A stretch of 64,000 bases of DNA from Spirochaetia bacterium (lineage in GTDB: Bacteria > Spirochaetota > Spirochaetia > UBA9216). This document shows positions 1 to 64,000 of the stretch, piece by piece. Each line of letters starts with the position of its first letter. Within the stretch, counting starts at the first letter, position 1. The stretch lies in NCBI GenBank assembly GCA_965140585.1, contig OZ223269.1:608001-672000 (forward strand), in the 5' to 3' direction. Both the position numbers and the translations under genes were made by a program. The notes below the pieces were generated by a model. The model made no database searches. It had not been told where the DNA came from and saw only the letters and a list, made by a program, of their open reading frames with translations.

Positions 1-494
1 GCATCCCTCATAATTTCCGACTGATGAATAACTAGTGAAGGGGAGAGCCAGATATGCGGATCTTCAGTTTCACCTTCTTCATGGTCAGCGTCATGTTCTT
101 CATGATGCTCTTCACCTTCATCTTCGTGGGAATGAGCCTCAAGATGTCTTTTTTGAATTCCCTGTGATGTATCAACTATTCGGAGCTTTTTGCTGTCCCT
201 GACCGCAGGCAGAAAGGCAGCTTCAAATGGAACGCCGATAGTAAAAAGTAAATCGGATTTTCCAAGTTTAATTACCTGATCAGGTGTGGGTTCATATGTT
301 GCCGGACTTTTACCAGGACCTACAAGGTAATTTACCTCAACTCTATCTCCGCCTATTTTTTCAACAAAGAATTTTTGAGGAATAAGGCTTGTAAACACCG
401 ATATTTTTGTGTTCTCAGTGCTTTCTTGAGAACCTGATGCAAAAACGACTGCTGCTGTTAATACCAGCAATAAGATTACTAGTGCTCTTTTCAT
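1..494 (-). CDS. znuA: Zinc ABC transporter substrate-binding protein (ZnuA/TroA family), 3' end outside window
   Basis: ATG at 494 with AGGAG RBS. Translates MKRALVILLLVLTAAVVFASGSQE..., with SLIPQKFFVEKIGG, PGKSPATYEP and a His/Glu-rich loop HSHEDEGEEHHEEHDADHEE followed by DPHIWLSP. Confidence 0.85.
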   Translation of the reverse strand, partial: MKRALVILLLVLTAAVVFASGSQESTENTKISVFTSLIPQKFFVEKIGGDRVEVNYLVGPGKSPATYEPTPDQVIKLGKSDLLFTIGVPFEAAFLPAVRDSKKLRIVDTSQGIQKRHLEAHSHEDEGEEHHEEHDADHEEGETEDPHIWLSPSLVIHQSEIMRD

Positions 495-506
495 ATTTTA
501 CTCCTG

Positions 507-529
507 TAAATGCGAAACATTTGCAATTA
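507..529. promoter_or_regulatory. Putative Zur/Fur box 1 (TAAATGCGAAACATTTGCAATTA)
   Basis: 23-bp imperfect palindrome present three times in this zinc locus; abuts the znuA -10. Confidence 0.75.
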
Positions 530-557
530 TATTACGGAGAAAAATATTAATAGTCAA
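529..557 (-). promoter_or_regulatory. sigma70 promoter of znuA
   Basis: TTGACT-17 nt-TAATAT on the minus strand. Confidence 0.65.
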
Positions 558-560
558 GAC

Positions 561-583
561 TAAATGCGAATTATTTGCAATTA
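561..583. promoter_or_regulatory. Putative Zur/Fur box 2 (TAAATGCGAATTATTTGCAATTA)
   Basis: 21/23 identical to box 1; overlaps the last codons and stop of the Fur-family gene. Confidence 0.7.
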
Positions 584-984
584 GAACAGATTCCGGAAAA
601 CTGTATCGATGCGTCTTCTATTGTATGTTCATGGTAGAGAGTTTTAACTGAGTCAAGAACATTCTGGGGAATTTCCGTAAGGCAGATTATCTGTCCGCAA
701 ATTCTGCATGCAAGATGCGGATGAACAGGATTATGTATACAGGACCGTTCATACAGACGTTCCTCGCTTTCGGTTAAAATTTCACGAATAATGTCATTTT
801 CTTTAAAAAGGCTTACAATTCGATACAGAGTAGCCAGATCCATAGTCTCCTTGAGTTGGCTGTGAAGACCGGCAACCGTGAAAGGTGATTTTAAATCTAT
901 TATCAGTTGAAGAACTGAAATTCTCTGATTAGTCTTTTTAATATTATTATCTGTTAAAACCTTAACAGGATCGCAGGATTCCAT
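571..984 (-). CDS. zur: Fur-family transcriptional repressor, probably Zur
   Basis: TNQR..VL and LATLYR helix, HPHLACRICG and C-terminal CSNC zinc motifs; zinc-uptake context. Confidence 0.8.
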   Translation of the reverse strand: MESCDPVKVLTDNNIKKTNQRISVLQLIIDLKSPFTVAGLHSQLKETMDLATLYRIVSLFKENDIIREILTESEERLYERSCIHNPVHPHLACRICGQIICLTEIPQNVLDSVKTLYHEHTIEDASIQFSGICSNCK

Positions 985-987
985 AGA

Positions 988-1740
988 TTAGTCTCCGTTA
1001 TAGAATGGATATACATACGGACTGTCGGCTGCACCTGTTTCGGTTATTTGATCGACATAAATTACCGGATAAATATCAGTGCCGGAAGTCAGAGTGAGAT
1101 TTTTAAGTCCCAATGTACCGTTTATATCATACCATTTATTTTCGTCAAATGTAAAATCACACTGATGTAAAATGCATACAAAACCAACAATGGAAGCATC
1201 AGCGGCGCAGCAGTACATATTTAGACGGGCAATGATAAAAAGCGGTTCTTCAAGCATATCAGGACGCATTGTGAAACCTTTTATATTAATTTTCTTACCT
1301 TCATACAATGCAGGATTGTCGTAGATATCATAAATGTATCTGACATAGTTTAAATCATCCATACTTATAACAGAATTATCTGCTAAATGTTGTCTGCCTT
1401 CTGCAGAGGCAGAATTATTTTTTACTGAAAATGTACGTAGTGAAGATATCCGCTCCTGAAAATTCTCATAAGAGATAAAATAGAAGGCTGTACTGATTAT
1501 AAGCATAAGAATCCTGCTGACGGAAGAACCTGATACCCGATAAAAGCCGGAGATGTTTTTAAGTGAAATTAAAAAGAATGCAAAAATTATTACTGCCGAT
1601 ATAAAAATAAACTTTTGGTAAATCGGTCTGACCAGAATCCCGTCTTTTCCTGTTATCAGAAGCATAAGCAGAGAGAAGCAAAGAAAAAGCAGAAGAAGAG
1701 ATTGAGATAATCCGGAAATTATATTTCTGATTCTGTTCAT
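988..1740 (-). CDS. YcgQ/TIGR03943-like membrane protein
   Basis: N-terminal TM helices, then YEGKKINIKGF, ARLNMYCCAADA and a C-terminal PYVYP motif. Confidence 0.8.
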   Translation of the reverse strand: MNRIRNIISGLSQSLLLLFLCFSLLMLLITGKDGILVRPIYQKFIFISAVIIFAFFLISLKNISGFYRVSGSSVSRILMLIISTAFYFISYENFQERISSLRTFSVKNNSASAEGRQHLADNSVISMDDLNYVRYIYDIYDNPALYEGKKINIKGFTMRPDMLEEPLFIIARLNMYCCAADASIVGFVCILHQCDFTFDENKWYDINGTLGLKNLTLTSGTDIYPVIYVDQITETGAADSPYVYPFYNGD

Positions 1741-2669
1741 AAACCTGCCCGCCTGATTATAATTTCTGAAAACACAGAGTAAGAGAGTACAAGCAGGGCA
1801 GTGATTACAATGAGCTTGAATATAAATCTTTTTTTGAATGTTACCGAAAGCATCAATGTTGTTTTGATGTCAAACATTGCTCCAAAAATTAGAAAAGTCA
1901 GCACTGAAGAACTTGAAAACAGATCAGAAAATGACCTGGCAATAAAGGCGTCAGTATAGCTGCATACCGATAGTACATAGGGAAGTCCCAGCATAAAAAA
2001 ATTGGAAAGGGGAAAATTATCATTAAAAAACAGGAGCAGACTGTCTTTCATATTCAGCCTGAGCACTGAGGTTATAAGAATTCCAAAGATGAAATAACCT
2101 CCGGTACTGAAAAAATCCGACACAGTATGTGCAAGTGCATCTGAAATCTTTTCTTTAAATGGTTTTGCATTTGAATTACTGTTACACCCGTAGCTGTTGC
2201 AGCGGCAGCTGCTTTCATGTCCCATCTCGGTGTAACCGGGTAGAAGCATTTCTGATTCCTGATAGGAAGTTTTGAGATAAAATCCGACAATTACAGGAAT
2301 TATTATTCCTCCGAGAGTCCTGAAGAGCGGAATCCAGAGATTATCGTAAAAAGCGTACGCGGTTCCGGTAATTGCAATTATATTGATCAGCGGTGATGCC
2401 AGCATCAGCGTCAAAGCCAGATATACTGGTACTCCTTTTTTGATTAACCGTGAAATTACCGGTACTATTCCGCATTCGCAAACCGGAATAAAAAGACCGA
2501 TGAATGCTGCCGCAAAAATAGATACAGTGCTGTTTCGGGGCAGAAACCTGCTGAAAAAATCATCAGGTACAAATGCTTCAATGAATCCTGAAACTATCAC
2601 TCCTATTAAAAGGAAAAACAGGCCTTCAAGAAAAATGCTGACGGCCGCAGTTGCATATGCCTGGATCAT
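1737..2669 (-). CDS. YcgR/DUF318-like permease
   Basis: IPVCECGIVP and SVCSYTDAFIA motifs, multiple TM helices, Cys/His-rich loop; paired with the YcgQ-like gene. Confidence 0.85.
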   Translation of the reverse strand: MIQAYATAAVSIFLEGLFFLLIGVIVSGFIEAFVPDDFFSRFLPRNSTVSIFAAAFIGLFIPVCECGIVPVISRLIKKGVPVYLALTLMLASPLINIIAITGTAYAFYDNLWIPLFRTLGGIIIPVIVGFYLKTSYQESEMLLPGYTEMGHESSCRCNSYGCNSNSNAKPFKEKISDALAHTVSDFFSTGGYFIFGILITSVLRLNMKDSLLLFFNDNFPLSNFFMLGLPYVLSVCSYTDAFIARSFSDLFSSSSVLTFLIFGAMFDIKTTLMLSVTFKKRFIFKLIVITALLVLSYSVFSEIIIRRAGL

Positions 2670-2695
2670 AAATACCTCTTGAACTAAAAATAGAG

Positions 2696-2718
2696 TAAAT
2701 GCGAAACATTTGCAACTA
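2696..2718. promoter_or_regulatory. Putative Zur/Fur box 3 (TAAATGCGAAACATTTGCAACTA)
   Basis: 22/23 identical to box 1; upstream of the permease start. Confidence 0.75.
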
Positions 2719-2782
2719 ACTTTAGTGTAAAATATTGATTGAAAAAAAACTCTGTGCTAAGTTGAGAAATAAGGAGATTTAA

Positions 2783-3289
2783 ATGTCATTTAAACTTATT
2801 AAACCTGAAGAACTGCAGGTAAATCCGTTTAACGATATTGGAAACAGGTGGATGCTTCTTGCTGCAGGAGATGAATCATCCTTTAATTTTATGACCGTCA
2901 GCTGGGGAATGCTTGGTGTTATCTGGTCTAAACCCGCAGTTCAGGCCTATGTAAGAGACAGCCGCTTTACGAAGGAATTAATGGACAAACATGATTCTTT
3001 TTCTCTTTCTGTCCTTAAACCGGGTTATGAAAAAGCTCTTCAGATTGCTGGCTCAAAATCAGGGCGGGATATTGATAAGGTTAAAGAAACCGGATTAACG
3101 CCCGTTTTTCAGGGTGAGGTTCCGATGTTCGAGGAAGCTGAATACACTATTATCAGCAAAAAAGTTTATACGGATTTCATGCCGGCTGGAAATTTTATAG
3201 ATAAGAATATTATTGAAAAGGCTTATCCCGGCGGAGACTTTCATACGCTTTATATCGGACATATAACAGAGGTATATCTATATCAGTAG
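2783..3289 (+). CDS. Flavin reductase-like / flavoredoxin family protein
   Basis: NFMTVSWG, VRDSRFT, GSKSGRDIDK, DFHTLYIG motifs; AAGGAG RBS; promoter TTGATT-17-TAAGTT at 2735-2763. Confidence 0.85.
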   Translation: MSFKLIKPEELQVNPFNDIGNRWMLLAAGDESSFNFMTVSWGMLGVIWSKPAVQAYVRDSRFTKELMDKHDSFSLSVLKPGYEKALQIAGSKSGRDIDKVKETGLTPVFQGEVPMFEEAEYTIISKKVYTDFMPAGNFIDKNIIEKAYPGGDFHTLYIGHITEVYLYQ

Positions 3290-3296
3290 GAGAGAA

Positions 3297-3321
3297 GGGC
3301 TGACAGTGAGGCAGTCAGCCC
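3297..3321. terminator. Stem-loop between convergent genes
   Basis: GGGCTGAC-9 nt-GTCAGCCC; no clear U-tract. Confidence 0.45.
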
Positions 3322-3333
3322 AGCCTTAATGAA

Positions 3334-3618
3334 TCAGATTTTTACAGCCTCATTTACTTCGGTAAAATCTGATTCTATCAATGTTTTTAATTCGGCCAGG
3401 GCCTGTTCTTCATCAGGTCCGTCGGCTGTTATTTTAATTTCATCATCCTGAGAGACGTTAAGTAATATTATCTTGATTATTGTTTTTGCATTTGCAGATT
3501 TTTCACCCTTGTAAACGGTAATTGCAGATTCAAACAGCTTGGCAGTTCTTACAAAAACATCAGCAGGTCTAGAGTGAAGGCCTGTATCATTTTTCACAGT
3601 AATAAGCAGTTCTTTCAT
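3334..3618 (-). CDS. ptsH: HPr phosphocarrier protein
   Basis: GLHSRPA (His15), NAKT at the Ser46 position, ADGPDEEQAL. Confidence 0.92.
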   Translation of the reverse strand: MKELLITVKNDTGLHSRPADVFVRTAKLFESAITVYKGEKSANAKTIIKIILLNVSQDDEIKITADGPDEEQALAELKTLIESDFTEVNEAVKI

Positions 3619-3776
3619 TGTACATTCTCCTTGCGTTTCTTTTTACGGCGAAAAATTATCATGATAATACCGTATGAAATAATTATAATATTTATAATCA
3701 GCTGATGGGCCAGGTAGAAATCAAGTATTGCGGTTCCCCACTCACCAAGCAGCGATTTGGACATTTCAAGAAACAT
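3615..3776 (-). CDS. Small single-pass membrane protein (53 aa), not in ORF track
   Basis: MFLEMSKSLLGEWGTAILDFYLAHQLIINIIIISYGIIMIIFRRKKKRKENVQ*. AGGA RBS, starts 8 nt after the deoR stop, and its TGA overlaps the ptsH ATG (ATGA). Confidence 0.75.
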   Translation of the reverse strand: MFLEMSKSLLGEWGTAILDFYLAHQLIINIIIISYGIIMIIFRRKKKRKENVQ

Positions 3777-3784
3777 AAACTATC

Positions 3785-4552
3785 CTATACACAGATTATT
3801 TTTACTTTTTCTGATTCTATATTCTTTTTAATTTTGTCACTCAATTTACTGTCGGTAATAACCAGGTCCAGTTTCGACAGATCGCATAGATAATTGAAAC
3901 AGACATTCCCGAATTTGGTTGAATCGGCAATGAATATTATTTCCTTTGCAATGTCCATCATACGGCTGATAAGCGGATTCATGGAGGAGTCGAAGTAGGT
4001 AAGGCCGTATTCCGGATCTATCCCGTCAGATGTCAAAAACAGTTTATCTGCATACTGAACCCCGCAGAGAAGATCACTGTTGATATTCCTGATGCTGGAA
4101 TACTGTTTTTCAACTTCACCTCCCAGAAGAAACAGGCTGATATTTTCAAGTTTGGAAAGCTCAAGCGACAGGGTAAGAGAATTGGTAATTACCCTGAAGT
4201 TGAAATCAAGTCCGCCGAAAATTCTGCCGGCAAGATTTGTAATAACTCCCGGTGCTATAAGTATTGTTTCATGCTCGTTAATAAGAGTTGAACAGTATTC
4301 GGCTATCTGTACCTTTTCATTAATGGCTGTTGCAAGCATATCCTCACGGCTGGGCCCGGCATAATCTTTAATGAAGTATATTTCACCGCCGATTGCCTGC
4401 ATTACCTGCCCTGAGTTCTCCAGTATTTTTATGTCACGTCTAATAGTTGCTGTGGAAACTTTGAATTTACGGGCTAGATTTTCAAGAGTAGTATTATCCT
4501 CAATTCTGAGTATCTCTATTATGCCTTTAAGTCTTTCCCTTTTGTTCTTCAT
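3785..4552 (-). CDS. DeoR/GlpR-family transcriptional regulator
   Basis: VSTATIRRDI HTH; VITNSL and ADSTKFG in the sugar-phosphate sensing domain. Confidence 0.92.
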   Translation of the reverse strand: MKNKRERLKGIIEILRIEDNTTLENLARKFKVSTATIRRDIKILENSGQVMQAIGGEIYFIKDYAGPSREDMLATAINEKVQIAEYCSTLINEHETILIAPGVITNLAGRIFGGLDFNFRVITNSLTLSLELSKLENISLFLLGGEVEKQYSSIRNINSDLLCGVQYADKLFLTSDGIDPEYGLTYFDSSMNPLISRMMDIAKEIIFIADSTKFGNVCFNYLCDLSKLDLVITDSKLSDKIKKNIESEKVKIICV

Positions 4553-4559
4553 CCGCTCC

Positions 4560-4895
4560 CTACAGAAGATGGAATAAACCTACGGTTTTTTTCGTACCGC
4601 AGTTTTCATTGAATTTCTCAGCAGCAGCCTCCGCCTTATCGACAAACACTTCAATGCCTGCAGATTCCAGAGTCTTGACTGCATCATCGCTAATTGAAAG
4701 CGGCATGACAAAACCGGTCCCCACAACCACCAGTTCAGGTTTAAAAGCAATTACCGCTTCAAGGTCACAGCTTTCAATACGGTTCCGGTTTTTTATCCAC
4801 CATTTAGTGTCCATATGATCCGGATAAACTATGGTGTCAGATCTGGAAACCTTGCCCTTAAACAGAAGCTTACCCATTGATATAGATTCAATCAT
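4560..4895 (-). CDS. Mth938/AAMDC-like (DUF498) domain protein
   Basis: MIESISMG..., SDTIVYPD..WW, PELVVVGTG and C-terminal GLFHL pattern; 111 aa. Confidence 0.75.
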   Translation of the reverse strand: MIESISMGKLLFKGKVSRSDTIVYPDHMDTKWWIKNRNRIESCDLEAVIAFKPELVVVGTGFVMPLSISDDAVKTLESAGIEVFVDKAEAAAEKFNENCGTKKTVGLFHLL

Positions 4896-4897
4896 TG

Positions 4898-5179
4898 TCA
4901 GTCCTTGATATACGATATAATTTTTTCAATGTCGGCATCAATACCGATTCCTGTTAAAAAAGACAGGGTCTGAATGACAGGTATATCACCGACATCCCCG
5001 ACCGGTGTAGTTGTAACAATAAGGTCAACGCCGTCAAGTTTTGACGGTACTTCTGAAGCCTTGCACTGTACGAAAGTAGGGTTAATACCCTTCTGTCCAA
5101 GTAATTCTTCAATTTTTCTAAGCACTACTGTAGAGGTTGCAACTGCAGTTCCGCAGGATACAAGTATCTTTTTAGCCAT
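4898..5179 (-). CDS. gatB: PTS galactitol-family EIIB
   Basis: KKILVSCGTAVATST phosphorylation loop; FLTGIG. Confidence 0.88.
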   Translation of the reverse strand: MAKKILVSCGTAVATSTVVLRKIEELLGQKGINPTFVQCKASEVPSKLDGVDLIVTTTPVGDVGDIPVIQTLSFLTGIGIDADIEKIISYIKD

Positions 5180-5194
5180 TCCTTTCCTCCTGGT

Positions 5195-6919
5195 TTAGCT
5201 GATTAGAGATTTTAAAAAAAACTTAATCTCATCCTCGCTTGTCATTAATAATACCTTATCTGCCGCATTTTTGCAGTCAGAATATTTCAAACTTCTAATA
5301 ATTGATATTGCTTCGGGAATCATTGAAGCAGTCATACTTAATTCATCAATACCAAGCCCAATAAGCAGAGGAATTGCAAGAGCATTCCCTCCAAGTTCTC
5401 CGCAGACTCCAGCCCATTTCCCATTTTTATGTGCGGCTTCGGCAGTCTGGTTGATGGCTCGGAAAACTGCAGGACTGAACATTCGGTAATAGGATGACAC
5501 ATCCTCATTTATACGGTCCGCACACAGAAGATACTGGGTTAAGTCATTTGTTCCGAGGCTTATAAAATCACCCTCCCTGGTAAGGAGGTCAGACAGCAGA
5601 ACTGCAGCAGGGGTTTCAACCATAGTTCCGATTTCAACTGATTCAGAAAATTTGATTCCGGACTCAGACAGCTCTGATCTGATTTCTGTAATTAGTTTTT
5701 TAGCTTCAATAAGTTCCGAAAGATCGGCGACCATCGGAAACATAATTTTAATATTTCCAAATACCGATGCTCTTAATATTGCTCTCAGCTGAGTTCTAAA
5801 TATTTCACGGTATTTTAAACTGACCCGGATTCCCCGCAAGCCGAGAAATGGATTTTCCTCCTCAGGCAGTTCAAAACACTTCACTTCCTTGTCTCCGCCG
5901 ATATCGAGAGTTCGTACTATCAGCATTCCACCGTCAAGTTTCTCTGCAGCTGATTTATAAAAATTAAACTGTTTCTCTTCATCCGGTAGTACCGTGGTAT
6001 CAAGAAAGAAAAACTCCGTTCGAAGAAGTCCCACACTTTTTGCCCCGAAGGTCAGTGCATTATCCAAATCTTCTATAGAGCCTATATTAGCGGATAGTAT
6101 TATTTCCCTACCATCCTCGGTAACCGGCTTAAGATTTTTCATTAAGCCGATCTTGGCGGTATGCTCTCTCTGTTTTATAAGCTTATTATTAAAGCTGTTT
6201 CTTTCTTCTGCAGAAGGTGAGGTGAAAATAACGGCTTTTTCAGGATCTGTTGTATCAAGGAAAGCTTCTTCGCCATGCTGAATCTTTGAGCAAATTCCTG
6301 AAACTCCGACCGCTGCAGGTATGCCCAGACTCTTGGACAGAATTGCAACATGTGATGTTACTCCGCCTTTTTCGGTTATAATACCGGCTGTATTGGCCCT
6401 GTTCATCTTTGCGGTATCCGAAGGCATCAAATCTTCAGCAATAACTATTGATTCAGGTGGAACTTCTGCAAGGCTGCTTTCAGGCAGACCAAGCAGATTC
6501 CTGAGAATCCTTGTATAAACATCATTGAGATCCGCGAGTCTTTGCCGGTTGTAGTCATCCTCATCCATGCAGCTGAAAGCCTCAGAATATCCTTCAAATA
6601 TCATTTTCAATGCGGCTTCTGCACAAATATGTTCGTCAGTTATTATTTCTGCTATTTCAGACTTAAACTCGTCATCTTCAATCATTGTCATCTGGGCTCT
6701 GAAGATATGTCCGTAATCTTCACCCAGCTCATCTGAGAATGAATCCTTAATCCGGGCAAGTTCACTGAATGCCTGATTAAAGGAGCTGTTTAGACGATTA
6801 ATTTCTATATCGGTATCTTTTACTGTACATGTCTCGAACTCAAGGTTCTGCTGCCTGTACACAAAGGCTCTGCCTGTGCAGAGCCCGCCGGATGCACTTC
6901 TTCCTGTAAATAGATTCAT
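5195..6919 (-). CDS. ptsI: PEP-protein phosphotransferase (PTS enzyme I)
   Basis: GGVTSHVAIL (phospho-His), RTLDIGGDK, ENPFLGLRG, SLGTNDLTQY, VCGELGG. Confidence 0.95.
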   Translation of the reverse strand: MNLFTGRSASGGLCTGRAFVYRQQNLEFETCTVKDTDIEINRLNSSFNQAFSELARIKDSFSDELGEDYGHIFRAQMTMIEDDEFKSEIAEIITDEHICAEAALKMIFEGYSEAFSCMDEDDYNRQRLADLNDVYTRILRNLLGLPESSLAEVPPESIVIAEDLMPSDTAKMNRANTAGIITEKGGVTSHVAILSKSLGIPAAVGVSGICSKIQHGEEAFLDTTDPEKAVIFTSPSAEERNSFNNKLIKQREHTAKIGLMKNLKPVTEDGREIILSANIGSIEDLDNALTFGAKSVGLLRTEFFFLDTTVLPDEEKQFNFYKSAAEKLDGGMLIVRTLDIGGDKEVKCFELPEEENPFLGLRGIRVSLKYREIFRTQLRAILRASVFGNIKIMFPMVADLSELIEAKKLITEIRSELSESGIKFSESVEIGTMVETPAAVLLSDLLTREGDFISLGTNDLTQYLLCADRINEDVSSYYRMFSPAVFRAINQTAEAAHKNGKWAGVCGELGGNALAIPLLIGLGIDELSMTASMIPEAISIIRSLKYSDCKNAADKVLLMTSEDEIKFFLKSLIS

Positions 6920-7402
6920 TTATTCAGCCTTTAAGTTCTTTCCGACGTTGGTTTTTAATATTTCGTAGATTTCAGTTTCATCAGAAGAATCAACAAGGGC
7001 CTGGAGAACATCATTGTCCTGATATGTTGTGATAAGGGTTTCAAGCAAGTCGCCTATCTTCTTCTTCTCTTTCAGTGCAAACATCGAAATAAGTCTGACA
7101 GGTATTTTTTCCTCAGGTGCTCCCATAACAGAAAATTCAACTTCATTGTTAAGTCTGGCAAAACAGATAACAGACTGATTTACATGATCTGCATCAGTAT
7201 GAGGTATCGCTATCTTGAGTATTTCCATCGGAAGGCCTGAAGGATAATTGGCTTCCCTGTCCTGGATTGCCTGTATATATGATTCTTTTACATATCCCTT
7301 GTCATACAGATGTCTGGCCATTATGTCCAGTGCGGCTTCTTTGGAGGGGACTTCAATATTCCCTAGGATGCAGTCTTCTTTTAATATATCTTCAATTTTC
7401 AT
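6920..7402 (-). CDS. gatA: PTS EIIA (Fru/Mtl/Gat type)
   Basis: REANYPSGL and IAIPHTD phospho-His motif. Confidence 0.88.
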   Translation of the reverse strand: MKIEDILKEDCILGNIEVPSKEAALDIMARHLYDKGYVKESYIQAIQDREANYPSGLPMEILKIAIPHTDADHVNQSVICFARLNNEVEFSVMGAPEEKIPVRLISMFALKEKKKIGDLLETLITTYQDNDVLQALVDSSDETEIYEILKTNVGKNLKAE

Positions 7403-7422
7403 GTTTACCCCTCAGTTGGAAA

Positions 7423-7440
7423 CCCGCCCCGAAGGGCGGG
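7423..7440 (-). terminator. Intra-operon C(UUCG)G tetraloop hairpin
   Basis: Minus strand CCCGCCC-TTCG-GGGCGGG followed by only TTT. Confidence 0.55.
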
Positions 7441-7449
7441 AGATTATTT

Positions 7450-8847
7450 TTATTCTGTTTTTTCTGCGTCGTATCCTGCAATTTTATGCATGGCTTCAGG
7501 TTTCTTTTTAAGGATTACCCAGAGCACTACAATTACAGCTACTATAATTATATTTCCGACCCAGAAATACTTTGAAGCAGCAAGAAAAAGTGCTGAAATC
7601 CAGTTTCCGCCGTCACATATTGATGTAATAAGATTTGCACCTTCAGGAAGGGTAAAATCTGCAGCGATTGCAGCGGCTGTTGTACCTTCAGCAAGATAAT
7701 TCATTATATATATGGAAGGAATCATAAAAATTGTAGAAACCACAACAGATCTGAATACGTTAGCCTTAACAATAGGAATTACCATTGCAACAAGAAAGGG
7801 GATAACTGCAAGGTCGCCGAAAGGAATAACCTTGTTTCCGGGAAGTATTATTGCAAGAATGAGAGTAATAGGAACCATCAGAAGACCGGTAGCAATAGCA
7901 GTAGGATGGCCTACTATGATTGCAGAATCGAGTCCGATGTAAATTTCCCTGTCTCCGGCTTTTTTCTGAAGAAAATCTCTGGCTGCATCAGATAGCGGTA
8001 TAAGACCTTCCATCAGAAGTGAAACCATTCGAGGCATAAGAACCATAACGGCACCGAGAGATATAGCGGTTGAAAGCATTTTTCCAAGCCAGTCAGTCCA
8101 GGGGCCGACACCAAGGTAGGCCACTGCTGAGAGAATAAGACCAATCATAACACCCATTATGAGAGGTTCACCCATAAGTCCGAATTTCTTTTTAACAGTG
8201 TCAGGATCACCCTTTATGTCCTTGATACCGGGGATGACATCAATAATTTTATTTATGATAATTGCGAATGGCACAGGTGCAGCTGAAAATGCGTGGGGAA
8301 TAGATATTCCCGGAAGCCCCATAGTCTGCTGAATAGCAGGCGCGGTCCAGTCTGCAAAAAACAGCAGAGCGGCTGCTACAATAAGAGCTGAGATAAGTCC
8401 GTACCAGATGTTGCCGGTTGCCCACTGTACAAGTCCGCCGACGAAAGCAAAATGCCAGAAGTTCCAGATATCAATGTTGATTGTTTTTGTTACCCTGGTA
8501 AAAAGGAGCAGAAGGTTCAAAAGTATACCCGCAGGAATTATAAGGGTAGAAATTTTTGAACCGAATGCGATAGACGCACAGGCAGGCCAGCCGACATCAA
8601 TAATATCAAGCTGCAGCCCGAAACGCTCTACCATTGACTGGGAAACAGGTCCGATATTGCTGGACAGTAACCCGATAATGAGATTAAGACCAATAAAACC
8701 AACACCGAACATTAGTGATGATCTTATTGCTTTCCCTGGTTTCGCCCCGAATATAATTGAAATTATAAACAGGATGATCGGGAGGAGGACAGATGCTCCG
8801 AGGCCGAGAAAAAAATCGACCACTGATTGTAATGCACCAAGTTCCAT
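7450..8847 (-). CDS. gatC: PTS galactitol-family EIIC permease
   Basis: IDVGWP, NIDIWNFWHFAF, IYIGLDSAI, LPGNKVIPFGDL. Start placed at ATG 8847 behind AAGGAG. Confidence 0.93.
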   Translation of the reverse strand: MELGALQSVVDFFLGLGASVLLPIILFIISIIFGAKPGKAIRSSLMFGVGFIGLNLIIGLLSSNIGPVSQSMVERFGLQLDIIDVGWPACASIAFGSKISTLIIPAGILLNLLLLFTRVTKTINIDIWNFWHFAFVGGLVQWATGNIWYGLISALIVAAALLFFADWTAPAIQQTMGLPGISIPHAFSAAPVPFAIIINKIIDVIPGIKDIKGDPDTVKKKFGLMGEPLIMGVMIGLILSAVAYLGVGPWTDWLGKMLSTAISLGAVMVLMPRMVSLLMEGLIPLSDAARDFLQKKAGDREIYIGLDSAIIVGHPTAIATGLLMVPITLILAIILPGNKVIPFGDLAVIPFLVAMVIPIVKANVFRSVVVSTIFMIPSIYIMNYLAEGTTAAAIAADFTLPEGANLITSICDGGNWISALFLAASKYFWVGNIIIVAVIVVLWVILKKKPEAMHKIAGYDAEKTE

Positions 8848-8878
8848 ATTTTCTCCTTTTCTAATCAAAATTTAATTC

Positions 8879-8907
8879 AGGATAAACCCGAAAAATTGAT
8901 CTGTCAA
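8879..8907 (-). promoter_or_regulatory. sigma70 promoter of PTS operon
   Basis: TTGACA-17 nt-TATCCT. Confidence 0.7.
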
Positions 8908-8979
8908 AGAAAAATGCAAATATAAAACTTTAAAATGCAAAATTATTGCAAAAAACAGACTTAGAAGTAATAAAACCCG

Positions 8980-10170
8980 CTATACAGGAAGTTCCCTGAC
9001 TATTTTATCAATATTCCAGCCTTCATTTACTGCTTTTTCATAAATCTTGGCCCTTGGTTTATCATTGGTCATAATTACCCCGGCTGCAGCAGATTCTTTA
9101 AAAAACCATCGCTGTTGAACTGAGGTTCCAATGAAGGATTCAAATTGCAAGTTGCCAGCGGCAGAATAATTCTGACTGAAGAAGAAACTTCCGAATAATT
9201 CACATTTCAGCCTGAAAGTTTTACTTCCTATTGATTCTTTTTTACCGCACATATTGTTCCCCGCAGTTATTCCCATGTATTCTGCAGAATGCCATAGCCC
9301 GGCAGGGTTCTGTAATCCGTACTGTGCACAATCTCCGGCTGCAAATATTCCAGGAACACTGGTTTCACAGTGTTCATTAACAACAATGCCTTTGTCGGTT
9401 TTTAATCTGGCATTTTTTGCAAGCAGCGTCCGGGCTTCAATTCCGCAGGATGTGACAAGTAAATCTGAGTGGAGCCGCTTTTCTCCAATACTGATTTCAT
9501 ACCCCGGTTTAGCGCTCCAGGAAATATTATAAGCATCTGTAGACAGGTAGAGGTTAACTCCTTTCCCTGTAAGAAGATTTTCAATTTCACGGCTGTAATC
9601 TGCAGGGAAATATTTCTTTAACAGATGGTTGTTCCGGCAGATAAGGTTAACTTCTTTTTCTTTCAGAATGCACTGCTCCGCTATTTCTGCACTCTGAACA
9701 CCTCCTCCGATAATCGTGACTGATTCGGCATCGTTGAGTTTATTCATGAAGTTTATTGTCTCTGTCTTTGTTCTGATATAATACGAGGGTACTCCGCTCG
9801 ATTTTATAAAATCAGGAATTAGTGGATCTGCTCCTGTGGCAAGCAGAAGGCTGCCGTAGCTGATGATTTTATCACCGTTGAGAATCACTTTTTTATCCGG
9901 AATCAGAATGGAATCGACAGAAACTCCTGAGATATATTCTATTCGGTTTTCGGCATACCATTCCTCCGGATGAAGCAGGAAGTCTGTTTCACTGAATCCC
10001 TCCGCGATATGTTTATCAATATTTGTGCGTTTGTAAGGATGACCAGCTTCAGATGAAATCATCAGGATATCAGCATCACTATTTAAAGTTCTGATTGTTT
10101 CTGCTGCTCTGGTGCCTGCTATCCCGGAGCCGATTATTATATGATCGTATATGGTTCTCAAATTCAACAT
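8980..10170 (-). CDS. FAD/NAD-dependent oxidoreductase (rubredoxin reductase/NirB N-terminal-like)
   Basis: IIGSGIAG, LLATGA, IIGGG, TSVPGIFAAGD. Confidence 0.85.
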   Translation of the reverse strand: MLNLRTIYDHIIIGSGIAGTRAAETIRTLNSDADILMISSEAGHPYKRTNIDKHIAEGFSETDFLLHPEEWYAENRIEYISGVSVDSILIPDKKVILNGDKIISYGSLLLATGADPLIPDFIKSSGVPSYYIRTKTETINFMNKLNDAESVTIIGGGVQSAEIAEQCILKEKEVNLICRNNHLLKKYFPADYSREIENLLTGKGVNLYLSTDAYNISWSAKPGYEISIGEKRLHSDLLVTSCGIEARTLLAKNARLKTDKGIVVNEHCETSVPGIFAAGDCAQYGLQNPAGLWHSAEYMGITAGNNMCGKKESIGSKTFRLKCELFGSFFFSQNYSAAGNLQFESFIGTSVQQRWFFKESAAAGVIMTNDKPRAKIYEKAVNEGWNIDKIVRELPV

Positions 10171-10227
10171 ATGCTTAATATAAGATCTGAAATATTCTTT
10201 ATCAAGAAAACTATGAACAGAAAAAAA

Positions 10228-11568
10228 TTATAGGTTAATCTGTATAATACAGTTAAAGCCGGCGCCCTCCGGAAAATCAATACTGCCGTTAAGCTGTCTT
10301 GTAACAATGGAATCAAGAAGTCTTAACCCTAATGTAATGCCGCCGGCCTCAGACGGGGGAGTGCTAAGTCCGGGACCGTTATCTGAATAGCTTATAAGTA
10401 CTGCAGTTTCAGAGGTTTTATTTAACGAAAATCGGATTTCAGGGTTTTCAACATTGGAAAAAGCATGTTTTATAGAGTTTGTTACAAGCTCTACAATTAT
10501 TAGTCCAAGCTGAATTGATTCATCTATTTTCATATTTATTTCATCTATATCGGTTTTACAGGTAATCCGCTTGTCTTTCGGATTATAACCCGATACAAGT
10601 TTTTCAAATAACTCTCCGCAGTAATGCTTCAAATTTACTTCGGAAAGGTTGTCTGAACGATAAAGCATTGTATGAACCATAGACATGGCAGATATACGGC
10701 TTTCCGTTTCTTTTAGAACTTCCTGAATATCCGGGTTATCTTCCAGCCTCTGCGCCTGTAGAGCGAGCATTGAGTGAATTATCTGCATGTTGTTTTTGGT
10801 CCGGTGATGAAGCTCTCTCAAAAGTGTCTCTTTGTCATCAAGAGCTTTAGTTATGATTAAATATGATGAAGATATTCTGGTATACATTGTATTTAGTATG
10901 GCAGTAATATCATCAAGTTCATCATTTCCGGCTTTTATATTTTTATCCCGTTTTAAAATAAGTTTTTCCCCGGGCGGGTTGTCCAGCTCAATATTACCGA
11001 TAAATGATGTAATATAGCGGAGATGTCTGAATACCTGTCTGTCGATAATTAGAAAAATAAAGGCACCAAGTAAAAGCGATCTGATAAGATTCAGTCCAAG
11101 ACTTGTGAGAAATCTCTGTACCCGTATTGACTGAATTGGTTCAAGTGAAGCATACAGCTTCATAATCCCGAGTTCTCGCTCTTCACCCATAAAAACATAG
11201 GTCAGTTTCCACTCCCTTTCAAGGTAATCAGACCTGGGCATGATTCCTGAATAGTAGCGGATAAATGTTTCATCTCCGATTATTTCAGAGATCTCCAGAA
11301 AATTAAATTCCGGAATACTCGTTATTCCATCCAGCATCAGTGAGACCTGCTGGTTATCCAGATAGAAAAGACTGTAGTTTATAGTTGGGAGAAAACTGTT
11401 CTCAACGATGGTAAACAGATTTTTAATTCTTTTTAAATCTCTTCTGTAATCAAGATTGACCTGTATTGCTGTAAAAATGACTGAAAACAGCAGACTGCAG
11501 AAAATAATGATGAGTGTAGTTTTGCCGGTTAAACCGCTGAGTATGTAATTTCTGTTTACTTTTTTCAA
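10228..11568 (-). CDS. Membrane sensor histidine kinase, HisKA_2/HWE type
   Basis: Two TM segments, HAMP-like linker, ELHHRTKNNMQ H-box, ELVTNSIKHAF, DNGPG. Confidence 0.9.
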   Translation of the reverse strand: MKKVNRNYILSGLTGKTTLIIIFCSLLFSVIFTAIQVNLDYRRDLKRIKNLFTIVENSFLPTINYSLFYLDNQQVSLMLDGITSIPEFNFLEISEIIGDETFIRYYSGIMPRSDYLEREWKLTYVFMGEERELGIMKLYASLEPIQSIRVQRFLTSLGLNLIRSLLLGAFIFLIIDRQVFRHLRYITSFIGNIELDNPPGEKLILKRDKNIKAGNDELDDITAILNTMYTRISSSYLIITKALDDKETLLRELHHRTKNNMQIIHSMLALQAQRLEDNPDIQEVLKETESRISAMSMVHTMLYRSDNLSEVNLKHYCGELFEKLVSGYNPKDKRITCKTDIDEINMKIDESIQLGLIIVELVTNSIKHAFSNVENPEIRFSLNKTSETAVLISYSDNGPGLSTPPSEAGGITLGLRLLDSIVTRQLNGSIDFPEGAGFNCIIQINL

Positions 11569-12710
11569 TTTTTATATGGCTCCCCGGTGATGTTCAGCAG
11601 TTTAAAATAATTACTTAGTGAGAAATCGTAATGAGGTTTCTCCGGATTAAAAATTTTGGAGAAAGTTTTAAAATCGATTGCAGCATAATCAGTATATAAA
11701 CGGTTTATATCGTTATAATTTTTAAAATCGGCACCTATTATTTCCGGGATGATTATAGTGCCGGTGTCTGAGGAGAAATCAATTCCATTAAGATAATCAT
11801 AAATATAGACAAGAATTTCCGCCCAATAGAGCATACTGCTTCCAAATGTGCATGAGATGTTTCCGTAACGTATGTGTTTCAGGCCCTCAGATGATAAGTC
11901 ACAGCCTCCTGTAAGCAGTTTACGGTTATGTAACGTCTGATATGTATAGATTGCATCCGAAGCTCCTATTGCAAGCTGGTCACTTGCAGCCCATACGACA
12001 TTAACATCCTGGTATCTCTGCAGAAGGGTATAGGTTTTTTCCCGTCCGTCATTTCTGCTCCAGAAAGTAGGCGCTGTCTGATAAAGCTGGGCACTGGGAG
12101 ATTCTGATACTGCCTGAAGAAGCCCCATCTCTCTTAATTCTGAACCATACCAGCCTTTATCTCCGTTAAGACCAATTATCTTTACTGAGCCATCCTCTGC
12201 TGTTAGACCTTGCATAAGAGAGTTTTTGATAAGATATTTTGTAAGCAGATATGCTTTCTTCTGCTCATCCTGATAAAAATAACCTATCCAGTGTTTATAT
12301 TTTCTTCGCGGAATGGAACCGATTCCTGCCAGCTCATCCGGAGGAAGCGGCCCCTGAATAAGTACAGGAATTTCAAGTGCTTCCGCTGTATCCAGAAGTA
12401 TTTGACTTTGGCCGAATGTAGAGCCTATTACGGCAGCATCAACATGGGGTTCAGCTGATAAGGCATTAACTCCTTCGTTTAATATAGCAAAACGATCATC
12501 GACATTAAATTCATATTTGAGTATTTGAACACCCAGATCTTCTGCTGCTGTTTCCAGAATTCTGTAGACCTGAGGCCAGTACGTATTATTTTCAGATGTT
12601 GAAGTCAGAAAGGCTATTCGCAGAGTTACTGATGGTTCTGCGGCAGTCATTAATAAGGGTACCGAAAATATAAATAAACTAATAATAAAACGCCGGATAT
12701 TTTTAATCAC
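11565..12710 (-). CDS. Periplasmic sugar-binding-like protein (type 1 PBP)
   Basis: Signal peptide; ETAAEDLGV, SELREMGL, VVWAASDQLAIGA. Overlaps the kinase start. Confidence 0.75.
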   Translation of the reverse strand: MIKNIRRFIISLFIFSVPLLMTAAEPSVTLRIAFLTSTSENNTYWPQVYRILETAAEDLGVQILKYEFNVDDRFAILNEGVNALSAEPHVDAAVIGSTFGQSQILLDTAEALEIPVLIQGPLPPDELAGIGSIPRRKYKHWIGYFYQDEQKKAYLLTKYLIKNSLMQGLTAEDGSVKIIGLNGDKGWYGSELREMGLLQAVSESPSAQLYQTAPTFWSRNDGREKTYTLLQRYQDVNVVWAASDQLAIGASDAIYTYQTLHNRKLLTGGCDLSSEGLKHIRYGNISCTFGSSMLYWAEILVYIYDYLNGIDFSSDTGTIIIPEIIGADFKNYNDINRLYTDYAAIDFKTFSKIFNPEKPHYDFSLSNYFKLLNITGEPYKN

Positions 12711-12873
12711 AACTGATAAAAGTTTAGTGTAAAAATATGATAAAATTCAAATAAAAATTTGAAAAAAATTATTAAAACCATGGATGTGAAATTTGTGTCT
12801 TTTGTACAGTTTTATAAACTAAATAATTCAAGTTTCATTGACCTGTATATAAGTTTTGTTTTAGGTTCAATGT

Positions 12874-13521
12874 ATGAAGTTTAAAGCAGTAATTTTTGAT
12901 CTTGACGGAACATTGCTCAATACGCTCGGGGACATTTCAGATTCAGTTAATTTTGCTCTGGAAAAAAACGGATTATCCCCATATTCCGAGGAAGAATACA
13001 GAAAAATGGTCGGTCACGGCTTAAAGTCACTGGTCAGAGAAGCCCTGGGGTCTGATAATACAGATTTACAGGATAGAGTATATAAACAGCTTATGGTTTA
13101 TTATCGGGAGAATTGTATTAACAGGACTTCAATCTATGATGGAATACCAGAGCTTCTTGATATCCTGACCGATCGCGGTGTATCTATGTCAATTTTATCA
13201 AATAAAGAAGATGAGCTTGTTCAGAAAATCACAGCAAAACTCTTATCCGGGTGGAAATTTGAATATATTCAAGGCACAAAGACTGATATAGCCAGAAAGC
13301 CTGATCCTCAGGCTGCCCTGATTGCCGTGAACCGAATGAATTCCACTATCGAGAATACTCTCTTTATAGGCGACAGTGAGGTAGATATCCAGACTGCAAA
13401 AAATGCCGGTTTAAAATCGGCCGCCGTATGCTGGGGCTTCCGGGATACCAAGCAGCTTAAGCAGTCTTTTCCGGATATTATAGCCCACAGCCCTCATCAT
13501 CTTGCCCGGTTAATATTGTAG
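12874..13521 (+). CDS. HAD-family phosphatase (phosphoglycolate phosphatase-like)
   Basis: FDLDGTL, LSNK, KPDP, FIGDSEVD. Confidence 0.9.
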   Translation: MKFKAVIFDLDGTLLNTLGDISDSVNFALEKNGLSPYSEEEYRKMVGHGLKSLVREALGSDNTDLQDRVYKQLMVYYRENCINRTSIYDGIPELLDILTDRGVSMSILSNKEDELVQKITAKLLSGWKFEYIQGTKTDIARKPDPQAALIAVNRMNSTIENTLFIGDSEVDIQTAKNAGLKSAAVCWGFRDTKQLKQSFPDIIAHSPHHLARLIL

Positions 13522-13593
13522 ATTAAAAAATTGCATCTGATAATTTAAAAAACTATACTTTAAGTCAGTAACGCTTAATCAGTGGAAAACTTA

Positions 13594-15318
13594 ATGTATG
13601 AAAGAATTGTCAAAAGTATAAAACTATTTTACAAATATAAAAATTTCCCGATCATAGTATTGCTCAGTATTTTGGGAGTCTTCATAACAATATAATTCAT
13701 ATTGCTTGAAAAACAGTCTATTGAGGTTGAAAGTAATGCACAGCTTGAAGGTCTTACTGACAGTATTCACAATCAGATTTTAAATAATTTTGACTACTAT
13801 TATGCGATGCTGGAATTGATAGTAAAGTTCTCATTGCAAGATATGGAGTCAACCCCTGGAATCTATGCTCATATTTCCCAACAGCTCCTTGATGTTGTAA
13901 ATCAGCATCCGCAGTTCGATCAACTGAGATACATTGATTCAGAGACAAATGAGCGTATAAGAATTAATCGTGATTCAGGCGATGTATATATTGTCCCGCC
14001 GGAGCAATTACAGAATAAAGGTGATCGTTATTATTTTGCAGAAGCAGTTGCTCAGCCGTTGTGGTCTCTTTATGTGTCTCCAATTGATCTGAATATTGAA
14101 AATGGTAAAATTGAGGAACCATGGATGCCTACAATCTGATTTGCAATTCCTGTTCCTGATCCTGAAACAGGTGAAGCGTCCATTTTTATACTCAACATTG
14201 ACCTTTCCGATCTGTTAAACAGCCTTGATTCAATTTCTGAAGAAAACCGGACGCTTCTTATAAATAAACATGGTTATTATCTTAGGGGAGTAGAGATCTT
14301 CAAACTCTGGGGATTTATGTTTAATAATAATGAAAACCTCAAGACTGATATGCCGGTTTTATGGCGGGAGATTGAAATGCATGATAGCGGTATTCTAACA
14401 CTGCAAAATCAGGTCAATTCCTACCGTCATCTAAAACTGTATAATGAGACAATTGAAAAAAGAATTGATACCGAATATTTAAATGATAAAGTGGAAATGA
14501 TCCTGATCATACAGTCCAGGATCAACTATTTTCACGGGCATTATCTTGATGAATTGCTTATATTGGTTCTAGGTATATCTTTTCAGCTGATTATCTGGAT
14601 TTGGGCTGTAATAGGTGTTGCGCATGAAATAAACACCTCTTTTGGGGCTTCTGTTACTGCCGTGACTGCTGCTTCAGAATATTTAAATCAGTTTTCTAAA
14701 CAGATAAACTCAGGGTATATCAGAAAAGAAAATCTCGACCAATTTATTGAACGTTCTGGTCTCGCATTAAATCTTATAGAAAAAAGTCTTGATAAGCTGT
14801 CAGCAATTGTTATGAAGTTTAAACAGATTCCTTCAGGATTTGAAGACGAACAGATATTGAAAGTAAAATTTCCGGATTTCATATATGACATAATAAAGGC
14901 TATGGAACCGGAGTACCGGGATAAAAAAATCGATATTTCAATATCCTGTGTGAAAAAATTTGAAATCCTGACATATCCGAATGCTCTCTCCAAAGTGGTT
15001 GTTCAGATAATTAACAATTCTGTCAGGCATGGTTTTGAACACAGGGAATCCGGGAATATAAATATAAAAATTGGTATTACAGGCAGACTTGTTACATTCG
15101 TGTTCATGGATAATGGAAAAGGTATATCGAGAGATAACTTAGAAAAAAATTTTGAACCTTTTTACTCTGATGGAAGGAGGATGACAGGCTCCAGTCTTGG
15201 ATTGAATATTATTAACACTATTATTGTTGCATTATTCAGGGGAAAACTTAAAATTAAAAGCAGGGAAGGTCAGTACACCACGATTATCTTTAATTTTCCT
15301 GTTGATTCGAGAAATTAA
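13594..15318 (+). pseudogene. Disrupted Cache-domain sensor histidine kinase
   Basis: One frame from ATG 13594 to TAA 15318, broken by in-frame TAA (13693) and TGA (14137, PTI*FAIP). Contains LQNKGDRYYF and VSPIDLNIENG Cache motifs and a GVAHEINT H-box. Promoter TTGCAT-17-TATACT at 13531-13559. Confidence 0.8.
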
Positions 15319-15339
15319 ATAGTTTTATAGAGGTTTAGT

Positions 15340-16155
15340 ATGGCAGAGAGTGATAATTACATAAAAATTTTAGATGATTCACCCGATTAAATCGAAACAT
15401 CAGCTTTAAATCTTCCATCAAACGAGTGGAATATTCTTATCGTGGATGATGAAAAAATAATACATTCAGTAACTTAACTTGCAATAGAGTATGAAACAAT
15501 ATTCGGCTCTCCTATTAAACTATACCATACTTACAGTCGTAACCAGGCTCTTGAAATTTTAAAATCCGGGATGGAATTTGCTGTCGCCTTTATAGATATT
15601 GTAATGGAGACAGAAGATGCAGGACTTCTGCTTATAAAAGATATCAGGGAAATGGGATTCAAAGCGGTCCGCTTAATAATAAGAACAGGGCAGCCTGGCT
15701 ATGCACCCGAACGGGATGTCATTATTAATTATGATATAAACGATTATAAGACTAAAGCGGATCTTACAAAACTGAAGCTTCTTACGGTTCTGGTAACTGC
15801 GATACGCTCTTACCGCCAGCTTTTATCGGTAATGAATGCAAGGAAGGGGCTTGAACTTATTGTCAGCGCGTCAGTCGATCTCTTCAGGATGACTAATATT
15901 GAGATGTTTGCAAACGGAATACTCACACAGATTACCAGCCTGCTTGGGCAGCAGACCAGCGGGTTTGTCGCGACTCTTTCTCCTGAAGAAGTAGAAGAAG
16001 ATATAAGAAATTTCAGAATTCTCTGTGCTTCCGGAAATTATAAAAATCTGCTTAAAAAGTCTATGAATGAAATTGATAATTCGCTGATTGAAAATATGTT
16101 TTACCGGACACGCACAGAGGACATTGTATCAGATGATCTTGGAAATATTTCATGA
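15340..16155 (+). pseudogene. Disrupted REC-DUF3369-like N-terminal half of a c-di-GMP enzyme
   Basis: ATG 15340 behind GAGG; in-frame TAA at 15388 and 15475 around WNILIVDDE; IRTGQPGYAPE and YDINDYKTK motifs; frame change near 16152. Confidence 0.8.
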
Positions 16156-17579
16156 ATATACGTACTTCTTATGGTGAAGATGCTTTTGTGTTCATATCAA
16201 GCGGATTTGAATTAACAGATGATAATGTGTCATTACTTAAGGTGTTTGCCACAAATATTTTTGCCTGTTTCAATAACATCAATCTGATCCGCAGACTTGA
16301 TGATTATGCATTTAGAGATATTACTACTGGACTTCCCAACATTAATGCAATCCGAAATAAAATTGATGAGCATATTCAGAAATTACAGCCAAATGTTTCA
16401 CTATGTCTTGTTCATATACAGGGGCTGGGAAAACTCTATAGCATGTTTAACCAGGAGAAATTCAATGAAGTATTTATGGGAGCATATAAATACCTGGAGC
16501 AGCATTTTAAACATGCAACCATGATCGGCAGGATGAGTCTCAGTGATTTTGCAGTGGTTTCTGAAAAGGAGGAAGGATACAGTGAGCAGAAGGCTCTCCC
16601 GAACATTATTACTTATAGTCAGGATAATGAACAATCCATAACTCTGACTACTACCAACGCTATCATAAAGCCTAAAAAAAGCGAAAAACTTTCTGCTGAT
16701 GAAATAATACAGCGTGCTTCTGTTACTCTTATTCATGCAAAAGAAGTTTCAAGAGGTCAAACGGTTGAATATACCGAGGAACTAACCGAATCAGTCTCTG
16801 AATCAATCCATCTTCAATACCAGCTGAGGCAATCGTTCAGTCAGGATTTACCTTTTATCAAGGTTTTCCTGCAGCCAAAATTTAATGCCTCTACAGATGA
16901 AATTATTGGTGCAGAGGCTCTTTCCAGATGGTCTGTAGATACTATGAGCATTTCTCCTAATGTTTTTATTCCGGTAATTGAACAAAGCGGTTTTTCAGAT
17001 AAGCTGATAGATTTAATTATACGGGAAATAGGAATCTGGAATCGAAACAGAGTAAAAGATAAACTTCCTCTTCTTCCGGTCTCGGTAAATTTGAGTATGA
17101 ATGATTTAAAAATACCCGGTTACGCCGAAAGGCTAATTGAAAAGACAGAAAAATATGATGTAAAACCGGAGATGCTGGAGTTTGAGATAACTGAAGGTGT
17201 TCTTATGAGCAATAAGGATCAGACTATAAAAGAATTGCGTAATATAAAAGAGAGCGGTTTTCGAATTGCAATCGATGATTTCGGAACGGGCTTTTCTTCA
17301 CTGAGTTATCTTGAATATCTGCCTATTGATATCCTGAAAATTGATAAGACTTTTGTTGATCGAATTGATTCAAAACATGCGAAACACAGCATTGCATTTA
17401 TGATAATTAATCTTGCAGAGAGCTTGAACCTTGAGGTTATAGCCGAAGGTGTAGAAACATTTGAGCAGGTGCAGATACTTCAGTTTATGGGCTGTGAAAT
17501 ATTTCAGGGATATTATTTTGGTAAACCAGTAAATATATATGATTTTTGCAGGACTTATTCCCAAGAGCCAGACAGTTAA
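16152..17579 (+). CDS. Degenerate GGDEF + EAL phosphodiesterase (C-terminal remnant of the preceding gene)
   Basis: GGDEF degenerate (SLSDF); EAL motifs intact (GAEALSRW, EITEG, IDDFGTGFSSL, EGVET). Confidence 0.75.
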   Translation: MNIRTSYGEDAFVFISSGFELTDDNVSLLKVFATNIFACFNNINLIRRLDDYAFRDITTGLPNINAIRNKIDEHIQKLQPNVSLCLVHIQGLGKLYSMFNQEKFNEVFMGAYKYLEQHFKHATMIGRMSLSDFAVVSEKEEGYSEQKALPNIITYSQDNEQSITLTTTNAIIKPKKSEKLSADEIIQRASVTLIHAKEVSRGQTVEYTEELTESVSESIHLQYQLRQSFSQDLPFIKVFLQPKFNASTDEIIGAEALSRWSVDTMSISPNVFIPVIEQSGFSDKLIDLIIREIGIWNRNRVKDKLPLLPVSVNLSMNDLKIPGYAERLIEKTEKYDVKPEMLEFEITEGVLMSNKDQTIKELRNIKESGFRIAIDDFGTGFSSLSYLEYLPIDILKIDKTFVDRIDSKHAKHSIAFMIINLAESLNLEVIAEGVETFEQVQILQFMGCEIFQGYYFGKPVNIYDFCRTYSQEPDS

Positions 17580-17635
17580 AAGTAAGAGCTTAAATCTACT
17601 TTATTAATCGTTTTATTCAATGTATTCTCTATTTT

Positions 17636-18706
17636 ATGAGCAGGCTTATTGTTTTCACCGGCGGAGGTACCGCCGGACATGTTTATCCCGGCTTGGCTGT
17701 AATTGAAAAGCTTCGCGAGCAGGATCCCGAAGTTGAAGTTTTGTGGATAGGGTCCTCAGGAGGGATGGAAAAAGCTCTGGTTGAAGAAGCCGGTGTCCAG
17801 TTTATAGGAGTACCATCAGGAAAGCTCCGCAGATATTTCTCGTTAAAAAATATCAGCGATCTTTTCAGAATAACTGCAGGTTTTATTAAATCTGTCAGTC
17901 TCCTGAAGAAACTTAAACCCGTTCTGATATTTTCAAAAGGCGGTTTTGTAAGTGTTCCTCCGGTTATTGCCGGAAGTTTTCTCAAAATACCGGTTATTTC
18001 ACATGAATCTGATGTCACACCAGGGCTTGCAACAAAGATAAACAGCAGGTTTTCTGAGAAAATACTTACAGCGTACCCTGTCACTGAAAAATATCTGGCA
18101 GGTTTAAATACTGAAACCGCAGGAAACCCCGTACGAAGCGCCATAAGAAAGGCAGACGCCAAAAAAGGCCGGAGCTGGGCTGCAGCAGGGGAGAGGCCTG
18201 TTATACTAATCCTCGGAGGCAGCCAGGGAGCCTTGCAGATAAATCTTCTGATACAGGAAATTGCAGGGAAGCTTGCAGAAAAATATACAGTAGTTCATCA
18301 GATGGGAAGTCTGACTTTCAAAGCCTCTGAACTGGAAAACTATATAACAAAGGAATTTATAAAAGAAGAACTTCCTGATATAATAGCAGCGGCAGATCTG
18401 GTAATCAGCAGGGCGGGGGCTTCTGCTCTTTGGGAATTTTCAGCGCTTGCAAAACCGATGATTCTTATTCCGCTTGGAACAGCCGGAAGCCGCGGTGATC
18501 AGATTCTTAATGCTGAGATCTTCAGCGAGGCCGGAGCCGCAGAGGTCCTGTCGGGTGAAATACAGGCCGGGGAACTTCTGAAACTTATTGAAAATATCAT
18601 GAGTGATGATTCAAGGCGCAAGATTATGTCTGAAAAATCTGGAGCAATGTCAGCGGGAGACCCTGCTGTGTTAATAGCGAAAAAAATATTAGAAAGGATT
18701 GAATAA
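17636..18706 (+). CDS. murG: UDP-GlcNAc:lipid I N-acetylglucosamine transferase
   Basis: TGGGTAGHV, SKGGFVS, GNPVR, GGSQGA, SRAGA, DQILNA. Confidence 0.95.
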   Translation: MSRLIVFTGGGTAGHVYPGLAVIEKLREQDPEVEVLWIGSSGGMEKALVEEAGVQFIGVPSGKLRRYFSLKNISDLFRITAGFIKSVSLLKKLKPVLIFSKGGFVSVPPVIAGSFLKIPVISHESDVTPGLATKINSRFSEKILTAYPVTEKYLAGLNTETAGNPVRSAIRKADAKKGRSWAAAGERPVILILGGSQGALQINLLIQEIAGKLAEKYTVVHQMGSLTFKASELENYITKEFIKEELPDIIAAADLVISRAGASALWEFSALAKPMILIPLGTAGSRGDQILNAEIFSEAGAAEVLSGEIQAGELLKLIENIMSDDSRRKIMSEKSGAMSAGDPAVLIAKKILERIE

Positions 18707-19206
18707 TGGATATTGGAAGTTTTCACGTATTACCTATAGATATCTTTTTTACAATAGTCATTCTGTTTATGACTATCAAGGCCATAGTCCGGGGATTTGT
18801 TACCGAGTTTATGAGTCTTGCTGCAGTCGGTCTGGGAATAATTCTAGGTGCGCTGCTTTCCGGTCCTCTTGGAGAGTTTATCAGTCAGAAATTCGGACAT
18901 ACAAACTGGAATCAGGTAATAGCATTCTTGCTGATTTTTCTGGTGACTTATATTCTCACAAAGATTTTTGAAAACGGACTTAATGCACTTGTTAACAAAA
19001 TCAATCTGGATAAACTTGATAAATCACTCGGCCTTTTTTTTGGTCTTGCAGAAGGCTTTGCCCTTGTAGTGATTATGCTTTTTATTATCAATATTCAGCC
19101 GCTTTTCAATGTTGAGAAAGTTAAGGCTGAAAGCTGGTATTACAACAGTTTTCAGCAGTTTATTGATGATGGAAGTTCCGCCATCGAGGAGACAATAAAA
19201 GCTTAG
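18706..19206 (+). CDS. cvpA: CvpA family membrane protein
   Basis: RGFVTE and LDKSLGLFFG motifs; four TM helices. Confidence 0.85.
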   Translation: MDIGSFHVLPIDIFFTIVILFMTIKAIVRGFVTEFMSLAAVGLGIILGALLSGPLGEFISQKFGHTNWNQVIAFLLIFLVTYILTKIFENGLNALVNKINLDKLDKSLGLFFGLAEGFALVVIMLFIINIQPLFNVEKVKAESWYYNSFQQFIDDGSSAIEETIKA

Positions 19207-19212
19207 CTGTTT

Positions 19213-20397
19213 ATGTTTGAAAATATTATCGGCCAGCAAAGAATAGTAGAAAATCTCTCAAGGGCAGTAACGACTGCTTCACTTCCCGGTGCCATCCTTT
19301 TCAGCGGTGACGATTACTCCGGTAAACTTTCCACAGCGCTTGAATTAGGAAGAGTCCTTACCTGTGAACGTGATGCTTCGTGGAGTTGCAGCTGTCACAG
19401 TTGTGAAAGCCACCGGCTCCTCATCCATCCATACACGCAGATACTCGGCAGCAGATACTTCTCTGATGAAATTTCCGCTTGCGGAGATATCCTCAAACAG
19501 AATCAGAATACCTTTGCCAGGTATATGTTTATTCGTTCAGTAAGAAAACTTACCAGGCGTTTTGATCCTGTACTGTGGGAAGGAAATGAAAGTAAATTCA
19601 AACAGGTTTCATCAAATGCCTCTTCATGCGAAGAGATGCTTCGGGAGATCCCTGTTGAGGGCACAATAGATAATACAGAAGCCCTTTCAAAAAAAATTGA
19701 TAAAATTATAAGCGAGGCAGGTAAAATTGCAGACTCCTTTGCTTCGGACAACATTCCGATCGATATGATCCGTAGAATCAACAGCTGGGCCAGAACCTCA
19801 TCTGATTCAAGGAAAGTTGTAATTATTGAAAATGCCGATGCTATGGGTGAAGCATCAAGAAACTCGCTTCTGAAACTTCTTGAAGAACCGCCGTCCGACT
19901 GTTTTTTTATCCTTACAACAGTCAGAAAAGGTGCCATCATCCCGACTATTCTATCGAGAGTAAGAGTTTACGATTTCATACCAAGGAATGAAGAATCCTC
20001 AGTTGAGGTTATACAGCGTATATTCAGGGAGGAAAATCCGGAATATAAATCAATACGTGAATATTTTATCGGACGCAAGGCTGATATGGGCCTTATCAGG
20101 ACTGCCGCTGCTGAATTTGGAAGCCTGATTAGTTCTGAACCCGGATATCAGGAATTTAACAGTTCTAACAGTCTAAAAGAGGTATTCAAGCAGAGAAGAC
20201 TCTTCAACCTGTTCATGGAAGAGCTCTCAATGCTTACAGGGACTCTTCTCAGGCAGGGACGAATTACTGCAGTCCGGGCAGCTTCTGTGAACCGGATTAT
20301 TAAAGAATCCACCGGCAGACGTGATTCCTTCAATCAGTCTACACAGCTTGTTCTTGAAGCTATGTTTTATGATTTGAAAGAACTTACCGCGGTTTGA
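19213..20397 (+). CDS. holB: DNA polymerase III delta-prime-like subunit
   Basis: FENIIGQ, degenerate Walker A, zinc cysteines, NSLLKLLEEPP, PTILSR. Confidence 0.8.
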   Translation: MFENIIGQQRIVENLSRAVTTASLPGAILFSGDDYSGKLSTALELGRVLTCERDASWSCSCHSCESHRLLIHPYTQILGSRYFSDEISACGDILKQNQNTFARYMFIRSVRKLTRRFDPVLWEGNESKFKQVSSNASSCEEMLREIPVEGTIDNTEALSKKIDKIISEAGKIADSFASDNIPIDMIRRINSWARTSSDSRKVVIIENADAMGEASRNSLLKLLEEPPSDCFFILTTVRKGAIIPTILSRVRVYDFIPRNEESSVEVIQRIFREENPEYKSIREYFIGRKADMGLIRTAAAEFGSLISSEPGYQEFNSSNSLKEVFKQRRLFNLFMEELSMLTGTLLRQGRITAVRAASVNRIIKESTGRRDSFNQSTQLVLEAMFYDLKELTAV

Positions 20398-20409
20398 CGG
20401 AGTGATTAA

Positions 20410-21573
20410 ATGAGGAAATTTCTGTCGCGCGCTCTAAGTATGTTTGAGAAACTCGATAAAAAGCAGATTGAAAAGCTTGTAAAAGAGCTTGCTGCCGAAA
20501 ACGAAATACTCGAAAGCGCCATGCAGTCTATGACGGCCGGAGTGATTGTTGTTAACAAGGAAGGAATAATATCTTTCGCAAACAGGGCTTCCCGAAGAAT
20601 AATACCGCTTTCACGCGGTGAACTCATTGATAATCACTACAATGATGTGATTCTTGACCCGGAAATTAAAAAACTCGTATCAGAAAGTGAGGCTAAGCAG
20701 GAAACTGTACATGATCGAGAGTTTGCCTTTGATGCTGCAGGCGGTGCAAGGATTATCACCTGCAGCATTCTCCCTCTTTTATTACGAAGAGAAATTTCGG
20801 GGAATCTTATATACCTTAAGGATATTACTCAAAGAAAAGTCAATGAAGCCCGTTTAAGGCGTGCTGAAAGTCTGGCCTCACTGACAACCTTTACCGCTGG
20901 TGTAGCCCATGAAATTAAAAACCCGCTTGGCGCAATAGGAATTCATATCCAGCTTATGCAGAAAGCCCTTGCCAGGGATTCAGTTCCGGACCCTGAGTTT
21001 TTCAACCGCAACCTCAATGTTTTAAGTGAAGAAGTTGAGAGGCTTAACAGTATAGTTGTAGATTTCCTGTTTGCTGTTCGGCCTATGGATGTAAATCTCA
21101 AGGATGAATGCCTTAATGAAATACTCACAGATATTTTAAATTTTGTAAAACCTGAGCTTGATGAATCCAACATTGAAATTGAAACAGATTTTGAAGAGGA
21201 TATACCTCTGCTGCAGATAGATGAAAAACTTATTAAGCAGGCAGTTCTTAATATCGTTAAGAACGCAAAAAACGCCATGGAGGGCGGAGGTCATCTGAAT
21301 CTTTCAATAGCTCGAGAAGAAGATTCGGTTGTTCTCAGAGTAAAAGATGATGGTGAAGGCATTCCGGAAGAAAATCTGAATAAAATATTTGAACCCTATT
21401 TTACCACCAAGGATTTTGGTTCAGGATTGGGACTTACTCTTGTTTATAAGATAATAAAGGAACATGACGGAGAGATACAGCTTAAATCAAAGGTTGGAGA
21501 GGGAACTGTTTTTATTCTCAGGTTTCCGGTTCCACAGAAGGAACGCCACTTAATTAGCTGGGATGGAGCTTGA
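20410..21573 (+). CDS. Cytoplasmic PAS histidine kinase (NtrB/Hk2-like)
   Basis: PAS domain, AGVAHEIKNPL, DDGEG, FEPYFTTK, GSGLGL. Confidence 0.92.
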   Translation: MRKFLSRALSMFEKLDKKQIEKLVKELAAENEILESAMQSMTAGVIVVNKEGIISFANRASRRIIPLSRGELIDNHYNDVILDPEIKKLVSESEAKQETVHDREFAFDAAGGARIITCSILPLLLRREISGNLIYLKDITQRKVNEARLRRAESLASLTTFTAGVAHEIKNPLGAIGIHIQLMQKALARDSVPDPEFFNRNLNVLSEEVERLNSIVVDFLFAVRPMDVNLKDECLNEILTDILNFVKPELDESNIEIETDFEEDIPLLQIDEKLIKQAVLNIVKNAKNAMEGGGHLNLSIAREEDSVVLRVKDDGEGIPEENLNKIFEPYFTTKDFGSGLGLTLVYKIIKEHDGEIQLKSKVGEGTVFILRFPVPQKERHLISWDGA

Positions 21574-21574
21574 T

Positions 21575-22933
21575 ATGGGATTTAATTTACTGATTGCCGA
21601 TGATGAAAAGAATATTAGAGAAGGCCTTGCCATGTCTCTTGAGATGGACGGCTACAATGTCTTCCTCGCTGCTGACGGTCAGGAAGCTCTGAATCTTCTT
21701 AATTCAAAGGATATTGATTTAATAATAACCGACCTGAGAATGCCGGTTGTAAGCGGTCAGGAACTTCTTAAAAAGACAATATCCTCATATCCGGGACTTC
21801 CCGTAATTGTTCTCACAGGCCACGGTACTATTGAAACTGCTGTGACTGCAATGCGTGACGGAGCCTACGACTTCCTCACCAAACCGGTTAACCTCAACCG
21901 CCTGACACTGCTGGTTAAACGTGCACTTGAAGGGCGTGAGCTTGTGCTCGAACACCGTGCTCTTAAAGAGGAAGTTGACAGGCTGAAATCCAAACAGAAA
22001 TATTCACGGATTATCGGTAAAAGCAGCGCAATGATGCGTGTGATGGAGGTTGTTGAGCAGGTTGCATCAACCCGTGCTTCAGTACTGATTACCGGCGAAA
22101 GCGGAGTAGGAAAGGAGCTTATTGCCGATGCAATCCACCAGCTTTCAGACCGTAAGGAAAAACCATTTATTAAGGTTCACTGCGCAGCTCTTTCTGAAAG
22201 CCTTCTTGAAAGTGAGCTTTTCGGTCATGAAAAGGGCGCCTTTACAGGTGCTGTCTCCAGAAAACGAGGACGTTTTGAACTTTCGCATCTGGGTTCCATT
22301 TTTCTCGATGAAATAGGTGAAATTAATCAGTCAACCCAGATTAAAATACTGCGTGTACTTCAGGAAAAAACTTTCGAACGTGTCGGCGGTGAAGAAACCG
22401 TTGAAATCGATACAAGAATCATCTCTGCTACCAACCGTGATCTGAAGTCTGAAATTGAGAAAGGAAATTTCCGTGAGGACCTGTTTTATAGGCTGAATGT
22501 TGTAAATATTCATGTCCCGCCGCTTAGGGAACGGAAAGAAGATATTTCCCTGATGGCTTCGGCCTTCCTCAGGGAATTTGCAGATGAAAACGGCCGTCAA
22601 ATAGATGGTTTTGAAAACAAGGCCAGAGTTGCCATTCATAATTACAGCTGGCCTGGAAATGTAAGGGAATTGCGGAATGCTGTAGAAAGCGCTGTTGTAA
22701 TGTGCAAAGGTGATGTTATAACTGTTGATGATCTTCCGCCTTCAATACTGGAAACGGCAGAAGAAAACTGCATACGAATATGTACCGGGACCTCACTTTC
22801 TGCAGCTGAAAAGCAGATCATTTTAGAGACTCTTAATATGGAACAGGGAAATAAAACTAAAACTGCTGAAATCCTGGGAATCGGGCGGAAAACCCTCCAC
22901 CGCAAGCTGCAGGATTACGATATAGACATTTGA
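21575..22933 (+). CDS. sigma54-dependent response regulator (NtrC/Rrp2-like)
   Basis: REC domain, GESGVGKE, GAFTGA, FLDEIG, FREDLFYRL, C-terminal Fis HTH. Confidence 0.94.
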   Translation: MGFNLLIADDEKNIREGLAMSLEMDGYNVFLAADGQEALNLLNSKDIDLIITDLRMPVVSGQELLKKTISSYPGLPVIVLTGHGTIETAVTAMRDGAYDFLTKPVNLNRLTLLVKRALEGRELVLEHRALKEEVDRLKSKQKYSRIIGKSSAMMRVMEVVEQVASTRASVLITGESGVGKELIADAIHQLSDRKEKPFIKVHCAALSESLLESELFGHEKGAFTGAVSRKRGRFELSHLGSIFLDEIGEINQSTQIKILRVLQEKTFERVGGEETVEIDTRIISATNRDLKSEIEKGNFREDLFYRLNVVNIHVPPLRERKEDISLMASAFLREFADENGRQIDGFENKARVAIHNYSWPGNVRELRNAVESAVVMCKGDVITVDDLPPSILETAEENCIRICTGTSLSAAEKQIILETLNMEQGNKTKTAEILGIGRKTLHRKLQDYDIDI

Positions 22934-22936
22934 GTT

Positions 22937-23767
22937 CTAAGTCTCGTAATAAAAAGAGCCGGTAAACAGATATTCTGCCGAGCTGGTTATGAAAACCTCG
23001 TTTGTCGGCTGCATCCATTGAAAGAACATTTCGCTCTGTTTGTGATGAATAGCGGTATCCCTGTCAGAAAAACCGTTTAGTACAGAAGCTACAGCAGCTA
23101 TAGCACATGATGAGAGGAAATCGTCATTTCGGCTTTTTCTGATAAACACTTCCAAATCATCACGGCTGTTCACAGTAGCAAAAATAACCTGGGTATCTTC
23201 GGAAAGTTTCTCAGGAATTATTAAATCATCAGCAATTTCTTTCAGCCTTGGAAAGGATCTGTTTTCAGTGTAGATGACAACGCCGGGTTTACCCAGCTGT
23301 ATAATTGTAGAGGGGATCTTTTTACCGCCGGAGGTGAGGCTGACAAGATAGTCCTCCTCCGGACGTTCAATAAGTGGAAGACCGTCTGAATTTAAGGGAT
23401 ATCCAAGGCTTATTCTGAAAAATGTACTGTCAATTACTCCTACTTTATGAAGCCTTCCGTTTATCTCAACTGAAAAATCATTTTTTCCGGAAAATCCTGA
23501 ATCAAAGATATATCTGGCAAGACACATAAGTGCGTCATTTACAACATCCGCAAATTCTCCGGAAGGAGTAAGAAAGCTGGCTTTTACCTTATCAATACCT
23601 TCACTGGTCATTGCAATAAGACCGTTACTTCCTATTCCGTAATCCCTTCGGCATATCTTTCGTGACATTTCTCTGAGTTCGTGGTCTGGAGGAAAAAGTT
23701 CACCCGTAAAGTTTATCAGTATCAGGTCATTACCTGCTGTTTGAAGTTTATAAAAATTCAAATCCAT
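22937..23767 (-). CDS. DapF (diaminopimelate epimerase)-like protein lacking catalytic motifs
   Basis: FYKLQTAGND and CRRDYGIGSNG match the DapF N-terminus; both CGNG/CGTG motifs are absent. Confidence 0.75.
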   Translation of the reverse strand: MDLNFYKLQTAGNDLILINFTGELFPPDHELREMSRKICRRDYGIGSNGLIAMTSEGIDKVKASFLTPSGEFADVVNDALMCLARYIFDSGFSGKNDFSVEINGRLHKVGVIDSTFFRISLGYPLNSDGLPLIERPEEDYLVSLTSGGKKIPSTIIQLGKPGVVIYTENRSFPRLKEIADDLIIPEKLSEDTQVIFATVNSRDDLEVFIRKSRNDDFLSSCAIAAVASVLNGFSDRDTAIHHKQSEMFFQWMQPTNEVFITSSAEYLFTGSFYYET

Positions 23768-23906
23768 TGAAAAATCATAGAGGAGTCATGGTCAAAGATC
23801 AAGCTGAAAAAATAATTATTAAGCGAATGCTGAGTATCATTTAGAGTGTTGACAATAAGGAGCGTGTGACTAATAATTAGGCTGATTTTTAAAATAAGGA
23901 AATACT

Positions 23907-24440
23907 ATGAGTAGAGAATTTATTCTTGATGATGCTATAAGAAAGGTTCCGGATTTTCCCCATGAAGGAATACTGTTTTATGATATCACCAGTATTCTTA
24001 CCAATCCTGAGGCGTTCAGGCATTGTGTAGAAAGTATGGTGACCCTGTATAAAAATAAGAAAATTGATGCTGTTGCAGCCGCCGAAGCCAGAGGTTTTTT
24101 ATTTGCTGCGCCATTCTGTGAGAAGCTTGGTATTCCTTTGATTCTAATAAGAAAAAAAGGAAAGCTTCCCGGAGAGACTCTGACCAAAACTTACGCTCTG
24201 GAATACGGTGAAGACTCTATACAAATTCATAAATCAGATGTTGTCCCTGGAAGTAATGTTCTGCTTGTCGATGACCTGATTGCAACCGGCGGTACACTAA
24301 AAGCCGCCGCAGAACTGCTTGAAGAAGCCGGAGCAAAGGTTAATGAAGCATTCGGAGTTGTAGGGCTGCCGTTTCTCAATTATGAAAAGGTTCTTGAGGG
24401 AATAAATATAACAACCTTAATAAATTACCATAGCGAATAG
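23907..24440 (+). CDS. apt: Adenine phosphoribosyltransferase
   Basis: PDFPHEGILFYDI, EARGF, RKKGKLPG, YALEYG, VDDLIATGGT. Confidence 0.96.
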   Translation: MSREFILDDAIRKVPDFPHEGILFYDITSILTNPEAFRHCVESMVTLYKNKKIDAVAAAEARGFLFAAPFCEKLGIPLILIRKKGKLPGETLTKTYALEYGEDSIQIHKSDVVPGSNVLLVDDLIATGGTLKAAAELLEEAGAKVNEAFGVVGLPFLNYEKVLEGINITTLINYHSE

Positions 24441-24442
24441 TA

Positions 24443-24471
24443 TTGACACTAACTATCAATTTTAGTAGATT
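24443..24471 (+). promoter_or_regulatory. sigma70 promoter of tRNA operon
   Basis: TTGACA-17 nt-TAGATT. Confidence 0.75.
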
Positions 24472-24485
24472 ATGGCAACATAAAT

Positions 24486-24556
24486 TGCCCGATTGTGTAA
24501 TGGTAGCACGACGGATTCTGGTTCCGTTTGTGAGGGTTCGAGTCCTTCTCGGGCAG
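24486..24556 (+). tRNA. tRNA-Gln(CTG)
   Basis: Acceptor TGCCCGA/TCGGGCA, anticodon arm ACGGA-TTCTGGT-TCCGT, GTTCGAGTC T-loop; CCA not encoded. Confidence 0.93.
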
Positions 24557-24559
24557 TCT

Positions 24560-24764
24560 AACAAAAGCTGCTATGCAGTTTTTGTTTTGAAGTTTACATG
24601 GTAAACTTCATGGGGTGAGCATGGTAGCTCATTTCTGCAGTTTATTTTTTAAACTGCACCAATTTCCTTTGTTTTTCAGCTTTTGCTTAAAGTTTGTTTA
24701 ACAAACTTCCGGATAATTTATGGATGTTTCCGTAGGAAACTCCAAAAAAATCCTAAGGATTTTT
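24560..24764 (+). repeat. Array of about seven tandem short hairpins in the inter-tRNA spacer
   Basis: Stems at 24560-586, 24588-610, 24612-635, 24636-658, 24690-708, 24721-744 and 24746-764; four contain GTTT-N7-AAAC. Confidence 0.75.
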
Positions 24765-24765
24765 C

Positions 24766-24837
24766 GGTCCCTTCGTCTATCGGCTAGGACAGGAGATTCT
24801 CATTCTTCAAAGAGGGGTTCGATTCCCCTAGGGACTA
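24766..24837 (+). tRNA. tRNA-Glu(CTC)
   Basis: Acceptor GGTCCCT/AGGGACT, anticodon arm GGAGA-TTCTCAT-TCTTC, GGTTCGATTCC T arm. Confidence 0.92.
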
Positions 24838-24840
24838 AAA

Positions 24841-24867
24841 ACCGGCTTTGTTTGCCGGTATTTTTTT
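24841..24867 (+). terminator. Rho-independent terminator after tRNA-Glu
   Basis: ACCGGC-7 nt-GCCGGT followed by A and T7. Confidence 0.75.
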
Positions 24868-24874
24868 AAAGAGT

Positions 24875-24913
24875 AATGTATAAATATACATAAATTATGT
24901 ATATTTATAAATC
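24875..24913. promoter_or_regulatory. Tandem ARG boxes (ArgR operator) upstream of carA
   Basis: AATGTATAAATATACATA-AAT-TATGTATATTTATAAATC: 18-3-18 geometry resembling the ArgR consensus TGAATWWWWATTCA. Confidence 0.72.
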
Positions 24914-24919
24914 AGGATT

Positions 24920-26041
24920 ATGACTATGAACAGAAACGGATATCTTGTATTAGAAGACGGAACAGCTTTTCCCGGCAGGTGCTTCGGTGCTGAACCCGGA
25001 CAGCTTGCAGAGGGTGAAGTTGTTTTTAACACCGGAATGAGCGGATATCATGAGATATTTACCGATCCATCATATACAGGTCAAATTGTAATGATGACAT
25101 ATCCGCATATCGGAAATTACGGTATTGATGAAGAATGGTCCGAAAGCGGACCTGAGGGTAAAGAGCGAAACCCGGTAAAGATTCGCGGCTTTGTAGTCAG
25201 ATCTGTATACCTCGGGTCGGTTCCCGGAAGTCGCGGCAGCATCGATGATTATTTCAAATCGAATAATATATCGGCTATCAGCGATGTTGATACAAGAGCC
25301 CTGACACTAAAGCTACGTGAAGGCGGAAGCCTAAAAGGCTGTATTATAAAAACCGATGGTACTGATGATAAGGCAGCCATTGAAAAGGCAGTTGCAGGAC
25401 TCAAGGCTATGCCTGATATGCAGGGGCAGAACCTGATAGGCGATGTCGGTACAAGTGAACGGCTTACAATAAACGCCGGGCAGAAAGTGAAGTTTGCTGT
25501 AGTTGACTGCGGAATCAAATCCAATATCATCACGGAGCTTACTTCACGCGGGGTCACCGTTGAGCTTTTTCCTTCAACCGCGAGTGCAGAGGAAATCCTT
25601 TCAGCTAAAACCGACGCTGTACTTTTCTCGAACGGTCCCGGCGACCCCGCAGTTCTAAAAGACCAGATTAAGCTGGTTCAGGACCTTTTCGATAAACTTC
25701 CGGTCTGCGGAATCTGTCTGGGGCATCAGCTAATATCTCTTGCTCTCGGTGCAGAAACCTACAAGATGAAGTTCGGTCATCACGGTATAAACAATCCTGT
25801 ACGTGACGAACTTACAGGACGGGTTTTTGTAACGAGTCAGAACCACGGATTTGCTGTAAAACAGGAATCGCTTCCTGAAGGTACCGACATCTGGTTCATG
25901 AATGCAAATGATAAAACAGTAGAGGGAATTATCAATCAGAAAAGAAATATTGCCTGCGTACAGTTTCATCCCGAAGCTGCACCTGGTCCTGAGGATACTT
26001 CCTGGATCTTTGATAAATACGTAGAGATGGCAAAGGCTTAA
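24920..26041 (+). CDS. carA: Carbamoyl-phosphate synthase small subunit
   Basis: [39 protein letters not shown]. Confidence 0.97.
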
Positions 26042-26052
26042 AGGAGTTTCAG

Positions 26053-29000
26053 ATGCCGGCTAGAAAAGATATTAAAACCATACTTATTATTGGATCCGGT
26101 CCTATTGTAATAGGGCAGGCCTGTGAGTTTGACTATTCGGGTACTCAGGCAGTAAAAGCTCTGAAGGAAGAAGGTTACAAGGTCGTCCTTGCGAATCCCA
26201 ACCCTGCAACAGTAATGACAACTCCTGGAATTGCTGATGTTGTCTACATGGAGCCGCTTGAACCGGTTTACATGGAAGAGATAATCAAAAAGGAAAAACC
26301 CGATGCTCTACTGCCTACGATGGGCGGTCAGACAGCGCTGAACCTTACCCTTGAACTTGAAAAGCTCGGAATACTTAAAAAATATAATGTTGAACTGATA
26401 GGTGCCGGTGTCCGGGCGATTGAACTTGCCGAGGACAGGCAGCTTTTCAAAGAAACGGTTAACGCTATCGGCCTTGATACACCAAAATCAGCAACGGTAA
26501 AAAACATAGCAGACGGTAAGAAGTTTGCAGAGGAAACAGGCTTTCCGCTTATCCTTCGGCCCAGTTTTACTCTCGGCGGACGCGGAGGTGCAATTGCCGA
26601 GAAGAAGGACGATTTTGAAAGTCTTCTGGAAAAAGCACTGCGTGAAAGCCCTGTTCATCAGGTACTTATTGAAGAATCACTGATAGGCTGGAAGGAATTC
26701 GAGCTCGAGGTAATGCGCGACAAAGCAGATAATGCTGTTATTATTTGTTCGATTGAAAATATCGACCCCATGGGCGTTCATACCGGCGACAGTATCACTG
26801 TAGCACCTATTCAGACACTCTCAGACCGTGAGTACCAGAAGATGCGAACTGCATCAATTGAAACACTCAGAGCTATCGGAGTTGACTGCGGAGGTTCAAA
26901 CGTACAGTTTGCAGTAAACCCCGAAACAGGTAGAATGATAATCATTGAAATGAATCCGCGTGTTTCCCGCTCTTCGGCTCTTGCAAGTAAAGCAACGGGC
27001 TTTCCTATTGCACGCTGTTCAGCAAAATTGGCAGTCGGTTACACTATGGATGAAATTATTAACGAAATAACCGGAAAAACCGTATCCTGTTTTGAACCGA
27101 CGCTGGACTATTGTGCAGTAAAGGTTCCAAGATTTGAAATGGAAAAATTTCCTACCGGTTACAAGAGCCTGGGAACACAGATGAAATCTGTCGGCGAATC
27201 ACTTGCGCTAGGACGTACCTTCATGGAAACCCTGAACAAGGCTCTCCGCTCAGCTGAAATGGGTTACGACGGTCTGCGGATGCTTGATATGGGCTACAAC
27301 GGACTTGATGAGATGCTTGAAAAGCAGCATCCGCTCAGAATTTTCGCAATATACACGGTACTCTGCAGGGAAGGCGCGCGTGCTATTCCGAAGATTGAAA
27401 AGACAACCGGTTTTGACCGCTGGTTTCTTTACCAAATGCTTGAGCAGATCGAACTTGAAGAAAAAATCGGTAAAGAAGGTGTTAATACTGACAACCTTCT
27501 TGAAGCTAAACGCTATGGTATATCTGACAGGCGTATCGCAAAAATATCAGGAAATACCGAGGAAGAGATTTCTGTAATGCGTTCTGAAAACGGTATAAAT
27601 GCCGTTTACCATTTCGTAGATACATGTGCCGGAGAGTTTTCTGCAAATACACCGTATTTCTACTCAACCTATGGTGAGGTCGATGAAGGAGAACCCCTTG
27701 ATGAGGATTCAGTTATAATTCTTGGAAGCGGTCCGAACCGAATCGGACAGGGCCTCGAATTTGATACCTCATGTACTCTGGCCTCGCTTGCATATCAGAA
27801 TCAGGGAACAAAAACCATACTTGTAAACTCTAATCCTGAGACCGTTTCTACTGACTTCAATGTTTCCGACAGGCTCTATATTGAACCTCTGAATTTTGAA
27901 TACGTTCATGAGATAATGAAAAAGGAAAAGACAAAAAAGGTCGTAGTTCAGCTTGGCGGTCAGATTCCTCTCAATATTGCCCTGGAGCTTGAAGCCTCAG
28001 GCGCAGAGATTGTAGGAACCTCAGTCGACAGTATCTATGATGTTGAAGACCGCGGGCTTTTCTCCAATCTTATGAAGAAACTAAACCTTACTCAGCCAAA
28101 TAACAGAATGGCTGCCAATGCGGACGAGGTTCTTAAATATTCGGAAGAGATCGGTTTTCCGGTACTCCTTAGGCCATCCTTCGTACTGGGCGGACGCAGC
28201 ATGTTTGTTGCCTACAAACGTGAGGAACTTGCCGAGTTTCTTTTGAAAGGTATTGAAATGTCAAAGGAACGTCCGGTTCTTGTAGACCAGTTTCTTGAAG
28301 ATGCCTTTGAGTACGATGTTGACGCAATTTCTGACGGAAAGAATGTTTACATAGCAGGTATAATGCAGCATATAGAAGCAGCCGGAGTTCATTCGGGTGA
28401 TTCAGCCTGTGTCTTTCCTCCGTTTAAAACAGAGAAAAAAGCAGAGGAAGAGATGGTTCAGTCTGCATACAAAATCGGCCGGGAACTCGGCGTTAAAGGC
28501 TTTCTTAATATCCAGTTTGCTTTAAAAGACGGAGTCCTTTACATACTGGAAGTTAACCCCAGAGCCTCCCGTACAATTCCTTTTCTTTCCAAGGCTTCAG
28601 GTGTTGATCTTATCGATACTGCTGTCAAGGTATGGAAGGGCATAGATCTTGAAAAACAGGGACTTACTGTAAACGGAACCGGAATCGGTCAGTGCCGGAC
28701 CGGCTGGGCTGTTAAGGAAGCTGTATTCTCATTTGACCGCTTTGCAGACCTCGATCCGCTTCTCGGCCCCGAAATGAAAAGTACCGGTGAGGTTATCGGC
28801 ACCGGCGAGACCTTCGGAGAGGCATTTGCAAAGGCTCAGGCTGCCGCTTCCGTCTACCTTCCCAAGCCTTCAGACGGAAAGGTTTTCGTATCCGTTCATG
28901 ATCGTGATAAGGAAACAATGCTTCCGATTGTTAAGCAGCTTGATGAACTTGGTTTTGAGTTTGCAGCAACCAGGGGAACAGCTGAATTCCTTTTTTCAAA

Positions 29001-29253
29001 CGGTATATTCCCTGAGGTTGTCCTTAAAGTCCATGACGGAAGGCCAAATGTTGTAGATCATATGCGGGCCGGACGGATAAGTCTTCTGGTAAATACACCG
29101 CTCGGACGCTTCTCGCAGAAGGGCGACCATGAAATCAGAATTGAAGCAGTCAGAAGTAAAATCCCGTACACTACTACTACTTCAGCGGCGCAGGCTGCAG
29201 CTGTAGGTATAAAATACCTGCTTGAAGAGAAAGCGGAAGTACGCGCATTATAA
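26053..29253 (+). CDS. carB: Carbamoyl-phosphate synthase large subunit
   Basis: [17 protein letters not shown], duplicated ATP-grasp domains, C-terminal MGS domain. Confidence 0.98.
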
Positions 29254-29260
29254 AGATAAT

Positions 29261-30094
29261 ATGAGTGAAGAAGGTGTAAACAAAGAAGAAAAAATTCAGA
29301 TAGGGGAAATATCCAGTCTGATCGGTACACCTTCTTCAACTCTTAGATTCTATGAAACTCATGGAATCATCTCGCCGGAAAAGAATATTGAAAATAATTA
29401 CAGGATATTTACACCTGCTCAATCCTGCAATATTCTGATGTCAAGAATGTACCGGAGTTATGACCTCAAACTTGAAGAAATCAGCGGTATGGTTACTTCG
29501 AATACACATGACAGAAATTTGGAAATTCTTAAAACTCAGTCAGAAACCCTGGAAAAAGAAATATCAAAACTTAAAGCAGTTCAAAACGAGCTTGATTCAT
29601 ATATAGAATTATGTGAACTGGCAGCTTCGCTTCAGGGCAGGACAATGATAATTGATAATCCGGGATATTATTTCATCGGTAATATTGCCGAGGGTAAATT
29701 GAAAATAAATCCAGGAATAAAAACTATAGTAAAACAATGGATGGAGCATCTTCCGTTCATCAAATATTCCGTTCGGATAGATTACTCCCTAAAAGCTCTG
29801 CAGGAGGGAGATATTGGAAACTGGGGGTTTTCTGTATCGGAAGAAATCGCCGATAAGTATTGTCTCAATGTTTCTGCTCCTGTTCAATATTACAAACCTC
29901 AGAAAAGTCTGATGACCGCCGTTAAACGGTCATCTGCCAGTTTTTTTACTCAAACTGAAATTGAACACATGCTGTCAGTGCTCAGGGAATCTGATTCCGC
30001 AATTACAAATGAGCTTTTCGGGCATTTTCTGGGTATAAAGCATAGCGGAAAAGTGCCTGCATATCTTTACGTTATATATTTACCGATAAAATAA
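29261..30094 (+). CDS. MerR-family transcriptional regulator
   Basis: IGEISSLIG..STLRFYETHGII, NNYRIF, coiled coil, C-terminal effector domain. Start placed at ATG 29261. Confidence 0.88.
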   Translation: MSEEGVNKEEKIQIGEISSLIGTPSSTLRFYETHGIISPEKNIENNYRIFTPAQSCNILMSRMYRSYDLKLEEISGMVTSNTHDRNLEILKTQSETLEKEISKLKAVQNELDSYIELCELAASLQGRTMIIDNPGYYFIGNIAEGKLKINPGIKTIVKQWMEHLPFIKYSVRIDYSLKALQEGDIGNWGFSVSEEIADKYCLNVSAPVQYYKPQKSLMTAVKRSSASFFTQTEIEHMLSVLRESDSAITNELFGHFLGIKHSGKVPAYLYVIYLPIK

Positions 30095-30104
30095 TAATTA
30101 TTTC

Positions 30105-30135
30105 TTGACCTTCAAGTAGCTTGAAGCTTTACAAT
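30105..30135 (+). promoter_or_regulatory. MerR-type promoter/operator
   Basis: TTGACC-19 nt-TACAAT, with dyad CTTCAAG-TAG-CTTGAAG at 30110-30126. Confidence 0.85.
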
Positions 30136-30164
30136 ACTCATAAATTCAAATACAGGAGAATTTC

Positions 30165-32021
30165 ATGAGAAAAGCTATCAAAAAGGCAGGTATTCTGTTC
30201 TTTATTGCTGCTCTTGTAATTACAGGTTTAGTGTCCTGTGTGAGCAGCTCTAAAGAAAAGTTTACTCCAGGAACTTATGTTACCGAGGCAGACGGACATA
30301 ATGGAAAAGTTAAGGTCGAAGTTGTTTTCAGTGAATAAGAGATAATCTCTGTAAAAATTCTTGAAAACTCAGAGACTGAGGGTGTTGCAGACAAGGCTGT
30401 AAAGATGATGCCCGAAACAATTGTAAAACGGCAGACTGTCAAGGTTGATACCGTATCAGGAGCCACTGTTGCAAGTCAGGCAATAATTGATGCTGTAGCT
30501 GCAGCGGTCGTTATGGCAGGGGGCGACCCTGAAAAAATGGCTGATATGACAGGCCGGGCAAAATCAGTATCCACTGAAACCCGTGACTGCGATATCGTTG
30601 TTATCGGTGCAGGCGGAGCAGGTCTTACTGCGACTCTGGCGGCCGTTGAAGCAGGATATAATGTAGTGCTTCTTGAAAAGCTTTCATACACCGGAGGCGG
30701 TTTTAATTATGCTGAAGGTACTTTTGGTATGAACAGCCCGCTGCAGAAAGAAGCCGGAATAGAGATGACAGTTGAAAAGATTTTTAAGCAGTCTGAAGAA
30801 TTTCATCATTGGCTTGCTAATGCAAAGCTTCTCAAAGCTTTCTATGAAAATGCCGGTGATTCTATAGCATGGCTTATGGATCATGGTGTCAAGTTCAGAG
30901 GTGTCATTACAGCCAATCCGCCGGACGGTTACCCTGCATGGCATCTGTTCGACGGAGGTCAGGCCGGCCGGCTTGCAGTAAACAATATTACTGAAAGAAT
31001 CGAAAACAGCAGCAATGGTGAAATTCTTTATGAAACTCCGGGAAGAGAACTGCTTATTAAGGATGGAGAAGTTTGCGGAGTTGTAGCTGAAAAAGGTGAC
31101 GGTACAAGGTTTGAAATAAATGCCGGCGCAGTAATTCTTGCTTCAGGCGGTTTTTCAAGTAATGAAGAAATGAAAGAGAAGTATCTCAGGTTTCCCGGTT
31201 ATCTGAATATCGGAGCAGGCGGACGTGAAGGTGACGGCATAAAAATGCTTGAACAGGTAGATGCACAGCTTGTCGGAATGACTGCTGTACTCGGAGCCGG
31301 TCTTGTAATGCCGATACCTATCAGTCAGCAGATGGGACCTGATACAAAATATCCCGGAATTCTCGGTGTTATATACAATGAAGGTCTTATGACGCTTTCA
31401 CAGCAGGGTGAAAGATACATGAATGAAAGACTGCCTATTGAATTCCGTTCAAACGCTACCGAGCAGATCGGCGGTACTGCATATGTAATCTTTGATCAGA
31501 AAACCCTTGATGAGTTCAAAACTAAGGGCCAGAGATTCGGATTCGGTTTCCCGGGACAGCTTCCTGGACTTCAGGAAGGTCTCGATAAGGCACTGGCTGA
31601 AAATAACGACTGGATGTTCAAGGCTGAAACACTTGAAGACCTTTCTGCTAAGACTGGTATGAATCTTGAAAACCTCAAAAAAAGTGTTGCAAATATGAAC
31701 AAATACACTGCCGAAGGTGTAGATCCGGAATTCTATCTTGAAGAAAGAGCTCTTTATTCAGTTGAGAAGGCTCCCTACTATGCTGTCAGGGTAATTCTTG
31801 GAATGTATGCAACTGTCGGCGGAGCAAGAGTAACTGAAAACCTTGAAGTTATTAACAAATCAGGTGAAAAGGTTCCGGGGCTCTATGCTATCGGACTTGA
31901 TGCCGGCGGACTCTACGGTGATACATACGATATGAGAATTGCAAACGGTGCAGCCAGTGGTTTTTCAGTGACAAGTGCAAGGCTTGCAGTAAGAGAAATT
32001 GAAACATGGCTGGCTAAGTAA
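30165..32021 (+). pseudogene. Lipoprotein flavocytochrome c-like reductase (FMN-bind + FAD domain) with one in-frame stop
   Basis: AGGAG + ATG 30165, lipobox LVSC, GHNGKVKVEV, in-frame TAA at 30336-30338, then DTVSGAT and VIGAGGAG in the same frame. Confidence 0.82.
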
Positions 32022-32065
32022 GTCCGCTTAAATCAATTTTGGATCTGCGCTATGCAGATTTTATC

Positions 32066-32110
32066 AAAAGCCCCGCTATATATGTATTATAAGCGGGGTT
32101 TTTTCTTTTT
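32066..32110 (+). terminator. Rho-independent terminator
   Basis: AAAGCCCCGCT...AGCGGGGTTT followed by a T-tract. Confidence 0.8.
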
Positions 32111-32171
32111 CAGGTAACAGTTTTGTGCTTCAGCCGTGTTTAAAACTAAAACACGTTCTGAAGGAGATCGT

Positions 32172-32936
32172 ATGAAAAAGATTTTAACTTTAATGATAAT
32201 TCTAACCGCATTAGTTTTTGCAGGTTGTGATATCTATATTGATTTTCCGGCTTGGGATCTCAATTACAGCCGAAATACAAGTCAGACTTTCTCGGTGCCT
32301 GCAGCAAATAAGGTAATTGTGGAAAACAGTACAGGAAACGTCAAAATATATACCACTGAAGATGCGGAAGTGCTTGTTGAAGCTACAATAAAAACAAGAT
32401 ACGAATCACAGCTGTATGAAGCAGGAATAAGCAGTACTGATACCGGTACTCTTACCATTGAATCTTACAGCGGGTCACTTTCCGGTACTGATGTTCAGTT
32501 TGATATTACCATATATGTACCTGCCGGCATGATTGTATCTGTTGAAAACACCACAGGTAATGTTGAAATTGATGCTGATGTATATATCGATGATATTACT
32601 GTTTCCACCGGCGAAGTATCTGTAAGCCGTGCCTATGAACTTGAATATGCTGAAGTTACAACAGGTCAGTTTTATTCAGATGATGTAGATGTTATTCACA
32701 CTGTATACGTAGTTACCGGTAGCCTGGATGTCTCAATCACAGATGATTCATGCAATAAATCACTGACTGTTGTGACAGGTGACAGCACTGTAAGAGTTGA
32801 ATATGGTCTTGATTTAAGTCTGTATACAGCCGTTGCCACAGGTTCAACCGATATCGACTGGAGCCAGAACTCTTTTGCAGTTTACAGTATTGATGCCAAA
32901 GTCTCAACGGGAAGCCTGGACGTGGTTACAAGATAA
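32172..32936 (+). CDS. Lipoprotein with DUF4097-like beta-strand repeats
   Basis: AAGGAG RBS, MKK...LVFAGC lipobox, repeated xSTG/TTG-x-V units. Confidence 0.75.
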   Translation: MKKILTLMIILTALVFAGCDIYIDFPAWDLNYSRNTSQTFSVPAANKVIVENSTGNVKIYTTEDAEVLVEATIKTRYESQLYEAGISSTDTGTLTIESYSGSLSGTDVQFDITIYVPAGMIVSVENTTGNVEIDADVYIDDITVSTGEVSVSRAYELEYAEVTTGQFYSDDVDVIHTVYVVTGSLDVSITDDSCNKSLTVVTGDSTVRVEYGLDLSLYTAVATGSTDIDWSQNSFAVYSIDAKVSTGSLDVVTR

Positions 32937-32955
32937 AAGGCGGAATACAATTAAT

Positions 32956-32992
32956 AAAAGCCCCCGGTTGTTCTATCAAACGGGGGCTTTTT
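32956..32992. terminator. Bidirectional terminator
   Basis: AAAAGCCCCCG...CGGGGGCTTTTT between convergent genes. Confidence 0.8.
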
Positions 32993-33015
32993 TATATCAC
33001 GCAGCTTTGAAAGGC

Positions 33016-34593
33016 TTAGCAGTCTTTTTTCAGTTTGCAGACATATCTGTTGTAGTAATAATCAAAACTGTCAATCAGAGCCTCCCATGAAGCTTCCACT
33101 ATATTCTCTGAAACTCCAACGGTGTCCCAGCTGTTATTAACATCAGATGAAGTAATAAATACCCTTACTTTGGCTGCTGAAGCCTGTTCAGGGTTCAGTA
33201 CACGTACTTTATAGTCAACAAGTGATATTTTAGATATAAACGGGAAAAACGGCTTCAGGGCATCTCTGAGGGCCATATCAAGGGTCTCTACAGGTCCTAT
33301 ACCGAGTCCAGCCCCCATTACATTTTTATCAAGGGTTTCAAGAAATACACGACCGACCGTCTTTGAAGGAAGTCCCCCGGTCTTGAAAGATTCAAGATGG
33401 TAATTATTCAGCTCTGAAAGCTGCTTGTAGATACCAAGCTTTTTCCATACCAGGAGGTAGAAGGATGCTTCAGCCGCCTCGTATTCATAACCGTTGCTTT
33501 CCCTGTTCTTAAGTTCGTTAATAATATCAACAACCTCAGGCGATTTTTTATCAAAATTACCATATTTGGCAATCTTTTTTACAATGGTAGATTTGCCTGC
33601 AAGTTCCGAGAGAAGGATTCTTCTTTCATTTCCCACCTTGCTGCCGTCAAGATGCTCCATCAGCTCCGGAGCCTTGGAAATTACATCAGCATGCTGTCCG
33701 GCTTTGTGACTGAAGGCTGCTATTCCAACATAGGGAGCTCTCTTGTCAGGAATGATGTTGGCTTTTTCGGCAACAAACCTTGAAAGCGAAGTGAGTTCCT
33801 GAAGCTTCTTTGACATATTGATCTTATAATCTGTTTTAAAGGCAATATTCGGGGTGATGGAACAGAGGTTTGCATTTCCGCAGCGTTCTCCCCAGCCATT
33901 TATAGTCCCCTGAATATGAGTCGCACCCAAATCAAGGCTGATTATTGAGTTTGCTACAGCCGTACCGCAGTCGTCATGGTAATGAACTCCAATGCGGGCC
34001 AGCTCATTAACCGGAATGCCGTTTATTATCTTCCATACTTCATTCGGAAGTGTACCTCCGTTTGTATCGCATAAAACAAGGCAGTCTGCTCCTGCTTTGG
34101 TGGCTTCACGCATCAGAAGCATTGAATACTCCGGATCGTCCTTGAATCCGTCGAAGAAATGCTCAAGATCAAGAATAACCTCATCGATATGCTTTTTACA
34201 GTATTCTATTGAATCAACTATCATCTCGAGGTTCTGCTCCGGGTTTGTGTGCAGAACCTTTGTGACATGAGCCTTCCATGATTTGCCGACAATTGTTACA
34301 GCAGGTGTGCCGGCAGAGAGCAGGGCATTCAGGTGCGGATCTTCCGCTGCAGTATTTTTCGGACCGCGGGTTGAACCGAAAGCCACTATCTTTGCATGAT
34401 GAAACTTTTCCTTTTTAACACCTTCAAAAAAAGCAGCTTCCTTTTCATTAGCAAAGGGAAAGCCTCCTTCAATATAGTCCACGTTAATATCATCAAGAGC
34501 TTTTGCAATCTGTATCTTATCTGCAAGAGTAAAGCTTACTTCGATTCCCTGCATGCCGTCACGAAGTGTTGTATCGTATATATCTACATGCAT
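33016..34593 (-). CDS. cimA: Citramalate synthase
   Basis: YDTTLRDGMQG, VGKSW, DLEHFFDG, CDTNGG, GYEYEAAEAS, VSENIVEASW. Confidence 0.88.
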   Translation of the reverse strand: MHVDIYDTTLRDGMQGIEVSFTLADKIQIAKALDDINVDYIEGGFPFANEKEAAFFEGVKKEKFHHAKIVAFGSTRGPKNTAAEDPHLNALLSAGTPAVTIVGKSWKAHVTKVLHTNPEQNLEMIVDSIEYCKKHIDEVILDLEHFFDGFKDDPEYSMLLMREATKAGADCLVLCDTNGGTLPNEVWKIINGIPVNELARIGVHYHDDCGTAVANSIISLDLGATHIQGTINGWGERCGNANLCSITPNIAFKTDYKINMSKKLQELTSLSRFVAEKANIIPDKRAPYVGIAAFSHKAGQHADVISKAPELMEHLDGSKVGNERRILLSELAGKSTIVKKIAKYGNFDKKSPEVVDIINELKNRESNGYEYEAAEASFYLLVWKKLGIYKQLSELNNYHLESFKTGGLPSKTVGRVFLETLDKNVMGAGLGIGPVETLDMALRDALKPFFPFISKISLVDYKVRVLNPEQASAAKVRVFITSSDVNNSWDTVGVSENIVEASWEALIDSFDYYYNRYVCKLKKDC

Positions 34594-34594
34594 T

Positions 34595-36115
34595 TTATGC
34601 CCCGTTGTTCTGCTGTGCCATCTTATGCCGGTTAAGTGCGCTTATATAAGCTCTGGCGCTGGCTTTCATGGTGTCGGTTGAAGAGCCCTTACCCTGAAAT
34701 TTCTTTCCGCCAATATCAACAGTGATATTAACTTCTCCGATTGCAAGTTTTCCGGAAGTCACTGCATGAACATGATATTCTTCAAGTTTAGTCTGTATAC
34801 CGGTGGCTTTTTCCAAAGCATTAAAAATTGCAGAAACCGAACCGTCTCCTTCTGCGGAGCCCTCAAAGGTTTCACCCTCGATTTTAATCTTTACATCAGC
34901 AGTAGGTGTCATGTTGGTGCCTACCGACAGTTTAAAGTACTCAAGAGAATAAATTGATGTTTCTTTTCCAAGTACAGAACCGCAGATAGAGAGTATGTCT
35001 TCATCAAATACTTCTTTCTTTCTGTCAGCCAGTTTAAGAAATACCTGAAATGCTGAATCCATTTCCTCATCAGAGAGGGCAATTCCAAGTTCGCCGACTC
35101 GTTTTTTAAAACCGTGTTTGCCGGAATGTCTTCCAAGCACAATCTCACTGTTTTCACGGCCTACAGATTCAGGAGTCATTATCTCGTAGGTTTCGCGGTT
35201 TTTAAGCATTCCGTCCTGATGTATTCCTGATTCATGACTGAAGGCGTTGGCACCCACAATAGGCTTGTTTCTGGGAAGCGGACTGCCGATGATCATCGAA
35301 AGCATTCTTGATGTGTAATACAGCTGCTTCGTATCGATTCCTGTTTCAATACCGTGAACATCCTTTCGTACATTCAGGGCCATAACAAGCTCTTCAAGGC
35401 TTGCATTACCGGCTCTTTCTCCGATACCGTTAACAGAAACTTCTGCCTGCCTTGCGCCGTTCTTTATAGCGGAAAGAGTATTGGCTACGGCCATTCCAAG
35501 GTCATTGTGACAATGAACACTTATGATAGCCTTATCGATATTGGGAACATTGTTCATTATTGAACTTATAAATGAACCGTATTCATCGGGCATTGTATAA
35601 CCTACAGTATCAGGGATGTTGAGAATTGTGGCACCGGCATCAATAACCTTTTCCAGAATCCTGTAAAGGAACTCAAGCTCACTTCTAGTCCCGTCTTCCG
35701 GAGAAAATTCAACCTCGGGGAACTTGTTTCTGGCGTATGTCACTGCTTTTACAGCGTTCTCCACTACCTTGTCAGGTTCCATGTTCAGTTTGTACTTCAT
35801 ATGGATAGGCGATGTTGCAATAAAGGTGTGAAGTCGAGGATTTTCAGCTTTGCCTATTGATTCATAAGCCGCATCAATATCCTTTTCAACAGCTCTTGCA
35901 AGTCCACAAATGGTTGTACCTTTAACATTTTCAGCAATAAGCTTACAGGCATCAAACTGATGGGGTGAAGAAACCGGAAATCCGGCTTCTATAATATCAA
36001 CACCGAGCCTGGAAAGCTGAAGTGCAAATTCATATTTCTGTTCAATGGTCATGGAAGCGCCGGGCGCCTGTTCTCCGTCTCTGAGTGTGGTGTCAAAAAT
36101 CCTGATATTTTCCAT
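34595..36115 (-). CDS. leuA: 2-isopropylmalate synthase
   Basis: FDTTLRDGEQAPG, HCHNDLG, GERAGNA, HESGIHQDG, regulatory domain. Confidence 0.95.
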   Translation of the reverse strand: MENIRIFDTTLRDGEQAPGASMTIEQKYEFALQLSRLGVDIIEAGFPVSSPHQFDACKLIAENVKGTTICGLARAVEKDIDAAYESIGKAENPRLHTFIATSPIHMKYKLNMEPDKVVENAVKAVTYARNKFPEVEFSPEDGTRSELEFLYRILEKVIDAGATILNIPDTVGYTMPDEYGSFISSIMNNVPNIDKAIISVHCHNDLGMAVANTLSAIKNGARQAEVSVNGIGERAGNASLEELVMALNVRKDVHGIETGIDTKQLYYTSRMLSMIIGSPLPRNKPIVGANAFSHESGIHQDGMLKNRETYEIMTPESVGRENSEIVLGRHSGKHGFKKRVGELGIALSDEEMDSAFQVFLKLADRKKEVFDEDILSICGSVLGKETSIYSLEYFKLSVGTNMTPTADVKIKIEGETFEGSAEGDGSVSAIFNALEKATGIQTKLEEYHVHAVTSGKLAIGEVNITVDIGGKKFQGKGSSTDTMKASARAYISALNRHKMAQQNNGA

Positions 36116-36120
36116 ATTGT

Positions 36121-36636
36121 CTAATACTCCTTTTCCCTGGTACTTTTAGCAGTACCACTTGTCTTTCTTCCTCTTTCTATCGAGACCAGGCCGCTTCTTG
36201 CGATTTCAGAAACGTGGCCGTCCAAAAGCATAACAAGATCATCTATCTTTTTTGCGCTGCCGGTAATCTCAAGCACCATCGTATTACTTCCTACATCCAT
36301 AACCTTTGCGTCAAAGACTTCAGCCAGCTGTATAATTTCTCCGCGGTTTCCAGGAAGTACGGATATTTTAATCAGTGCGAATTGTCTTGCAATGGTGTCC
36401 TTGCTTGTCAGATCGGTAACCTTGATAACTTCGATAAGCTTGTTAAGCTGCTTTTTTATCTGGTCAATGATTGTGTCGTCTCCACGGCATACAAGTGTTA
36501 TTCTTGTAATTGCCGGGTCGAGGGTAGGGCCGGATGAGAAACTTTCCACATTATAACCGCGTCCGCTGAGAAGTCCGGAAATCCTGGCAAGCACGCCGGC
36601 ATTGTTTTCAACGAGAAGTGAAATTACATGATTCAT
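36121..36636 (-). CDS. ilvN: Acetolactate synthase small subunit
   Basis: LVENNAGVLARISGL..RGYN ACT domain, QLNKLIEV. Confidence 0.93.
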   Translation of the reverse strand: MNHVISLLVENNAGVLARISGLLSGRGYNVESFSSGPTLDPAITRITLVCRGDDTIIDQIKKQLNKLIEVIKVTDLTSKDTIARQFALIKISVLPGNRGEIIQLAEVFDAKVMDVGSNTMVLEITGSAKKIDDLVMLLDGHVSEIARSGLVSIERGRKTSGTAKSTREKEY

Positions 36637-38387
36637 TTTTTATCCTCCCCGGAATCAAGGCTGAAAACCATTTCGCCGAGGCCGGCACCAGGAGGTACCA
36701 TCGGCCAGACATCTGCTTCAGGTTCAATTATACAGTCAATAATAACCGGTTTGTCTTTTATATCTTTGATTTCTACCAGAGCTTTTTCAAGCTCATCAAT
36801 GGTATTGACCCTGAAACCGCGGGCTGTGTATGCCTCAGCCAGTTTTACAAAATCCGGAGTTGCTTCATATGCCGGTTTTTCCCCGTCATATTTTAAGTCA
36901 TTAAGATGGGTGGAAGAATATCGTCCTTTCTGAAACATCTTCTGCCACTGTCTGACCATTCCAAGATAACCGTTGTTCAGGATAAGTATAATAACCGGCA
37001 GGTTGTTTTTAACCGCGGTAGCCATTTCCTGTAGATTCATCTGGAATGACCCGTCCCCGGATACAGCAACTACACGTTTTTCACGGTTTGCAATCGCAGC
37101 GCCCACTGCTGCAGGAAAGCCGTAGCCCATTGTTCCGAGACCGCCTGAAGTCACGAAGGTTCTCGGATTTTTGAATTTCCAGTAAAGGGCTGTCCACATC
37201 TGATTCTGTCCGACTTCAGTTGTAACAATCGCTTCCGGAAATGCCTTGTTTACTGTTTCAAGAACTTCAAGAGGCATTAAATGTTCTGTAGGTTCTTCTT
37301 TTAAATGAAAACCTTCATATGCATTTCTGCAGACAGCTTCTTCCTTCCATGCCTTAATTTGTTCAGTCCATGCAGGATTGCCAAGCGGCTCAAGCAGGGG
37401 AAGCATATCTGTCAGAACACTCTGGGCATCACCTACAATGGGCACCTCAACGGCTACATTTCTCGCTATAGCTGCCGGATCAATATCAAGATGGACTATC
37501 TTGGCATGAGGAGCAAATTTATCAAGTTCCATTGTAACCCTGTCATCAAACCGTACGCCGATACCGAAAATTACATCGCTGTCAGTGATTGCCTTGTTGG
37601 CCGCATATGTTCCGTGCATACCCAGCATTCCCAGGTTGAGGGGGTTTTCTGTCTCAAGAGAACCAATACCCATAAGTGAGTTAACTGCAGGTATTCCGGT
37701 CTTGTTAACAATTTCACGGAAGACTTCAGCAGCATTCCCGACATTGATTCCGCCGCCTGCAAACAGAACAGGCTTTTTAGCCTTGTTTATAAGATTTGCA
37801 GCCCTTTTTATCTGTCCCTTGTGACCTTTCTCAGGCGGGGCATAACCCATGATACTTACAGTTTCCGGGTAGCTTTCCTCTTCAGGCTGGAGAATGATAT
37901 CTTTCGGAATATCTATTACAACAGGGCCTGGCCGGCCGGTTGAGGCTATGTAAAACGCGTCTTTAAGTGTCTTACCAAGTTTATCTCTTTCTGTGACTAT
38001 ATAATTATGTTTTGTAACCGGTCTTGTTAAACCAACTGTGTCGGCTTCCTGAAAAGCATCATTACCAATCATTTTTCTTGGAACCTGACCGGATATACAG
38101 ACAAGGGGTACACTGTCGAAATTTGCAGTAGCCAGTCCTGTTATAGTGTTGGTTACACCCGGACCGCTTGTTACCAGACACACACCGGTTTTGCCGGTAG
38201 TTCTTGCATAGGCATCAGCCGCATGAACGGCAGCCTGCTCGTGTCTGGTAAGGATTACGTTGATATCCTTGGCGTCATACAGTACGTCGAAAACTGGTAT
38301 TACTACTCCGCCGGGGTAACCGAATATTGTGTCGATATTTTCCCTGCGTAATGCTTCAACGATAAGCTCAGAGCCTTTAAATACCAT
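36633..38387 (-). CDS. ilvB: Acetolactate synthase large subunit
   Basis: FGYPGG, RHEQ, GMLGMHG, GDGSFQMN, LGMVRQWQ. Confidence 0.96.
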   Translation of the reverse strand: MVFKGSELIVEALRRENIDTIFGYPGGVVIPVFDVLYDAKDINVILTRHEQAAVHAADAYARTTGKTGVCLVTSGPGVTNTITGLATANFDSVPLVCISGQVPRKMIGNDAFQEADTVGLTRPVTKHNYIVTERDKLGKTLKDAFYIASTGRPGPVVIDIPKDIILQPEEESYPETVSIMGYAPPEKGHKGQIKRAANLINKAKKPVLFAGGGINVGNAAEVFREIVNKTGIPAVNSLMGIGSLETENPLNLGMLGMHGTYAANKAITDSDVIFGIGVRFDDRVTMELDKFAPHAKIVHLDIDPAAIARNVAVEVPIVGDAQSVLTDMLPLLEPLGNPAWTEQIKAWKEEAVCRNAYEGFHLKEEPTEHLMPLEVLETVNKAFPEAIVTTEVGQNQMWTALYWKFKNPRTFVTSGGLGTMGYGFPAAVGAAIANREKRVVAVSGDGSFQMNLQEMATAVKNNLPVIILILNNGYLGMVRQWQKMFQKGRYSSTHLNDLKYDGEKPAYEATPDFVKLAEAYTARGFRVNTIDELEKALVEIKDIKDKPVIIDCIIEPEADVWPMVPPGAGLGEMVFSLDSGEDKK

Positions 38388-38402
38388 TTTTTCCTCCTTA
38401 AA

Positions 38403-38438
38403 TAAAAAAAACCGTTCTCCCTTGCAGGAAGAACGGTT
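38403..38438 (-). terminator. Attenuator terminator upstream of ilvB
   Basis: Minus strand AACCGTTC...GAACGGTT followed by a T-tract. Confidence 0.85.
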
Positions 38439-38459
38439 GGAAAATCAGTTTCCGGTAAG

Positions 38460-38552
38460 TCAATCTCCCTGCATTGAGTAACCTGATAGTAGAATAATAA
38501 TAATGCTGAGTATAGAGATAATTGATTTACCGGAAACGATGTTATTAAACAT
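38460..38552 (-). CDS. ilv operon leader peptide (30 aa)
   Basis: MFNNIVSGKSIISILSIIIILLSGYSMQGD* (8 Ile, 3 Leu, 1 Val); promoter TTGACA-17-TAATCT at 38559-38587. Confidence 0.82.
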   Translation of the reverse strand: MFNNIVSGKSIISILSIIIILLSGYSMQGD

Positions 38553-38644
38553 GGTGAAAGATTAATAGGGAATCTGTCTTTTGTCAACCGTATGATAGAA
38601 TTTTAAGTTTTGAAATGGACGTTCATGCTGTTATAATTCAAAGT

Positions 38645-39265
38645 ATGGAACTTATTATAGAATATTTTGGAACATTGTCATCAGTTATAGTTGCTATATC
38701 GCTGATGCAGAAGAACGTAAAAAAACTAAGAATACTGAATCTTGTAGGATCATTGGCCTTTACAGTATACGGAATCTTTATAAGAGCATGGCCGGTTGCC
38801 GGACTTAACGGGTTTATAGTGGCTATAGATCTCTACTATATTATAACGATGAGCAGGACAGAGAGTTTTTTTGAAATCATGAAAGTTGATTCAGCTGCAG
38901 ATTCACCATACCTGAAAAAATTTGTGGATTTCTACAGATATGATATCTGTAAATTTGTGCCTGATTTCTGTGCAAATGATTTTGAAAAATCTCAAGCTGT
39001 GTTTGTGCTTAGGGATATGAATCCTGCATCACTTATTCTTTATAAAGAAGAGGAAAACACTATAAAAATTAATCTTGATTATGCCGTTCCTGCTTACAGG
39101 GATATGAAAAATGCCGCTTTTTTTCTGAAAAAAGCAACTGAACTGTTTCCTGAAGCATATGAAATAACTGCTCCTGCTGAGACATCTGAAATACATCGAC
39201 GCTATATGGAAAAAGTCGGTTTTGTTATTTCTCAGGAACGGGGAGTATATATATACAGAAGATGA
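38645..39265 (+). CDS. Membrane protein (YgjV-like N-terminus plus soluble domain)
   Basis: SL.QKNVKKLRILNLVGS..F..YG TM pattern; LDYAVPAYRD. Start placed at ATG 38645. Confidence 0.6.
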   Translation: MELIIEYFGTLSSVIVAISLMQKNVKKLRILNLVGSLAFTVYGIFIRAWPVAGLNGFIVAIDLYYIITMSRTESFFEIMKVDSAADSPYLKKFVDFYRYDICKFVPDFCANDFEKSQAVFVLRDMNPASLILYKEEENTIKINLDYAVPAYRDMKNAAFFLKKATELFPEAYEITAPAETSEIHRRYMEKVGFVISQERGVYIYRR

Positions 39266-39287
39266 GCCGATAAATGACTGTAGCAAG

Positions 39288-40964
39288 ATGAAAGACAAAG
39301 ATGTATTTAACAGATTAGTACTTGAACTTACACCCGTAGAAAGAAAGGAACTGCTCAGTAAAATAGGTCCTGTAGAGGTATTCCAGGAACCTATGATTGA
39401 TTTCAGCCGTGGAGAGGAAGTTGATCTTGAAAAAGAGTTCTATTCTATGGGTTTTTTGGAAAGGATTATAATCTTTTTCAGATCTATAATATCAGGTGAA
39501 GATAAACTTCAGCTGACTGAAGAAATAATATTAAAAAAAATAGAGCGTGAAATTAAATCGGAATGCGGCGGTATAATTTCGTATAAAAACGGACAGCTTC
39601 TGCCTCCATTCCGCGAGGAGCTTCTGAAACTTGCAGAATCGGTACGGTATTTCGACAGCTGGCTGAAAAATTCATACTTCACCAATCGTGAGGATTTTAT
39701 AATCTTTCTGGGAAGCCTTCAGATGCCGGAAATACATCAGCAGCTGAGCGTGGCTGTATCTTTTGAGGAAGCTGAAAAAAGAACAGGCTTGAGTAATCTG
39801 TCTGATATTAAACGGGAAGTCAGTATCAGCCTGGAAAGTACACTTGATTTGGTATCAGGTGATTTAAGGAAAACTATGTATCTCCATGCACAGACTCTGC
39901 ACCTGCTTGGAGAACTGGTGTTATATGATTTTGAATCTCTGATAGGGCAGTTTCGCGAGCGATCAAAAAACGGTGAAACAAATTGTTTTTTCGGTGCTGC
40001 AAGGAACCTTCTTGAAAAACTGACAAATATTCTTACTTCATTCAGAATGTCGCCGGATGCAATAGTTCTTGAAGCAATTTTTCTTTTTGCGAATCAGAAT
40101 CTGCGGGCAACCGATGAAGAAACATTTCAGAATGATCTTAAGAAATTTTTAAACAATTCAAAAAGAAATCTTGAGGCTGTGAAAAAGTTCAATAAGCGAA
40201 CTATGCCTGTAAAGCTGATGAAGCTGATTACTGAGAATATAGGTTATCAGCCGGTAAAGGTTTCAGGCGGTGAAGACTGGTATAACATATACACAAGATA
40301 CTGGAATAATCTTGCCGATATTGCCTTTCGCAAATACAGTGCAGAAAAAAGAAAACTAAGAATTTATGAAGAGCTCAGGCGTTTCAATAAGAGTGATAAA
40401 CTGCCTGAACTTGATAATTATAAATACACCTATCAGTACAGTACAGGCTTTTTGAATGAGTTCATCAGAGAGCAGTTCAGTTCCATTATGAATGAGATCT
40501 TAAAGAAAATACTTGTAGACGGCCGGTTTTATAAAAAGCAGAATAAGGATGATTTTACCGATTCATATTCCCGGCTTCTTGGTCTGTATGAGAAACTTAA
40601 CAAATTTGATCAGAAAATGTCTCCTCAGGGTGAAATCGGTTCTCAACTTGCCGCTATTGAACAGGAAATGGCGGGGACAAGTGTGCGCAGGAAAAAAGAA
40701 GCTTCATTCATTGAAGCCGCTGATATGGAGGCCAGAGAGATAATTCGTACCGGAATTGAAGCAATGGCAATGCTTAAACTGATTCTGTATGGAATACTGC
40801 ATGGTCGGGCCGGCGGACAGTACGACAGTCTTTCGAATATAAACCGTCTGGTAACTGTAGAGAGCCGTGATTTTATAATTGATCTTAACAATGTGTACAC
40901 AAAACTTGAAGATTCTTGCCGGATTCTGGGTGATATTATGGATCTTGAAGAAGAGAGCAGGTAG
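39288..40964 (+). CDS. Conserved spirochaete helical protein (DUF5312-like)
   Basis: ELTPVERKELL, SGGEDWY, ILVDGRFY patterns recalled from spirochaete hypothetical proteins. Confidence 0.55.
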   Translation: MKDKDVFNRLVLELTPVERKELLSKIGPVEVFQEPMIDFSRGEEVDLEKEFYSMGFLERIIIFFRSIISGEDKLQLTEEIILKKIEREIKSECGGIISYKNGQLLPPFREELLKLAESVRYFDSWLKNSYFTNREDFIIFLGSLQMPEIHQQLSVAVSFEEAEKRTGLSNLSDIKREVSISLESTLDLVSGDLRKTMYLHAQTLHLLGELVLYDFESLIGQFRERSKNGETNCFFGAARNLLEKLTNILTSFRMSPDAIVLEAIFLFANQNLRATDEETFQNDLKKFLNNSKRNLEAVKKFNKRTMPVKLMKLITENIGYQPVKVSGGEDWYNIYTRYWNNLADIAFRKYSAEKRKLRIYEELRRFNKSDKLPELDNYKYTYQYSTGFLNEFIREQFSSIMNEILKKILVDGRFYKKQNKDDFTDSYSRLLGLYEKLNKFDQKMSPQGEIGSQLAAIEQEMAGTSVRRKKEASFIEAADMEAREIIRTGIEAMAMLKLILYGILHGRAGGQYDSLSNINRLVTVESRDFIIDLNNVYTKLEDSCRILGDIMDLEEESR

Positions 40965-40972
40965 GAAAAATA

Positions 40973-41689
40973 TTGGAAACTCAAATAGAATTATTTAATG
41001 ACGGCAATGGCTGTACTTGTTTTATGTCTTTAAAGGCTGCAGGCAGTATGGGGCAGTCTGATGATACAGGCAATATCAACAGAATCCGTATTTTTGAAAG
41101 CATGAATGTTGATTATTCAAGAGTCTGTACTGTTACTCAGATGCATACGCGTAAAGTTGTTAATGTGTCAGATTATGAAGATAGAGAAAGCATTGTACAT
41201 ATTGAGGCTGACGGTATGGTTACAGCTTCATCCAAGATAATTCCGGTTATTACCGTTGCAGACTGTATGCCGATATTTCTCTATGACTCTCACAATATGG
41301 TTCGCGCTCTGCTTCATAGCGGGTGGCAGGGAACCGGAATAGTAAAAAATGCAATATCCATAATGAAGGATGTTTACGGAAGTAAACCGGAAGAGCTGCA
41401 AGCTGTTCTTGGACCATCTATAGGAGACTGCTGTTATAAAGTTGATCAAAACCGGGCAGAAAAATTTTCCAATGAATGGGGAAGCAGCTCGGTAGTAATA
41501 AAAAGTGACGGCCCATATTTATCGCTTAAGAATGCTAATTTAAAAATCCTAGCCGAGGAAGGCATCAGTATGATTACAGATAAAAATTACTGTACCTGCT
41601 GTGATGAACGGTTCGGCTCATTCAGAAGGGAAGGCTCTGATAACTTTAACCGCATGATAGTCGGCAGTATCTTGAATCCATCAGTTTAA
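40973..41689 (+). CDS. pgeF: YfiH/PgeF laccase-like protein
   Basis: QMHT, EADG, TVADCMPI, HSGWQG, GPSIGDCCY, CTCC, SFRRE. Confidence 0.88.
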   Translation: METQIELFNDGNGCTCFMSLKAAGSMGQSDDTGNINRIRIFESMNVDYSRVCTVTQMHTRKVVNVSDYEDRESIVHIEADGMVTASSKIIPVITVADCMPIFLYDSHNMVRALLHSGWQGTGIVKNAISIMKDVYGSKPEELQAVLGPSIGDCCYKVDQNRAEKFSNEWGSSSVVIKSDGPYLSLKNANLKILAEEGISMITDKNYCTCCDERFGSFRREGSDNFNRMIVGSILNPSV

Positions 41690-41739
41690 TATGACATTAT
41701 AAGCTACTTTATCTATACATCTCCGGAGGGTACCAGATC

Positions 41740-43509
41740 ATGACAGATATGAAGGAAGTCTGGAAAGAACACATCTATAACTCATTAAAGAAGCACTCAC
41801 AGGACTGCGGGCTGGAATTAGGGCTTTCATCAGCTTCTGAAGTAATGATCGGCAATCCTCCTAAACCTGATATGGGCGATTTTGCCTTTGCGATGTTTCC
41901 ATATGCTAAAACCCTAAGGAAATCCCCGCAGCAGATAGCTGAAGCTATTGCTGAACTCATAAATACCGATTCAGCTGTAAACGGAGCGGGAAAAGCCGAG
42001 ACAGCAGGACCTTATGTAAATATACGGCTTAATATTGCCTCTAATGCAGGTGATATCCTTGAAAAGATATTCAGTGACAGTGACTCCTACGGTAAATCAA
42101 ATCTTTACTCAGGAAAAAAGGTCATGGTTGAATTTTCATGCCCGAATACTAACAAGCCGCTGCATCTGGGACATCTTAGAAATGATTCGATTGGTGCCTG
42201 CGTTGCTAGAATAATTGAAGAGAACGGGGCAGAAGTATGTAAGGTTAACCTTATCAATGACCGTGGTATTCATATCTGTAAATCAATGCTTGCATACAAG
42301 ACATTCGGTAAGGGAACTACTCCGGAAAGTGAGAATATCAAGAGTGATCATTTTGTAGGCGATTATTACGTAAAATTCGACCAGTGGTCAAAAACTGATG
42401 AAAAAGCACTCCCGCAGGCTCAGGAAATGCTGAAGGCCTGGGAGGACGGCGATACTGAAGTTAATGAACTCTGGAAAACCATGAATAAATGGACAATTGA
42501 CGGAATTCAGGAAACTTATGATAAAACCGGGATCAGTTTTGATCGGGTTTACTATGAAAGCAAAACATACTCAAGCGGTAAGGATGAAGTTCTTAAGGGG
42601 CTTGAGGACGGAATCTTCTATAAGGAAGAAGACGGTTCAGTCTGGGCAGATCTCTCTGAGATCAAACTCGATAAAAAAGTACTCCTGCGAGGAGACGGCA
42701 CTTCTCTGTATATGACCCAGGATATCGGTACCGCCAAAGCCCGACATGAAGACTGGCCCTTTGACAAACTGATTTATGTTGTCGGTTCTGAACAGAAGTA
42801 TCATTTTGCCGTGCTTTTTTATATCCTTAAAAAATTAGGCTTCAAATGGGCAGAAGACCTTGTGCATCTTTCCTATGGTATGGTTAACCTGCCTGAAGGC
42901 AAGATGAAATCAAGGGAAGGCACGGTTGTTGATGCAGATGACCTTGTTGCAGATTTAATAAATCTTGCAGGAAATGAAATTAAAAACAAGGAACGTGAGG
43001 ATGAGGTGGAAGATCTTGAAGAAACTTCGAAGGCTATAGCGCTCGGAGCTCTGAACTATTATCTGCTTCAGACTTCGCCCTCAAAAGATATGATCTTTAA
43101 TCCTAAAGAATCTCTGTCCTTTAACGGCAATACAGGCCCTTATCTGCAGTATATGGGAGCAAGAATCTCAAGTATGTTCAGGAAGTTCGAAGAGCGAAAG
43201 GCTGATTTTGATGGAATTAAGCCTGATTACAGCCTCCTCGACGGTTCAGACGAGAAAGAACTGCTTAAAAATCTTTCATCATATCCTGAAGCTGTTGTTC
43301 AGGCCGGTTCAGAGCTTAATCCTTCGGCAATTACCTCTTTTCTGTATGAACTGGCAAGGAATTTCTCCAGATTCTACCATGATAACCCGGTACTGAATTG
43401 TGAAGATAAGGCTCTTGCCCTTGCAAGGCTTGAGTTGTCAAGGGCTGTTCTTCAGGTGCTTAAAAATGCATTTAGACTGGTAGGTATACCATTTTTACAG
43501 AAAATGTAG
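41740..43509 (+). CDS. argS: Arginine--tRNA ligase
   Basis: PNTNKPLHLGHLRN, KMKSREG, GNTGPYLQY. Confidence 0.97.
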   Translation: MTDMKEVWKEHIYNSLKKHSQDCGLELGLSSASEVMIGNPPKPDMGDFAFAMFPYAKTLRKSPQQIAEAIAELINTDSAVNGAGKAETAGPYVNIRLNIASNAGDILEKIFSDSDSYGKSNLYSGKKVMVEFSCPNTNKPLHLGHLRNDSIGACVARIIEENGAEVCKVNLINDRGIHICKSMLAYKTFGKGTTPESENIKSDHFVGDYYVKFDQWSKTDEKALPQAQEMLKAWEDGDTEVNELWKTMNKWTIDGIQETYDKTGISFDRVYYESKTYSSGKDEVLKGLEDGIFYKEEDGSVWADLSEIKLDKKVLLRGDGTSLYMTQDIGTAKARHEDWPFDKLIYVVGSEQKYHFAVLFYILKKLGFKWAEDLVHLSYGMVNLPEGKMKSREGTVVDADDLVADLINLAGNEIKNKEREDEVEDLEETSKAIALGALNYYLLQTSPSKDMIFNPKESLSFNGNTGPYLQYMGARISSMFRKFEERKADFDGIKPDYSLLDGSDEKELLKNLSSYPEAVVQAGSELNPSAITSFLYELARNFSRFYHDNPVLNCEDKALALARLELSRAVLQVLKNAFRLVGIPFLQKM

Positions 43510-43587
43510 CCATTTAGAAAAATACCCCTTAAAATATAAAGTATAGCAAACTCAGGTACAGTCAAAGGATAAGAGCGGGAGAATCTG

Positions 43588-44745
43588 ATGTCGGAAAAGG
43601 GCAGGAAAACTATACTACTCGTAGAAGATGAAGTTATTATCGCTATGGCGGAGAAAATGAGCATCGAATCATTCGGATATGACGTCGTTACGGCCGTATC
43701 AGGGGATGAAGCAGTAGAAAAGACCCTTAACCAAAAGGTTGATCTTATTCTCATGGATATAGATCTTGGTAATGACATGGACGGCACGCAGGCCGCCCGC
43801 GAAATTCTGCGTCATAAATTTATACCGATAGTTTTTCTCACCTCACATTCCGAACGGGAAATGGTTGAGAAGGTTCGCGGCATAACACGATACGGTTACC
43901 TATTAAAGAATTCCGGTGATTTTATTCTTGAATCCTCAATTGAAATGGCTTTTGAACTTTATAATGCCAATGTAAACGTGATTGAGTCTGATACCAGAAT
44001 GAAGCTTCTTATAGATACTATTCCTGATATGGTCTGGTTTAAAGATGCCGATGGGGTTTTTCTTTCATGCAATCCGAAATTTGAAGCCTACTACGGTGCC
44101 TCAGAAAATGAAATCAGAGGAAAAACCGATTATGATTTTGTAAATACCAGGCAGGCTGATTTTTTCAGAAAAAATGATAAAAAGGCCATGGCTGCCGGTA
44201 AACCGACGATGAATGAAGAATGGATAGAGTTCTCGGATGGAAAGTATAGAGTACTGCTTGAGACTATAAAAACCCCCGTTTATGATAGAAAAGGCCGTAT
44301 TGTCGGAGTGCTGGGAATCGGTCGTGATATAACCAAACGGTACAGAGCTGAATCTGCTCTAATTGAATCGGAGCAGCGGCTTAACTCTGCACTTGATAAT
44401 ATACCTGCTGTGATAGTCATCTTTGATATTAAAAAAAGAATAAGGTATGCAAACAGACAGATTGAATCTATTACAGGAATGAAGCCGGATGATTTTTATG
44501 GTCAACCTGTTGAGAAAGTATGGGGAACTCTGTCGGAAAACTGGAGTGAACTAATTGATGAAACTATTAAAACCGGTGAAACAAGCAGCTCAAGGCATTT
44601 GTATATTTCAAACGATGAAACCCAGGAACTTCTGCTTTTCGGGATACCGCTGAAAAATGGGAAAGGTGAGATTGTAGAGATAATGGGAATAATATACAGT
44701 GAATATGATTTTTTTCAGGTTATAGGTGTCGGACAGGTATTGTAA
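43588..44745 (+). CDS. Response regulator with two PAS domains and no output domain
   Basis: ILLVEDE, LMDIDL, FLTSH, GYLLK; PAS (WFKDADG, GKTDYDF) plus a second PAS. Confidence 0.82.
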   Translation: MSEKGRKTILLVEDEVIIAMAEKMSIESFGYDVVTAVSGDEAVEKTLNQKVDLILMDIDLGNDMDGTQAAREILRHKFIPIVFLTSHSEREMVEKVRGITRYGYLLKNSGDFILESSIEMAFELYNANVNVIESDTRMKLLIDTIPDMVWFKDADGVFLSCNPKFEAYYGASENEIRGKTDYDFVNTRQADFFRKNDKKAMAAGKPTMNEEWIEFSDGKYRVLLETIKTPVYDRKGRIVGVLGIGRDITKRYRAESALIESEQRLNSALDNIPAVIVIFDIKKRIRYANRQIESITGMKPDDFYGQPVEKVWGTLSENWSELIDETIKTGETSSSRHLYISNDETQELLLFGIPLKNGKGEIVEIMGIIYSEYDFFQVIGVGQVL

Positions 44746-44819
44746 ATACGCTGTCTTGACTATTTATCTATTATCATGGTATATAATCAATTCAGATAAT
44801 TTAGATTAAGGTTGGATAA

Positions 44820-45131
44820 ATGTACGCACTGGTTGAAATTAAGGGTAAACAGTACAAAGCGGAAAAAGGCAGCCTGCTCAGGGTTGATAAAATAGATAGT
44901 GAAAACGGCTCAAAAGTTGAGTTCGATTCTGTTCTATTTTTAAGCGGAGACGATGTTAAAGTCGGTACCCCGTATGTTGCAGGAGCCAAAGTAACAGCAG
45001 TTGTTGAAGATCAGGTTAAAGGCAAGAAGGTTAAAATCTTCAAATATAAGAGAAGAAAAAACTACAGCCTTAGAAAGGGTCACAGACAGAAGTACACTAC
45101 AGTCAGAGTAGAAGATATAGTCGGAGCCTGA
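44820..45131 (+). CDS. rplU: 50S ribosomal protein L21
   Basis: MYALVEIKGKQYK, GTPYV, GHRQKYT. Confidence 0.97.
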   Translation: MYALVEIKGKQYKAEKGSLLRVDKIDSENGSKVEFDSVLFLSGDDVKVGTPYVAGAKVTAVVEDQVKGKKVKIFKYKRRKNYSLRKGHRQKYTTVRVEDIVGA

Positions 45132-45132
45132 C

Positions 45133-45456
45133 TTGATAAATCTGGAGATTACGCTTGATAAAAGCGGTAATCTTGAGAGGCTGAAGTCCATTGGTCATGG
45201 AGAATTGCGTGATGATGGAGTCAGCATTGCATGCGCAGCTGTTTCAGCACAGCTGCGGGGGGCTGTCAGAGCATTTGAATGCTGCGGTACTGCAATTCTG
45301 AGGGGAAGCGCAGACCAGTCCGGCAGTCTTGAATTTTCAGTTGATGCATCAAAGCTCAACAGTGACTGGCTGAAAGGTCTCACTGATGTGCTTTTAGCAG
45401 GACTTCTTGAAACAGAAAAAGATTATCCTGATGAGTGCATCATAAAATTTCTATAA
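45133..45456 (+). CDS. prp: Ribosomal-processing cysteine protease Prp (YsxB/DUF464)
   Basis: Between rplU and rpmA; GH...IACAAVS and C-terminal YPD motifs. Confidence 0.85.
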   Translation: MINLEITLDKSGNLERLKSIGHGELRDDGVSIACAAVSAQLRGAVRAFECCGTAILRGSADQSGSLEFSVDASKLNSDWLKGLTDVLLAGLLETEKDYPDECIIKFL

Positions 45457-45478
45457 TTCAGTAATCAAGGAGCTGTAA

Positions 45479-45733
45479 ATGGCACATAAAAAAGGTGGCG
45501 GAAGCAGTAAAAACGGAAGAGATTCCAACGCTCAGAGACTGGGTGTAAAAAGATTCGGCGGCGAAGTTGTTAACGGAGGAGAAATCCTTGTAAGACAGCG
45601 CGGCACTAAAATTCATCCGGGAACTAACGTCGGCAAGGGAAAAGATGATACTCTTTTCGCTAAAGTTGACGGTAAAGTAGAATTTAAAGACAGAATGGGA
45701 AGGAAGTTCGTTTCTGTAGTTCCAGGCGAATAA
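45479..45733 (+). CDS. rpmA: 50S ribosomal protein L27
   Basis: [21 protein letters not shown]. Confidence 0.98.
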
Positions 45734-45740
45734 ATAATAA

Positions 45741-46721
<981 letters not shown>

Positions 46722-46726
46722 AGGCT

Positions 46727-47311
46727 ATGGCTGAACAGATAAAAACTATTATTGCGGGCGGAACCTATGATCCTGTACATATTGGACATATGCAGCTCGC
46801 AGAAGATGTTTTACAGCATTATAAGGCGGAAAGGTTGATACTTGTTCCGTCCTTCATCTCGCCACATAAAAAAGAAAAACAGGTTATATCTCCCGAACAT
46901 CGAATCAGGATGCTTGAAATGGCTGTAAAAGACAGCCGGTTTATCATCGAGACCTGTGAGATTGACAGAGGGGGTGTTTCATATACTATTGATACAATAC
47001 GATTTATCAGAAAAAAGTATAATTTAAATGATAGACCGGGATTACTCATAGGAGATGATCTTGTAAACGGGTTCAAAAAATGGAAATGTCCGGAAGAAAT
47101 TGCCTCAGAAGCAAGGCTTATAATAGCCGATAGAGGCGAGGGAATTTCTGATGATTTTAAGTTTGAACATATTACTTTTGAAAATCTCTTTCTTGAAATC
47201 TCATCCAGCGATATTCGAAGCCGGATAAAGACAGGCCGAGCATGTCGGTTTTTAATGCCTGACGGTGTATATGAATATATTCTGGAGAATAAATTATACG
47301 GAGACAGTTAA
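46727..47311 (+). CDS. nadD: Nicotinate-nucleotide adenylyltransferase
   Basis: GGTYDPVHIGH, SYTIDT, ISSSDIR. Confidence 0.93.
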   Translation: MAEQIKTIIAGGTYDPVHIGHMQLAEDVLQHYKAERLILVPSFISPHKKEKQVISPEHRIRMLEMAVKDSRFIIETCEIDRGGVSYTIDTIRFIRKKYNLNDRPGLLIGDDLVNGFKKWKCPEEIASEARLIIADRGEGISDDFKFEHITFENLFLEISSSDIRSRIKTGRACRFLMPDGVYEYILENKLYGDS

Positions 47312-47312
47312 T

Positions 47313-47882
47313 ATGCCTGTTGAAGAAGAGATAGAAAATTATCTCAGGAACAATCTGAAGGAAAAGAGATTTCTGCATTCCAGACGCACTGCTGAAACTG
47401 CTGAAAAACTCTGTCGATTATACGGTTGCGATCCCGAAAAAGGTAGAATCGCAGGGCTTCTTCATGATATTGGTCGTGAACTTGATTACGATACGGTATT
47501 CGATAAAGTGAAGGAAGACGGATTTGGAATAAGCGATATCGAAAAAGAATATCCTGTACTTCTTCACGGAAGAGCTGGAGCCGTTATAGCAAAGGAACAG
47601 TTTAATATTCAGGATGAAGAAATTCTGGAAGCCATTAGATGGCATACAACAGGAAAGCGTGATATGTCTGAACTGTCTTCTGTTTTGTATGTTGCTGATT
47701 ATATAGAACCGGGACGGACTCATATAGATAATAATTTCAGAGCCCGAATTCGTGAAATGAATTTAAACCGTCTGGTTATGGAAGTAGTGCGAAACAGTAT
47801 TGCCTACTGCCGATCCAAAGGCTATTCGGTTGCTGAACAGACTTTTATGTTATATCATGAACTCGAAAAAAAGGTGAGCTGA
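47313..47882 (+). CDS. yqeK: Ap4A hydrolase YqeK (HD domain)
   Basis: RFLHS, GLLHD, LLHG, HTTG, ADYIEPGR. Start placed at ATG 47313. Confidence 0.9.
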   Translation: MPVEEEIENYLRNNLKEKRFLHSRRTAETAEKLCRLYGCDPEKGRIAGLLHDIGRELDYDTVFDKVKEDGFGISDIEKEYPVLLHGRAGAVIAKEQFNIQDEEILEAIRWHTTGKRDMSELSSVLYVADYIEPGRTHIDNNFRARIREMNLNRLVMEVVRNSIAYCRSKGYSVAEQTFMLYHELEKKVS

Positions 47883-47883
47883 A

Positions 47884-49080
47884 TTGAAGAATAAGATAGA
47901 GTTTGAAAAAAGCTGGATTATCCTCGTTGTAATTGTAGTAATAATCGGAGTTACCGTGTTTCTTGTTCTGGACAGAACCAGGACTGATCAAATAACCGAA
48001 ATGGTTGATAACGGTGATGAGATTAACATTGTAATACTCGTACATGATGGAGATAAGCTGCTTTTTACTGAAATTCTATTTTATAATCCAACTACGGCTA
48101 AGGCCGCTCTGCTTGATATTCCCGGCGAAACCGGTGTGATTATTCAGAAACTAGGAAAAATCGACAGAATTGATACGATATTTGAACCTGGAAATCCAGG
48201 TGAGTATATATCTGAGCTTGAAAATATTACCGATCAGGAAATACCTTTTTATATACTAATGGATATAAGTGATGTTCCTGATATGATTGATGTTGTGGAA
48301 GGTCTTGAAATGTTTATTGCCAATCCGGTTGAGATTCTGGAACCAGGACATACAGTTCTTCTGCCTTCGGGAAGCATTGTGCTTGACGGTGACAAGGCTG
48401 AAACCTATCTTACTTATGAGGATCCTGAAGAGTCGGACATAGATAAAAGCGGTCGTCATGAAAAGTTTATTCAGTCGCTTTTAAAAACGTTTCAGGATAG
48501 AGGTCCAGAGCTTTTGAATAATCGGATGTTTCCTTACCTTTATAGGACTATGGAAACCAATATCGATCGTGATTCATTCAGAGCTTTTATAACAGAATCT
48601 GAAAAAATGGATACGGGCAGAATAGTTTTTCAGCGGGTTTTGGGAGTAAAGAGGACCGTTGATGATCAGGTTCTCCTTTTCAGGCATTATGACGGCAATC
48701 TGCTGAAGGAAACAGTTAAACAGACTGTCAGTTCTATTGCAAATATGGAAGTGGTAAGTACTGAGGAACTTAACATTGCACTGCAGATACTCAATGGAAC
48801 AGCTGTGAACGGTCTCGCTTCCCGGACATCGCAGGTTTTTCAGAGTTTTGGTTATGATGTCGCGAATATTGGAAATTATATCGGTGAGATTGAAAAAACT
48901 CTCGTTATAAACAGAGGAAGTGATATTGCTCAGGCTCAGCGAGCTGCCAACATTATTAAATGCGGCAATGTACTTGCAGGTATCGAGGGTATTGAATTAC
49001 CCGAAGATATAAACGAATATGAATATGATGTTATTATAATTTTAGGTAAGGATTTTGATGGAAGATACTGCAAAGAGTGA
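47884..49080 (+). CDS. LCP-family protein with LytR C-terminal domain
   Basis: N-terminal TM; LDIP and LDGDKA motifs; C-terminal ILNGTAVNGLA...IILGKDF. Confidence 0.8.
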   Translation: MKNKIEFEKSWIILVVIVVIIGVTVFLVLDRTRTDQITEMVDNGDEINIVILVHDGDKLLFTEILFYNPTTAKAALLDIPGETGVIIQKLGKIDRIDTIFEPGNPGEYISELENITDQEIPFYILMDISDVPDMIDVVEGLEMFIANPVEILEPGHTVLLPSGSIVLDGDKAETYLTYEDPEESDIDKSGRHEKFIQSLLKTFQDRGPELLNNRMFPYLYRTMETNIDRDSFRAFITESEKMDTGRIVFQRVLGVKRTVDDQVLLFRHYDGNLLKETVKQTVSSIANMEVVSTEELNIALQILNGTAVNGLASRTSQVFQSFGYDVANIGNYIGEIEKTLVINRGSDIAQAQRAANIIKCGNVLAGIEGIELPEDINEYEYDVIIILGKDFDGRYCKE

Positions 49081-49420
49081 GCTGGTACGCCAGACAGCAA
49101 AGATAATAGAAGAACATAAAGCCAGAGATGTCATAGCGATAGATTTACGTGACCAGAACAGCTGGACCGATTATTTCATAATAGCCACAGTAAACAGTCA
49201 GGGCCATATGAGGGGTTTACTGAAAAATATTAGGAATTATCTTTCGGAAAATGAACTTGAATTCCGAAACAGACATAAAAAAGTCGATGATTACTCATGG
49301 CTTTTCATCGACTGTGGATTTATGGTTATTCACCTGTTTGATGAAGAAACCAGAGATTTTTATGACCTCGAAAAACTCTGGTTTGCCGGGAAATCTGTTT
49401 ATTCGTCGAAATCGTCGTAA
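49055..49420 (+). CDS. rsfS: Ribosome silencing factor
   Basis: KARDV, TDYFIIAT, WLFIDCG, RDFYDLEKLW. Confidence 0.93.
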   Translation: MMEDTAKSELVRQTAKIIEEHKARDVIAIDLRDQNSWTDYFIIATVNSQGHMRGLLKNIRNYLSENELEFRNRHKKVDDYSWLFIDCGFMVIHLFDEETRDFYDLEKLWFAGKSVYSSKSS

Positions 49421-49680
49421 TCAACGCCTCCGTCATATTCTAGATCGTCATCGTCATCATATTCCAGATCATCATCGTATGAATCGTTGTACTCTTCCTC
49501 TTCGAAGTCCTCGTCTGCAGAGTCTTCAAGCTCTTCGTCGTCTTCGTCAAACTCGTCGTACTCTTCATCATATTCTGAATCATAATTGTCAAAATTGTCT
49601 TCGTAGAAGTCATCATCATCGTGATAGCGATCATCAAAATCATCATCACTGGCGTAATAGAAGTCGTTTCCTTCAGACAT
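49399..49680 (-). CDS. Extremely acidic low-complexity small protein
   Basis: 93 aa, 53 D/E and 19 Y/F; GGAGAGG RBS; promoter TTGACA-18-TAGATT at 49722-49751. Confidence 0.75.
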   Translation of the reverse strand: MSEGNDFYYASDDDFDDRYHDDDDFYEDNFDNYDSEYDEEYDEFDEDDEELEDSADEDFEEEEYNDSYDDDLEYDDDDDLEYDGGVDYDDFDE

Positions 49681-49774
49681 GTTAAGCCCTCTCCATGAAC
49701 TATCGTTATTATCTTTAACTTAATCTAAGTAGAAGAAAAGCCTATTGTCAACTATATTTATTTAATTTGTTGTA

Positions 49775-50245
49775 TTAATTTTTCAGTCCTACAAAGAGTC
49801 CCATACTTCCAAAATTTCCGGCAATTTTTATTATCGCTGTTGAACCGTATGACTTGGTATCAATATAAATATTATCACCCTTGATGATAGTAGGGGGGGT
49901 GATATCGGAGTCAATACCAGCCTCTGAAAGTTTGATTGTGGATCTTCCTCCAAGCTGATTTAGAAGTTCGGCGAAGGTTTCCTTGAACATTTGATCGCCG
50001 GGTTCAATCTTTTCATCGTGCATTCCCATGTTTCTGAAAATCTCTTCCACAAGTGAAACTGCAGTATCGAGTTTTGAAAAAAGGATGAGGTGCCCGTGTA
50101 CATCACCGGTGATTCCGATGGTTGCTGTTATGTTGGATTTATCAAAAGATACACCTGTGGTATTTATGTCTATCTGACTTAGCCCGTTTTCAACGAAGAC
50201 TTCCAGGCAGGCATTACTTATTAGCTCTAGATTACTGTTTCCCAT
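49775..50245 (-). CDS. CheX-like chemotaxis phosphatase
   Basis: TATIGITGDVHG, ExxN motif (ELLN), DITPPTIIKG. Start placed at ATG 50245. Confidence 0.8.
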   Translation of the reverse strand: MGNSNLELISNACLEVFVENGLSQIDINTTGVSFDKSNITATIGITGDVHGHLILFSKLDTAVSLVEEIFRNMGMHDEKIEPGDQMFKETFAELLNQLGGRSTIKLSEAGIDSDITPPTIIKGDNIYIDTKSYGSTAIIKIAGNFGSMGLFVGLKN

Positions 50246-50314
50246 AAAATGAAGTATAGGAATATACACCGATTGTGTCAAATCATTTAGAATAAAATGT
50301 TATATATACAGTAA

Positions 50315-50342
50315 TTGACAGTATTACTATTATCAGTATAAT
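50315..50342 (+). promoter_or_regulatory. sigma70 promoter of ispE
   Basis: TTGACA-16 nt-TATAAT, perfect hexamers. Confidence 0.8.
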
Positions 50343-50353
50343 AGTCTGACATT

Positions 50354-51235
50354 ATGGACAGGGTATGTTTTATTGAGGCACCTGCAAAACTGAATCTGCA
50401 TCTGCAGGTTGGAAGAAAAAGGCAGGATGGTTATCATGAAATATGCTCGCTTGTTACAATGGTCGATCTTTGCGACAAGTTGTTCATAAGTTCTTTGAAA
50501 ATTGGTAACAGATGCGAGATAGAAGGTAGCTTTGACTGTAATACTCAGGATAATTTAATATATAAAGCCTGGCAAAGCTATTGTGAAGCATCCGGAAACA
50601 AAATTGGTATTCATGTAAGGGTAGAGAAGAATATTCCTTCTCAGGCAGGTATGGGCGGCGGATCATCTGATGCGGCAGCGGTACTTAAAGCATTGAATTA
50701 TCTTGAAGGTAATCCTCTGCGTTTGGAGCAGCTTATGGAAATCGGTGCCGGGTTAGGCAGTGATATTCCGCTTTTTTTCAGCAGTCCATACAGTCTTATA
50801 AAGGGCCGTGGTGAAAATGTCAAAGCTCTTGATTTTAAAGGTATTTATAATATTCTTGTTATCCAGCCTGATGTTCAGATATCTACAGGAGGCGCTTATT
50901 CGAAATTAGCGCGTACCGCTGAATACCCGGAATTATTTCTTCCGGATGAAACTATGATAAAAGTTTTACCTGCAGCCGGTCTTTACAGGACCTCATTTTG
51001 TAATGATTTTCTTGCAGCGGTTAGTGATGGTAATGATATTTTTTCTAATATTATCAGTAATTTATACGCACAGGGAGCCTGCTACAGTAACCTGACAGGC
51101 AGCGGATCAGTTGTTTTTGGTCTGTTTGACTGTGAAAAAAATGCTGAAAAGGCTTATAAAGCCCTTAAATGCGAATATAAATTCGTTCAGAAAATAAAAT
51201 CGCTTGATAGAATTCCATATGCCATATTAGAATAA
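50354..51235 (+). CDS. ispE: 4-diphosphocytidyl-2-C-methyl-D-erythritol kinase
   Basis: APAKLNLHL, KNIPSQAGMGGGSSDAA, LTGSGS. Confidence 0.95.
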   Translation: MDRVCFIEAPAKLNLHLQVGRKRQDGYHEICSLVTMVDLCDKLFISSLKIGNRCEIEGSFDCNTQDNLIYKAWQSYCEASGNKIGIHVRVEKNIPSQAGMGGGSSDAAAVLKALNYLEGNPLRLEQLMEIGAGLGSDIPLFFSSPYSLIKGRGENVKALDFKGIYNILVIQPDVQISTGGAYSKLARTAEYPELFLPDETMIKVLPAAGLYRTSFCNDFLAAVSDGNDIFSNIISNLYAQGACYSNLTGSGSVVFGLFDCEKNAEKAYKALKCEYKFVQKIKSLDRIPYAILE

Positions 51236-51270
51236 TTATGCCTGATTAATGTACAAGCAAGGAGAGGTGT

Positions 51271-51564
51271 ATGGACATTACTGATATCCGTATTCGGAGA
51301 GTTAGTGCTGACGGGAAACTGCGGGCTTATGTAACAGTGACTTTTGAGGATTGTTTTGTTGTCCACAATGTTAAAGTTATTGAAGGCAAAAATGGAGCGT
51401 TTATAGCGATGCCGAGCAGGAAGACCAAAACCGGGGAATACAAAGATGTTGCTCATCCGATAAATTCGGATTTCCGTGGTCTTCTACAGCAGAGAATTCT
51501 TGAAGAGTATGAAAAAGCTCTGACAGATGACTCAACTATCATGCTGGAATCTGAGGACATCTAA
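51271..51564 (+). CDS. spoVG: SpoVG nucleic-acid-binding protein
   Basis: [22 protein letters not shown]. Confidence 0.96.
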
Positions 51565-51652
51565 GTATTACGAACTATTACAGGTACTTATCTAAAAAAA
51601 CTCCGCTATCGTAGGCTTATAACTTGTCTGTTACCAGAAAATGAATTATTCT

Positions 51653-51725
51653 TGGGACGTCGGCAAGCGGTTAAGCCTCCGGTTTTTGGAGCCGGCATAC
51701 GCAGGTTCGAATCCTGCCGTCCCAG
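51653..51725 (+). tRNA. tRNA-Gln(TTG)
   Basis: Acceptor TGGGACG/CGTCCCA, anticodon arm CCGGT-TTTTGGA-GCCGG, GGTTCGAATCC; typical ispE-tRNA-Gln-rplY context. Confidence 0.93.
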
Positions 51726-51767
51726 TATAAATATAAACAACTTAAAACAGGGTAAGGAGAACCAGAA

Positions 51768-52382
51768 ATGGAAGACAATAAAACCTTCAGCGCTGTAGCC
51801 AGAACTGAATTCAGGAAGAGTGCAGCTAAAAGGATCAGAAACGCTGGTAAAATTCCGGCAGTTATTTACGGGCATTCAGAACCCGTTCATCTATCTCTTG
51901 ATGAAAGAGAATTTATGAGAAAATTCGGAAAGAATTCTGAAAGTACTATTATTACCGTCAATGTTGAAGGGAAAGAATATGATGTTCTCATCAAGGATTT
52001 TCAGGAAGATATTGTCAAGGGTCAGATTAAACATGTAGATTTCTTTGAGATTGAAAGAGGTAAGACTCTTAAAACACATGTGCCTATTCACCTTGTTGGA
52101 ACTGCAAAAGGTGTAAAGGAAGGCGGTGTTCTTGAACAGCAGATGCATGAGTTTGAAGTAGAGTGTCTTCCTAAAGATATTCCCGAAGCAATTGAAATTG
52201 ATGTTAAGAATCTTCTTTCAGGTGATGCTATCCATGTTGCAGATGTAGTAGTTCCTGAAGGAGTTAAAATTCTCAGTGCTGAAGATCTTTCAGTAGTTTC
52301 TGTAACGGTTGTTAAACAGTCAGTTGAAGCAGCTGAAGACGATGAAGCTGAAGGCGAAGAAGCTGAGGAAAGTGCAGAATAA
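51768..52382 (+). CDS. rplY: 50S ribosomal protein L25/Ctc
   Basis: IPAVIYG, HVDF, GVKEGG, acidic tail. Confidence 0.95.
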   Translation: MEDNKTFSAVARTEFRKSAAKRIRNAGKIPAVIYGHSEPVHLSLDEREFMRKFGKNSESTIITVNVEGKEYDVLIKDFQEDIVKGQIKHVDFFEIERGKTLKTHVPIHLVGTAKGVKEGGVLEQQMHEFEVECLPKDIPEAIEIDVKNLLSGDAIHVADVVVPEGVKILSAEDLSVVSVTVVKQSVEAAEDDEAEGEEAEESAE

Positions 52383-52953
52383 CAGCAACCTGCTTATAAT
52401 AGGGCTGGGTAATCCAGGCCCTGATTATCAAAATACAAGGCATAATGCCGGTTTTGATACAGTAGCCATAATTGCTGAGAAGCTCGGCATCTCTTTCAAA
52501 AAACCTTTTCTTAAACCGGTGATGATTGGTCATGGTATTCATGGAAATACCGATATCTCACTTGTCATGCCCCTAACTTATATGAACCTGTCCGGACAAG
52601 TCCTAAATTACTGTATGCAGAAAACAAAAACCACAATTGATCAGGTTATAATCGTTTGTGACAATATGGATCTTAAACCCGGAAAAATCAGACTTAAGAA
52701 AAACGGCTCCAGTGCAGGGCATAACGGACTTAAATCAATTATTGCACATGCTGGAACCGGCGAATTTGCACGAATGTATATTGGAGTCGGCAGAAACAGT
52801 GATAATACAATCGAGCATGTTCTGGGCAGAATAGAAGGGCAGGAGCTTGATGAATATAATAATTCCCTGAATAGGGCTGCAGAAGCGCTTCTAAACCTGT
52901 CAGAGAAAAGTTTTGAGCAGGTTATGAATGAAATCAACCAGAAAAATCGTTGA
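52372..52953 (+). CDS. pth: Peptidyl-tRNA hydrolase
   Basis: GLGNPG, TRHNAGF, TYMNLSG, GHNGLKS. GTG start at 52372 is likely. Confidence 0.94.
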   Translation: MQNNSNLLIIGLGNPGPDYQNTRHNAGFDTVAIIAEKLGISFKKPFLKPVMIGHGIHGNTDISLVMPLTYMNLSGQVLNYCMQKTKTTIDQVIIVCDNMDLKPGKIRLKKNGSSAGHNGLKSIIAHAGTGEFARMYIGVGRNSDNTIEHVLGRIEGQELDEYNNSLNRAAEALLNLSEKSFEQVMNEINQKNR

Positions 52954-54334
52954 AAAAAAAGTCGCCGACTTTTTATACTCTCATAACATTCCCTATGAAT
53001 TTAATATTCTAATAGCCTTTTCCGGCGGTCCTGATTCGACAGCACTTGCTCATATATTAAAAAATATACCAAATTATAATCCCCGAATTATATGTGCCTA
53101 TTTTAATCATAATCTACGGGATTCTCACGAACTCCAGGCTGAATTGACTTATATAAGAGATTTTTCAAACAGGCTGGGAGTCGAATATGAGACCGGTGAG
53201 GCTGCAGAGGGTGCGATAGCCGAGTATTCCAGGAAATACAGGACCGGAATCGAAGATGCAGCAAGGGTCTTCAGGTACAGGTTTATAGCGGATTGTGCTG
53301 ACCGACATAACTTTGACTATATTGCAACAGGGCACAATATGGATGATCAGGCTGAAACCGTACTGATGCGTGTATTTCAGGGCGCAGGTATTCAGGGGCT
53401 CTCAGGTATACCCTCTGTACGGGGTAAGATTATTCGGCCTATGCTGGAGATTACAAAATCAGAAATTTTATCATATCTTAAAGAGATGGAACTTGGTTTC
53501 AGTCTTGATACAACAAATGAAAATAATGATTTTCTGCGAAATAGAATTCGACATAAACTCATTCCGGAAATCATAGAAATATTTCCGGGGCTATATACAG
53601 GAATAAAGTCTTTAACCGCACAGGCTGCAGAATATAATGATTTTATAAATACTTGTGTTAATACGAATATTGTTTGGGATGAATCTGAACCAGGAGTGTT
53701 CAGAACCAGAAAGGCTGATTTTTTTTGCCAGCATAGGATTATCAGGATAAAATCATTAATGAAACTGCTGTCAGAAAAGAAAATCAGTGATGATAAACGA
53801 ATTACATACAGTTCGATTGAGGCTGCAGTGTCTGTTGAAACAAGGCCTGCAAATACGATACTGCTTAAGACAAATGATTATCAGATATATACTTCCCGTA
53901 ACCATATTTTTGTTCAAAGACTTGTAAATCAGCATAAAAAAAGTTATCTTTTATACCTGAATAAAGATACTGTAAGGATTATAGACTCGGTTCTTCTTGA
54001 AGTTTCAAAGGAGCCGCCCGGAGATTGCGGATATTTAAAAATCTGCTGCAGAAAGACGGATTCCCCTATGGTCGTACGAAACTGCCGCGCAGGTGACCGA
54101 ATTCGAATCCGTGAAGGTTTAAAAGATCTTGGTAAATTATTCAGTGAATGGGGTGTTCTTTCAGCTGACAGAGATAATATTCCTGTTTTAGAAAACAGAC
54201 AGGGTATTACTGCTGTTTTAGGTGAACATCTTGGATATAAAAATAAACTTGCAGATTATGACTACGGTGACTGTCATGAAACTGAGGATTTTTATCTGAA
54301 AGTAAGCAAGCTAACGGAGACAACAGGTGAGTGA
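52928..54334 (+). CDS. tilS: tRNA(Ile)-lysidine synthase
   Basis: SGGPDS, AARVFRY, TGHNMDDQAET, RNRIR. Confidence 0.94.
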   Translation: MKSTRKIVEKKVADFLYSHNIPYEFNILIAFSGGPDSTALAHILKNIPNYNPRIICAYFNHNLRDSHELQAELTYIRDFSNRLGVEYETGEAAEGAIAEYSRKYRTGIEDAARVFRYRFIADCADRHNFDYIATGHNMDDQAETVLMRVFQGAGIQGLSGIPSVRGKIIRPMLEITKSEILSYLKEMELGFSLDTTNENNDFLRNRIRHKLIPEIIEIFPGLYTGIKSLTAQAAEYNDFINTCVNTNIVWDESEPGVFRTRKADFFCQHRIIRIKSLMKLLSEKKISDDKRITYSSIEAAVSVETRPANTILLKTNDYQIYTSRNHIFVQRLVNQHKKSYLLYLNKDTVRIIDSVLLEVSKEPPGDCGYLKICCRKTDSPMVVRNCRAGDRIRIREGLKDLGKLFSEWGVLSADRDNIPVLENRQGITAVLGEHLGYKNKLADYDYGDCHETEDFYLKVSKLTETTGE

Positions 54335-56213
54335 CCAAAAGGAAAACAACAGACCGGAGAAAGACCCTAAAAAGCCCGGCTTCGATTTCAACAATAATAA
54401 TAAATTTGCATTATTCTTTCTTCTTGCTTTGATTGTAATGTTTTTTATTCTTTTTCTCGTAAATGATTCGGATGCCGGTATGGAGATACCGTACTCAACT
54501 TTTCTTAATTATCTTGATGAAGGGCAGATTTCTGCTGTAAAGATTTTTGATAACAAGACAATTCAGGGTACACTGAGCAGTCCTTCAGGACAGAAGACTG
54601 TGTTTGAAACCGAAATTCCGTATTATGACGATTATCTGATGCAGAAACTGACAGATAAAAATGTCATAGTTGAGGGTGCAGAAAAAGGGAATACTGCTGC
54701 GACTATTTTTATTCAGATAGTACCCTGGCTGATTGGCTTCGCATTTATCTGGTTTATGCTCCGGCAGATGCAGGGCGGAGGAAACAAAGCCTTTTCTTTC
54801 GGAAAAAGCAAGGCGAAGCGATATACCCAGAATGATAAAAAAATCACTTTTGCTGATGTAGCAGGGCAGCAGGAAGCTAAATATGAACTTGAGGAAGTTG
54901 TCGACTTTCTCAAGAATCCTGACAAATTCAGAAAACTTGGTGCAAGAGTACCTAAGGGTGTGCTGCTTGTTGGAATGCCTGGTACAGGTAAAACACTTCT
55001 CGCAAAGGCGGCTGCAGGTGAAGCGGGTGTAAACTTTTTTCATATGTCCGGTTCGGATTTTGTTGAAATGTTTGTAGGTGTAGGTGCCAGCAGGGTTCGG
55101 GATCTTTTTGATCAGGGACGTAAAAATGCTCCCTGTATTCTTTTTATTGATGAACTTGATGCTGTCGGACGTACCAGAGGTGCAGGTTACGGCGGAGGTC
55201 ACGATGAGCGTGAACAGACCCTTAACCAGATGCTTGTGGAAATGGACGGTTTTGATACAAAAGACGGTGTTATTATACTTGCCGCTACAAACAGGCCTGA
55301 TGTACTTGACCCTGCGCTTTTAAGGCCGGGCAGATTTGATCGTCAGGTAGTAGTTGATATGCCGGATTTAATTGAACGAAAAGCAATACTTGGTATACAT
55401 GCACAGAAGATTAATCTGGCTCCTGATGTAGATCTTGAAAGAATAGCCCGGGCCACTCCAGGAACTTCCGGTGCAGATTTGGCTAACCTTGTAAATGAAG
55501 CGGCTCTTTTTGCAGGCAGACACGGTGTTGATGAGGTCAGCAGCGAACATTTTGAGGAAGCACGTGACAAAATACTTCTGGGTGTTGCGCGTAAATCCCG
55601 CATGATAAGTCCGGAAGAGAAAAGAGCTACAGCCTATCATGAAGCCGGACATGCACTTATGCACTATCATCTTGAATATGCTGATCCCCTGCATAAGGTT
55701 ACAGTCATTCCGCACGGGCAGGCTCTTGGACTTGCAATGTCTCTTCCCGAGAAGGATTCTTATTCAAAGAACAGAGGCTGGCTGCTTGACCGAATCAAGA
55801 TTGCAATGGGCGGTTATGTTGCAGAAAATATTGAATACGGCCAGACAACTACGGGAACCAAGAACGACATTGAGCAGGCAACTAATCTTGCCAGAAGAAT
55901 GGTTACTGAATGGGGTATGTCTGAAAAGCTCGGATTTGTTTCATACGGCAGCGATGAAGAACCTATTTTTATAGGCAAGGAAATAGCCAGGCACAAGGAT
56001 TATTCTGAAGAAACAGCCAATATGATTGATGCTGAAATAAAGCAGATTTTAAATAACTGTCTTAAGGAAACAACTGATATACTTACAAAGAATAAAGAGC
56101 AGCTTGTGAAACTGGCAGATGCGCTGGTGGAGGAAGAAACCCTTGATGATGCAAGAATAAGAGTCCTTCTTGATTTACCGCTCCCTGAAAAAAATGCTGA
56201 TTTTACTTCATAA
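54327..56213 (+). CDS. ftsH: ATP-dependent zinc metalloprotease FtsH
   Basis: Two TMs, [29 protein letters not shown]. Confidence 0.98.
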
Positions 56214-56240
56214 GTATTTTTACATAAACAATTTGGAGAT

Positions 56241-56279
56241 AAACCCCCATCATACCGATAATGAGAGGGGGTTTTTTTT
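56241..56279 (+). terminator. Rho-independent terminator after ftsH
   Basis: AAACCCCC...GGGGGTTT followed by a T-tract. Confidence 0.7.
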
Positions 56280-57944
56280 ATGTCTCTGAAAAAATTAAAC
56301 AAATGCATCTTTATTTTTCTGATAATCGTATCCGGGAATGTTTTTGCTGTATCTACCGACCGCCAAATCAGTATTGTTTACCTTAAAAAGGCTGCTGCCG
56401 CATATCAGCTTGATGACTATGAATTAAGCGAATCCCTGATCGATAAAGTTGATGAATTTTACGAGACTTCATCAGATTCGGCCTTTCTGAAGGGGATGAT
56501 AGCCTGGAAACGGGATAATAAGATTCCTATGGCTCAGGCATATATGTCTGCAGCACTTAAATATGATGACTGGCTGATCTTTTCAACTTCAGACTGTATG
56601 TCGGAACTTTCCCTCCTGATGTTCAGGACAAAACAGTATGCTGAACTTGTAGATTTTGTCGAGACAAAATATTATCCCTCTTATTCAGACGTGGATTTAA
56701 TGTATATATATGTGCTTTGTTTAAAATATCGTAATGATGACAGGTATCAGGATATACTTGAAAGAGCAGTAAAAAGATACCCCTATGACTACCGTTTTGC
56801 CGGACTCTACTCAAAGATAAGCGGTGACTATCTTCATAAACTCATAAGAAATGAATTAATATTTGATGATAAGGATGGATATCTTGAAATCCTGGCAGAT
56901 TCTTTAAAACTTCTTGATGATCATGAAAAAAAGACTGTGATGGAAAGATATCAGCGAGACGGCGGCTCTTCGGTAGAAGTACTTTTGAATGATTATCGTC
57001 TTAATGGAACACTTGATGATAGCAGGATTTTACAACTGCTGAACAGAAATATTCTCGAATCAAGGGCGTTAACCGCTGAGCTAAAAAAGTCTGTACCTTA
57101 TTTGAGCGGAAGGGAAATAATCAAAAAAGCAGAAAGCGAATATACCGGAAAAATATATGAAGATACCAACGGGGATAATTTCTATGAAGAACTATATCTT
57201 TATGAAAACGGTTTATTAACAGGTCTCAGTATAGATGACAATCAGGATGGAATAATTGAGCTTATTATAATATTTAAAAACGGTGCTCCCGTGGAAGTGC
57301 TGTACACGGATAAAGATTTCATAAGAGTGACGTATTTAGATTACCCGTTTGTTGATGAAATAAGTATTACAGGAAACGGTATACTCAAAGTATATACAAT
57401 GATAGCCAATTCTGTCCGTATTGACTTTTTAACTCCGCCTTCAGGTCTTGAAAGAATTAATCCGAAAATGGAGAGAATAATGGAAGCAGTCAGTGACGAT
57501 GATTACATGACCGATAATTCAGTACGAATAGCTGAGTACAGCTCCAGAAACTCTGCTGATACAATGGATCGGCTTATTAAGGAATGGAATCGCCGGGATG
57601 AAAAGATTTCGGTGCTTAGTGTATATAATGAACTCAATGGAAATTATACGTATATTCAGAGCATGAACGAAACCCTTATGGGATTTAAAGATATTAATTA
57701 TGATGAATTAGTTGATATGAAAGAGAATTATGTAAATGGAAAAATTGTTTCAATAGAGGCTGATGAAAATTCAAATGGAATTTATGAGTATAAAATTGAG
57801 TTTAATGGTCAGCAGCAGATTTCATTATGGGATTTTAATGAAGATGGTATTTACGACTGCAGAGTTTATGAAAAAGATGGTACAGTATATAAAGAATTTT
57901 CTTCTAAAATGGATGGAGAATTCGATCTGGTAGAAAAGGACTAA
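56280..57944 (+). CDS. Exported protein, TPR-like N-terminus with repeated DxNxDG motifs
   Basis: Signal peptide; DTNGDN, DDNQDG, DINYDE, DENSNG, DFNEDG. Confidence 0.6.
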   Translation: MSLKKLNKCIFIFLIIVSGNVFAVSTDRQISIVYLKKAAAAYQLDDYELSESLIDKVDEFYETSSDSAFLKGMIAWKRDNKIPMAQAYMSAALKYDDWLIFSTSDCMSELSLLMFRTKQYAELVDFVETKYYPSYSDVDLMYIYVLCLKYRNDDRYQDILERAVKRYPYDYRFAGLYSKISGDYLHKLIRNELIFDDKDGYLEILADSLKLLDDHEKKTVMERYQRDGGSSVEVLLNDYRLNGTLDDSRILQLLNRNILESRALTAELKKSVPYLSGREIIKKAESEYTGKIYEDTNGDNFYEELYLYENGLLTGLSIDDNQDGIIELIIIFKNGAPVEVLYTDKDFIRVTYLDYPFVDEISITGNGILKVYTMIANSVRIDFLTPPSGLERINPKMERIMEAVSDDDYMTDNSVRIAEYSSRNSADTMDRLIKEWNRRDEKISVLSVYNELNGNYTYIQSMNETLMGFKDINYDELVDMKENYVNGKIVSIEADENSNGIYEYKIEFNGQQQISLWDFNEDGIYDCRVYEKDGTVYKEFSSKMDGEFDLVEKD

Positions 57945-57946
57945 AA

Positions 57947-59749
57947 ATGAAGTTTTTGCTGAGAATCTGTATCCTGGTGAGTTTTACTTCGATATTCTCC
58001 TGTGTGACTGATGATAATACCGAGATAAATTCGGCAACATTCTATGAAAATACCAAATCACAGCTGAATGACTATATGGCAGATAACAAGTATCAGAAAA
58101 CACTTGTGAGATCTGAAATATTATTAAATGAAGATGGACTTATTCCCGAATTCAGAAATAGTCTTCTTGATTATAATGAAAAAGCCCGAAACGGATTACT
58201 GAAAAGTTTTGGTCAGGCTGTTGAGACATATGATTATGATACTGCAGCTGCATATCTTTCTTCACTGAATGCTGCAGGTGTGGAGACAGGGGACAATGTC
58301 AGTGAACTGTATGTTAAACAAACTGTTTTATATCTTGAAGGCAGTGAAAAGTCACGAGGCCTGATATATTTTCTTGACAGAATAATTAATAGGGAACTGG
58401 AGACTAAGTTAAGTGATGAGCAGTTAAATCTGATTTTCAATACTGCTTTGGAGCAGAAAAATAAGGCTGTTCTTGATTTTCTGGTCACAGATTATCCTGA
58501 GTTGTCAGTTGATTTAAAAGAGGCTGTATCAATACTTGATGAAAAACCAAAGCCGTTTGAAATGCTGAAAGGTACCGCTACAATCTGGGTTAACCGTGGG
58601 ATTAGAATTGAAAGCGGAGTAGGATATCCTGACAGAGTGATAGGAAGCGGATTTTTTATTGATAAATCAGGGTACCTGATTACCAACTATCATGTTATTG
58701 CCAGTGAAGTTGATCCGGAGTACGAAGGTTATTCAAGGCTCTATATTAAAACAGATAATTCCGATATCAGAATTCCTGCAGAGGTTATCGGATATGATCC
58801 TTCTCTCGATCTTGCGCTTCTTAAAACTAGCTATGAGCCAGAGTTTATTTTCAACTTTTCAAAAACAAGAAGCTTTACACCGGGTGAAAAGATTTTTGCA
58901 ATTGGTTCTCCCGGCGGACTGGAGAAAACTATTACATCGGGTATTATTTCGGCATCCGGTGATAGAAGACTTCTTCCTATAGGAGATACCATTCAGGTTG
59001 ATGTTCCAATAAATGCCGGTAACAGCGGAGGTCCGGTTGTCGATGAAAACGGCGATCTGGTTGGAATTGTCTTTGCAGGAATTGAACAGTTTGAAGGCGT
59101 AAATTTTATAATTCCTTCAAGATGGGTAGTTCATGCTCTACCTTATTTATTTGACGGCGGTAAAATGAAAAAATCCTGGATTGGTACTGCAGTTTATGAA
59201 AGTCATGAGACTGGGGCAGAGAACCTCGATATTCTTTATATTGATCCTTCTTCTAGTATTTCAGGATGGAGGCTTAACCCTGGTGACAGGATTATTTCTA
59301 TTGACGGCACGCCTGTTAACCGGATTGCAGATGCTCAGGAAATCCTTATTTCAAAGAAGCCCGGCAGTATTATAAAGTTGGAAGTTTTAAGCGGTGAAGA
59401 CAGGAAGCAAATTCTTGTTTTAACGGATGAACGCCCCGACATACCGCTAGCTGATGCAATTCATGGTGAGGAACCCTATTCTATAATACCGGCTTTATTC
59501 GGTATGCAGATAAGTGAAGGCGATTCCGGATTTATAAGTAAGGAATATATAATAAATGAAGTTTATCCAGGAATGCCGGCTGATGAAACCGGGTTATCAA
59601 TAAATGACCCATTCAGCATAAGTTCATGGTATTATGATGATGAAAATGAAATAATTCTTATGAACTTAAAAATTAAAAAAAGGAAAGCTGGATTTCTTGA
59701 AACAGTAATACAATTGGGGAGTTATCTGGATATTAATAGAGTATTATGA
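57947..59749 (+). CDS. HtrA-like trypsin serine protease lipoprotein with PDZ domains
   Basis: Lipobox IFSC; TNYHVI, DLALL, GNSGGP catalytic triad; PDZ-like C-terminus. Confidence 0.88.
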   Translation: MKFLLRICILVSFTSIFSCVTDDNTEINSATFYENTKSQLNDYMADNKYQKTLVRSEILLNEDGLIPEFRNSLLDYNEKARNGLLKSFGQAVETYDYDTAAAYLSSLNAAGVETGDNVSELYVKQTVLYLEGSEKSRGLIYFLDRIINRELETKLSDEQLNLIFNTALEQKNKAVLDFLVTDYPELSVDLKEAVSILDEKPKPFEMLKGTATIWVNRGIRIESGVGYPDRVIGSGFFIDKSGYLITNYHVIASEVDPEYEGYSRLYIKTDNSDIRIPAEVIGYDPSLDLALLKTSYEPEFIFNFSKTRSFTPGEKIFAIGSPGGLEKTITSGIISASGDRRLLPIGDTIQVDVPINAGNSGGPVVDENGDLVGIVFAGIEQFEGVNFIIPSRWVVHALPYLFDGGKMKKSWIGTAVYESHETGAENLDILYIDPSSSISGWRLNPGDRIISIDGTPVNRIADAQEILISKKPGSIIKLEVLSGEDRKQILVLTDERPDIPLADAIHGEEPYSIIPALFGMQISEGDSGFISKEYIINEVYPGMPADETGLSINDPFSISSWYYDDENEIILMNLKIKKRKAGFLETVIQLGSYLDINRVL

Positions 59750-61533
59750 ATAAAAATAAGATTTTAATAGTTGAAGATGAGGGTATCCTGTCCCTCGATA
59801 TGGCTAACACTCTACATGAAATGGGTTACAGCGTAATAGACGCCGTTCCTTCCGGAGAAGAAGCTCTGGAGATGATAAAGAGGGACAAGCCTGATCTTAT
59901 TCTTATGGATATTCAGCTGTCCGGCGAGATGGATGGTATACAGACCGCTGAACAGATAAATAAGGCTTTCGCTATTCCTATAATCTATATAACCGGCTAT
60001 ACCGACGAACTTACACTTTCCAGAGCAAAGATTACAGCTCCATACGGATATATTACAAAATCATTTAATTACAATGAATTGCATTCCACGATCGAAATGG
60101 CTATATATAAGAGTCAATTGGAAAGAAAGGTTCATGAGAATGAATTTCTTCTAAATACAACTCTTGAGAATATAGAAGATGCTGTAATTACTATTGATAT
60201 GGATGGTAATATACAGTTCTTTAATAAACCGGCGGAAAAGCTGCTTAAAATTAAAAAGAATATAAATTCAACATTGAATATTGAACAGGTAGGTTTCAAA
60301 CTTCTTGATGATAATGATGAAGCCTATGTTCACCCCTTTCATACGAGACGTAAAAAGCGTTTTAAAAGTGAATACAGACTTAAGAATAAAACCGGTGGAA
60401 TTTTTTTACGGGTTGAGTTTGTGGTAACCACTCTTCTTGATACTTTCAAAGAGCCCGTGGGTTATGTATATGTACTGAGGGATATCGAGGAAAGAAAAAA
60501 AATTGAAACAATCAGTTCAAGGCTTGTCTCAATTGTTGAATCTTCAAGTGATGCAATCATTGGTATTAAAACAGACGGTACAATCAGAACCTGGAACAGC
60601 GGTGCTGAAGCAGTTTTCGGTTATACACCCATTGAGGTGATTGGTAAAAATATAAGCATGATAACGCCTTCGAATTACCCGAATGAATTAACTGAAAAGA
60701 TAGAAAAGTTAAAGAATCATGAGGTTGTTCTTCACTATGACGGAATCAGGCAGAAGAAGAATGGTGAGCTGGTACAAATGTCGATTCTTCCTTCGCCCAT
60801 TAAAGATAAGGATGGAAAAATCACCGGTATATCGGTTATAGCAAGAGATATTACCGAGAAGAAAGCTCTTGAAAAGGAAGTGCTTGAAACTAGTGAGAAA
60901 GAGCGGGAACGAATAGGTCAGGACTTGCATGACAGTCTTGGGCAGCAGCTTACTGGAATTCTGCTTAACGTCAAATCTCTTGAGAATGAATTAAAACCAT
61001 CTCAGCAGCCGGAGTTTATCGAAAAACTTAAAGAGACTGAAGATCTAATTAAAAATGCCATCATGCAGACCAGGGAGCTTGCTAAAGGGCTTGTACCTAT
61101 AAAGCTGCAGACTGAAGGTTTGCCGCATGCGTTGGAGGATCTTGCTAACTTTGCCAGAAGGGTTTATCAGATTTCTGTCGAAACACAGATTGATGAGCTG
61201 ATTAAACCGGTGAGTATCATAATAGAAACTCAGTTGTATCATATTGCTCAGGAAGCAATCAATAATGCAGCCAAACATGCAAACTGCACTAAACTTTTTA
61301 TTTATCTGCACATTGTACAATCGGAACTTATATTGTCCATAAAGGATAACGGAAAAGGTTTTTCTGAAACAAAAAAATCCGGAATTGGTTTAAGAATTAT
61401 GAGTTACAGGGCGAACATTATAAATGGTTCCATCTCAGTACACAGTGAGGAAGGAGAGGGGACCCTTGTGATTTGCAGGGTGCCGCTTAACTACGGGGAG
61501 AGAGAAGTTGTTGAAGAGGATAATAATAGTTGA
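59746..61533 (+). CDS. Hybrid REC-PAS-PAS HisKA_3 histidine kinase
   Basis: ILIVEDE/LMDIQL, two PAS, ERERIGQDLHDSLGQ, QEAINNAAKHA, DNGKG. Confidence 0.9.
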   Translation: MNKNKILIVEDEGILSLDMANTLHEMGYSVIDAVPSGEEALEMIKRDKPDLILMDIQLSGEMDGIQTAEQINKAFAIPIIYITGYTDELTLSRAKITAPYGYITKSFNYNELHSTIEMAIYKSQLERKVHENEFLLNTTLENIEDAVITIDMDGNIQFFNKPAEKLLKIKKNINSTLNIEQVGFKLLDDNDEAYVHPFHTRRKKRFKSEYRLKNKTGGIFLRVEFVVTTLLDTFKEPVGYVYVLRDIEERKKIETISSRLVSIVESSSDAIIGIKTDGTIRTWNSGAEAVFGYTPIEVIGKNISMITPSNYPNELTEKIEKLKNHEVVLHYDGIRQKKNGELVQMSILPSPIKDKDGKITGISVIARDITEKKALEKEVLETSEKERERIGQDLHDSLGQQLTGILLNVKSLENELKPSQQPEFIEKLKETEDLIKNAIMQTRELAKGLVPIKLQTEGLPHALEDLANFARRVYQISVETQIDELIKPVSIIIETQLYHIAQEAINNAAKHANCTKLFIYLHIVQSELILSIKDNGKGFSETKKSGIGLRIMSYRANIINGSISVHSEEGEGTLVICRVPLNYGEREVVEEDNNS

Positions 61534-62161
61534 TGATCATCCAATTGTACGGGAAGGCTTTGCCAAACTGATAAATTCCGAGAAGAATTTTGAAGTAGTA
61601 GGTAAAGCTGAAGATGCCTCTGAAGCACTTGAAATAATTCAGAAGTTGAAGCCCGATGTGGCAATGGTTGATCTGTCCCTGAAAAACAGCAATGGTATTG
61701 AACTGATAAAAGATCTTCAGGCGCTCTGTCCTGAGGTTAAAGTTCTTGTAGTCAGTCTGCATGATGAAGAAATTTACGCAGAGAGAGTTCTAAGAGCCGG
61801 TGCGCGGGGTTTTATCATGAAGGCTGAAGCCGTGGATGATATTATAACAGCCGTAGGGAAAGTTGCCGGCGGTGAGATCTATCTGAGCAGCAAAATGCAG
61901 TCCAAAATGATTGAAAACCTTGCATACGGCGGAAGAAAGGATAGAGTTGATCCCATTGATATTCTCAGTGATCGTGAATTTGAGGTTTTTCAGATGATCG
62001 GAAATGGTCTTAAAACGAAAAGTATAGCGGAACAGCTTAATTTAAGTGTCAAAACTATAGAAACATATAAATCTCATTTAAAAATCAAACTTAATTTAAA
62101 TGACGGAATTGAACTTATTCAAAGGGCTGTTGAATGGTCCATGAAGCATAATGCTGGTTGA
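61508..62161 (+). CDS. NarL/LuxR-family response regulator
   Basis: VDDHPIVREG, LSDREFEV, LSVKTIETY. Confidence 0.93.
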   Translation: MLKRIIIVDDHPIVREGFAKLINSEKNFEVVGKAEDASEALEIIQKLKPDVAMVDLSLKNSNGIELIKDLQALCPEVKVLVVSLHDEEIYAERVLRAGARGFIMKAEAVDDIITAVGKVAGGEIYLSSKMQSKMIENLAYGGRKDRVDPIDILSDREFEVFQMIGNGLKTKSIAEQLNLSVKTIETYKSHLKIKLNLNDGIELIQRAVEWSMKHNAG

Positions 62162-62247
62162 AATAACTCCATAAATCATTATAATAATTACAAACAAATC
62201 TGAAATCCGACCATTCATTAATATGGTTAAGGAGAAATCGTACAATA

Positions 62248-64000
62248 ATGAGTAACACAGCTGAAATACGAAATTTCTGTATTATTGCGCATATAGACCA
62301 CGGAAAATCAACTCTTGCCGACCGATTTATCGAAAAGGCAATGATAATCTCAGAACGGGAATATAAGAATCAGATTCTTGACAGTATGGATATTGAACGG
62401 GAGCGAGGGATTACAATTAAATCCCAGGCTGTTACCATTCCCTATATTGATAAAAACGGTGTTGAATATGAACTGAACCTTGTAGACACTCCCGGTCATG
62501 TGGATTTTTCATATGAAGTCTCCAGAGCTATTTCATCATGCGAAGGTGCTCTTCTTCTTGTAGATGCAAGCCAGGGCGTTGAAGCTCAAACGCTTGCGAA
62601 CATGTACATGGCGATTGAATATGATTTGGAAATTATTCCTGTAATAAATAAAATTGATCTTCCCAGTGCAGATATTGATATGGTTAAGCATCAGATTGAT
62701 CATGAACTTGGTCTTGACCCGGATGCAGCAATGCTGGTTTCCGCAAAAAACGGAATAGGAATAGGCGAGTTACTTGAATCAATTGTTGAAAATATCCCAG
62801 CACCGGATGGTTCTGTAGAAAAGCCGCTTAAAGCATTAATTTTTGATTCTCATTATGATCCATACAGGGGCGTTATTGTTCATATCAGGGTTTTTGACGG
62901 AAAAATAGCACCGGGAATGAATATTAGACTTATGGCCTCTGACACAGTATACAAGGTGGAGGAAACCGGCATATTCAGGGTTGTTCTAAATAAAAAAGAC
63001 GAGCTTACTGCCGGAGAAGTTGGATATTTTATTGCCGGTATAAAGAATATTTCCGATATTCGCGTAGGTGATACTGTTACAAGTGAGAAAAATCCCTGCG
63101 ATAAACCGCTTGGCGGATTCCGAGAAGTTAAACCAGTTGTTTTTTCTTCTATATATCCAGTTAACTCCGATGATTATGAAGAGCTTCATACAGCCATCGA
63201 TAAACTAAAGCTTAACGATGCTTCACTGATATACGAGAAGGATGCTTCTGTAGCGCTTGGTTTCGGTTTTAGATGCGGGTTTCTGGGGATGCTTCATCTG
63301 GAAGTTGTTCAGGAACGCATTGAAAGGGAGTTCGGCCTTTCAATAGTATTAACTGCACCTTCTGTAGCTTATAAGGTAGAGCTCAATAATGGAGAGATGG
63401 TTAACATCGATAATCCTTCAGAATATCCTGACCCCGCAAAGATTCAGCATACAGAAGAACCTTATATTAAAGCAGCAATTATCTGCCCCAAAGAATATAT
63501 AGGGCCTATTATCAATCTTTGTCTGGAAAAAAGAGGTGTTCAGACAGGAATGAATTACCTTGATGAGAAGCGGGTTGAACTAACCTATGAAATGCCTCTG
63601 GCGGAAGTACTCTTCGACTTCTATGACCGCTTAAAATCAATAAGCAGAGGTTATGCTTCTTTTGATTATGAGATTCGGGATTACCGTGCAACTGATCTTG
63701 TTAAACTCGATATAATGATCAATGGAGACAAGGTTGATGCTCTTTCACAACTTGTTTTTCGTGAGAATGCAACAGCACGTGCACGTCTTGCATGCAGGAA
63801 GCTTAAAGATGAAATTCCAAGGCATCAGTTCAAAATAGCTCTTCAGGGCGCTATAGGATCCAATATCATAGCCAGAGAGACTATTTCTGCCCTGCGCAAA
63901 GATGTTACTGCCAAATGTTACGGTGGTGATATTTCAAGAAAAAGGAAACTCCTTGAAAAGCAGAAGGAAGGAAAAAAGCGTCTTAAGATGGTTGGAAATG
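62248..64000 (+). CDS. lepA: Elongation factor 4 (LepA), 3' end outside window
   Basis: [49 protein letters not shown]. Confidence 0.97.

What the first reader, a model, noticed from the sequence alone, without database searches (positions are those of the whole stretch)
24557..24765. Inter-tRNA spacer built from back-to-back hairpins sharing GTTT-N7-AAAC geometry
Seen: the 209 nt between tRNA-Gln(CTG) and tRNA-Glu(CTC) hold about seven stems. H1 AACAAAAGCTGC-tat-GCAGTTTTTGTT; H2 TGAAGTTTAC-atg-GTAAACTTCA; H3 GGGGTGAGC-atggta-GCTCATTTC; H4 TGCAGTTTA-ttttt-TAAACTGCA; H5 AAGTTTGT-tta-ACAAACTT; H6 TGGA(t)GTTTCC-gta-GGAAACTCCA; H7 AAAAATCC-taa-GGATTTTT. Five have 3-nt loops. H2, H4, H5 and H6 are all GTTT-N7-AAACT with different, self-complementary interiors, resembling covariation between copies. 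G-U pairs in H1 and H3 favour plus-strand RNA structure. The segment lies between the tRNA promoter and terminator, so tRNA processing should release it. Inference: an undescribed tRNA-excised multi-hairpin ncRNA (for example a multivalent protein sponge or processing scaffold), or an array of dyad protein-binding sites. I recognise no named family.
Basis: partly seen in the sequence, partly recalled or inferred. Interest (0 to 1): 0.78.

Follow-up and report, generated by a model that had tools for sequence, protein, structure and literature searches.

The report
TD-type hairpin repeats filling a tRNA spacer
The long gap between two tRNA genes is packed with copies of a small hairpin repeat that is scattered through this spirochaete family's genomes and is related to the orphan TD-1/TD-2 RNA motifs, so it is a real and orderly structure but not a one-off new RNA gene.

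Summary
The 209 nt between tRNA-Gln(CTG) and tRNA-Glu(CTC) contain the seven stems described. The fold is far better than shuffles (z -7.8). GTTT-N7-AAACT occurs at four sites here, against about one match expected in the whole 64-kb window.

The stems are not unique to this locus. H6 is a hairpin with a conserved bulged base and a freely varying upper stem, followed by a second hairpin (H7). This two-hairpin module is dispersed in sister genomes: 26, 15, 9 and 6 exact-pattern copies. It lies after stop codons, in rRNA spacers and beside other tRNAs. It corresponds to hairpins 2-3 of Rfam TD-2 and, reverse-complemented, to hairpin 1 of TD-1. These are orphan motifs described in 2007 from Treponema denticola. 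The spacer itself scores below both Rfam thresholds.

A model built only from sister-genome copies finds H6 (30.7 bits), then H2 and H4 in reverse orientation. The spacer therefore reads Gln | H1-H2 | H3-H4 | linker | H5 | H6-H7 | Glu. The same tRNA pair is 1-13 nt apart outside this family.

Most likely it is a lineage-specific stack of TD-type repeat modules, co-transcribed and cut out during tRNA processing. A dedicated sponge RNA remains untested because no RNA-seq exists for this organism. Interest is moderate.

The parts
24443..24471 (+). Sigma-70-like promoter (TTGACA, 17 nt, TAGATT) upstream of tRNA-Gln. It is the only promoter-like site on the plus strand in 24300-25000.
   Evidence: consensus match only
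24485..24558 (+). tRNA-Gln(CTG). Rfam places it at 24486-24556. No CCA is encoded.
   Evidence: sequence
24560..24586 (+). H1: a 12-bp A/T-rich hairpin with a 3-nt loop and one G.U pair, starting 3 nt after the tRNA-Gln 3' end. It is read as the gene-proximal companion hairpin (A') of module 1.
   Evidence: Outer pairs differ on both arms from the same-genus genome G001.
24588..24610 (+). H2: a 10-bp perfect hairpin of the form GAAGTTT..AAACTTC. It is a B-type core hairpin that matches the model better in reverse orientation (B').
   Evidence: Model R1 gives 11.5 bits, E 1.2, at 24585-24613 on the minus strand, the second best hit in the window. Three upper pairs differ on both arms from G001.
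24612..24635 (+). H3: a 9-bp hairpin with a 6-nt loop ATGGTA and three G.U pairs at its base, so it is plus-strand specific. It is the companion hairpin (A') of module 2.
   Evidence: It is absent, together with H4, from G001 as a single 49-nt indel.
24636..24658 (+). H4: a 9-bp perfect hairpin of the form GCAGTTT..AAACTGC. It is a degenerate B-type hairpin in reverse orientation.
   Evidence: R1 gives 8.7 bits, E 6.1, at 24633-24661 on the minus strand. This is weak on its own.
24659..24689 (+). Pyrimidine-rich linker with little predicted structure. It is nearly identical in G001.
24690..24708 (+). H5: an 8-bp perfect hairpin of the form AAGTTTGT..ACAAACTT. It is B-like and aligned by Rfam to the first hairpin of TD-1.
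   Evidence: R1 does not report it at E<=10.
24721..24744 (+). H6: the canonical B hairpin, TGGA-T-GTTT[CC-gta-GG]AAACTCCA, with a bulged T at 24725.
   Evidence: R1 gives 30.7 bits, E 1.2e-5, the best hit in the window. It is one of only 4 hits with E<0.001 in the whole genome. It is conserved in the same place and orientation in G001, G004, G006, G007 and G008.
24746..24764 (+). H7: an 8-bp A/T-rich hairpin ending 1 nt before tRNA-Glu. It is the companion hairpin (A) of the H6 module.
   Evidence: It is aligned to the third hairpin of TD-1 and is identical in G001.
24766..24837 (+). tRNA-Glu(CTC). No CCA is encoded.
24841..24868 (+). Intrinsic-terminator-like hairpin followed by a T run, closing the two-tRNA unit.
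   Evidence: consensus match only

Best explanation
**What it is.** The spacer is a lineage-specific stack of small hairpin-repeat modules of the TD-1/TD-2 kind that has grown inside a two-tRNA operon.

**The module.**
- The core hairpin (B) has a conserved base, (T)GGA-Y-GTTT ... AAACTCC(A), with one bulged pyrimidine. Its upper stem and loop are free to vary as long as they pair.
- A second, wholly variable hairpin (A) lies next to B.

**Layout of the spacer.** tRNA-Gln | A'(H1) B'(H2) | A'(H3) B'(H4) | linker | B-like H5 | B(H6) A(H7) | tRNA-Glu. The A hairpins face the tRNAs and the B hairpins face inward.

**How it works.**
- Inferred: the whole unit is transcribed from the single promoter and the spacer is released when the tRNA ends are cut. 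Neither tRNA encodes CCA.
- Inferred: the hairpins act, if at all, at the RNA level. They would be self-contained stem-loops that keep the neighbouring tRNAs folding independently and cap processed ends. The same modules could play this role directly after stop codons, in rRNA spacers and beside other tRNAs in sister genomes.
- On this reading it is not a dedicated small-RNA gene.
- Shown here: the anatomy, the family relationship, the lineage-specific expansion, and the maintenance of pairing.
For: **1. The family is dispersed.**
- The pattern GGAYGTTT-N5-15-AAACTCC gives these copy numbers: G006 26, G007 15, G009 9, G004 6, G000 4, G005 3, G003 2, G008 1. The reversed-pattern control gives 0-2 per genome.
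- Of 52 distinct sister-genome copies, 42 have a perfectly self-complementary interior down to a loop of 5 nt or less.

**2. The link to TD-1/TD-2.**
- TD-2 consensus hairpins 2-3 and TD-1 hairpin 1, with its bulged A, have the same core.
- TD-2 scores 39.4 bits on one B-A copy of G007 and 29.1 bits on the rRNA-spacer copies of G000.
- It scores 54.1 bits, over the 48.7 cut-off, at C6:268628-268712 of G000.
- TD-2 matches at E<=1 number 42, 32, 27 and 11 in G007, G009, G006 and G004. None of 14 control genomes scores over the cut-off.

**3. An independent model finds the spacer.**
- R1 was built from 38 sister-genome copies. None came from G000 or from any Gln-Glu spacer.
- It finds H6 at 30.7 bits as the best hit of the window. 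H2 and H4 on the minus strand rank 2nd and 5th.
- In the whole genome only 4 hits have E<0.001: H6 and three 23S-5S spacer copies.

**4. The expansion is lineage-specific.**
- The Gln-Glu pair is found in 29 of 30 loci examined.
- The spacer is 101-232 nt in 9 genomes, all of family f1. It is 1-13 nt in the other 20.
- It is about 8-15 nt in TD-rich genomes outside f1.

**5. The architecture is conserved.** R1 scores in orthologous spacers:
- B in sense just before tRNA-Glu: G007 31.1, G006 29.5, G004 28.4, G008 19.1, G001 12.2 bits.
- B' after tRNA-Gln: G006 17.8, G007 12.4, G009 9.8 bits.

**6. Pairing is maintained.**
- Between G000 and G001 the 3' half is about 96% identical. Yet H1 and H2 differ on both arms with pairing kept, and H3+H4 form one 49-nt indel.
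- On the 38-sequence alignment, 96.8% of cells pair against 82.3% in shuffles, and 56 cells change on both sides against 11.5. The rows were chosen for interior pairing, so this count is partly circular.

**7. RNA-level hint.**
- 11 of 49 copies carry one non-Watson-Crick interior pair.
- 10 of these 11 are G.T or A.C.
- 6 of the 7 with an inferable transcription direction are G.U on the transcribed strand.
- H1 and H3 have G.U pairs on the plus strand only.

**8. Other spacers.** Other inter-tRNA spacers of this genome are also hairpin-filled, with z -8.0, -6.5 and -4.1.
Against: **Membership is weak by score.**
- The spacer scores far below the Rfam thresholds: TD-1 21.7 of 64.5 bits, TD-2 23.0 of 48.7.
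- The H2 and H4 matches to R1 are weak alone (E 1.2 and 6.1, with rough calibration). H5 is not reported at all.

**No RNA data.** No RNA-seq of this organism was found. Co-transcription, excision and any RNA-level role are inferred.

**Orientation is not fixed.**
- The B-A module before tRNA-Glu has the opposite orientation to the commonest mRNA context.
- 18 of 49 intergenic copies have a gene or tRNA on the opposite strand ending 12-32 nt beyond B.
- A DNA-level element inserting either way would explain this more simply.

**Distribution is patchy.**
- G001 and G010 have no exact-pattern copy, and TD-2 gives no match in G001.
- An indispensable processing signal would not be expected to be missing there.

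**Other caveats.**
- The fold is almost as good on the minus strand.
- The wobble test rests on 7 cases (one-sided sign test about 0.06, my arithmetic).
- Transcription direction in that test was inferred from crude ORF calls.
Confidence: 0.55

Rival explanations
1. The spacer is purely selfish or neutral palindromic DNA. The modules are REP- or MITE-like repeats that insert or duplicate at the DNA level in either orientation. They keep perfect arms through hairpin-templated correction during replication. They persist in the tRNA spacer only because the spacer is discarded, and they have no RNA function.
For: - Distribution and copy number are patchy: 0 to 26 exact copies and 0 to 42 TD-2 matches among 11 genomes of one family.
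- In a class sample the family appears in two separate lineages.
- Both orientations occur within stable-RNA operons.
- Tandem arrays exist: 48-nt units in G006 (L216), and an ORF-poor repeat field of about 2.7 kb at G006:C43.
- A whole module differs as one 49-nt indel between G000 and G001.
- Several simultaneous two-arm changes occur between same-genus genomes. Templated correction explains this easily.
Against: - No Y1/RAYT transposase was found in G000, G001, G006 or G007, although G006 and G007 have the most copies. G002 has the transposase and no copies.
- Upper stems differ completely in sequence and length between copies of one genome. Recent transposition of a master copy would not predict that.
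- Placement is strongly biased to directly after stop codons in one orientation.
- The wobble test gives 6 of 7 G.U on the transcribed strand.
- The H6-H7 module has kept the same place and orientation across three genera.
Confidence: 0.25
2. After excision the ~209-nt spacer is a stable multi-hairpin RNA. It displays four B-type helices and titrates a hairpin-binding protein, or scaffolds processing enzymes.
For: - Hairpins begin 3 nt after the tRNA-Gln end and stop 1 nt before tRNA-Glu. An excised product would therefore be capped at both ends.
- Four related helices sit in one molecule.
- The conserved bulged base of B looks like a protein recognition site.
- tRNA-spacer-derived sponge RNAs are known in E. 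coli (search listing and start of abstracts only).
Against: - No expression data exist.
- The number of B-type helices in orthologous spacers varies from about 1 to 5, and G001 lacks one module.
- The same modules occur singly after ordinary genes, so the tRNA spacer is not a special home.
- None of the four GGA triplets of the spacer lies in a predicted loop.
Confidence: 0.1
3. The spacer is a hairpin-cluster attenuator. The stems after tRNA-Gln partially terminate or pause transcription, so tRNA-Glu(CTC) is made at a lower level than tRNA-Gln(CTG).
For: - H1 has A-rich and T-rich arms and is followed by TTTTG.
- In sister genomes A'-B' pairs sit directly after stop codons.
- A published analysis reports that hairpin clusters mark many termination sites, including 277 of 503 units in T. 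denticola (passages read).
Against: - The terminator scan calls nothing inside the spacer.
- In G004 one module lies in an 84-nt gap between two aminoacyl-tRNA synthetase genes on one strand. B ends 31 nt from the downstream ORF's start. A terminator there would be harmful.
- In B the T run lies 5' of the stem and the A run 3', the reverse of an intrinsic terminator.
- tRNA-Glu(CTC) has no promoter-like site of its own.
Confidence: 0.05
4. The spacer is an array of dyad-symmetric double-stranded DNA sites for a dimeric regulator of the tRNA operon.
For: Four sites share GTTT-N7-AAAC at the same spacing.
Against: - The motif is not enriched genome-wide: 137 matches, like the other spacings tested.
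- In the wider family the half-site distance ranges over N5-N15, and the interior is self-complementary in 42 of 52 copies. A dimer site does not need that.
- Most copies lie after stop codons, not at promoters.
Confidence: 0.03

Closest known systems
TD-2 RNA motif (Rfam RF03162, clan CL00124; Weinberg et al. 2007, PMC1950547, passages read)
   Same: - The central hairpin has the form GAGUUU[variable stem-loop]AAACUC and is followed after 2 nt by a second, variable hairpin. This is the B-A module.
- It is multi-copy and sometimes tandem.
- The family is genuinely present in this genome (54.1 bits at C6:268628-268712) and abundant in sister genomes.
   Different: - The spacer scores only 23.0 bits against a cut-off of 48.7.
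- The spacer lacks TD-2's first hairpin. It also lacks the GGA-bearing loops seen in 21 and 23 of 24 full copies.
- The f1 B hairpin carries a bulged pyrimidine that the TD-2 consensus lacks.
- The paper reported TD-2 only in T. denticola. Here it is in another family, and it lies in tRNA and rRNA spacers.
TD-1 RNA motif (Rfam RF03155; same paper)
   Same: - Its first hairpin, GAGUUU..AAAC-a-UC, is the reverse complement of B, including the bulge.
- Rfam aligns its three hairpins to H5, H6 and H7.
- The paper notes that TD-1 overlaps reverse complements of TD-2. This matches the two orientations seen here.
   Different: - The score is 21.7 bits against a cut-off of 64.5.
- No TD-1 hit over the cut-off exists anywhere in this genome.
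- TD-1 was described upstream of protein genes. Here the module precedes a tRNA.
REP/BIME elements of enterobacteria and pseudomonads with their RAYT transposases (PMC3333891 and PMC3116915, search listing and start of abstracts only; details recalled)
   Same: - Both are short imperfect extragenic palindromes.
- Both are multi-copy and occur in both orientations.
- Both are often paired in inverted orientation.
- Both are typically found just after stop codons or between cistrons.
   Different: - No Y1 transposase was found in the copy-rich genomes.
- Only the helix base is conserved, and the upper stems vary freely.
- No conserved 5' tetranucleotide of the REP kind was looked for.
tRNA-precursor spacer RNAs that act as sponges in E. 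coli (3' external transcribed spacer of leuZ, search listing only; details recalled)
   Same: A by-product of tRNA operon processing could be a functional RNA.
   Different: - Those act by base-pairing to small RNAs with Hfq, not through repeated hairpins.
- Nothing here shows stability or a partner.
Hairpin-cluster terminators (Sci Rep 2021, PMC8355165; passages read)
   Same: Two or more adjacent hairpins lie close to stop codons, and this is frequent in T. denticola.
   Different: - That class is defined by position and energy, not by a conserved bulged helix.
- The spacer's stems lie inside an operon that needs read-through.

Membership tests
TD-2 (RF03162) | Covariance-model score at or above the gathering score of 48.7 bits | tested here: not met
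   The spacer scores 23.0 bits, E 1.1, at 24691-24769 on the plus strand. Elsewhere the threshold is met: 54.1 bits in this genome and many copies in sister genomes.
TD-2 (RF03162) | Central hairpin GAGUUU-stem-AAACUC followed by a variable hairpin | tested here: met
   The consensus is shown. H6-H7 fit it, as does H2 with its neighbour. The independent model R1 scores H6 at 30.7 bits.
TD-2 (RF03162) | Flanking hairpins whose loops carry GGA (seen in the consensus and in f1 copies) | tested here: not met
   Full f1 copies have GGA in the loop of hairpin 1 in 21 of 24 and of hairpin 3 in 23 of 24. In the spacer the H3 loop is ATGGTA, and the GGA of H7 lies in the stem.
TD-1 (RF03155) | Covariance-model score at or above 64.5 bits | tested here: not met
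   The spacer scores 21.7 bits, E 0.14, at 24680-24768. The best score in the whole genome is 16.7 bits.
TD-1 (RF03155) | First hairpin with a one-base bulge between the outer 2-3 pairs and the GUUU/AAAC helix | tested here: met
   The consensus structure line shows the bulged 'a'. H6 has the complementary bulged T at 24725.
REP/BIME with RAYT | A Y1 (IS200/IS605-type) transposase gene in genomes that carry the repeats | tested here: not met
   PF01797 was found in 3 of 11 family genomes (G002, G004, G005). It was not found in G000, G001, G006 or G007.
REP/BIME with RAYT | Multi-copy extragenic imperfect palindromes, often just after genes | tested here: met
   49 of 57 copies lie outside long ORFs, and 18 have a gene or tRNA end 12-32 nt beyond B.
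Intrinsic terminator | G+C-rich stem followed by a U run | tested here: not met
   The scan finds only the site at 24841-24859 and none inside the spacer.
CsrB/Rsm-type protein sponge | Many GGA motifs presented in hairpin loops | tested here: not met
   The spacer has four GGA triplets and none lies in a predicted loop. A csrA gene is present in the genome. The definition is recalled.
Integron attC site | Inverse core (..AAC) at the 5' end and core (GTT..) at the 3' end of the folded strand | tested here: not met
   The order in B is GTTT...AAAC on both strands. The definition is recalled, and no attC model was run.
Functional tRNA-spacer RNA | Accumulation of the excised spacer as a discrete RNA | not testable with these tools
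   No run held half or more of the stretch's sampled words as RNA. The six RNA runs listed hold 4-5% of the words, and I did not lay them.

The most novel reading that the evidence does not exclude
- The bulged B helix is the recognition site of an unidentified RNA-binding or RNA-cutting protein. This protein would mark the boundaries of stable RNAs and of highly expressed mRNAs in these spirochaetes.
- The excised Gln-Glu spacer carries up to four such helices and is capped by hairpins at both ends. It would be a decoy made in proportion to tRNA transcription, tying the activity of that factor to growth rate.
- By extension, the orphan TD-1/TD-2 motifs would be a protein-binding RNA system rather than junk. 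The full copies carry two GGA loops about 55-60 nt apart, and the genome has csrA.
Probability: 0.1. Interest if true: 0.75.

Novelty: new variant of a known kind. Interest (0 to 1): 0.45.

Why it matters
TD-1 and TD-2 have stood in Rfam since 2007 as orphan motifs reported from a single species. This locus led to four points.

- **A minimal unit.** The conserved core is a two-hairpin module. Only a bulged helix base is fixed, and the rest covaries freely.
- **Wider distribution.** The family is abundant in a second spirochaete family that appears, from the few record titles seen, to be known mainly from metagenome-assembled genomes.
- **Placement rules.** It sits directly after stop codons, in rRNA spacers and beside tRNAs.
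- **A datable insertion.** A tRNA pair that is 1-13 nt apart elsewhere has been expanded to 101-232 nt by these modules and has kept them across three genera.

These points make the function question testable. One can ask what binds the bulged helix, and whether the modules alter RNA end formation. For annotation, the finding warns that long, highly structured tRNA spacers in these genomes are repeat insertions rather than new RNA genes.

Tried and rejected
**Leads that gave nothing or were set aside.**
- BLAST of the spacer against its own genome found only itself. Other hits were 22 nt or shorter with E>=0.19. The relationship to other copies is visible only at the level of structure and motif.
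The records listed were almost all from unrelated phyla, with two Spirochaet* records. It was uninformative, and the pattern was too loose for 596 Gb.
- The RAYT/Y1 transposase link was rejected.
- The integron attC reading was rejected on the order of the core sequences. The definition is recalled.
- A sigma-54 or internal sigma-70 promoter in front of H6 was considered by eye. The scan finds none.
- Small ORFs: only 22-62-aa frames overlap the spacer and tRNAs, and none is credible.
- The CsrA-sponge reading of the spacer was set aside because no GGA lies in a predicted loop.
- Sequencing runs: one run holds 93% of the sampled words, probably the source genome, and one holds 31%. RNA runs hold 4-5% only. 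I laid no reads, so nothing can be said about expression or habitat.
- Paper supplements are closed. The TD-1/TD-2 alignments and instance lists of Weinberg et al. 2007 may be in supplements that I could not see.
- Structure prediction, complex prediction, read laying and the protein searches were not used, because the feature is non-coding.

**Limits of the counts.**
- Alignment A1 used 38 of the 52 distinct copies. I kept those with a perfectly paired interior and lengths that align without odd gaps. The ten imperfect copies were dropped, as were L191, L198, L212 and L223.
- In the context table 8 of 57 copies fell inside long ORFs. Some of these are probably chance matches (L177, L185, L226).
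- Transcription direction for the wobble test was assigned by me.
Full report
**1. The observation**

The window holds tRNA-Gln(CTG) at 24485-24558 (Rfam 24486-24556) and tRNA-Glu(CTC) at 24766-24837.

All seven stems are present at these coordinates:
- H1 24560-24586
- H2 24588-24610
- H3 24612-24635
- H4 24636-24658
- H5 24690-24708
- H6 24721-24744, with a bulged T
- H7 24746-24764

RNAfold recovers them.
- The plus strand folds at -70.9 kcal/mol, z -7.76, with 0 of 200 shuffles as good.
- The minus strand folds nearly as well, z -7.50.
- The minus strand loses most of H3. The base of H3 has three G.U pairs, and H1 has one.

The genome holds 983 perfect hairpins of stem >=8 and loop 3-7 (0.2 per kb). 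Four of them lie in these 207 nt.

GTTT-N7-AAACT gives 8 matches in the window against 1.17 expected. Seven of the 8 are the four sites H2, H4, H5 and H6. Genome-wide, this spacing is not enriched: 137 against 140-154 for other spacings.

A single promoter-like site (24443-24471) and a single terminator-like site (24841-24859) bracket the two tRNAs. No credible ORF lies in the spacer. The flanking genes are a phosphoribosyltransferase and the small chain of carbamoyl-phosphate synthase.

**2. The spacer is a lineage-specific expansion**

The Gln(CTG)-Glu(CTC) pair is conserved across the class. Of 30 loci fetched from 30 genomes, 29 hold both tRNAs.
- The gap is 1-13 nt in 20 of them: 19 from other families plus G002.
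- The gap is 101-232 nt in 9, all from the window's own family f1: G000 207, G001 158, G007 214, G006 132, G004 178, G008 101, G010 120, G009 232, G005 131.

All nine long spacers fold much better than shuffles, with z -3.8 to -8.0. Other inter-tRNA spacers of this genome are also filled with hairpins, with z -8.0, -6.5 and -4.1.

**3. The stems belong to a dispersed repeat**

By sequence the spacer is unique in its genome. However, the H6 hairpin recurs.

In G000 the pattern GGA-Y-GTTT...AAACTCC occurs four times. One copy is H6. The other three lie in the three 23S-5S rRNA spacers, there antisense to the rRNA.

In the family the exact pattern (interior N5-15) gives the following counts. The reversed-pattern control gives 0-2 per genome.

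| Genome | Copies |
|---|---|
| G006 | 26 |
| G007 | 15 |
| G009 | 9 |
| G004 | 6 |
| G000 | 4 |
| G005 | 3 |
| G003 | 2 |
| G008 | 1 |
| G001, G002, G010 | 0 |

The pattern left the interior unconstrained. Even so, the interior is perfectly self-complementary down to a loop of 5 nt or less in 42 of 52 distinct sister-genome copies. Stems of 2 to 7 pairs have quite different sequences.

A second, variable hairpin follows B after 1-4 nt in the copies displayed. I call the pair B-A.

Across 301 genomes of the class, multi-copy hairpin-forming matches are seen in f1, in G239 (17 copies) and in G114 (4 copies). Elsewhere there are 0-2 matches, mostly without a paired interior.

**4. Relation to known families**

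Rfam gives no hit over threshold in the spacer. The best non-tRNA matches are TD-1 (21.7 bits, E 0.14, 24680-24768) and TD-2 (23.0 bits).

The printed alignments show why.
- The second and third hairpins of TD-2 are GAGUUU[stem-loop]AAACUC, then 2 nt, then a variable hairpin. That is B-A.
- The first hairpin of TD-1 is the reverse complement, including a one-base bulge.

TD-2 scores elsewhere:
- 39.4 bits on a B-A copy of G007.
- 29.1 bits on the rRNA-spacer copies of G000.
- 54.1 bits, over the cut-off, at C6:268628-268712 of G000.

In the family, TD-2 matches at E<=1 number 42 (G007), 32 (G009), 27 (G006), 11 (G004), 6 (G008), 6 (G010) and 5 (G000). Hits over the cut-off occur in 6 of 11 genomes and in 0 of 14 control genomes.

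In a class sample of 151 genomes, 9 have hits over the cut-off.
- 5 of the 9 are G000 and the four sampled genomes of genus g4 in f1.
- The other 4 are all four sampled genomes of one other genus, g38, with 24-25 scored hits each.

The only paper in the library that treats these motifs is Weinberg et al. 2007 (searches; passages read). It reports:
- 28 TD-1 and 36 TD-2 copies, in T. denticola only.
- Covariation and modular stems.
- Overlap of TD-1 with reverse complements of TD-2.
- No proposed function.

**5. Anatomy of the spacer as modules**

I built a covariance model (R1) from 38 B hairpins of sister genomes. None came from G000 or from any Gln-Glu spacer.

Searched over the whole window with filters off, it gives:
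- H6 as the best hit: 30.7 bits, E 1.2e-5.
- H2 on the minus strand as second best: 11.5 bits, E 1.2.
- H4 on the minus strand as fifth: 8.7 bits, E 6.1.

A hit at these E-values would land in a given 207-nt stretch of a 64-kb window about 0.004 and 0.02 times by chance (my arithmetic). Their co-location is therefore meaningful even though each is weak.

Read on the minus strand, H2 is followed by H1 and H4 by H3. On the transcript the order is A'(H1)-B'(H2) and A'(H3)-B'(H4) after tRNA-Gln, and B(H6)-A(H7) before tRNA-Glu. H5 is a further B-like stem that R1 does not report.

R1 finds the same architecture in orthologous spacers.
- B before tRNA-Glu, in sense: G007 31.1, G006 29.5, G004 28.4, G008 19.1, G001 12.2 bits.
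- B' after tRNA-Gln: G006 17.8, G007 12.4, G009 9.8 bits.

In the whole G000 genome only four R1 hits have E<0.001: H6 and the three rRNA copies.

**6. Where the modules sit elsewhere**

Of 57 copies with flanks, 49 lie outside long ORFs.
- In 18 of the 49, a gene or tRNA on the opposite strand ends 12-32 nt beyond B. The A hairpin abuts or overlaps the stop codon, and the transcript would read stop-A'-B'.
- The genes include a Cpn60 chaperonin, a TPP-dependent enzyme, an ABC permease followed by its binding protein, and two adjacent aminoacyl-tRNA synthetases.

The same A'-B' order follows tRNA-Lys(TTT) in the Lys-Glu(TTC) spacer of G004, G006 and G007. In G000 that spacer is only 29 nt.

The opposite order, B-A in sense, is found:
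- In front of tRNA-Arg(CCG) in G006, as three tandem 48-nt units.
- In the 16S leader of G007, as two units.
- After tRNA-Ile in G007.
- After 5S in G005.

In the contexts read here (the copies after stop codons and those beside tRNA and rRNA genes), A faces the gene and B lies distal.

**7. RNA or DNA?**

*For pairing being maintained.*
- Between G000 and the same-genus genome G001 the 3' half of the spacer is about 96% identical. Yet the outer part of H1 and the upper three pairs of H2 differ on both arms with pairing kept. The lower stem of H6 also changes on both arms.
- H3+H4 differ as one 49-nt indel, which is exactly one module.
- On alignment A1, 96.8% of cells pair against 82.3% in shuffles, and 56 cells change on both sides against 11.5. 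All slid controls are far lower. These rows were chosen for interior pairing, so the figure is partly circular.

*For RNA.*
- 11 of 49 copies have a single non-Watson-Crick interior pair.
- 10 of these 11 are G.T or A.C.
- Of the 7 with an inferable direction, 6 are G.U on the transcribed strand.
- H1 and H3 show G.U on the plus strand.

*For DNA.*
- Both orientations occur within stable-RNA operons.
- Copy number is patchy.
- Tandem arrays exist.
- Two-arm changes could come from hairpin-templated correction.

No Y1 transposase accompanies the repeats. No RNA-seq of the organism is available.

**8. Verdict**

That the spacer is built from TD-type B-A modules is well supported. I put it at about 0.85.

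What the modules do is open. My odds are:

| Reading | Probability |
|---|---|
| RNA-level, generic boundary hairpins that insulate and cap ends, removed with the spacer | 0.55 (identity and mechanism together) |
| Purely selfish DNA palindromes | 0.25 |
| Stable excised decoy or scaffold RNA | 0.10 |
| Attenuator | 0.05 |
| Duplex DNA sites | 0.03 |

It is a new variant and a new context of a known but unexplained kind. Interest is moderate.

Noticed in passing
window 24879-24909: A perfect 14-bp inverted repeat with a 3-nt loop, made only of A and T apart from one C-G pair, lies between the tRNA terminator and the start of the carbamoyl-phosphate synthase small-chain gene (24920). A minus-strand promoter-like match overlaps it. 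It may be an operator of the car genes.
   Followed up: no
L222 = G006:C43:1-3853 (repeats to about 2760); also L217, L220, L221: An ORF-poor field of about 2.7 kb is made of 100-340-nt repeat units built from B-A hairpins. It includes a sub-family in which the 'conserved' helix base itself has changed on both arms (TGGC-T-CTTTT ... AAAAGGCCA). Similar pieces sit at several contig ends of G006, so they break the assembly.
   Followed up: partly
L231-L250 (24 full TD-2 copies of G004, G006-G010): - In full TD-2 copies the loops of hairpins 1 and 3 carry GGA in 21 and 23 of 24 copies. One of the 21 rests on the 2-nt context window.
- In about half of the 24 copies displayed, the 5' flank reads as the reverse complement of a ribosome-binding site plus start codon (by eye). 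Those elements would sit just upstream of a gene on the other strand.
- The genome encodes CsrA (C4:341247-341402).
- A CsrA link is only an idea.
   Followed up: partly
L216 = G006:C10:42814-45933, units at locus 1501-1620: Three tandem 48-nt B-A units end 62 nt upstream of tRNA-Arg(CCG), in the same orientation as the tRNA.
   Followed up: partly
G000 C1:503024-503172, C9:280715-280837, C1:164031-164179, C9:25674-25809: Other clusters of long perfect hairpins (about 15-bp stems with 7-9-nt loops) have recurring loop sequences. They may be a second hairpin-repeat family in the window's genome.
   Followed up: no
G000 C2:201845-202057 (minus strand): The only other long spacer between co-oriented tRNA genes (213 nt, Thr-Trp) is not hairpin-rich (z -2.0). 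By eye it holds a small ORF that looks like ribosomal protein L33. This was not tested with any tool.
   Followed up: no
G000 C4:197195, C4:205970, C9:353976: A further B-like hairpin, GAAGTTTGGT..ACCAAACTTC, lies about 65 nt after each 5S rRNA gene. Each rRNA operon therefore carries at least two TD-type stems.
   Followed up: partly
class sample, genomes G043, G070, G115, G154 (genus g38) and G239: TD-2 is abundant in two separate families of the class and rare or missing in the rest of the sample. This patchy pattern suggests independent expansion or transfer.
   Followed up: partly
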